Shown here in pieces: positions 1 to 32,000 of a stretch of 32,000 nucleotides of DNA. Positions within the stretch are counted from its first letter, which is position 1. Every line of letters starts with the position of its first letter. Both the position numbers and the translations under genes were made by a program. The DNA lies in the NCBI RefSeq assembly GCF_000582535.1, contig NZ_CP006932.1:270001-302000 (forward strand), written 5' to 3'. This DNA is from Candidatus Saccharimonadota bacterium. Its GTDB lineage: Bacteria > Bacillota_I > Bacilli_A > Mycoplasmatales > Hepatoplasmataceae. Under the pieces are notes generated by a model. That model saw only the letters and a list, made by a program, of their open reading frames with translations. It was not told the DNA's origin and did not search any database.

Positions 1-1290
1 AGATTTAGAAATTGAATCAATCGTAGATTTAGAATTTTCGGCAGATGGTAATACAAATGGAGCAATTGTCGATACTAATGGTGATCAAAATGGTGACGCT
101 ATTTATATGTGAGGACAAAATAATAATTATCAAATTGGTGATGGAACAACTACAGATAAATTTTCACCTGTAGAAATTACACCACAAGGTGAAAGCGATT
201 GAGGGGGAGATATAATTAATTTGGAAATCGCTCAATTATTTAGTGGTGCTACCGTTGACACTAATTATGATGGTTATGCCGATACACTTTATTTATGAGG
301 TAGTAATTATCGTGGTGAAATTGGAAATGGAGAAACAAGTGGATCAATTTCAACTCCTCAAATTATTACACCACAAGGTGAAACAAATTGAGATGGTAAT
401 ATCATAGATTTTTCATTGATGTATGCAAATACAGCTGTTTTAATTGATACTGATTATGATGGATATGGTGATTTAATTTATGGTTGAGGTGAAAATATTA
501 ATTATGAAATATCACCTAAAGATGATAATACAATTTTATATCCTGAAATAATTGCTCCAGAAGATAATGATTGAGGCGGAAATATTATTGATTTAAAATT
601 AGGTTCTCGATTTGGTGGAGTAACTGTTGATAGTAATTATGATGGTCTTGCAGATATGCTTTATATGTGAGGAGATAATAGTTATGGAGAACTTGGAATA
701 GGTGCATCACCTCAATATTCTCAATATCCTACAATAATTAACCCAGGATCTGGTAGTTGAGGTGGTGATATTATAGATTTTACACTTGGATTTTTTAATT
801 CAGGTTTATTAATAGATACCAATTCAGATGGAATAGGAGATTTAATTTATAGTTGAGGACAAAATAATTATGGTCAACTTGGTGATGGTACAAAAGTAAT
901 TAAATATTCTCCAAAAGTAATTACTCCTAGTTCAGGTGATTGAGGCGGAAATATTCTTCAATTTGAAAAAGGAAGTTATACTTCTAGTGTAATAATAGAT
1001 TCTGATTTAAATGGATCAGGAGATCTACTTTATATGTGAGGACAAAATGGTAATGGTCAATTAGGAGCAGGAACAACAAGCGATATTTCTGTTCCAACAA
1101 TTGTTTACCCTGAAGGTCAATCATCTTGACCCGGACCTATTTATTCATTATCAAATGGATTTAGTAGTACCGGTGTAATTACCGATAATAATAATGATGA
1201 TCTTATTGATAGTTTTTATGCATGTGGAAATGATAACTACGGACAATTAGGAAATGGAAATAGTGATAGCAATATTGATCAATTATATTT
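1..1290 (+). repeat. Seven tandem intragenic repeats of about 183-186 nt that encode the propeller blades
   Basis: The block ..D(T/S)N.DG.(A/G)D.LY.WG.N.YG.LG.G....P..I.P.G...W.G.IID.. recurs. The WG dipeptide recurs at a spacing of 183-189 nt. Confidence 0.85.
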
Positions 1291-3538
1291 TATAGTTATT
1301 TATTCTACAGATTCTGCTTCTATTGCTAGTTTAGATTTTATTTATGATGATAATCAATTATTTATTGATTTAAAATTATATGATTATAGTAATGTAATAA
1401 ATAGTGATCCTACTGTTTTATTAATAGATAATGGAGATACTAATTATACAACAACTTTTATTTCTTCAAATTCAGATATTTCTAATGATCAATATTATTA
1501 TCAGGTGAATGGAATTGAACGAGGAACACACTATTATTTTAATGAAATAATAATTAATGATGTTGCTTCTGCTATTTCAGAAGATATAATAACCGACTAT
1601 ATCATTCCTGATTATTCTATAAAATCAGTAACTGAGCAAACAGCTACAATTGATTTAAATTTGAGCGAAAATAATAATGTAGATTTTAGTGATTATACAA
1701 ATGAAGAATTAAAAGTAAAAGTAAATTATACTGATCTTGACCAAAATGATTCTTATAATCAAGAATTTACACTTAATAGTTTAATATCTAATCAAGATCT
1801 TACAATTAGTAGTTCAGCAGAAGTTGAATTAACTAATTTAAAAGCAGAAACAAATTATCAAATAGATTCAATTCAGTATTTCTATCAAAATGGAAGTTAT
1901 ATATATCAAATTAATCAATCTGCTACAAGATTTCAAACTCAATCTGTTCAACCAGAAATTCAAGGTGCAACAAGTTTAGTAATAGATGAAACAATAACTT
2001 CAAATTCATTTCAATATACAATTGAAATAGATAATCTAATTCCTAATGCTGATAATACTAATTTTACAAATTATGATGTAAATGATGGTTTATGATTAAT
2101 GGATGAAGACGGATACATTTATAAATCAACTTTTATTACAAAAGAATTTTATCAAAATGATAATTATAGTAATGTTTCTGCTGATAATAGTTATGATTAT
2201 ATAATTACTTATGAAGTAAATGGACTAGGTCCAGGTGAATATTTATTTAATGGAATTAGCTTTGAGCAACCATTAAATCCTCTTGATTCTAATATAGTTA
2301 CTTTAAATCCTCCAATGGATGTAATAATACCTGATGATGGATATGTAGATCCAGTAGTTCTTGGTAGTACTTTTGCAGTTTCTAGTGTTGCACCTACATC
2401 ATTTCAATATAGAATTAGTTTAGATGACTTAATGTTAACAGGAAGCGTTGGTAGCGAACCAGAATTTGCTAATTTTGATCAAGCGGACGGACTTTATTTA
2501 AAAGATAGCAATCAAAATACTTATCATTCAGAATATGTACCAAAAACTGCTGTTTATCAAGGTAGTGGAACATCTGTTGGATCAGAAAGATACCAATTTA
2601 CTTTTGAAGTAAGTGATTTAGTACCAGATACTGATTATGAATTTGATTCTATAAGTCCTAACCAAAATGGACCATTTACACCTATAGAAAATGGAGAAGT
2701 TCATACAGATGCATCTAGTAGTGATTGCGATTGTCCTTGCTGATTATGATGACTTATGTTATTACTATTATTATTAATTTTAATTTTAGTAATCATAATA
2801 TTAATACAAGGTGATTCTAGTAAAGAAAAAAGTAAAAAGAAAGAAAAAATAACAAAAGAAGAAAAGGTTAATAAAAAAGAAGATAAAGCAAATGATGAAG
2901 ATAAAATAAAAGAAGAAGAAAAAAACTTAACAATTTATAATATTGAACAAAATCAACCTAAAAAAGAAGGTGGTTCTGAAAATTCTGAATTAATAGATAA
3001 ATTAACAACAGAAATTTTAGAATTATCTGAAAAGGTAGATGATTTAAATAATAAAAATAAACCAGTAGAAAAAGAAAAAACAAAAGCAAAATCAAGTAAA
3101 AAAAGAAAAAGTAAAAAAACAAAAGCAAAAACAGAAAAACCTGATGATACAAATAAATTAACTGAAGAAATTTCAGAATTATCAAAAATTGTAAGAAAAA
3201 TAGATGAAGAGAATAGAGATATTAAAATTAATATTGAAGAAATTCATAATTCAGGAAATAATAATACTTCACAAAATAAAAAGAAAAAAGCAAAAAAACC
3301 TAATAAAACAGAACAATTAACTGAGGAAGTATTAGAATTATCAAAAATTGTAAAAAAATTACATAATTCAGGAAATAATAATAATAATAAACCTGTTTCT
3401 AAAAAATCAAGAAAAAATAATGAAACAAAAAAAATATCATCAGAAATTTCAGAATTATCAAAAATTGTAAAAGAAATTAATAAAGAAAATAAAGATATTA
3501 AAAAAGATATCAAAGAAATTAATAAAAAAAAAAAGTAA
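1..3538 (+). CDS. Large surface-anchored protein, 5' end cut by the window edge (roughly 30 codons missing). It has a seven-blade RCC1-like beta-propeller, four Fn3/Ig-like modules, a single C-terminal TM helix and a ~260-aa Lys/Glu-rich cytoplasmic tail.
   Basis: The frame starting at nt 2 is open to TAA 3536-3538 once TGA is read as Trp. Track ORFs 1505..2095, 2099..2743 and 2756..3538 are all in this frame and are separated only by TGA codons. Seven blades carry (Y/L)(M/L/G/S)WG.N.YG(Q/E)(L/I)G.G, with the WG at about nt 104, 291, 480, 663, 850, 1033 and 1220. L..(E/D)T.Y.(I/F)DSI tyrosine-corner-like motifs occur at about 1840-1880 and 2620-2660. The hydrophobic stretch WLWWLMLLLLLLILILVIIILIQ lies at 2741-2809. 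The protein is colinear with the minus-strand paralog 8663..11551. Confidence 0.85.
2995..3470 (+). repeat. Four copies of an amphipathic L(T/S)(T/E)E(I/V)(L/S)ELS(K/E)(I/K)V motif in the cytoplasmic tail
   Basis: The near-identical nucleotide block gaattatcaaaaattgta ends at about 3192, 3351 and 3469. A diverged copy, gaattatctgaaaaggta, lies at about 3020-3037. The peptides are KLTTEILELSEKV, KLTEEISELSKIV, QLTEEVLELSKIV and KISSEISELSKIV. Confidence 0.8.
3524..3534 (+). repeat. A11 homopolymer that forms an A_AAA_AAG slippery heptamer directly in front of the TAA stop
   Basis: The sequence aat aaa aaa aaa aag taa spans 3521-3538. The -1 frame reads gta att cct aaa aag ... and stays open to TAA 3673-3675. 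Confidence 0.9.
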
Positions 3539-3676
3539 TTCCTAAAAAGAAAACAATTCAAAAGAAAAAAAGAAATAGAAATAATAATAAAAAAAATCAA
3601 AAAGATTTAGAAATGATTACTATAGAAGAAACAGAATATGTAGAAATTAAAAATAATTCTAAAAAAGATAAATAAA

Positions 3677-4447
3677 ATGGTAAAAATAATAAACAAAAAA
3701 AAATCAAAAAATACTTTTGTTATTGATGGTCTTATTAATAGTAATGAAAAAATTTCAAAAATAATTAAAAAAGCAAAAAAAAAGAATATAAAATCTGTTT
3801 CTCTTCTTATTAATTATGATCAAGAAAAAGCAACCAATAAGAAGAAAAAAGTAATAAGAAGAAAAAATAATAAAAAACAACAAAATAATAAAAATTTACA
3901 AATAAAAAATATTGCTTATAATCAAGAAAAAGAAATTAATAAAGAATTAAAACTTCTTCCTGCAAATGCTTCTATTTCTAAAGAAAAAGAAAACACAAAT
4001 AAGAATTCTTTTGATAAAAATATTAAAAAGGAAATTAATCCTTTAAAACAAAACGAAGAAATAATAAATAGTAATAAAACAATTGGAGAAATAATTGAAC
4101 AAGCAGATAAAAATAACGTAAAATCTATTTCAATTACTATTAATTATCAAAAAGTAAACAAAAAAAGAAAAAGAAAACATTATAATAATTCAAATAATAA
4201 TAATCCAAAAAATAATCAAGATAATAAAGATAAAAAAATAGATCAGAGTATAAATAATAAAGCTGAAAATCAAGAAAAAGAATCAATATCAAATAATCAA
4301 GATGTTCCTAAAATAGAAGAAGAAAATATCGAAATTAAAGATTTAAATACAGAAGAATTAAGAATTTTTAAAATCAGAAAATCAAAATATGTAAAAATCT
4401 CTAATCCTAATAAATATTTTTCATCTGATAAAAATAGAAAAAAGTAG
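3677..4447 (+). CDS. Highly basic Lys/Asn-rich protein (256 aa) with an internal duplication; function unknown
   Basis: This is an intact ATG..TAG ORF with no TGA. The duplicated segment is INSNEKISKIIKKAKKKNIKSVSLLINY versus INSNKTIGEIIEQADKNNVKSISITINY. The protein contains KKRKRKH and no hydrophobic segment. It is followed by a strong hairpin terminator. Confidence 0.6.
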   Translation: MVKIINKKKSKNTFVIDGLINSNEKISKIIKKAKKKNIKSVSLLINYDQEKATNKKKKVIRRKNNKKQQNNKNLQIKNIAYNQEKEINKELKLLPANASISKEKENTNKNSFDKNIKKEINPLKQNEEIINSNKTIGEIIEQADKNNVKSISITINYQKVNKKRKRKHYNNSNNNNPKNNQDNKDKKIDQSINNKAENQEKESISNNQDVPKIEEENIEIKDLNTEELRIFKIRKSKYVKISNPNKYFSSDKNRKK

Positions 4448-4454
4448 GAAATTA

Positions 4455-4497
4455 AACAATAAAAAAAAGACAATTAATTTGTCTTTTTTTTATTGTT
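4455..4497. terminator. Bidirectional rho-independent terminator between two convergent genes
   Basis: A perfect 19-bp inverted repeat: aacaataaaaaaaagacaa (4455-4473), loop ttaat, ttgtcttttttttattgtt (4479-4497). U-runs are present on both strands. It lies between the stop at 4447 (+) and the stop at 4504 (-). Confidence 0.8.
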
Positions 4498-4503
4498 AGA
4501 AGA

Positions 4504-4893
4504 TTATTTCATTGCTTTTTTATCTTCGATTTTGCAGTTTTCACCTTCACATTTTTCTAAATGTTTTTGAAAGTGTTTTTTAAGATCTTCTTTGCATTCT
4601 TTGCATTCATTTCCACAATGTTTTTGATTGCATTCTTTGCATTTTTTACATTTATCTTTGCAATTTGATAATTTGCATTCTTTGCATTCCTTGCATTTAT
4701 CACAATTGCATTTTTCTCCATGATCTTTACATTTGCTGCATTTATTATTACAACTATTTATAATACATTCTTTGCATTCCTTGCATTCATCATTACAATT
4801 TTTATCTTTGCATTCCTTGCATTTTTTACAAGCTTCGCTTTCAAAATGCTTATCTTCATCTTTATTTTTAGTTTTTTTTCAAAAATTAAACAT
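4504..4893 (-). CDS. Cysteine-rich, lysine-rich small protein (129 aa, 24 Cys); candidate metallothionein-like or Csp-like metal-binding protein
   Basis: Absent from the supplied track because codon 5 is TGA (Trp). Hand translation: MFNFWKKTKNKDEDKHFESEACKKCKECKDKNCNDECKECKECIINSCNNKCSKCKDHGEKCNCDKCKECKECKLSNCKDKCKKCKECNQKHCGNECKECKEDLKKHFQKHLEKCEGENCKIEDKKAMK, ending in a stop. The length is 390 nt, exactly 130 codons. An AGGA lies at 4903-4906 (minus sense) upstream of the ATG at 4893-4891. The gene ends at the bidirectional terminator. There is no signal peptide or TM segment. Confidence 0.75.
4590..4827 (-). repeat. Dispersed direct repeats of TTTGCATTC(C/T)TTGCAT (plus strand), encoding CKECKEC modules
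   Basis: Copies lie at about 4590-4608, 4628-4647, 4672-4698, 4767-4789 and 4806-4827. All are inside the Cys-rich CDS. Confidence 0.85.
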
Positions 4894-4976
4894 ATTTTAT
4901 ATTCCTTTTTATTATATTAAATGTTAATTAAATTATATTTTATATATCAATTAAATAAAAATATAATAATTTTTAT
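4894..4976 (-). promoter_or_regulatory. Intergenic region with candidate promoter elements for the Cys-rich gene
   Basis: This 83-nt gap follows the SDR stop. Minus-sense TATAAT matches lie at 4932-4937 and 4911-4916, and the AGGA RBS lies at 4903-4906. TATAAT matches are common by chance in DNA this AT-rich. Confidence 0.3.
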
Positions 4977-5738
4977 TTAATGAATTTTAAAATAATTATT
5001 TAATAAATGTATTTTATCTTCTTTTGAATCTACTATTCCAATTGTATAATCACTTTCATAAAGCTTAAAGAAAAAATCAATAAGTTTTTCAATAGATTTC
5101 TGTTTATTTTTTTTATTTATAATTAATTTATTTTTTTCTTTTTGTGAAATATTTGCATAATTTAACATTTCTTCTAATGATTCACTCTCTGTAGAAGAAG
5201 GAGCTAATACTTGTACTTTTAATTTGTAATTTTTATTTTCAAGATTTTTTGCTATTCCTTCGCTAAAAGTAGAGACAAAAAATTTACTGCTCGAATAAAT
5301 TATTTCATCTAGTAAAATTTCAAATCCTACAGTAGAAGAGATATTTATTAATTTCTTATTTTTATTTAAATTATCTTTTATAAACATAATTGAAAGTAAA
5401 GTTAATGCTTTAATATTAAGATCAATTAAATTTGCAATTCTTTTAATATTAGAATTTCAAGGATCATTGTGTTCACCAATTCCAGCATTATTAATAAATG
5501 TTTTGATATTATATTTTTTAATTGTTTCATAAAATTTAATTACATTATCTTCGATTGATAAATCATAAATAAAAACTAATACTTTTATTTTATATTTACT
5601 CTCTAATTCTTTTTGAAGATTTTCTAACAATTCTTTTCTTCTTGCAACAATAATTAAGTTTTCTTTTCTTTCTGCAAATGATTTTGCAAGTCCTTTTCCA
5701 ATTCCTGAACTTGCACCTGTAATTAATATATATTCCAT
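4977..5738 (-). CDS. Short-chain dehydrogenase/reductase (classical SDR), 253 aa
   Basis: Track ORFs 5457..5738 and 4977..5387 join in frame through TGA 5457-5459. The motifs are TGASSGIG (TGxxxGxG), NNAGIG and YSSSK (YxxxK). The length is 762 nt, 254 codons. Confidence 0.85.
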
Positions 5739-5759
5739 AATGTTTCTCTTTTTATATAT

Positions 5760-6338
5760 TTAAAATTTTAATATTTCATTGATTTCTTTTTCTAATTTAT
5801 TATCAATTTTTTCTTTGCTGTCAACATTTAATGGATTTTTAAATAATATATTATCAATTTCATTCGTATTTTTATAAAATATTTTTGTTTTTTCAATTTC
5901 TGGTTTAATTTTTTTTATAATTTGATTTACTGAATTTAATATTTTATTATCAATTTTTTCTTTGCTGTCAACATTTAATCGATTTTCAGATAATATATTA
6001 ACCTTTTCATTCGTATTTTCAGCAAGTTCTTTTGTTTTTTTTATAATTTGATTTACTGAATTTAATATTTTATTTATATTTTCTGTTTGCTCAGTATTAT
6101 ATTCAAGATCTGTTTTTGAATCTTTTGCAATTATAATTGCAATTGAAAATGATAATAAAGCAATAATTGAAGAAAAGAAAAATTCAATTCAAACAATCCA
6201 ATCATTATTTGTAGAAGGAATAAATTTTGTTAAAGATAAAAAGAATATAATAAATCAAATTACTATAATTGTTCAAAATCACCATTTTGAAATAAGTCAT
6301 TTTATATTATTTAAAAAATTATTCTTATTTTTTTTCAT
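5760..6338 (-). CDS. Membrane protein with two TM helices and a C-terminal tandemly duplicated coiled-coil-like segment (192 aa)
   Basis: Invisible in the track because it has six in-frame TGA codons among its first ~50 codons. The translation begins MKKNKNNFLNNIKWLISKWWFWTIIVIWFIIFFLSLTKFIPSTNNDWIVWIEFFFSSIIALLSFSIAIIIAKDSKTD. It then carries two copies of ILNSVNQIIKK...NTNE..NIL..N.LNVDSKEKIDNK. The length is 579 nt, 193 codons. Its ATG lies 1 nt after the upstream gene's stop. Confidence 0.65.
5798..6075 (-). repeat. Intragenic tandem duplication of about 147 nt (49 codons)
   Basis: The block atcaattttttctttgctgtcaacatttaat occurs at about 5802 and 5949. The block tttttttataatttgatttactgaatttaatatttt occurs at about 5912 and 6038. 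Confidence 0.85.
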
Positions 6339-6339
6339 T

Positions 6340-7128
6340 TTAATATTCTAATGATTTTGCAAAAAAAGGTCTATTTTTTTCAAAAAAATCAATTATTTCT
6401 TCTGTAGGGATTTTTGCATAATAAATATTTGGATTATAATTTTTTTTTCATGGATTAGTTTTGTGACTTTCTTTTACTAATTGTAATGTTGAAAATTCTC
6501 TTAATAAAAAGTAAGCAATTTCAAAAATAATTAATTTATTTTCTTCAATTTTAAAAAATAAATTATCATCATCTAATCCAGTACGATAAATGTTTTTTAA
6601 AATTGGGCCATTTTCAAAAGCACATCATTCAATTGGTTTATTTTTATCAAATTTTGCAAAAAATAAATTAAATATCTCTTGATTATTTTTTCATAATTTA
6701 ATTGATTTATTTAAATTAATTGCAAAAGCATTCATGAAATAAAGAATTTTATGTTTTCGCATTTTATTATAATTTTTGTTTGTTAATGTACTTAAATAAT
6801 CTTTGATGAAATTAATTGTGTCATCAACTTTTAAAATTTCTTTATTTTTCTTTTCAATTTCTCCTCTTTTGCTTATATCCATCTCTTTTTTTATTTCATT
6901 TCTTATTTCTTCAATATTATTTTCTTCAGAAAATTTTTTGGAAAGTCCACTAAATTCATCGTCATCATATTTTTCAAAATTAACTTTAGAATCTAAATAA
7001 GTTTTAAGTAAATTTATTTCATTTTGATTTGTTTTTTGATCTTTTGAATTATTTTTTATATAATATTCTTTCAATCTATTAAATTCTATTTTTCTTATTC
7101 AAGTAAAAAATTCCATTTCAATTTCCAT
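6340..7128 (-). CDS. Protein with a C-terminal DUF4065/Panacea-like (SocA/GepA-type) domain and an acidic N-terminal extension (262 aa)
   Basis: Track ORF 6691..7074 starts at an internal TTG. The frame extends upstream through one TGA to ATG 7128-7126 and downstream through three TGA codons to TAA 6342-6340. The segment KHKILYFMNAFAINL...LFFAKFDKNKPIEWCAFENGPILKNIY resembles the DUF4065 core (KL.KLLY...F.....eAW.yGPV...vY). The domain call rests on recalled consensus, not on a search. Confidence 0.55.
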
Positions 7129-7199
7129 GTTCAATACCTTATTATTTTTATTAACAACTTATATAAGAATTTTATATTTTCTTATAATATTTAATATAA

Positions 7200-8624
7200 T
7201 TAAATATTTATTACAATTACTTTCTCTTTTGTCATCGAAAGAATAGAATTTTTGATTCCTTGTGTTCCAAGTCCAGAATTTTTATAACCAATAAAAGGGA
7301 AATTATCAGGTCCACGTTGACCTTTTTTATTAAAATTTACTGTTCCAACATCAAGTTTATTTGCAAGATAAAATAATTTATTAATATCTTTTCCAAAGAT
7401 CGAAACTTGCAATCCAAATTCACAATCATTATGAATTTTAATTAGTTCTTTTAAATTATTATAAGTAATTATTGGAAGCAAAGGACCAAATTGCTCTTCT
7501 TTTGCTAATCTATCAGAAGGTAACACATTAGTAATTAAAGTAGGATAAAAAATATTATTATTGATATTTTTTTTATTTCCAATTAATATTTTTGCTTCTT
7601 TATTTAATGAAGATAATAATTCTTCTTGATATTTTAAAGATTTTTGATCAATTAAAGGGATAATATCTGCATTTTTTTCTGGAAGACCAATCTTTAATTT
7701 TTTTATTTTTGCTAATAAAAGATTTTCTAATTTATTTTTATTTTCTTTATTTACAAAAACTCTTTTAATTGCTGTACATCTTTGTCCAGAATAAGAAAAA
7801 GCCCCTTTTATTATTTCAGAACTAGCATCTTCTAAATCTGCATCATTTAAAATAATTGCTGCATCTTTTCCTCCAAGTTCCATAATTAAAGGAATCATAT
7901 TTGCTTTATTTGCAATATTTTTTCCTACATTTGTACTTCCTGTAAAATTTATAAAATTTATTAAAGGATGAGTTACTAAATAATCACTAATTTCGCTTCC
8001 CTTTCCTGTTACCAAATTTAAAATTCCTGTTTCTACTCCTGTTTCTTCTCATAATTTTATAAGTTTAGTAGCAAAATAACTTCCTTGTGTTGCTGGTTTA
8101 AATACACAAACATTACCACTAATTAAAGCAGGAGCAATTTTAGAAATTGCAAGATTTATTGGAAAATTAAAGGGACTTATTACTAAAATTACACCATATG
8201 GTTTTCTTTCTATTAAAGCAATTTTATTTTTATTTCCTTTATAAAATTGTTCACTTGATTTTGCTTCTAAATTTATGCGATACATTTCTTCTATTGTATA
8301 TCTTATATATGTAATCGATCTTTCAATTTCAGTAATTGAATCATCATAATTTTTTGCAACTTCATTTACAATTAAATTTGCTAGAGTCTCTTTATTTTTT
8401 TCAATAAGATCTGCTCACTTACTAATAAAAAAAGCACGTTCAGAAATTGTTTTTTCTTCTCAACTTTTTTGTTTTTCTTTTGCAAATTTATAAATTAAAT
8501 CAACTGTTTCTTTATTTAAAGCATAAACTTTTGCATATTCTTTTTGTGTTGTTGGATTTAAAATTGAAACATATTTTTCTTCTTTAAATTCTTTTCCTAA
8601 AATATTATATTTTCCTATAATCAT
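7200..8624 (-). CDS. gapN: Non-phosphorylating NADP-dependent glyceraldehyde-3-phosphate dehydrogenase (aldehyde dehydrogenase family), 474 aa
   Basis: Track ORFs 7200..8015 and 8049..8285 plus the N-terminus join through TGA codons. The protein begins MIIGKYNILGKEF. It aligns along its length with streptococcal GapN: ISPFNFPINLAISKIAPALISGNVCVFKP, FINFTGST, MELGGKD, YSGQRCTA (catalytic Cys) and GPDNFPFIGYKNSGLGTQG. The length is 1425 nt, 475 codons. Confidence 0.9.
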
Positions 8625-8662
8625 AATTATTCTTTATTTAAGTAATTCTTAATTTTTAAATA

Positions 8663-11551
8663 TTATTCAAAATCAGAATTAAGTTTTTCTTCCATTTCTT
8701 TTGTTCTTCTTTTCATTTTTAAATCAATTAATAATAAAATTATAGCCAATAATATAATTATTATTAAAATAATAATTATTATATAAATAATTATTTTTGT
8801 TGATATATTATTATCTGTTTTAATTTCTCCTGATCCAGAAATATCTAAAAATTCATTATTAAAATTATTTGTAAAACTAATTTTTGTAAAATTATATGTT
8901 TTATTCGCTTCTAAATCAGAAACATTAAATATAAATTGATATTTTACTGTTCCTGATTCATTTCCTTCACCAATTAAAGAAGAACTACCTAAAATATAGT
9001 CTGCATCATATATATTTCCTTGATCATCTTGTAAATATAATTTATCATTTTGATTAAAATTACTAAAAATTGGTTCATTTTCTGAATCATTTTCAATATA
9101 AATTAGATTATCAATTGTAATTTGAAAATTAAAAGAATTAGTTGTAATTGAATTTGGATCAATAAAAAATGAATTATCAACAAATTCTTTATTTATTATT
9201 AATGTTTCAATTTGAAGTGGAGTAGTGAAATTTATTGTATCAGGATTAGATCCATTTGGATCATTAAAACCAATTCCAGAAAAATTATAAATTTGTCCCG
9301 AAATTAAATCTTCTTGTAAAAAAGTTAATTGATAATTTTGTGTTCCATTAATTTCTCCATTTGTAATTAATTTTGCATCAACAAAAGAAGAATTATAACT
9401 TTCGCCATTTTCATCAATTAATCAAATGCCATTATTTATATCATATTGTGTAAAATTATCTTTTGTTTCATTTTCTTTTAAATTATCAATTTCAATTGTA
9501 TATTCAAAAGAATTTGTTGTAATTGAGTTATTAATTATTGAAATTGAATCAGCTTCAATTATTGGTGTTGCCGGAATTGTTTGAAATTGTGTTACTTCTT
9601 GATCAATTTGATATTTATAATTTCCATCTTCATAAAAATATTGAATTGAATCAATTTGATAATTTGTTTCTGCATTTAAATTATCAATGGTAGTTTGATA
9701 AGAATTATCGATAATAAATTCTTTATAATAAATATTATTATTATCAAGATTTGTATAATTTACTTTTACTTTTCTTTGATCATTTGTGTAATTATCAATA
9801 TTAAAATTATTACTATTTTGACTAGTATCTAAATCTATAATTGCTTCTTCTTCATTGATATTTGAAATTTGATATCCAGAAATTAAATAATCAGTATTTA
9901 TTTCTTCTAAACTGATATCAAAAATATTATTATTTATTAATATTTGTGTGAAATTATAACTATTAGCATATTCAATATTATCAATTTGATAGTAATATTG
10001 ATCATCATCAACATTAGATTTATCAGTAATAAAAGTTGTTTGATATTGAATATCATTTTGATCAATTAATATTACTTCTGGTCCTTCATTTATAATATTT
10101 TGATAGTCATCTAATTTAATATCTAATTCAATATTATTTTCCTCATAATAATTTAAATTTATACTTTTAAGAAGAAAACTATAACTTGAAGTGATTAATT
10201 CTGGATGATTTTTACTTTCTGTTGTTCCATTACCAAATTGTCCATAATTATTATATCCCCACATGTATAAAGTATCAGCGTATCCATCTAAATCATTATC
10301 AATTATTACTCCTATATTTTCTCCACCCAAAGATATGTCAATAATATTACCATTTCAATCATCTTGTCCTTCTGGTGTTATTATTGTAGGATTGCTTACT
10401 TTACTACCAAGATTACTTCCGATTTGTCCATAATCATTATTTCCTCATTCATAAAGAATATCCCCAAATCCATCATTATTTATATCAATTGCTGCTGATG
10501 AATTCGTACCCTCTAAAGATAAATCAATTATATTACCATTTCAATCATCTTGTCCTTCTGGTGTTATTATTGTTGGATAATTTACTTTACTAGGATTATT
10601 ACCAACTTGTCCATAACTATTATATCCCCACATGTATAAAGTATCAGCATACTCATCATTATTAACATCAATTGCAAGACTAGAATGAGAACTACCTAAT
10701 TCTAAATCGATTAAATTTCCATCTCAATAATCTTGATTTTGTGGAGTTATTATTGTTGGATAATATTCATTATTATTTGTTCCATCACCAAGTTGACCAT
10801 AATTATTTTGTCCTCACATATAAAGAGTATCGCCATATCCATCATAATTTGTATCAATAGTAATTCCAGAATGACTACCACCTAAAGATAAATCGATTAT
10901 ATTACCATTTCAATCATCTTGCTCTTCTGGTGTTATTAGTGTAGGAATAGATCTATTATATGTTGTTCCATCACCAATTTTTCCATTACTATTATTTCCT
11001 CACATATATAATGTATCTGCATATCCATCTAAATTAGTATCAATTGTAATTCCTAAATGATTATAGCCAATATCGAAATCAATTATATTACCATTTCAAT
11101 CACCATTTGTTGGTGTTATGATTTGTGGATTATATTTATCAACCTTATTAATTGCATTTCCTCACATATATAATGTATCTGCATATCCATCTAAATTAGT
11201 ATCAATTGTAACACCAGATTGCGAAGAACCTAATGAAAAATCGATTATATTTCCGTTTCAATCATCTTGTCCTTGTGGAGTAATAATTATTGGATTTAAT
11301 ATAGGATCACTTACTTCGCCATTTCCTATTTGCCCATTGCTATTATCTCCTCACATATAAAGCGTATCGGCGTATCCATCATCATTAGTATCAACTGTCA
11401 TTCCTGTATTTGATCCACTCAAATCAAGAAGAATAATCTTATCATTTTGATTTATCTTTACTTCGTTATTAAAATTTAAAAAAGATAAATTATTATTACT
11501 AAAACCAAAAAACAATATTGAAATAAAAAACAATATTATATATTTTTTCAT
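8663..11551 (-). CDS. Surface-anchored protein (962 aa) with a signal peptide, seven-blade RCC1-like propeller, Fn3/Ig-like modules, a C-terminal TM helix and a short basic tail. It is a paralog of <1..3538.
   Basis: I translated the entire minus frame by hand. It is open from ATG 11551 to TAA 8665-8663 (2889 nt, 963 codons), with TGA or TGG as Trp. The N-terminus is MKKYIILFFISILFFGFSNNN. Seven LY(M/E)WG blades are present. The C-terminus is ...KIIIYIIIIIILIIIIILLAIILLLIDLKMKRRTKEMEEKLNSDFE. NYQIDSIQYFYEDGNYKYQIDQ matches NYQIDSIQYFYQNGSYIYQINQ in the plus-strand copy. Confidence 0.9.
10200..11410 (-). repeat. Seven tandem intragenic blade repeats of about 180 nt
   Basis: The plus-strand strings cctcacat, ccccacat or cctcattc (the complement of ..WG) occur at about 11349, 11159, 10999, 10811, 10626, 10443 and 10258. 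Confidence 0.85.
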
Positions 11552-11556
11552 AAATA

Positions 11557-11579
11557 AACAAATTATATTATAATTTGTT
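11557..11579. promoter_or_regulatory. Perfect 11+11 bp palindrome between the HAD stop and the surface-protein start; a terminator or operator candidate
   Basis: aacaaattata (11557-11567), t, tataatttgtt (11569-11579). It sits 5 nt upstream of ATG 11551 (minus sense) and 14 nt after the HAD stop at 11594. The stem is almost entirely A/T (one G-C pair per arm), and both arms contain TATAAT-like strings. Confidence 0.4.
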
Positions 11580-11593
11580 CAAAAATATTTTTT

Positions 11594-12490
11594 TTAATCA
11601 CGTTTTTCAAAAAAATTATTTAAAAAATGGCTTACCCCATTATTATTATTATCGTATTCTGTAACATATTCTGCAATTTCTTTTATTTCATCTAATCCAT
11701 TTATCATAGCAACACCATGATTTGCGTTTTTAATCATCTCATAATCATTTAAATTATCACCAATTGTAATTATATTTTCTTTTTTGATTTTGTATTTATC
11801 CGCAATAAATAAAATTGAAGTTCATTTATTATATTTTTTATTATTTATTTCTAAAATCATTGATTCACCAATATTTTCTCTTCAAAATCAAAGATTTAAA
11901 CTTTTATTATATTTTTCCTTTAATTTTTCTAAAATTTTTAGAATTTTTTCTTGTTCATTTTGATTCACTTTAAGATGCATATAAGTACTAATTGGTTCTT
12001 CGATTTCTTTTTTTAAATCTAATTTTTCAATTTTAAATTTAGGAAATTTTGAATATAAATCAAAAAGTAATTTATCATTTAAATTTTCAATTTTTACATA
12101 ATCTTTATATTTGAAAATAAAATTATATTTAAATTTTTTTAATAAATTTTCATTTGCAATTTTTTTTAAGTCCTTAAGATTAATAGTTTCATTTAAAAGA
12201 ATTTTATTTTTCTTAGGTATAGAAATATAACATCCGTTAAAATTTGAGAGAATGATATTTAAATTTATATTATTAAATAATTCTTCTGATGATTTTAAGC
12301 TTCTTCCTGTTGCAATTACTACTTTGTGACCTTTTTTAATTAATCTATCTAAAATTTTTATTTCCCCATCTAAAATTTGATTATTTGTTTTCTCATTATT
12401 TCAATCTTGATCTGGGATTAAAGTGCGATCAATATCTATTGCAATTAATCATTTTTCTGATTTAGAATTCAATTCAGTTTGTGTTTTCAT
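11594..12490 (-). CDS. Cof-type HAD-superfamily phosphatase (298 aa)
   Basis: Not in the track because of many TGA codons. The protein begins MKTQTELNSKSEKWLIAIDIDRTLI (DxD motif I). It contains VVIATGRS and the C-terminal GDNLNDYEMIKNANHGVAMINGLDEIKEIAEYVT motif. The length is 897 nt, 299 codons. Confidence 0.8.
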
Positions 12491-13763
12491 AAAATTTTAT
12501 TGCTTCCTTATTTGCTTTTACATATTTTTTATCAAAATTTAAAATATACATATTTTTTGGATTTTTAATTCTAGAAAGAGCTGTATATAATTGACCTTCA
12601 GCAAAAATATTTTCACAATCAATCAATAATTCACTAAGAGTCATTCCTTGTGATTTATGAATTGTAATTGCATATGCTAATTTCAAAGGAATTTGTGTAA
12701 AACTACAAATTGTTTCTCCTTTTTGATCAACTTTATTTCATGTATATTCTTTAATTTTTGTTTTATTTCCTTCTAATCATTCTACTTCTACAAAAGAGTG
12801 ATTTAGATTTTTAACAATTCCAATTGAACCATTTATAATCTTATCTTCTTTTTTATTTATAAGCGACATTACTTTTGCCCCTTTTTTGAGAATTAATTTT
12901 TTTGGAATAATAGTTATCTCTTTTTGATACTCTTCAATTATTTGTTTTTTTCTTTCAAGATATTTTTCATCTACTTCAAAATAAGAATTATAAATGTGCT
13001 CTTTTTCTTTTATTTTATTTAAATTATTATTATTAATGTTATCGGCTGATTGGTTTGTTGATACTAATTTCGTAATTTCTTTTTGATTGTTTAATTCTTT
13101 CTTTTCAATAAATTTAAAATAATTCTCTGTTTCTTGATCATAATTTCCATTTCTAATTTTCTGTAAATTTTCAATATATTTTTGATCTATTTGCCGAAAG
13201 TTTTTTGTTAATTTAATATATTTAATGTTGATTTGATTTCAAATTTTTGATTTAAAAATTCATTTTTCATCAAGGTTTTCCCCTTGATAATTTTTAATAA
13301 CAGGAGGTAATTGTAAAAAATCACCAAACATTATTATTTTTATTCCGCCAAATTTTTGATTATTTCCTTTTGCTTTTTGTAATAAAAGATCTATTAATTC
13401 AAAATAATCACTTTTAACCATTGAAATTTCATCAATAATTAAAACATCTGTATTTTTAATTTGTTTTTCTTTGATTTTTCATCTACGATTATTTCTTCCT
13501 GTTATAATTGGAAAATGATCTTTATGATCGTAATTTAAATTTCCTAAATAGTAATTTAATGTTGTTCCTTCAAATATTGTTGCGGAGATTCCTGTAGAAG
13601 AAGTAAAAAAAGCATTAATTCCTTTTTCTCTAAAATAAGTTTTTAATTTTATCAAAAGTGTTGTTTTTCCACTTCCAGCATGTCCTGTAATAAAATAAAA
13701 ATTACTTTCATTTTTCTCATAAATTTTCTTAAATTTTTCTAAATAATCATTTTTTTTGTTCAT
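12462..13763 (-). CDS. PIF1/RecD-like superfamily-1 DNA helicase (433 aa)
   Basis: Track ORFs 13479..13763 and 12474..12686 are its ends, joined through TGA codons. The track's TGA stop at 12474-12476 is Trp, and the real TAA is at 12462-12464. The motifs are Walker A GHAGSGKTT, Walker B DEISM, GDFLQLPPV and TIHKSQGMT. The length is 1302 nt, 434 codons. Confidence 0.8.
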
Positions 13764-13874
13764 TTTTATTATCTGATACCAATTTAATTATAAATAAATG
13801 CTTAAATTATTCTATAATTTAGATACTTATAAATATAGAATTATTGTTAGTCGTAAATAAAATTCAGAATTAAT

Positions 13875-16535
<2,661 letters not shown>

Positions 16536-16566
16536 AATTTAAATTAAGAAAAATAAAAGGAAAAAA

Positions 16567-18333
16567 ATGAGTACTAGTACTATCCAAAAATCAGAATCCA
16601 GTCCAAATCGATATGGACTTCTTACTTTGATTGCTATTATTGTTGGTACTGTAATAGGATCAGGAATATATGTAAAAAATGGTTCATTAGTAGAGCAATC
16701 TGAATCGATAATTCTTTCAACTATTGGTTGAGTAATTGGTGGTCTTATTGTTCTTTCAATGCTTGTTGCTTTTATTGAGATTGTTTCAATTACAAATAAA
16801 AAGAAGGAACAAGGTACATTTACAGCTTGAAGTAGATATCTCTGAGGAGAAAGAAGTTCAAAATTAATTGGAGGATATTTTTTATTTATCTATTTTCCTT
16901 TAATAATGGCTTCAGAGTCAATTTTTGCTGCTAATGAATTTTATATGATTTTTTATCCTGAAGGGACAGGAGGAAATGAAGTTGCTTGATATTTTATTAT
17001 TTCAATAATTGCTTTTTGTATAATTGCTTTTGCTTTTGCAATTACTTCATTTACAGTTAAACCAGGAGAAGCAATTCAATCTTTTGGAACAGTTGCTAAG
17101 ATTCTTCCGCTTCTTTTTATAATTATTCTATTATTTGTTGCTCTTGGATTAAATGGATCTTATGATAATACTTTAATAAATGATGGAGCATATGATCCAA
17201 ATTCAAGTGTAAATACAGGATTACATGAAAATGCGTTCTATAATTTATTATTAATATTACCAGCAATTTTATTTGCGTTTGATGGATTTTTGTTTGCGGC
17301 TTCACTTTCCAATGAAGCAAAAAGTCCTAAAACATATAAAAGAGCTTTAATAATTGCAGTTTTTTTTATTACTCTTATTTATCTTTCTTTTTCAATTGGA
17401 TGTTTTTTATTAGGTGATGGTAATGGAGCTAATAGTAATTATGAAATAAATGGAATTATTGTGGCAATGTTTACCAAATTTGGATTAGAAACTTTAGGTA
17501 ATGATTTACAAATAATAATTACAGTAATTTTAATGATTTCGATTACAACAGCTGTATTTGGATATTCTTTATCTTCAATTTGAACATTATCAGATAGTTC
17601 TAATCTTGATGAAATTGTTGATAAAAATGGAGTTATGATTAGAAGAAATTATAAAGGTGTTCCTACTAATGCAGGAATTAAAATGTTTATTTATACTTTT
17701 GTTGCTCTTATAATAATGCGATTGTTAGATGGAATATTTTTGCTTGTTGTTACAGGAAGTGTTTCTACAATTGGAATGACGGATTATATGTCCAATCTTT
17801 TTACTTTAACAAATTTTGTAATGTATTCTTTAATTATTATTGGTGCAATTAAGAATCGATTTACAAATAAAACAGAAACCGATAAGCAAAAAGGATTTAT
17901 GATTTGTGCTTTCTTTTCAACTTTTATGATTTTATTATCAGTAACTTCGTTAGCTTATTCATTAATTGATGGTTTATTTATTAGTCAAGCAGAAGATGCA
18001 ATTATTTTAAAAACAATTTCAATTGTTATTTTTATTCTTGCGATCTTTATTACTTATTTCTTTAATTATTGACATACAAAAAAAAATATTGCAAAAAATA
18101 AAGAATTTAAAGAATTTTATAAGTATGCTTATAATAATAAAATTCCTTTCTTAGAATATTTAAAACAACACGAGGAAACAAAGGAACATTTAATTCAATA
18201 TAATAAATATCATTCAATGACCTTGCATGAAAAATTAAAACATCGATTTAAAAATCAGAAAAAATTATGAAAAGAAATGTGATCAGATTTTAAAAAATGA
18301 TTGAAAAATATTTTTAAACGAAAAGAAAAATAA
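16567..18333 (+). CDS. APC-superfamily amino acid/polyamine permease (588 aa)
   Basis: The protein begins MSTSTIQKSESSPNRYGLLTLIAIIVGTVIGSGIYV. It has about 12 hydrophobic segments. Track ORFs 17290.. and 17635.. are in frame with ATG 16567, and the TAA is at 18331-18333. Confidence 0.8.
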
Positions 18334-18444
18334 TTATTGAATTTTGCTAAAATAGTTTATCATTAAAATTATTATGTGTATTTTTAGATTTTAGATTGTT
18401 AAACATTAATAAAATATAAAAATTGGGGTTAATAAATTGTTTTA

Positions 18445-20802
18445 ATGAAAAAATTTATTTTTAATATTTTTTCTTTAATAATTCTTACATCAGGATTGCT
18501 TTTTGGTAGTTTTAAAATTGATATAAATAATAAAACTGCTGATTTTAAATTTCCTAAATATCAAAATAATCAAACTGATATCAATCAATTAATTGTCGGA
18601 TTAGATCAGTCTTTTTATTTTGATTTAGAAAATAAAATTATTTATCAAAATAATTATGATTTAACATTACAAGTAAGTCCTGATAATTCTGAAAATTGAA
18701 TTGAAAAAGAGATTAATAATAATCTATTTTTACAAGGAAAAGAAATATTTAAAAATGCAATGGAAATAACTTATGATTTAAATTTTCAGCAAAATTCCTG
18801 AAATAATTGAAATACAAATTTTTATTTCCGTGATGATAGTAATTTATTAATTGGTTATTTTACAGATTATTATTCTTATGATTATCTTTATTTTGAAATT
18901 CCTGAAGAAGTTAATTTAGAAGAAATTATTGATTTTGGTTATATTAATAATCAATTCATTATTTTATTTGCAAATGGAGATTTATTATTAGATCAAACAC
19001 TTTATCAATATGATCAAGATAGCAATTCTTATTTTGATTTTACATATTTAAATCAGGGAAAAATTATTGATTTTACGATGACTGATAATTATCTTTTTGC
19101 TGTTACTGATCAAGGGGCTGTTTATCAATATGGAAAAGATATTTTTGATTTTGATAAAAATCAAGATAGTTTATTATCTCCTATTTTAATTTATTCTTAT
19201 GATTCAGATTTAGATAAATCATATTATTATACTTATGAAAAAAATCAAGGAATAACTTCACAAATAAAAAATGATAGTCCAATTGAAGGACCTGTTTTAT
19301 CTCTTTATTTAGAAGCAACAAATGGAACATCAGATTATAATCATTTAATTTTCAAAACAGATCGAAATTTTTATCAAATCTATTATTACCAAAATTATTT
19401 ACTTACAATAGATATTTTCTTCAAAGTAGATAATTATAATCTTTCTTATTATGAAATAAAAGAAAATCATTTTAATAATTCTGATATCTATGCAATAAAT
19501 ACAGATAATCAAGATAATAATTATCTCTATAAAAGTAATGTTAATGATTTTACAGAAAATAATCTTAAAATAATTAATTTTAATTTACTTACAGAAACAG
19601 AAGAAACATCAATAGATGGATATACATCACCAATTTATAATAAAGAAATTATTAATTTTGAAGAAACAGAAGTATCAAATGTTTATTTAGTTAAAACAAA
19701 TGATGAACTTGAATATTTAGTTAAATTAATAATTGATGATAATGGCGAAATAATTTATTATCAAGTTTCTACTTATAATTGAATTCATAAAATAAATGAA
19801 ACGGTTTATGCAGGAAAATCTCAATTAATTACACAAACAACTGAAAAATTAGAATTTAAAATTAGTGATGTTAAAATAAATAGTGATCGTTCACTTAATG
19901 AAATTAATTTAAATCTTAAAGTCAATAATGTAACATTTGATGACTCTTATTATAAATTATCATTTGAAGGAGTAGAAACTGATCAAAATGGAATTATAAG
20001 TTATTATTTTAAAATAAATCTTAAACCTAATAATTCAAATTCTTTAATTTATCTTAATTATTTAAATATTTATGATATTAATAATGAATTAGTAACAAAA
20101 GATATCGATTATCAAACTTATACTTTAATGCGAAATCCAATTTTAGCTACCAATAATAATTTTAAAATAATAGAAAATGATGAAGATGAAACAGATACAA
20201 GTTTTTATTTTGATCTTTATTTCTTTGCAAATGGTGATTTTGATCTTGAAAACGATCAAGTTGTAAAATTAAATGCAATAGAAACTTCAAATGGTGAATC
20301 TAAAGATGTTGTTTTAGATGCAATATATGTACAGAACTTAAATAATAATCAAAATAATTCTTCTTTATCTGAAATAAATGAAATTTATCAATATAAAGTA
20401 GAAAATTTAGATGAAAATGCTGAATATAGTGATTTTATGCTTACTGTTACTGAAAAAAATGTAGTTGGTGAAGTTCAAACAGAAAATCTTACTTTAAGTG
20501 CAGTTCCTCCGTTTATTTCAGGATCTACTAAATTTCCTATTTTTGCTTATGTTTTATTAATTGCGTTTATTTTATTATTTATTGCGATTTTGACATTTTA
20601 TTACTTGAACTACGTTTACAACAAAAAAACAGCTGAAAAAATTGAATATACTTTTGAAAATTGAGATACTTTGTCACAAGAAGATATTATTAAAAATGAT
20701 AAAACAATAAAAACATCAGAATATCAACCAAAAACAACACATAAAACTTTTTCTAATAAATTAAATTTAAAAGAAGATCAAGATGATAAAAATAATAATT
20801 AA
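18445..20802 (+). CDS. Surface-anchored hypothetical protein (785 aa) with an N-terminal signal/anchor, a Tyr/Asn/Asp-rich ectodomain, Fn3/Ig-like C-terminal modules, a C-terminal TM helix and a basic tail
   Basis: Track ORFs 18445.., 19078.. and 20128.. are in one frame, joined only by TGA codons. I checked the connecting codons by hand. The N-terminus is MKKFIFNIFSLIILTSGLLFGS. The TM segment is FPIFAYVLLIAFILLFIAILTFYYL at about 20530-20605. The TAA is at 20800-20802. Confidence 0.75.
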
Positions 20803-20850
20803 ATAATTTATAATTCATTTGCTAATAAATAGAAAGTTTAATAGATTATA

Positions 20851-21555
20851 ATGCATCGCTTTTTCATAGATGAAAAATTTAATAATAATCAAATAAATCC
20901 ATCTAAAAAAATTCTTCATCAATTAACAAAGGTTTTAAGAATTCAAAAAGATGAAGATTTTGTTGTTATTCAAAATAATAAAGAATATCTTTGTAATTTG
21001 ATAAATGAAAAAATAATTTTAAAAAAAGAATTACAAGAAAAAATTATCAATAAAAAAATAGAACTAATTTTAGTACAAAGTTTTCCTAAAAATAAAAAGT
21101 TATCAATAATTTTGCAAAAAGCAACAGAAATTGGTGTAGATAAAATATATCTTTGAAAAACAATTTATTCAAATAATTTATTTTCTGACATTGTAAAAAA
21201 AAATGAGCGTTTTAAAAAAATTTTAAAAGAAGCTTCAGAGCAATCTAATAGAATTAAAATTCCTGAACTTTTTTATTTAAAATCAATAGAGGAAATTAAA
21301 TTTGTCAAAAGTGATTTACTATTATTTTTTTATGAAAAAGCTAATCCAATTACTAATAATATTAAAAATTATTTATATGATCTTAAAAAATTCAAAAGAA
21401 TTTTTATATTTATTGGTCCTGAAGGAGGGTTTAGCAAAGAGGAAATTAATTTATTTGAATTAAAAAAAGCAAAATTAGTTTCTTTAGGTGAAAATATTTT
21501 ACGAACTGAAACAGCAGCAATTGTTGCATTAGCCTTAGTAAAATATTTTTTATAG
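20851..21555 (+). CDS. rsmE: 16S rRNA (uracil1498-N3)-methyltransferase (234 aa)
   Basis: The N-terminus MHRFFID is typical of RsmE. The C-terminal region has GPEGGFSKEE and LGENILRTETAAIVALA. There is one internal TGA at 21154-21156. Confidence 0.85.
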
Positions 21556-21558
21556 AAT

Positions 21559-22845
21559 ATGAAAAATATAACATTTATTGATGAAGCAAAAATAAAAATA
21601 AAATCAGGAAACGGTGGAGATGGTAAATTATCATTTCATCGTGAAAAATATGTTGAGCGAGGAGGACCTTCTGGTGGAAATGGAGGGAACGGTGGTTCAA
21701 TCTATTTTAAAGCAACAACAAATCTAAATACTTTATTAAATTTTCGTGGTAAATCTATTTATAAAGCAGAAAACGGCGAAAACGGTGATATTAAAAATAT
21801 GACTGGAGCAAATGGAAAAGATTTATTTATTGAAGTTCCTATTGGAACAGAGATTATTATTAATGATAAAAAAATAATAGATCTTAGCTATAATAATCAA
21901 TTATTTATTGCAGCAAAAGGAGGAAAAGGGGGGAGAGGCAATGCTTCTTTTAAATCTTCACAAAATAATGCTCCTACAATTTATGAAAAGGGAGAAAAGA
22001 CAGATTTTATCGAAATTATTTTAAATTTAAAATTACTTGCTGATGTTGGTTTATTAGGATTACCAAATGCTGGAAAATCAACCTTAATTTCTGTGATTTC
22101 AAAAGCAAAACCTAAAATTGCTGATTACCAATTTACTACTTTAAAACCTCAATTAGGTGTCGTAAAATATTATGAAGATAGCTTTGTAATTACAGATCTT
22201 CCTGGTCTTATTTCTGGAGCACATTTAAATAAAGGTATGGGAATATCTTTTTTAAAACATTTAGAAAGAACACAATTATTATTACATCTTATTTCGGGCG
22301 ATCAGATTGATATTTTCAAAAATTACAAATTAATTAGAAAAGAATTAATTTTGTACTCAAAAAAATTAGTAAAGATTCCTGAAATAATTGTAATTACAAA
22401 AAAAGATCTTTTAAATCAAGACCAGATTTTAAAAATAAAAAAATCTTTTAAAAATAAAAAAATCTTTTTTATTAGTGCAATTAAACAAGAAGGATTAGAT
22501 TTATTAATTAAAGAAATTATTATCATTTTAAAAAAAATAAAGGAAAATAATAAATATGATAATAATTTAGATAAAACAGAAGAATTTATTTATCATAAAT
22601 ATCAAGAAGAAGATTTGAGTTTTGATATTGAAAAAAAGGAAAATGTTTGAATAATAAATGGAAAATATCCAAAATATTGAGCAAATAGAATACCACTTAC
22701 AACATTTGAAAATTATTTAAGAATCATTAAAAAATTTTCAAATAAAGGAATAATTGCAAAATTAAAAGAAAAAGGATTAAAACAAGGTGATATTATCACC
22801 GTAAAAGATACATATTTTACAATTGAATATAATGATGAATTTTAA
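21559..22845 (+). CDS. obg: GTPase Obg/CgtA (428 aa)
   Basis: The glycine-rich Obg fold is present (GNGGDGKLSFHREKYVERGGPSGGNGGNGGSIYF). The G domain has GLPNAGKST, DLPGLI and TKKD. The track stop at 22648-22650 is TGA, and the frame continues through the OCT-like C-terminal domain to TAA 22843-22845. Confidence 0.92.
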
Positions 22846-22903
22846 ATTTAAAAAATTTAATTTATAATATTTATTAATATAAAATACGAAAATTTATTAT
22901 ATT

Positions 22904-23506
22904 ATGGTACAACAAAATAAAGTTAAAATAAAACAAGAAGATAGAATTTCAGTAAAAAATATTATTGATGATACTAATCCAATTTTGCGTGAAGTTTCAT
23001 TCGATGTTCCTTATCCACTTACAAAAGAAGACAAGATTATTATGCATCAAATGATTGATTATGTTCGTAGTTCAGTTGATCCTAATCTTGATGAAAAAGA
23101 TAAAAGAGAATTGAGACCAGCATATGGTATGAGTGCGATTCAATTGGGATATCCAAAGAAAATGCTTTTTGTTCATGTTCCAAATGAATTCGGAAAAGAA
23201 ACAGAAGAATTTGCTTTAGTAAATCCTAAAGTAATTCAATATACAGATAAAAAAGCATATCTAGCCGGAGGCGAAGGATGTCTTTCTGTGAATAATTCTC
23301 ATCCTGGATATGTTTTAAGAAGTTACGGAATAAAACTTGTTGCAATTGATTATTTTACAGATCGTGAAGTGGAAATAGATGCAAAAGGATTAACTGCAAT
23401 TGTTTTACAACATGAGATAGATCATCTTTTGGGAATTTTATTCTATGATAGAATAAATAAATTACAACCATTTGTTTTAAGTGATAAAAAGGCAATTAAA
23501 TTGTAA
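22904..23506 (+). CDS. def: Peptide deformylase (200 aa)
   Basis: The motifs are GMSAIQLG, EGCLS and HEIDHL. Confidence 0.92.
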   Translation: MVQQNKVKIKQEDRISVKNIIDDTNPILREVSFDVPYPLTKEDKIIMHQMIDYVRSSVDPNLDEKDKRELRPAYGMSAIQLGYPKKMLFVHVPNEFGKETEEFALVNPKVIQYTDKKAYLAGGEGCLSVNNSHPGYVLRSYGIKLVAIDYFTDREVEIDAKGLTAIVLQHEIDHLLGILFYDRINKLQPFVLSDKKAIKL

Positions 23507-23557
23507 TAATAATGGATTTATAAAATAAAAATATAGAAAACAAAGGAGTTTTACATT

Positions 23558-25276
23558 ATGAATGATGAGGATAAAAACGAATCATTCCAGTTAAATCTTA
23601 AAAAAATTCCACCAATGTATGTTTATGCACTTGGTGGTTTAGGTGAAGTTGGAAAAAATATGTATATTGTAGAGCAAGGAAATGAGCTTTGAATCATTGA
23701 TTCAGGAATTATGTTTGCTGCAGAAATTAGTGTAGAGGGAGTGATTCCATCATTTGAATGATTGGAAAAGAATCAAAAGAGAATTAAAGGGTTAATTATT
23801 ACTCATGGGCATGAAGATCATATTGGATCAATTCCCCATCTTTTAAATTCTGTTGATATTCCAAAAATTTATGCAGGAAGAATCGCTGCCAATTTAATTT
23901 GATCAAAACTTAGTGAGAGACAAGTTCCAAGACAAAAAATTGAAATTATTAATAATAAATCAGTAATTAAAACACTTAATTTTAAAATTGATTTTTTTAA
24001 TGTTAATCATTCAATTCCTGATTGCTTCGGTGCAAGATTTAAATCAAAACATGGAACTGTGGTTACTACTGCCGATTTTAAATTTGATTTTACACCAGTA
24101 GGAGCAAAAGCAGATCTTTATAAAATGGCATCATTTGGAAATGAAGGTGTTACTTTACTTTTATCTGATTCAACAAATGCGCAATCAGAAAAATTTTCAA
24201 TTTCAGAAAAACAAGTAGCGGAAAATATTGATGATATTGCAAGTAAAGCAAAAGGGCGAATTATCGCCGCCACTTTTGCCTCAAATGTTTTTCGTGTGCG
24301 AGAACTTATTAAAATTGCAATTAAATACAAACGTAAAATTGTTGTATTTGGTTATTCAATGGATAAAATTATCAAAATTTCTCGTAAAATTAAATATCTT
24401 AATCTAGGAGAAGAAGTAATAATTGATTTTAAAGATATGGATAAATATAAAGAAAATCAATTATTTATTATTTCAACAGGAACACAAGGCGAACCAACAG
24501 CCGCACTTACAAAAATGTCTGATGGAAGACATAAAGAAATTCATTTAAATGAAAAAGATACTGTTATTTTTGCTTCAAGCGAAATTCCAGGAAATTATGA
24601 AAATATTGAAAAAGTAGTAAATAACTTAATTAAAAAAGGTGTTAAATTGATTAATAATTATAATTATCCTGGTGTTCATGCTTCTGGACACGGAGGAATG
24701 CAAGAACAATTATTAATGATTAATTTATTTAAGCCACTTTATTTTTTTCCAATTCATGGAGAAACTGTAATGCAAGTAAAGCATGCTAAAACTGCAATTG
24801 CTGCTGGTATAAAAAAAGAAAATATTTTTATTATTCCAAATGGAAGAAAATTAAAAATATTTTCTGGAAAAGTAACATTAGATGATTATGTTCCTACAGA
24901 TGATATTTACATTGATGATACAAATTTAAAAGGGCAATCATCAAAAGTAATTACAGATCGTAATTCAATGAGTGAATTTGGTGTTATTACAATTACTATT
25001 GGAATTAATTCAAAAGAAAATAAAATTATTATAAATCCTGAATTTGCAAGTTATGGAACATTTAATCAACAAAAAAACCGTGCATTTATTGCTCAAATTG
25101 AAACAAAAATAAAAAGTAATCTTGAACTTTATTATCGTAGTGAAAAAAGAGTAACATTTAATGGAATTAAAGAAATAATTCGTAATTCTGTACGTAATGA
25201 AATTTATCAAAAAAGAAAAACATCACCAATTGTTATTCCAATTGTCTTAAATTGTAATTTTTTAGAAAATAATTAA
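23558..25276 (+). CDS. rnj: Ribonuclease J (572 aa)
   Basis: An AAAGGAG RBS lies at 23542-23548. The N-terminal metallo-beta-lactamase region, not in the track, contains [10 protein letters not shown]. It joins track ORF 24059..25276 in frame, which covers the beta-CASP and C-terminal domains. Confidence 0.9.
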
Positions 25277-25288
25277 AAAGGAAATTTT

Positions 25289-26299
25289 ATGGAAAAGAAA
25301 CGTTTATTTTCTGGCCTTACTTCTACTGGAAGATTAACACTAGGAAATTATATTGGTTCATTAAATAATTTATTAAAATTACAAGAAAATCAAAATAATG
25401 AAGTAGTAATTTTTATTGCAAATTTACATGCTCTTACAATTCCAATTACAAAAGATCAATTACTTAGAAATGTAAAGGAAAATTTAAAATTATATCTTGC
25501 AATTGGAATTGATCCAAAAAAGAGCAAAATTTATTTACAATCGCAAATAGAAGAAGTAAATGAACTTTTTTATCTTTTATCTACTTTTACAACAATTGGA
25601 CAATTAGAAAGAATGACACAATACAAAGACAAGGCAACAAAACAAACAAATTCAACTTTTAAAATTCCTACAGGAATTTTACTTTATCCAATTTTAATGG
25701 CTGCTGATATCATTCTTTTTGATCCAGATTATGTTGTAGTTGGCGATGATCAAAAACAACATCTTGAATTTACAAGAGATTTAATTTTAAAATTAAATCG
25801 TGATTATCATACTAATATAAAATTAATTAAAAGTAAAATTGCTAAAATTGAAGAAGGATCAAGAGTAATGGCTCTTAAAAATCCTTTACAAAAGATGTCT
25901 AAATCTGATAAAAATCCTGCAAATACTATTTTTCTTCTTGATGATCTAAAAATAGCAAGAAAAAAAATTTTAGAAGCACTTACAGATTCCGAAAATAAAA
26001 TTTATTATAATTTGAAAGAAAAGGCAGGAATATCAAATTTGCTTGTTATTTATAGTGCAATTAAAAATATTTCAATAAAAGAAGCAGAGAATAAATTTAA
26101 AGATTTAAATGATTATCGCAAATTTAAAGAAATTGTTGCTAATGCAGTTTGTGATTTACTTGAAAAAATCCAAAATAAATATTTTGAGTATGATGATAAT
26201 AAATTACAAAATATTTTAAATTATAATTTAAAATATTTAAAAGATGAAGCAAACAAAAATCTATTTAAAATTAAGAATCAACTTGGTCTTATTTTATAA
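25289..26299 (+). CDS. trpS: Tryptophanyl-tRNA synthetase (336 aa)
   Basis: This is a class I synthetase. GLTSTGRLTLGNYIG occupies the HIGH region, followed by GDDQKQHLE and KMSKS. Confidence 0.92.
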   Translation: MEKKRLFSGLTSTGRLTLGNYIGSLNNLLKLQENQNNEVVIFIANLHALTIPITKDQLLRNVKENLKLYLAIGIDPKKSKIYLQSQIEEVNELFYLLSTFTTIGQLERMTQYKDKATKQTNSTFKIPTGILLYPILMAADIILFDPDYVVVGDDQKQHLEFTRDLILKLNRDYHTNIKLIKSKIAKIEEGSRVMALKNPLQKMSKSDKNPANTIFLLDDLKIARKKILEALTDSENKIYYNLKEKAGISNLLVIYSAIKNISIKEAENKFKDLNDYRKFKEIVANAVCDLLEKIQNKYFEYDDNKLQNILNYNLKYLKDEANKNLFKIKNQLGLIL

Positions 26300-26312
26300 T
26301 AAAGGTTAAATT

Positions 26313-27251
26313 ATGCATAATAAAAATATTAATTATAAACAGGAAAAATACTTTATAAATCCAACAATTGTTCATAGTCCATATTGATTAATTACAATTG
26401 ATTTGGACGGAACTTTATTAAAAACACCTTCAAAAGAAGATCTTTTAAAAAATATTCCTAATTATGATATCAATCCTCTTAATATTAAAGTTTTAAAAAA
26501 ATTAATAGATAAAGGTCATAAAGTAGCAATAGTAACCGGAAGACCTTGAAGAGATACAGAAGAAGTTTATAAAAAAATAGGATTAAGAACAGTTGTTGCA
26601 AATTATAATGGAGCTTCCATTCATAATCCAAATGATGAGGGATTTTTACCATATACTTCTGCAATGAATCGAAAATATTTTGATGGATTATTAAATCGTA
26701 CAAGTATTAAAAAATATTTCAAAAATTTTGTTGTAGAGTGTTATGATACAACTTATATTTTAGATGCAACTGATAAGGAATTGTTAAACAAATTTCACAT
26801 TCATTATGGTCCAAAAGTAATTGAAATTAGTAAAGATTTTGCTTTACCAATAAATCCTCAATCTCTTATTTTTAAACTTGAGCCAAAAAAAGATTTTAAT
26901 AAATCTGCTTTACTTATTGAACTTAAAAGAAAATACGGAGAGACATTTTTGTTTAGATATTGAGATGCATTAGATGGAAAGGATTTTGTTTATTTAGAAG
27001 TAAATACAAAATCAATTACAAAAGGGAGTGCTCTTCAATTTATTTCTTCTTATTATAATATTCCAATTTCAAATACAATTGCTTTTGGTGATGGTGAGAA
27101 TGATCTTGAAATGTTGGAAGCAGCTGCTGTTGGTGTTGCAATGAGAAATGCAAGTGAAGTTGTAAAATCTCATGCAAAAGATGTTACTAATTTAACAAAT
27201 GATGAAGGTGGAGTAGGAGATTATTTAGAAAGTTTTTTTAAACTTAAATAA
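26313..27251 (+). CDS. Cof-type HAD-superfamily phosphatase (312 aa)
   Basis: The motifs are ITIDLDGTLL (motif I), VAIVTGRP, TKGSAL and GDGENDLEMLEAAAVGVAMRNA. Track ORF 26664..26963 is an internal fragment of this gene. Confidence 0.85.
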
Positions 27252-27262
27252 AGGAAATTAAA

Positions 27263-28417
27263 ATGATTACAAAAGAAAATAAAGCAAAAAAAGAAGTAAA
27301 AAATTCACAAAATCAAAAACAAACAGAAAAAATAAAAGTAAGCTCAAATCTTTTAAGAAATGCGATTGATTTGTCAAATTTAAATGGTATTTCTTCAAGA
27401 GAAGAAGGTATTGTTGATTATCTTAAAAAAGAATTTAAATCAATGAAAAACATAATTATTGAAAGAGATGGTTTAGGATCAGTTGCTTTTATCAAAAAAG
27501 GTAAAAAAGATCATCCAATTATTTCATTTACAACACATATGGATGAAGTTGGATTTATGATTACAAACATAACAAAAGATGGATTTTTAAATTTTTCACC
27601 AATTGGAGGGTGATGAAGTCATGTTCTTTTAGGTCAATTATTAAGAATAATTACAGAAAAAAATAAAAGTATTATCGGTGTTGTTGGTTCAAAACCACCC
27701 CATTTATTAACAAGAGAAGAAGCACAAAAAGTACTACCAATTAAAAGTTTATTTATAGATATTGGTGCTAAGAGCAAAGAAGATGTTTTATCTTTAGGAA
27801 TTAATATTGGTGACCAAGTTGTTCCTTATCAAACTAATGTTCATAAAATATTAAATGATAGACTTATTGGAAAAGCTTTTGATAATCGTATTTCAATTGC
27901 AACAGGAATTGAAATAATGAATCAAATTGCAAATAAAGAACTTGAAGCAACAGTAATATTTATTTGTTCTACACAAGAAGAAGTTGGACTTCGCGGAGCC
28001 AAAACATCTTCTTACAAATGAACACCAGATATTGCTTTTGCAGTTGATGTAACAATTGCAAATGATACACCTGGATTGATTTTAAATGATACAAAATTAG
28101 GATCAGGACCAGCTCTTTCTTTATTTGATAGTTCAATTCTTGCGAATCCTAATCTTTTTCAAAAAATAAAAGAAATAGCTGAGAAAAATAATATTAATTA
28201 TACAATTGATTCACTTACTGGAGGAGGGACTGATGCAGGAACAATTCACCTTACAAAAAATGGTGTAATTACAATGACAATTTCAATTCCATCTAGATAT
28301 ATGCATTCTCATAATTCAATAATTGATTTAAAAGATGCACAAAAAACAGCCGATTTGATTGTTAAAATTTTAAACGAATTAACATTAAATACAATTAATA
28401 ATATAAAATATAAATAA
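27263..28417 (+). CDS. M42-family glutamyl aminopeptidase (PepA/FrvX/YsdC-like), 384 aa
   Basis: The motifs are THMDEVGFMIT, GKAFDNR, QEEVGLRGA, GGGTDAG and IPSRYMHS. Track ORFs 27263.. and 28076.. are in one frame. Confidence 0.88.
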
Positions 28418-28441
28418 GGAGTTAATTTTACTAAAATCACA

Positions 28442-29116
28442 ATGTTAAAAAATAAATTTCTTTCTTTTGTTTTTGCTTTTACAATTTTATTAGGAATTTT
28501 TGGAATTTCTAATAAAAATGGAGATGATTTTTTATCTATGAGCAAAAATATAGATGTTCAAGCAGTAGATAATCAATTTACAGCATCAATCGATAGTGTT
28601 GGTAGGGATAGTATAAAATTTACAGTTTTTGCTGTTCCTGAAGAATTTGTTCTTAATTCTCAAGATGTTACAGGAGAAACTATTTATGCATTTTCAATGA
28701 ATCAACACGCTGATAATGATGAAAATTTTCCTGATAATGCAAATATAAATCTTTATGATATTTCAGATAATGGTGATCAGACATATGATTTGCTTTTTGA
28801 AGCAACAAATTTAGATTCAAGTACAACATATGAAGTTACAACAATTTATGGGTGATATTCAGATAGCAATAATCCAGATATCTGAATTCCATTTAGTGAT
28901 GGAGATGGAAACAATGAAATTCAATTAATTAATGAAAATGGAAATATTGGAATTTCAGGAACAACAAAAATGTCACAGGGATTTTTCATTGGAATAATAG
29001 TTGTTGCAGCAATAATTCTTATTTTATTAATTGCTATTATTGTAATTTTTATAATAAGATTTAGGGAATATTCTAAAACAAAAGAAAAATATGATCTTTT
29101 AAATAAAGAAATTTAA
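28442..29116 (+). CDS. Small surface-anchored protein (224 aa) with a signal peptide, one Fn3/Ig-like module, a C-terminal TM helix and a short basic tail
   Basis: The N-terminus is MLKNKFLSFVFAFTILLGIFG. The module carries SIKFTVFAV...YDLLFEATNLDSSTTYEVTTIYG. The frame continues through three TGA codons to FFIGIIVVAAIILILLIAIIVIFIIRFREYSKTKEKYDLLNKEI and TAA 29114-29116. Confidence 0.75.
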
Positions 29117-29139
29117 TTTAAATAAGAAATAATAATAAT

Positions 29140-29172
29140 AAAAGCAGGGAATTTTAATCTTTGCTTTTTTAT
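29140..29172 (+). terminator. Weak candidate rho-independent terminator
   Basis: The 7-bp stem is aaaagca (29140-29146) paired with tgctttt (29162-29168). The loop is 15 nt and a T-run follows. There are only two G-C pairs and the loop is large. Confidence 0.3.
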
Positions 29173-29193
29173 TTATTAAGTATAATTAATAAA

Positions 29194-32000
29194 ATGATAA
29201 AATCAGATTTAAATATAAATTTAATTACAAAGTCATCTTTTAATTTTTTTACTTCTCTTCTAAAATTAGAAGATATTATTAATTTTGCATTAGATAATAA
29301 TTATCAAAATGCCTGTCTTGTAGAAAAAGATACAATGTATCTTATTTATCCTTTTATAAAAGCTTGTGCTAAAAATAATTTAAAAGCAATTATTGGTCTT
29401 GAAATTAGTGCATTAAACATTATTTTATTTGCAAAAAATTTAAATGGATATTATAAATTAGTAAAAATTTCTTCAATCATAAATACAGAAGAAAATAATA
29501 AAGAAATTGATATTTATTTAAATGATGATGATTTAATAGTATTAAATAATTATCAAAACTTTCCACAACATCTAGTAGTAAATGAAAAACAATTTGAAGC
29601 ATTAAAAATATTTAATGAAATAGGAAATAAAAAATCACCAATAATTCAAGAAAAGCTACTTAAAAATAGCAAATTTATCGAAAAATATGGAAATGATATT
29701 GCAGAAAAATATCAAAAAATTATTGAGCAAATAAATCTACAATTTGAATTTAATAAAAAATTTAAATTACCTTCTTTTTCAATTGATTCTAAATTTAAAG
29801 ATCAAGATCAATATTTATATTTTTTATTAAATGAAAGCTTAAAAAAATATTTTAAAAAAAGTAAATATGCTTTATTAAATCAAAAAAAATACCAAAAAAG
29901 ACTAGATTATGAATTTTCCGTAATCAAAAAAATGAAATTTACTAATTATTTTTTAATAGTATTTGATTTAATAAGATATGCTAGAAATAAAGAAATATAT
30001 GTTGGACCAGGAAGAGGATCTGCTGCTGGTTCAATTGTTGCTTTTCTTTTAAATATTACATTAGCTGATCCAATTAAATTAAATCTTTATTTTGAAAGAT
30101 TTTTAAATCCTGATCGAATTTCTTTTCCTGATATCGATATCGATATTGAAGATGAAAGAAGAGAAGAATTATTTCTTTATTTAAGAAATAAATATCATAA
30201 AGATCATTTTGCACAAATTATAACTTTTCAATCTTTAAAAGCAAAAATGTCCCTAAAAGATGTTTTTCGTTTTTTAAAAATTTCTCCTTCTGAAGCAAAT
30301 AGAGTAACAAAAATTTTAGATGATCGAATTAGTTTACAAGAATCATATAAAAAAAATAAAAATTTTAAATACTTGATCGAAGAAAATATCAATTTTGCAA
30401 AAGGATATCAAATTGCAAAGGAAATCGAAGGACTTCCTAGACAATTTTCAACACATGCTGCAGGAATTGTAATTTCTTATCAAAAAATTGATAATTTAGT
30501 TCCCATTCAAAAAGGTTATAGTAATCAATATAATCAAACACAATATTCAATGAATTATCTTGAAGAAAATCAATTATTAAAAATTGATCTTTTAGGATTA
30601 AGAAATCTTACCTTTCTTAAAAAAATTATTAATTTAATAAAGAATACAGAAAACAAAGAAATTAATTTACAAAAGATAGATTATAAAGATCAAAAAGTTT
30701 TTAAATTATTAATGCAAGGAAAAACTTTAGGTATTTTTCAACTTGAATCCCCAGGAATGAGTGATGTATTAATGAAAATCAAACCAACAGAATTTGAAGA
30801 CATTGTTGCCACAATTTCTCTTTTTCGTCCTGGTCCGATTAAGCAAATTGATCACTATATAAAAAGAAAAAATCAACAAGAAAAAATTTCTTATCTTATT
30901 CCTCAATTAGAACCTATTCTTAAAAAAACATATGGAATTATTATCTACCAAGAACAAATAATGGAAATAGCACAAAAAATTTCTAAATTTACACTTGCAA
31001 AAGCAGATTTATTAAGAAAAGCAATTTCAAAGAAAAATAGCGAAGAACTTAATTTATTAAAACATGATTTTATTGATGGTGCTATTAATAATAATTATTC
31101 AAAAGAAATTGCAATTAAAATTTACGATTTAATATTTGAGTTTGCTCTTTATGGTTTTAATCGTTCACATGCTGTTTCTTATTCTTTTATTACATATTGA
31201 TTAGCATATCTTAAAACTTACTATCCACAAGAATTTATTGTCTGTTTATTAAATCAATCAATTGGAAATGATAATAAAACAATCCAATACATTGAAGAAG
31301 CTCAATATTTTAAAATTAAAGTAAAATATCCTGATATAAACGCAACAAATTACAATTATTTTTTAAAAGATGATCAAATTTTTCTTGCATTAGAAGTTAT
31401 TAATGGTTTAGGAAAGCAAACAATAAATGAATTAACAAAAGAAAGAAATAATGGAAAATATCTTGATTTTATAGATTTTGTTGTTCGTATGCAAAAAATT
31501 AAATTATCAATTAAGCAACTTGAATTTTTAATTAAAGGAGGAGCATTAGATTCTTTTTTACTTACAAGAAATACAATGCTTAATAATCTAAAGATAATTT
31601 CTGAATATGCAAAACTTGTTTTATTAAAAGATGGTGATAATTATAAAATTGATTATTCAATAGTTGATGAAAAACCAAAATTAAAAGAATACGAAAAAGA
31701 TAATTATCAACAATTTGAAAAGGAAGCATTAGGATTTTTATTGGAAGCTAATGATTTTATTAAATATCAAAATAAATTATCAAAAAAACAAAGTAAAGAT
31801 TTACTTTTGATAAAAGAATTAAATCTAATTCAAGATCAAGATATAAAAGTTTTTGGAATTATAAATTCCATACGTAAAATTAAGACAAAAAATAATCAAG
31901 AAATGGCTTTTTTAGAGATTAAAGATCAATCGGAAAAAATCTCAATTACCATTTGACCAAGAAAATATCAAGAGCTAGAACAAAAATTAAAAATAGGAAT
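29194..32000 (+). CDS. dnaE: DNA polymerase III alpha subunit (DnaE type), 3' end cut by the window
   Basis: The motif GPGRGSAAGSIVAFLLNITLADPIKLNLYFERFLNPDRISFPDIDIDI is present, as are the fingers/thumb regions. An OB-fold-like segment lies near 31850-31960. Track ORFs 29161.. and 31489.. are in one frame, joined by TGA at 31198-31200. I prefer ATG 29194 to the track's TTG at 29161. A TATAAT lies at 29181-29186. Confidence 0.9.

What the first reader, a model, noticed from the sequence alone, without database searches (positions are those of the whole stretch)
4504..4893. Hidden 129-aa cysteine-rich protein that looks like a metallothionein or Csp-type metal store
**Detection.** The gene is invisible under the standard code, because codon 5 is TGA and there is no downstream ATG. 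The track instead shows two antisense shadow ORFs over this locus.

**Composition (hand counts).** It has 24 Cys, about 36 Lys and 5 His in 129 residues. No aromatic residue occurs between roughly residues 18 and 107. The Cys residues fall into about six modules of the form C-x3-C-x2-C-x2-C or C-x2-C-x2-C, for example CNDECKECKEC, CKDKCKKCKEC and CDKCKECKEC.

**Comparison with known families.** Lys-flanked CxC/CxxC arrays without aromatics are the compositional hallmark of metallothioneins. The i, i+3/i+4 Cys spacing and the ~130-aa size are also compatible with the helical Cys-lined bundles of copper storage proteins (Csp1/Csp3, DUF326).

**Context.** The gene has its own RBS, an 83-nt upstream gap and a strong terminator. 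I am not aware of a protein of this kind described in Mollicutes, whose proteomes are generally Cys-poor. That statement rests on my memory, not on a search.
Basis: partly seen in the sequence, partly recalled or inferred. Interest (0 to 1): 0.88.

Follow-up and report, generated by a model that had tools for sequence, protein, structure and literature searches.

The report
Lineage-restricted metallothionein-like protein in Hepatoplasma
A woodlouse gut-gland bacterium with a tiny genome carries a real, selectively maintained gene for a 129-residue protein that is one-fifth cysteine, has no detectable relatives outside its own lineage, and most likely soaks up copper or zinc in the most copper-rich animal tissue known.

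Summary
On the minus strand, 4893->4504 encodes a 129-aa protein under code 4 (TGA=Trp, codon 5) with 24 Cys, 36 Lys and 5 His. It has six 15-aa modules (C-x3-C-x2-C-x2-C), an RBS, a conserved -10 box and a terminator hairpin.

The window is Candidatus Hepatoplasma crinochetorum Av, a mollicute of the isopod hepatopancreas.

The gene is real:
- Orthologs sit directly downstream of the same SDR gene in four further distinct sequences.
- 21 of 22 Cys columns are invariant, against 35 of 90 other columns.
- Cys codons swap TGT/TGC freely.
- dN/dS is 0.25-0.34, the lowest of all six frames.

No homolog was found anywhere else (Pfam, NCBIfam, PHROGs, PDB by sequence and fold, 1.84 billion representatives). 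One caveat applies: the protein collection lacks even this protein.

Csp/DUF326 membership was tested and failed (hhalign probability 0.25%). The Cys spacing and hydrophobic content also differ from Csp3.

Best reading (about 0.6): a cytosolic thiolate-cluster metal buffer for Cu(I)/Zn/Cd, metallothionein-like in function. It probably arose from a (TGC-AAA-GAA)n repeat and suits a niche holding about 5,000 µg Cu per g.

It is hidden only under table 11. Accession numbering implies a CDS is already annotated at this locus. No metal binding or expression was shown.

The parts
4504..4893 (-). CDS of the 129-aa Cys-rich protein (ATG 4893-4891, stop TAA 4506-4504), read with genetic code 4
   Evidence: Translation. 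Code 4 shown by 102 TGA against 5 TGG. Orthologs keep the frame, and dN/dS of 0.25-0.34 is the lowest of six frames.
4879..4881 (-). In-frame TGA (Trp5), which hides the ORF under the standard code
   Evidence: The orthologs carry TGA at codon 2 (MW...).
4594..4830 (-). Cys array, residues 22-100: six 15-aa modules of consensus C-x3-C-x2-C-x2-C-x4. His58 and Asp/Glu103 stand in the fourth-Cys position of modules 3 and 6.
   Evidence: Cys positions and gaps. Periods of 9, 45 and 90 nt. Module layout. 21 of 22 Cys columns and H58 are invariant.
4507..4557 (-). Av-lineage C-terminal extension (residues 113-129, with two extra Cys, C115 and C120). It is absent from the Ps-type orthologs, whose 3' UTR still aligns with it.
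   Evidence: In-frame 'NCKI' relic after the Ps stop codon.
4903..4907 (-). Ribosome-binding site AAGGA, 9 nt upstream of the ATG
   Evidence: GAGGAA or AAGGAA at the same place in all orthologs.
4926..4938 (-). Invariant 13-nt block ATATAATTTAATT containing a TATAAT -10 box (4932-4937). It is the putative own promoter; the -35 element is weak.
   Evidence: Identical in all five upstream regions, which otherwise diverge. The consensus scan did not score it, for lack of a -35 element. Promoter function is inferred.
4455..4497 (.). Terminator hairpin with a perfect 19-bp stem and 5-nt loop, shared with the convergent gene 3677-4447
   Evidence: -19.1 kcal/mol, z = -8.7. The orthologs have a different hairpin followed by a U-tract at the same place. 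It fails the generic terminator scan because the stem is A+T-rich.
4977..5738 (-). Upstream SDR-family oxidoreductase (AHK22359.1). It is the only neighbour conserved in all lineages. The gap is 83 nt with no hairpin, so co-transcription is possible.

Best explanation
The locus encodes a cytosolic, metallothionein-like metal buffer of Candidatus Hepatoplasma crinochetorum.

**Proposed mechanism.** The 129-aa protein has no signal peptide and no membrane segment. It carries 22 conserved Cys plus conserved His (H16, H58, H107), arranged in six tandem C-x3-C-x2-C-x2-C modules. These are embedded in Lys/Glu/Asp/Asn with almost no hydrophobic residues.

The apo-protein is probably poorly ordered. 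It would fold, largely into helices, around metal-thiolate clusters. The invariant Lys next to Cys would neutralise the cluster charge.

By analogy with known thiolate-cluster proteins, capacity would be roughly 7 divalent ions (Zn/Cd) or more than 10 Cu(I) per chain. It would sequester Cu(I), Zn(II) or Cd(II) that leaks into the cell.

**Niche and origin.** The bacterium lives in the isopod hepatopancreas, an extremely Cu- and Zn-rich organ. The gene appears restricted to the H. crinochetorum clade. It looks as if it arose by expansion of a (TGC-AAA-GAA)n = (Cys-Lys-Glu)n repeat into 45-nt modules.

**Shown.** The gene is real, code 4 applies, there is purifying selection on Cys and His, the module architecture holds, no detectable homologs were found, and it is not a Csp.

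**Inferred.** Metal binding, which metal, the stoichiometry, the protective role and the de novo origin.
For: **Reality of the gene.**
- Orthologs lie directly downstream of the SDR ortholog in strain Ps (L003), L009, L010, L011 and L014.
- Between Av and Ps, all 22 Ps Cys align ungapped to Av Cys. Ten of the 22 columns are TGT/TGC synonymous swaps. Non-Cys identity is only 48%.
- 21 of 22 Cys columns are invariant, against 35 of 90 other columns. dN/dS of 0.25-0.34 is the lowest of the six frames in five pairs.
- The near-identical strain L014 differs by 6 synonymous and 3 non-synonymous changes, none in the Cys array.
- RBS, -10 block and terminator are conserved.

**Metal-ligand signature.**
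- Cys is 18.6% against a background of 0.28% (p = 3e-36). His is enriched about fourfold (p = 0.009), and H16, H58 and H107 are invariant.
- H58 occupies the slot of the fourth Cys of module 3.
- Cys-Lys dipeptides are invariant. The core has no aromatic residues and 5 of 88 hydrophobic residues.
- 49% of residues are charged, and the protein lies on the disordered side of the charge-hydropathy plot.

**Localisation.** The N-terminus is hydrophilic and there is no membrane segment (sequence).

**Expression hint.** A C-ending codon preference occurs only for Cys: TGC 15 of 24, against 3 of 29 in the other genes (p = 1e-4). The same holds in Ps (p = 3e-5). TGC is the Watson-Crick codon for the usual GCA anticodon of tRNA-Cys, which was not checked in this genome.

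**Niche.** Hepatoplasma lives in the isopod hepatopancreas (PMC3942034, PMC4536667). That organ holds about 4,800-4,900 µg Cu and 2,300-2,700 µg Zn per g dry weight. [quoted passage not shown]
Against: - There is no experimental evidence of metal binding, of a transcript or of a peptide.
- There is no homology to any metallothionein or Csp family.
- The classical metallothionein CC and CxC motifs are nearly absent: 0 CC, 1 CxC, 11 CxxC.
- No metal-homeostasis gene (CopA, CopZ, CsoR, ZntA and the like) lies in the 32-kb window. No metal-sensor operator was recognised upstream.
- The only conserved neighbour is an SDR oxidoreductase with no obvious link to metals.
- The bacterium is extracellular in the gland lumen. 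The Cu is stored in host S-cell cuprosomes, so its actual metal exposure is unknown.
- Structure models have low confidence (pLDDT 62-70, pTM 0.43).
- No adjacent ortholog was found next to the best SDR homologs of Ca. H. scabrum (L013) or L012. The trait is therefore not general to Hepatoplasmataceae.
Confidence: 0.6

Rival explanations
1. Structural zinc-knuckle array. The CxxC and CxxxC pairs form several Zn(Cys)4 or Zn(Cys)3His sites. These merely scaffold a basic (net +7 to +9) adaptor that binds nucleic acid, the ribosome or another protein. On this view the metal is structural, not stored or detoxified.
For: - CxxC is the dominant motif (11 occurrences).
- The net charge is positive and the protein is very Lys-rich.
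- The only PDB near-hits, though at chance level, are the DnaJ zinc-finger region and a laminin EGF domain (E about 2).
- His58 is conserved in a Cys slot.
Against: - Zinc knuckles and ribbons normally have Gly, Pro or turn residues and hydrophobic anchors around CxxC. Here the intervening residues are helix-formers (Lys, Glu), and AF2 predicts helices.
- No zinc-finger or zinc-ribbon Pfam family matches at E<=10.
- Six contiguous modules without spacer domains resemble cluster-forming metallothioneins more than independent fingers.
Confidence: 0.12
2. Thiol-based redox or electrophile sink, or a cysteine (sulfur) reserve. An abundant Cys-rich polypeptide would buffer oxidants, quinones or phenolics from leaf-litter digestion. 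Alternatively it would store Cys in an organism that probably lacks glutathione.
For: - The Cys density is extreme in a proteome with 0.28% Cys.
- The hepatopancreas is described as a distinctly oxic environment (PMC4821242).
- The conserved adjacent gene is an NAD(P)-dependent SDR oxidoreductase.
- The TGC codon preference hints at high expression.
Against: - A simple sink or reserve would not need exact conservation of 21 of 22 Cys positions and of the 3-3-5-4 register over dS of about 0.9.
- It would not need conserved His in ligand-like positions.
- The regular i+3/i+4 spacing and flanking Lys are typical of metal-thiolate proteins.
Confidence: 0.1
3. Iron-sulfur protein (polyferredoxin-like). 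The array can also be parsed as four C-x2-C-x2-C-x4-C motifs, reminiscent of the C-x2-C-x2-C-x3-C-P motif of [4Fe-4S] ferredoxins. It would carry several clusters for electron transfer or Fe-S storage.
For: Cys spacing 3,3,5 resembles 3,3,4 of ferredoxins. Iron is released into the hepatopancreas lumen (PMC4821242).
Against: - None of the many Pfam Fer4 families hits at E<=10 in four orthologs.
- There is no Pro after the fourth Cys, and the spacing is off by one.
- Cluster environments in ferredoxins are hydrophobic (Ile, Val, Ala, Gly, Pro). Here they are Lys, Glu, Asp and Asn, with 5 of 88 hydrophobic residues in the core.
- The predicted secondary structure is all helix.
Confidence: 0.07
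4. A divergent true member of the Csp (DUF326) copper-storage family: a pre-folded four-helix bundle whose core is lined by Cys and filled with Cu(I).
For: - Size (113-129 aa) and Cys count (21-24) are similar to Csp3, which has 18-19 Cys in 108-133 aa.
- Cys come at i+3/i+4 and AF2 predicts helices.
- There is a His-rich segment after the last module. hhalign's best local match, not significant, falls on the His-rich alpha3-alpha4 mouth of Csp3.
Against: - hhalign probability is 0.25% and BLASTP E is 2.1.
- Neither the single sequence nor the profile finds any Csp in the PDB. BsCsp3 finds 18 other Csp-type sequences at E of 1e-5 to 1e-16.
- There is no DUF326 hit and no Foldseek hit.
- Csp3s have a strict 4-3-4-3 heptad Cys register and 35-37% hydrophobic residues. 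Here the register is 3-3-5-4 and hydrophobic residues are 12%.
Confidence: 0.03
5. Not a functional protein. On this view it is a repeat-derived spurious ORF, or the real gene is the stop-free antisense ORF 4493-4927 (+).
For: The antisense frame is also stop-free in Av and Ps. The DNA is a 9/45-nt repeat. The sequence is absent from the protein collection.
Against: - The sense frame has the lowest dN/dS in all five pairs: 0.25-0.34, against 0.38-0.65 for the open antisense frame.
- Cys codons change only synonymously.
- An ATG start, RBS, -10 block and terminator are conserved on the minus strand.
- The module number is fixed across the four distinct lineages compared (Av, Ps, L009, L011) despite dS of about 0.9.
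Confidence: 0.02

Closest known systems
Metallothioneins in the functional sense. The closest analogies are the long, modular, tandem-repeat metallothioneins of eukaryotic microbes (ciliate MTs, Cryptococcus CMT1/CMT2). That comparison rests on my own knowledge.
   Same: Very high Cys content (about 19%). Lys conserved next to Cys. Cys-rich core free of aromatic residues and poor in hydrophobic residues. His as auxiliary ligands. No signal peptide. Built by internal duplication of a short Cys module. Charge-hydropathy values typical of a protein that folds only on metal binding.
   Different: No sequence similarity to any metallothionein family in Pfam or the PDB. CC and CxC motifs are essentially absent and CxxC and CxxxC dominate. 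The predicted secondary structure is helical rather than metallothionein-type loops. At 113-129 aa it is longer than the known bacterial MTs (SmtA/BmtA about 55 aa, MymT 53 aa; from my own knowledge).
Csp3 / Csp1 copper storage proteins (DUF326; PDB 5FIG, 5ARM, 5FJD, 6EI0)
   Same: Bacterial. Cytosolic, like Csp3. About 110-130 aa. 18-24 Cys. Cys spaced i+3/i+4 in predicted helices. A His cluster near one end. A plausible role in Cu(I) sequestration.
   Different: No homology. The Cys register is 3-3-5-4 (15-residue period) instead of the 4-3-4-3 heptad. Hydrophobic residues are 12% against 35-37%, so a stable apo bundle is unlikely. There are three long helical segments (the first kinked) rather than a clear four-helix bundle, and no Foldseek match.
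Bacterial metallothioneins SmtA/BmtA and mycobacterial MymT
   Same: Small cytosolic prokaryotic Cys- and His-rich metal-binding proteins that protect against Zn/Cd (SmtA) or Cu(I) (MymT). This rests on my own knowledge.
   Different: No sequence match (the Pfam families for prokaryotic MT were not hit). Those proteins are single-domain, about 50-56 aa with 7-9 Cys, and are not tandem-modular.

Membership tests
Csp copper storage proteins (Pfam DUF326 / Csp1, Csp3) | Detectable sequence homology to the family (DUF326 repeat or Csp sequences) | tested here: not met
   No Pfam hit at E<=10 for four orthologs. No Csp among PDB hits at E<=10 with sequence or profile. hhalign probability 0.25% and BLASTP E 2.1. 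As a positive control, BsCsp3 finds 18 other Csp-type entries at 1e-5 to 1e-16.
Csp copper storage proteins (Pfam DUF326 / Csp1, Csp3) | Cys in a heptad a/d register (alternating CxxxC and CxxC) on all four helices, pointing into the bundle core | tested here: not met
   BsCsp3 and SlCcsp gaps are 4,3,4,3,4... The candidate's are 3,3,5,4 repeated, a 15-residue period. Cys periodicity peaks at 3.0 and 3.75 residues, not 3.5.
Csp copper storage proteins (Pfam DUF326 / Csp1, Csp3) | Stable four-helix-bundle fold, also in the apo form, with a hydrophobic end | tested here: inconclusive
   AF2 predicts helices at about residues 20-27, 31-51, 65-87 and 94-106/117, but with pLDDT 62-70 and pTM 0.43. 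Foldseek finds no PDB match. 12% hydrophobic residues and the disordered side of the charge-hydropathy plot argue against a stable apo bundle.
Csp copper storage proteins (Pfam DUF326 / Csp1, Csp3) | Binds many Cu(I) ions (13-20 per monomer) through Cys thiolates | not testable with these tools
   Requires purified protein, Cu(I) titration and ICP-MS or crystallography.
Metallothionein (operational class) | Low molecular weight, high Cys content (about 15-30%), few or no aromatic residues | tested here: met
   129 aa, 18.6% Cys, aromatic residues only at 2, 4, 5, 17 and 108. The same holds in the orthologs. At about 15 kDa it is larger than most metallothioneins.
Metallothionein (operational class) | Characteristic Cys motifs (C-C, C-x-C, C-x-x-C) with conserved positions | tested here: inconclusive
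   Positions are highly conserved, with 21 of 22 columns invariant. The motif repertoire is atypical: 0 CC, 1 CxC, 11 CxxC, 4 CxxxC, 5 CxxxxC.
Metallothionein (operational class) | Membership of a sequence-defined MT family (Pfam Metallothio families, including prokaryotic SmtA-type and crustacean) | tested here: not met
   No Pfam, NCBIfam or PDB hit at E<=10.
Metallothionein (operational class) | Binds several metal ions in metal-thiolate clusters; often metal-inducible | not testable with these tools
   Needs biochemistry and expression data. No metal-sensor operator was recognised upstream.
[4Fe-4S] ferredoxin-type proteins | C-x2-C-x2-C-x3-C-P motif in a Fer4-type domain | tested here: not met
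   The spacing is C-x2-C-x2-C-x4-C without Pro. No Fer4 family is hit at E<=10.

The most novel reading that the evidence does not exclude
This would be the founding member of a new, lineage-restricted family of bacterial metal-thiolate proteins, and the first metallothionein-type protein of a Mollicute.

**Origin.** It would have been born de novo within the Hepatoplasma crinochetorum clade by expansion of a (TGC-AAA-GAA)n = (Cys-Lys-Glu)n microsatellite into six 15-residue modules.

**Selection.** It would have been fixed as an adaptation to life in the isopod hepatopancreas, the most copper-rich animal soft tissue known.

**Structure.** In its most adventurous form, the metal-loaded protein is a helical assembly. 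A 15-residue (3.75 residues per turn) Cys stripe would line a metal-filled core. That would be an architecture convergent with, but distinct from, the heptad-based Csp bundles.
Probability: 0.3. Interest if true: 0.8.

Novelty: new variant of a known kind. Interest (0 to 1): 0.62.

Why it matters
**Rarity.** Bacterial metallothionein-type proteins are rare: SmtA/BmtA, MymT and the Csps. To my knowledge, and in the literature searched, none is known from Mollicutes. Their proteomes are extremely Cys-poor (0.28% in this window).

**Genome economy.** A 657-kb genome that keeps a 19%-Cys protein under purifying selection points to a strong, specific need. The host organ stores about 0.5% of its dry weight as copper and about 0.25% as zinc.

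**Symbiosis.** The protein gives a concrete, testable molecular handle on how a gut-gland symbiont copes with host metal hoarding, or exploits it. Hepatoplasma genome papers have so far found little that explains the symbiosis.

**Metal chemistry.** It also offers a very simple, highly regular Cys scaffold, (C-x3-C-x2-C-x2-C-x4)6. This is useful for studying how metal-thiolate clusters template folding. It may be a clean example of de novo gene birth from a trinucleotide-type repeat.

**Annotation.** Code-4 genes and low-complexity proteins fall through standard pipelines and large protein collections.

Tried and rejected
**Homology searches, all negative for the Cys-rich protein.**
- Pfam and NCBIfam at E<=10 and PHROGs.
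- The word-indexed 5.8-billion-cluster search, with a single sequence and with a profile.
- Exhaustive phmmer against 1.84 billion representatives.
- PDB by sequence and by profile.
- Foldseek against the PDB with two AF2 models.

**Caveat on these negatives.** Exact look-ups show the collection lacks this protein and all its orthologs. Yet Logan gene calls exist and an NCBI accession is implied. The protein-collection negatives may therefore be partly blind, possibly through a low-complexity filter. phmmer itself detects the Av/Ps pair at E = 3e-25 for a database of 5.8 billion sequences.

**Csp hypothesis.** Tested with real Csp3 sequences and rejected.

**Antisense ORF as the real gene.** Rejected by dN/dS per frame and by the conserved signals.

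**HGT from a GC-richer donor as the cause of the TGC bias.** Rejected. Only Cys codons are shifted, while AAT/AAC, GAT/GAC and GAA/GAG remain A/T-ending.

**Helical-face argument from Cys periodicity.** Inconclusive. Power sits at periods 3.0 and 3.75, the harmonics of the 15-residue module, and is nil at 3.6.

**Dead ends.**
- The NCBI gene table for the locus could not be obtained; only Logan contigs were returned.
- SRA run accessions were not found in the literature, so it is unknown whether the Logan contigs derive from RNA.
- The syntenic position next to the best SDR homologs of Ca. H. scabrum (L013) and L012 has no Cys-rich ORF. Those SDRs (57-58% identity) may be paralogs, and the rest of those genomes could not be scanned.
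- No tRNA gene or Rfam family lies in the window.
Full report
**1. What is at 4504-4893**

- The minus strand reads ATG (4893) ... TAA (4504), 129 sense codons with a single in-frame TGA at codon 5.
- The window uses genetic code 4. The 21 other long ORFs contain 102 TGA and only 5 TGG, and all complete ORFs end in TAA or TAG.
- Read with code 4, the product is MFNFWKKTKNKDEDKHFESEACKKCKECKDKNCNDECKECKECIINSCNNKCSKCKDHGEKCNCDKCKECKECKLSNCKDKCKKCKECNQKHCGNECKECKEDLKKHFQKHLEKCEGENCKIEDKKAMK.
- Under table 11 no ORF of 20 aa or more exists in this frame. Plus-strand shadow ORFs cover the locus.
- Cys makes up 0.28% of the other proteins of the window and 18.6% of this one (p = 3e-36). No other credible ORF in the window or in related loci is Cys-rich.

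**2. Anatomy**

- Cys-to-Cys distances run 3,3,5,4 repeatedly. This gives six 15-residue modules of consensus C-x3-C-x2-C-x2-C-x4 between residues 22 and 103.
- His58 stands at the fourth-Cys position of module 3. Asp/Glu103 stands there in module 6.
- The DNA shows nested periods of 9, 45 and 90 nt. This fits an origin from a (TGC-AAA-GAA)n = (Cys-Lys-Glu)n repeat that expanded as 45-nt units. That origin is my inference.
- AAGGA lies 9 nt upstream of the ATG. The gap to the upstream SDR gene is 83 nt.
- A perfect 19-bp inverted repeat (4455-4497) folds at -19.1 kcal/mol, z = -8.7. It also serves the convergent gene 3677-4447.
- The generic consensus scan did not flag this terminator, or a promoter with a good -35 element. 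That is unsurprising at 20% G+C.

**3. Source organism**

- Exact look-ups of neighbouring proteins identify the window as Candidatus Hepatoplasma crinochetorum Av. Examples are TrpRS AHK22373.1, Def AHK22371.1 and the hypothetical X271_00251 AHK22357.1.
- Identical DNA occurs in three independent SRA assemblies.
- The flanking genes are AHK22357.1 (X271_00251) and AHK22359.1 (the SDR), followed by AHK22360.1 (X271_00254).
- A CDS numbered X271_00252 / AHK22358.1 (RefSeq WP_025208659.1) must therefore be annotated at this locus.
- I could not retrieve that record. Neither the 129-aa sequence nor any antisense candidate is in the 15-billion-protein collection.
- The gene is thus hidden only to a standard-code reading. 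The Logan gene calls, which cope with code 4, call it at 113-129 aa.

**4. Is it a real gene? Yes**

- Using the adjacent SDR as an anchor, I recovered orthologous loci from strain Ps (L003, SDR 80% identical), L009, L010 (almost identical to Ps) and L011. A metagenome scan added L014, 97% identical to Av.
- In all of them a 113-129-aa Cys-rich ORF directly follows the SDR. It has a TGA Trp codon at position 2 or 5 and a GAGGAA or AAGGAA RBS.
- An invariant 13-nt block, ATATAATTTAATT, contains a TATAAT. A hairpin plus U-tract follows the stop codon.
- Between Av and Ps, all 22 Ps Cys align without internal gaps to Av Cys. Ten of these 22 columns differ only by TGT/TGC. Non-Cys positions are 48% identical, and the neighbouring SDR is 80% identical.
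- Across five sequences, 21 of 22 Cys columns are invariant, against 35 of 90 other columns.
- Pairwise dN/dS in the sense frame is 0.25-0.34 at dS 0.5-0.96. It is the lowest of all six frames in each of five comparisons. The stop-free antisense frame gives 0.38-0.65.
- The near-identical L014 differs by six synonymous and three non-synonymous changes, none in the array.
- The module number is the same in the four distinct lineages compared (Av, Ps, L009, L011), so the array is not a hypervariable repeat.
- H16, H58, H107 and a dozen Cys-Lys dipeptides are invariant.

**5. Relatives elsewhere: none detected, with a caveat**

- Pfam and NCBIfam gave nothing at E<=10 for Av. Pfam gave nothing for the four orthologs apart from one noise hit at E = 6.2.
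- PHROGs gave nothing.
- The word-indexed search of 5.8 billion clusters gave nothing, with a sequence or with a profile.
- Exhaustive phmmer against 1.84 billion representatives gave nothing at E<=0.001.
- PDB by sequence or profile gave only chance-level hits at E of about 2.
- HMMER can see this kind of protein. The Av/Ps pair scores E = 3e-25 for a database of 5.8 billion sequences.
- The caveat is that the collection lacks the query itself and all its orthologs. It may systematically lack such low-complexity proteins.
- The DNA-level metagenome scan is independent of that problem.
- Next to the best SDR homologs of Ca. H. scabrum (L013) and L012 (57-58% identity, possibly paralogs) there is no Cys-rich ORF. 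The rest of those genomes could not be scanned.

**6. The Csp hypothesis was tested and rejected**

- I recovered genuine Csp3 sequences from the PDB. BsCsp3 (5FIG) finds 18 other Csp-type entries at E of 1e-5 to 1e-16.
- The Hepatoplasma profile aligned to a Csp3 alignment gives hhalign probability 0.25%. BLASTP gives E = 2.1.
- Csp3s place Cys in a strict 4-3-4-3 heptad register. They have 35-37% hydrophobic residues and fall on the folded side of the charge-hydropathy plot.
- The Hepatoplasma protein has a 3-3-5-4 register, 12% hydrophobic residues and 42-49% charged residues. It falls on the disordered side.
- Csp3 features were taken from PMC5171941.
- AF2 without an alignment predicts helices at about residues 20-27, 31-51, 65-87 and 94-106/117. 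The full-length and core-only runs agree, but confidence is low (pLDDT 62 and 70, pTM 0.43).
- Foldseek finds nothing in the PDB.
- Cys periodicity has power at 3.0 and 3.75 residues and none at 3.6. The 'Cys on one helical face' argument therefore holds within a module but is not decisive.

**7. Most likely function**

The features that selection preserves are these:
- exact Cys positions;
- three His, one of them in a Cys slot;
- Lys next to Cys;
- absence of aromatic and hydrophobic residues;
- a hydrophilic N-terminus without a signal peptide.

These are the features of a cytosolic metal-thiolate cluster protein, that is, a functional metallothionein. I infer that the apo-protein is loosely structured and folds on binding Cu(I), Zn(II) or Cd(II).

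With 22 Cys and 1-3 His, capacity would be about 7 divalent ions or more than 10 Cu(I). This estimate is by analogy and was not measured.

The ecological fit is striking:
- Hepatoplasma lives in the isopod hepatopancreas (PMC3942034, PMC4536667).
- That organ holds about 4,800-4,900 µg Cu and 2,300-2,700 µg Zn per g dry weight at an unpolluted site.

Points against:
- The bacteria are extracellular and the Cu is inside host S cells.
- No metal-homeostasis gene is nearby.
- No operator was recognised upstream.
- Nothing about expression or metal binding has been shown.

I put this explanation at about 0.6. The rivals, and their grounds, are in the rival section:
- structural Zn-knuckle adaptor (0.12);
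- thiol or redox sink, or Cys reserve (0.10);
- Fe-S protein (0.07);
- true Csp member (0.03);
- no functional gene (0.02).

**8. A side observation that bears on expression**

- Cys is encoded by TGC in 15 of 24 codons here, against 3 of 29 in the other genes (p = 1e-4). In Ps it is 12 of 22 against 2 of 37 (p = 3e-5).
- Asn, Asp, Glu and Lys codons keep the genome's A/T-ending habit.
- This is therefore not a foreign-DNA signature.
- It fits selection for the Watson-Crick codon of tRNA-Cys (GCA) in a gene with very heavy Cys demand. That reading is an inference.

**9. Novelty and literature**

- The three Hepatoplasma genome papers do not mention cysteine-rich proteins, copper, zinc or metallothionein.
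- Fifteen papers contain both 'metallothionein' and 'Mollicutes'. Judging by the titles and abstracts of the 12 listed, all concern host metallothioneins.
- I class the finding as a new variant of a known kind. It is a sequence-orphan, tandem-modular, metallothionein-like protein in a Mollicute, not a member of Csp or of any sequence-defined MT family.

Noticed in passing
window 4504-4893 (-); L003 8563-8907: Cys codon usage is inverted relative to the genome. TGC is used 15 of 24 times here against 3 of 29 in the other genes (p = 1e-4). In strain Ps it is 12 of 22 against 2 of 37 (p = 3e-5). All other two-fold codons stay A/T-ending. This may reflect translational selection for the cognate tRNA-Cys codon.
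   Followed up: partly
window 4493-4927; protein collection: Accession numbering (AHK22357, AHK22359, AHK22360; X271_00251, X271_00254) implies an annotated CDS X271_00252 / AHK22358.1 at this locus. Neither the sense protein, five antisense or alternative candidates, nor any ortholog is in the 15-billion-protein collection, although Logan gene calls exist. The collection may drop such low-complexity proteins, which would weaken negative homology searches.
   Followed up: partly
window 4507-4557 (-); L003 8905-8960: The Av lineage has a 16-17-residue C-terminal extension with two extra Cys. In Ps the sequence after the stop codon still aligns with it and reads ...NCKI... in frame. So a stop codon was gained in the Ps clade or lost in the Av clade.
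   Followed up: partly
window 107-3538 (+) and 8663-11551 (-): Two large paralogous proteins (at least 1143 and 962 aa) have N-terminal RCC1-type repeats (Pfam RCC1 E = 1e-35 for the first). Each has a C-terminal hydrophobic anchor and a Lys/Glu-rich tail. They are probably surface proteins, and this repeat type is more familiar from eukaryotes (my own knowledge). The first has a CDCPC motif just before its membrane segment.
   Followed up: partly
window 3677-4447 versus L003 8990-9400, L009 2664-6181: Synteny downstream of the Cys-rich gene is not conserved. Av has a convergent Lys/Asn-rich 256-aa gene. Ps, L010 and L011 have a same-strand homolog of the window's 6340-7134 gene. L009 has type I restriction-modification genes. 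Only the SDR-Cys-rich gene pair is kept.
   Followed up: no
window 4977-5738 and the Hepatoplasma genomes: The SDR upstream of the Cys-rich gene belongs to a large paralog family in Hepatoplasma. At least six 46-54% identical copies occur per genome in Av and Ps, annotated sdh_1..5 and ydfG. That is remarkable for a genome of about 0.65 Mb.
   Followed up: no
window 5760-6338 (-): The 192-aa membrane-anchored protein X271_00254 contains an internal duplication (KILNSVNQIIKK ... NRLNVDSKEKIDNK, twice). One source labels it 'methyl-accepting chemotaxis protein', but it has no Pfam hit.
   Followed up: no
window 12462-12490: The ORFs 11594-12490 (HAD-like hydrolase) and 12462-13763 (PIF1-like helicase, Pfam E = 8e-36) overlap by 29 nt on the minus strand as called from the first start codon. 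The true start of the downstream gene may lie further in.
   Followed up: no
window 1-32000: No tRNA gene and no Rfam family at gathering threshold in 32 kb. The GC-skew sign changes near 4 kb and near 14 kb, coinciding with the switches of gene orientation.
   Followed up: no

Follow-up and report, generated by a model that had tools for sequence, protein, structure and literature searches.

The stretch of DNA analysed here (the window, 32,000 nucleotides) comes from Candidatus Hepatoplasma crinochetorum, an uncultured, tiny-genome gut symbiont of woodlice. It carries two adjacent genes, here called A and B, which form a coupled bicistron on the reverse strand (Table 1). The open reading frames were called with genetic code 4 (table 4), in which TGA is read as Trp; under table 11 both are broken up. 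TGA encodes all four Trp residues of A, and W10, W146 and W227 fall on columns that are invariantly Trp in eight close family members, which validates code 4 for this gene. Under table 4 the coordinates of the two frames and the single-nucleotide TAA-a-ATG junction agree with those given in an earlier, preliminary description of the sequence. The genes are co-oriented with the ALDH gene before them and the SDR gene after them, with gaps of 71 and 21 nt and no detectable terminator, and we count this against the interpretation that we favour below. A scan for promoters and terminators is uninformative at 20% GC, with 48 found and 40.5 expected. A search of the window with a canonical-Panacea HMM found no further copy of A.

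Table 1. Features of the A/B gene pair (positions refer to the window)
Feature	Position	Strand	Basis or detail
Gene A, long-form PanA-like, 262 aa	6340..7128	(-)	ATG at 7128, AGG 8 nt upstream, TAA 6340-6342
N-terminal extension of A, aa 1-~100	6829..7128	(-)	alignments, AF2 helices
Divergent Panacea (DUF4065/SocA_Panacea-like) domain of A, aa ~101-258	6355..6828	(-)	hhalign, HMM, PHROG, profile search
G174-P175-I176 (GGC CCA ATT), counterpart of the 'GPV' signature	6601..6609	(-)	alignment to canonical members
A/B junction TAA-a-ATG, 1-nt gap, coupled bicistron	6336..6342	(-)	...TAT TAA A ATG AAA...
Gene B, putative membrane toxin, 192 aa	5760..6338	(-)	code 4 ORF
TM1 of B, aa ~19-38	6225..6284	(-)	Kyte-Doolittle hydropathy, AF2 helix H19-38
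TM2 of B, aa ~47-70	6129..6200	(-)	Kyte-Doolittle hydropathy, AF2 helix
In-frame tandem duplication in the tail of B, 147 nt = 49 aa	5796..6076	(-)	1.9 copies, 81% DNA identity

The preliminary description had proposed that A ends in a segment resembling the DUF4065/Panacea core, citing two stretches that correspond to residues 127-131 (KILYF) and 166-181 (IEWCAFENGPILKNIY). At the level of Pfam the proposal failed, as hmmscan of A returned no PF13274 match even at E<=10 (the gathering score for a match of a single sequence to this HMM is 25.7 bits). Among eight close relatives of A the best E-value against PF13274 was 0.08, reached by one of them, and two intermediates, more distant long-form relatives, had sub-threshold values of 0.0027 and 0.012. 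Comparisons based on profiles bear the resemblance out. A profile of the A family searched against 1.84 billion proteins gave 40 matches at E<=1e-3, and outside its own family it retrieved PF13274 proteins and no other family; all 11 of the matches of about 150 aa (109-162 aa), which match the C-terminal domain alone, pass the PF13274 gathering cut-off. In hhalign the A family aligns to canonical Panacea with 99.35% probability (E 5.9e-21, 133 columns, residues 108-258), and in the reciprocal test the canonical-Panacea HMM scores 63.9 bits on A (E 1.8e-18), the best of 2,000 shuffles reaching 14.2 bits. A by itself matches the phage protein family phrog_1281 (E 5.9e-11, residues 99-253), as does the bona fide Panacea protein P0035 (E 4.7e-25).

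The motif GPV is a Panacea signature that is critical for neutralisation (PMC8832971). Across 26 long-form and 11 canonical sequences its Gly and Pro never vary, and nearly all of the long-form ones have Ile or Val as the third residue. H222 of A (H221 in the numbering of P0001) occurs in 88% of the family, and in an AF2 model it directly follows the helix 213-220, the putative alpha5; in the PanA of B. choladocola a critical interface His lies at the C-terminus of alpha5 (PMC10440598). The model was made from the ortholog P0001, which is 92% identical to A (pLDDT 84, pTM 0.79). Its residues ~96-250 form seven main helices and a beta-hairpin in the expected order, with an insertion of ~18 aa ahead of the hairpin, and the predicted secondary structure is consistent with the published Panacea fold, a compact arrangement of alpha1-alpha7 and beta1-beta2 (PMC10440598). 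A BFVD structure search matched the C-terminal domain to three unnamed viral proteins of ~147 aa (probability 1.0, TMt 0.52-0.58), which gives weak support. Foldseek against the PDB and a profile search of PDB sequences found no relative and no solved Panacea structure, and a tblastn search of 50,697 phage records with the A domain gave no match. Judged by the sequence comparisons, residues ~100-258 of A are a divergent Panacea domain, and the motif resemblance reflects real homology.

Upstream of this domain lies the N-terminal extension, which the preliminary description had made ~110 aa long and acidic. Its presence holds; its length is closer to 100 aa and it is highly charged and mildly acidic (net -2, pI 5.4). 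In the AF2 model it runs through helices H7-28 to H85-94. In family alignments its first part is a conserved helix (E-F-F-x-W-I-R-x-I-E-x-x-x-L), in which positions 7, 8, 10, 11, 14, 19 and 23 make up a hydrophobic stripe; the linker after it is variable, charged and helical. The extension has no match in Pfam or NCBIfam, and the family alignment contains no conserved His in residues 1-110. Several identities were considered for it and rejected. A helix-turn-helix (HTH) is discounted because Pfam gives no HTH family and the NCBIfam sigma-70 matches of A are insignificant (E 0.02, 14 bits against cut-offs of 133-184). A PAD1 domain is discounted for lack of the conserved His, for the order of the genes (A|T) and for a partner with two transmembrane (TM) helices rather than a toxSAS. 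The hydrophobic moment of the N-terminal helix is just 0.22, so that a packing helix is more likely than a membrane-binding amphipathic one. A heteromeric coiled coil between the extension of A and the tail of B finds no support in the co-variation of their lengths (rho 0.44, p 0.24, n=9).

Protein B is identical to the database protein P0008. Its N-terminal segment is basic (+4 to +5) and leads into two TM helices, after which comes a charged helical tail of some length; the predicted topology is N-in/C-in. TM2 carries the motif IE..FS...A..S, which is common to the nearest partner proteins. The description of B as a two-TM protein with a duplicated tail is borne out by its two hydrophobic helices and by the in-frame tandem repeat of 147 nt, the units of which are identical at 26-27 of 49 aa. 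The 49-aa unit is single in the AP027132 ortholog of B (P0009, 157 aa). The preliminary description called the tail a coiled coil; the AF2 model of B, which has low confidence (pLDDT 63, pTM 0.22), shows no more than that the tail is helical. None of Pfam, NCBIfam, PADLOC and PHROGs gives B a significant family match, and Pfam and PHROG give no holin family match for B or for four other partners. Weak matches of B to T6SS ExIF, TumE, mobilome CxxC and PDC-M44B lie far under the cut-offs and were discarded.

A is a member of a 'long-form' subfamily, which was found in Hepatoplasmataceae-like Mollicutes and nowhere else. We found 12 distinct loci with an A-like gene, and at 10 of them an intact downstream gene encodes a partner of 99-221 aa that has two TM helices and ends in a charged tail. 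At 11 of the 12, including one with a frameshifted partner, the distance from A to the partner lies between -26 and +17 nt. The frameshift, at locus L007, is in an A7 run, and locus L003 has an intact A paralog without a partner, which shows that A-like proteins can persist alone; L003 is the one locus of this paralog that was examined, and sequences of 241 aa nearly identical to the paralog occur in two other assemblies. The pair is present in Ca. H. crinochetorum (three genomes), Ca. H. vulgare, a Mycoplasmataceae MAG and several metagenome contigs. A profile search of genome contigs with a narrower alignment matched the Ps genome only. The flanks vary from locus to locus (ALDH/SDR, a ribosomal operon, purB, gmk/PP2C, R-M genes), with the pair alone conserved; ALDH and SDR flanks are common to the window and L001 only. 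No phage structural, integrase or lysin genes flank the pair at the 12 loci. The two features first described as atypical, the extension of A and the size and repeat of its partner, are real, and they are traits of the family, not oddities of one locus.

The architecture of the partners is conserved, whereas detectable similarity in sequence ends at the closest loci. BLAST and jackhmmer connected the partners of the window, L001 and L002-B1 and no others, which gives no support for a single homologous toxin family. A pipeline based on homology clusters might miss conservation of this kind. A single-copy core gene pair with a housekeeping role was also considered. This does not fit what we found: one genome of 614 kb has four copies within 22 kb, and the insertion points of the pair differ between related species.

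The closest known systems are those in which a Panacea antitoxin (PanA) is paired with a membrane toxin (PanT), and we compared the pair with those of E. coli STEC O31, Bartonella apis/choladocola (PanT-D11) and Helicobacter sp. 13S00482-2 (PMC8832971, PMC10440598). As in these, a Panacea gene lies directly upstream of a gene for a small membrane protein, antitoxin first, with a gap of a few nucleotides, and A keeps both the GP(V/I) signature and the His after the putative alpha5. B and the Helicobacter PanT are alike in architecture, since both have TM helices together with a region that is charged or a coiled coil. Unlike these systems, A is too diverged for the Pfam model that defines PanAs and it has the extension of ~100 aa and the domain insertion of ~18 aa. 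The validated PanA that goes with the membrane toxin of B. choladocola has been characterised as stand-alone Panacea, and the entries for Mollicutes seen in the dataset of Kurata et al. class their PanAs as 'noNTD' and give the partner of other Mollicute PanAs as toxin cluster T1, unannotated in those entries. The nearest bona fide Panacea proteins are short PanAs from AT-rich, mollicute-like metagenome contigs, for example P0035 (PF13274 E 2.4e-10). They have the motifs ESHKT.PW..N(Y/F) and I..EEI..YF in common with A. Unlike A, they are 149 aa long and have no N-terminal extension, and the partner of P0035 is an overlapping, soluble, basic protein of 150 aa, whereas that of A has two TM helices.

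As in the multidomain PanAs (PAD1-Panacea, ZBD-HTH-Panacea, Panacea-Phd-C; PMC10440598), the Panacea domain of A is joined to an additional conserved part. In the multidomain PanAs it is this added part that neutralises the toxin, and a sensor role has been proposed for Panacea (PMC10440598); by analogy this scheme is a plausible model for the extension of A. The extension differs from PAD1-Panacea, which has the conserved His, the order T|A and a toxSAS partner, and from HTH-Panacea, as neither Pfam nor NCBIfam gives it an HTH match. The type VI system SocAB of Caulobacter has an antitoxin of the same domain family, since PF13274 is SocA_Panacea. SocA, however, serves as a ClpXP adaptor in the degradation of SocB, a replication inhibitor, whereas the partner of A is a membrane protein, and B has no SocB-like match in Pfam or NCBIfam. 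To our knowledge, Mollicutes generally lack ClpXP. Class II holins and RmrT of RosmerTA are, like B, small membrane proteins with a charged cytoplasmic tail, and when free they depolarise or permeabilise the membrane. Scans of Pfam, NCBIfam, PADLOC and PHROGs detected no sequence or profile similarity of B to them. B has no lysis-cassette context, and the partner of RmrT is an ImmA-type antitoxin (RmrA, node D25), not a Panacea protein.

The in-silico criteria for a PanAT locus (Kurata et al. 2022, PMC8832971) are a gap of at most 100 nt, an architecture conserved across species and no sign of a conserved operon of more than three genes. In the window A and B are 1 nt apart, ten other pairs have gaps between -26 and +17 nt, the bicistronic architecture of A and a two-TM partner recurs across species at many genomic sites, and the flanks differ at nearly every locus. 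Antitoxin-first is also the commoner order in the published survey (943 against 325). Together with the Panacea homology, this supports the suggestion of the preliminary description that A and B are a variant PanAT-like pair. Features of accessory genes (several copies, differing insertion points, R-M and other defence genes as neighbours) and fast evolution, both of the partners and of A relative to its flanks, also speak for it. The failure of A to reach the PF13274 threshold as a single sequence, the lack of a match of B to any known toxin family and the partnerless A at L003 speak against it. We consider it probable, if by no means certain, that they form a PanAT-like type II toxin-antitoxin (TA) or abortive-infection-type defence module with a putative membrane toxin. 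Three membrane-depolarising PanTs have been validated experimentally and PanA binds its toxins directly, while eight published candidate PanTs were non-toxic in E. coli (PMC8832971).

In the mechanism that we propose, A would be a cytosolic antitoxin, made as the first product of a shared transcript through translational coupling. B would insert in the cell membrane as an N-in/C-in helical hairpin and, when free, would oligomerise and depolarise or permeabilise the membrane, like the validated membrane PanT toxins. A would hold B inactive by binding the parts of B that face the cytoplasm, which are the charged tail and/or the basic helix ahead of TM1 at the N-terminus. A itself consists of a diverged Panacea domain and a family-specific N-terminal helix with a charged linker. 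By analogy with other multidomain PanAs, it may be the extension that takes hold of the toxin, with the Panacea domain as a platform or sensor.

A related possibility, which we rate clearly below the general PanAT-like reading, is that the pair is a dedicated phage-defence (abortive infection) module, in which Panacea would sense a phage cue and release or activate B, leading to collapse of the membrane potential. Activation would be by a trigger and not by decay of the antitoxin, which refines the PanAT-like reading and does not contradict it. R-M genes often flank long-form pairs, and the neighbours include type I R-M, DpnII-type R-M, GmrSD and a sub-threshold Abi_2-like protein. The match of A to phrog_1281 also points this way, as do the proposed sensor role of Panacea in multidomain PanAs and the link of TA networks to defence (Ernits et al., PMC10440598). 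On the other side, PADLOC gives no match for A and insignificant ones for B, and several pairs lie amid housekeeping genes (ribosomal operon, purB, gmk). We know of no Hepatoplasma phage. More tentative still is a joint reading, in which the extension, with its conserved hydrophobic-stripe helix and extensible charged linker, would be a new Panacea-associated neutralisation domain specialised for small membrane toxins. Long-form PanAT, invisible to Pfam-based surveys, would then have expanded to up to four copies as a main abortive-infection defence of the genome-reduced Hepatoplasmataceae.

It is also conceivable, and in our view unlikely, that the pair is not a TA at all, B being a harmless, lineage-specific membrane scaffold or anchor and A its cytosolic partner or chaperone with a Panacea-like fold. 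B has no known toxin domain (Pfam, NCBIfam, PADLOC, PHROGs), its tail changes length by tandem duplication as structural spacer proteins do, and the partnerless intact A at L003 with its near-identical 241-aa sequences suggests a toxin-independent role. In the published survey, TA-like loci account for about half of the Panacea proteins, and the other half lie elsewhere. However, multi-copy paralogs at variable insertion sites in a genome of ~0.6 Mb, the extreme divergence of the partners and one frameshifted partner fit housekeeping poorly, and the architecture of B (small size, basic N-terminus, TM hairpin, charged tail, tight coupling to an upstream PanA) follows the broad pattern published for membrane-spanning PanTs, which are small and have charged or coiled-coil regions (PMC8832971).

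Selection bears on a further alternative, a decaying selfish element in which A is kept, for example as an anti-addiction orphan antitoxin, and B is functionally dead and drifting here. A evolves faster than the flanking genes (dN/dS 0.30 against AP027132, compared with 0.10-0.12). For B, dN/dS is ~1.1 between the two available strains, an estimate that rests on too few substitutions to be firm, and it is near 1 in the TM and tail segments alike. B could therefore be drifting, and we count this against the PanAT-like reading. The 49-aa indel that separates the B proteins of the two strains, the frameshift at L007 and the loss of the partner at L003 also suggest decay. However, the frame of B is intact in both strains, with a TM hairpin 96% identical, and an intact partner has been kept at 10 of the 12 loci despite deep divergence, which makes decay an improbable account of the pair.

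Class II holins cross the membrane with two TM helices in an N-in/C-in topology and end in a charged tail, and Mollicutes have no cell wall. A last alternative is the remnant of a holin/antiholin-like lysis cassette from a prophage. B would be its class II holin-like protein, which has this layout, and A a phage GepA-like protein, in line with the matches of A to phrog_1281 and viral structure models. This is very hard to credit, because none of the 12 loci has phage structural, integrase or lysin genes, the A domain finds nothing among the phage records, B has no PHROG match and a canonical holin-endolysin system would have no target in wall-less cells.

On the PanAT-like reading, the pair is a previously unrecognised, highly diverged PanAT, which adds to a known family rather than founding a new kind of system. 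Its practical impact is modest, as the host is uncultured and the type of system is already known. Our results indicate that surveys of the hyperpromiscuous Panacea antitoxin based on Pfam thresholds miss entire diverged branches in fast-evolving, AT-rich, code-4 genomes. The published Panacea family swaps unrelated toxins freely, whereas the long-form branch keeps one partner architecture, as well as a conserved N-terminal add-on, across deep divergence. Long-form pairs are thus a natural system in which to ask how a soluble antitoxin neutralises a membrane toxin, and whether in multidomain PanAs the extra element neutralises while Panacea senses. A 2024 survey described the Hepatoplasmataceae as not seeming to encode toxins and listed only R-M and CRISPR as their defence inventory (PMC10928387); the long-form pairs add to this a multi-copy candidate TA/defence module.

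The window has a GC content of about 20%, and when it is read with translation table 11 TGA breaks up real ORFs, while table 4 yields four co-oriented minus-strand genes in the region. Database matches place the sequence in Candidatus Hepatoplasma crinochetorum, a mollicute that lives as a symbiont in terrestrial isopods. All four Trp codons of gene A, which encodes the long-form PanA-like protein, are TGA, and at W10, W146 and W227 eight close family members all carry Trp in the alignment, confirming the table 4 code. The junction between A and gene B, the putative membrane toxin, reads TAA-a-ATG as claimed in the preliminary description, and the two segments on which a resemblance to the Panacea domain had been based, KILYF and IEWCAFENGPILKNIY, both lie in the C-terminal half of A. 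Everything described there was found in the sequence, save the size and charge of an N-terminal extension and a coiled coil.

Features in the window and at related loci
Feature	Sequence	Position	Strand	Description
Aldehyde dehydrogenase (ALDH)	window	7200..8624	-	table 4 ORF
Gene A	window	6340..7128	-	262 aa, table 4 ORF
Gene B	window	5760..6338	-	192 aa, table 4 ORF
Tandem repeat in B	window	5796..6076		147-nt unit
Short-chain dehydrogenase (SDR)	window	4977..5738	-	table 4 ORF
Cys-rich protein	window	4504..4893	-	129 aa
Lys/Asn-rich protein	window	3677..4447	+	256 aa
RCC1/WD40_RLD-repeat protein	window	107..3538	+	1143 aa
RCC1/WD40_RLD-repeat protein	window	8663..11551	-	962 aa
A paralog P0003	L002 (Ps)	6001..6825		linker duplication
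Solo A-like gene	L003 (Ca. H. crinochetorum Ps)	6001..6726		before rpmF
A-like gene	L007 (Logan ERR14127475 contig)	4001..5263		between infA and rpmJ
Abi_2-like gene	L010	4009..4866		285 aa
Short Panacea gene pair	L014	3001..3889		P0035 and soluble protein
A + 2-TM pair	L017 (Ca. H. vulgare)	4001..5285		between gmk and PP2C phosphatase/Ser-Thr kinase genes

The hmmscan against Pfam that had been proposed as a check gave no PF13274 match for A at E<=10, and the best among the eight close family members was one at E=0.08. The Panacea resemblance is borne out by four lines of evidence that are more sensitive than hmmscan and partly independent: a profile search, hhalign, a reciprocal HMM and phrog_1281. 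A profile built from seven Hepatoplasma homologs was scored against all 1.84 billion representative proteins and gave 40 matches at E<=0.001, including about 26 longer relatives and 11 proteins of about 150 aa (109-162 aa). The latter align with the C-terminal domain of A alone, and all 11 are above the Pfam gathering threshold for SocA_Panacea (E 2.6e-21 to 4.3e-7), with two intermediate relatives falling just under it; among the 34 proteins scanned with Pfam at E<=0.01, the only match to another family was a weak one to KARI_N. With hhalign, in which the family was compared with those 11 proteins, residues 108-258 of A align with nearly the entire canonical protein (probability 99.35%, E 5.9e-21), with an insertion of about 18 residues in A before the hairpin. 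With an HMM made from the 11 canonical proteins alone, A scores 63.9 bits (E 1.8e-18), whereas no more than 14.2 bits was reached in 2,000 shuffled controls. A by itself matches phrog_1281 (E 5.9e-11, residues 99-253), as does the bona fide Panacea protein P0035 (E 4.7e-25). The Gly-Pro of the GPV signature, described as critical for neutralisation (PMC8832971), is invariant in the A family as GP(I/V). An AF2 model, made on an ortholog 92% identical to A, is confident (pLDDT 84, pTM 0.79), and its residues ~96-250 make up a domain rich in helices and containing a beta-hairpin, with the elements in the order that the published alpha1-alpha7/beta1-beta2 fold predicts; it matches three viral proteins of about 147 aa, and a search for PDB relatives found none. 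Just after helix 213-220 of the model, which we take to be alpha5, is a His kept in 88% of the family. We infer that it is the counterpart of the interface His at the C-terminal end of alpha5 in Bartonella choladocola PanA, shown by mutagenesis to be needed (PMC10440598). On the four lines of homology, the signature residues and the model, the C-terminal ~160 residues of A are almost certainly a genuine, strongly diverged Panacea domain.

The N-terminal extension of A is present as described, but it is about 100 rather than 110 aa long, and its acidity is mild (net -2, pI 5.4). The ~26 longer relatives (210-274 aa) have the whole architecture of A, and none of the 40 profile matches is to its N-terminal part alone; judging from these sequences, the extended architecture is a family trait and not an oddity of this locus. 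The N-terminal helix (consensus EFF.WIR.IE...L) has a fully conserved hydrophobic stripe at positions 7, 8, 10, 11, 14, 19 and 23, and is followed by a variable, highly charged helical linker and then the Panacea-like domain. No HTH match was found in the extension with Pfam or NCBIfam, and PAD1, as described, is excluded by the lack of conserved histidines, the antitoxin-first gene order and the non-toxSAS partner. Family members with a named source come from Ca. H. crinochetorum, Ca. H. vulgare or a 'Mycoplasmataceae bacterium' MAG, and all database entries are labelled 'hypothetical protein'. The portion of the Kurata et al. dataset that was consulted includes PanAs of Spiroplasma, Mycoplasma and Ureaplasma, which are given as 'noNTD' in the rows examined, and none of Hepatoplasma.

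B has the two hydrophobic helices described (~19-38 and ~47-70), a basic N-terminus and a long charged tail. The duplication reported in the tail is an in-frame tandem repeat (1.9 copies, 81% identity), and the ortholog in strain AP027132 has one unit (157 aa); of the reported coiled coil, a low-confidence model shows helicity alone. A test of length co-variation for a coiled coil between the A linker and the B tail was negative (rho 0.44, p 0.24). Twelve distinct loci with an A-like gene were compared, and in 10 of them an intact gene lies directly downstream (gap -26 to +17 nt), encoding 99-221 aa (one is cut off at a contig end): a segment of net positive charge at the N-terminus, two TM helices and a charged tail, which at L009 is also tandem-repeated. 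The paralog P0003 has an 18-aa tandem duplication in its linker, ENEFEELINKFKKEQ-NYT-ENEFEELINKFKKEQ, so that both linker and tail vary in length by in-frame tandem duplication. Of the remaining two loci, L003 has no partner, and at L007 the partner is a gene of this kind with a frameshift in an A7 run right after a TAATG junction, which could reflect pseudogenisation, an error of assembly or slippage-prone switching. B is alignable with the partner L002-B1 (E 1e-8), alignment is limited to the nearest loci, and jackhmmer from the partner proteins recruited no further ones; the partners thus share architecture, not demonstrable homology. In contrast, P0035, the closest canonical short Panacea protein, lacks the extension, and its gene overlaps by 14 nt one for a basic, soluble 150-aa protein with no family assigned, a hint that the extension and the membrane partner go together. 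The P0035 pair, on an AT-rich contig (24% GC), is a separate candidate PanAT.

Between the window and AP027132, dN/dS is 0.30 for A, 0.10 for ALDH and 0.12 for SDR, and about 1.1 for B, from few substitutions; A is constrained yet fast-evolving, and B is either fast-evolving or drifting. Nearby, the Cys-rich protein, in which CKxC/CKEC motifs recur about a dozen times (MFNFWKKTKNKDEDKHFESEACKKCKECKDKNCNDECKECKEC...) and for which no Pfam match is on record, could be metal-binding; it shares 96% identity with its AP027132 counterpart and shows strong purifying selection (dN/dS 0.07). Downstream of it, the window has an internally duplicated Lys/Asn-rich protein (…KKNIKSVSLLINYDQEK… / …KNNVKSISITINYQKVNKK…) where AP027132 has the type I R-M genes hsdM and hsdR instead, indicating a strain-variable spot. 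Very large RCC1/WD40_RLD-repeat proteins lie on either side of the region, the 962-aa one being 90% identical between strains under relatively relaxed selection (dN/dS 0.41).

The distribution of the pair, for which a check had been suggested, is multi-copy with shifting insertion sites. The window has one A-like gene, and strain Ps has four inside ~22 kb (CWGI01000001.1 ~587-609 kb of a 614-kb genome; L002, L003, L006), 38-54% identical to the window protein, three with a 2-TM partner and one solo, with several SDR genes, genes of the arginine deiminase pathway and two GmrSD-like genes in between. Flanks vary at nearly all loci and include ALDH/SDR, the infA-rpmJ segment of the ribosomal-protein operon, purB, gmk/PP2C, type I or DpnII R-M, GmrSD and an Abi_2-like gene. 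At L017 the pair sits between gmk and the PP2C phosphatase/Ser-Thr kinase genes, and at L003 the solo gene follows that same kinase and precedes rpmF; the insertion points differ in an otherwise similar housekeeping neighbourhood. At L010, a pair is followed directly by a protein with a just sub-threshold Abi_2 match (E 1e-4, 23.1 bits vs a cut-off of 25.6) and then a PIF1-family helicase, and may be a small defence island. It is conceivable that the pair is a trigger-activated defence module, given the frequent R-M and Abi neighbours, although PADLOC lends no support; this would refine the PanAT-like reading and not contradict it. The multiple copies, the shifting sites and a partner kept at 10 of 12 loci make a non-toxic structural pair unlikely and a decaying element whose toxin is dead more doubtful still, while for an origin as a prophage lysis cassette, which we consider very improbable, contextual support is absent.

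PanAs neutralise toxins through direct binding, and three TM-bearing PanTs depolarise the membrane (PMC8832971). For the stand-alone Panacea protein of B. choladocola, the predicted contact, supported by mutagenesis, is the cytosolic N-terminal region of the toxin before its TM segment; in multidomain PanAs, neutralisation falls instead to the additional domain, with a sensor role proposed for Panacea (PMC10440598). By analogy with these PanATs we infer each step for A/B: B would insert N-in/C-in, and free B would oligomerise and collapse the membrane potential, while A, made first from the coupled bicistron, would bind the cytoplasmic N-terminal helix and/or tail of B, its conserved N-terminal element being a candidate toxin-gripping module. 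As far as sequence analysis reaches, the suggestion of a PanAT-like pair is supported; it belongs to a long-form PanA branch that is diverged and restricted to its lineage and whose partners keep one 2-TM architecture, and a toxin-antitoxin function is somewhat favoured. The A/B pair extends the known PanAT type and is not a new kind of system.
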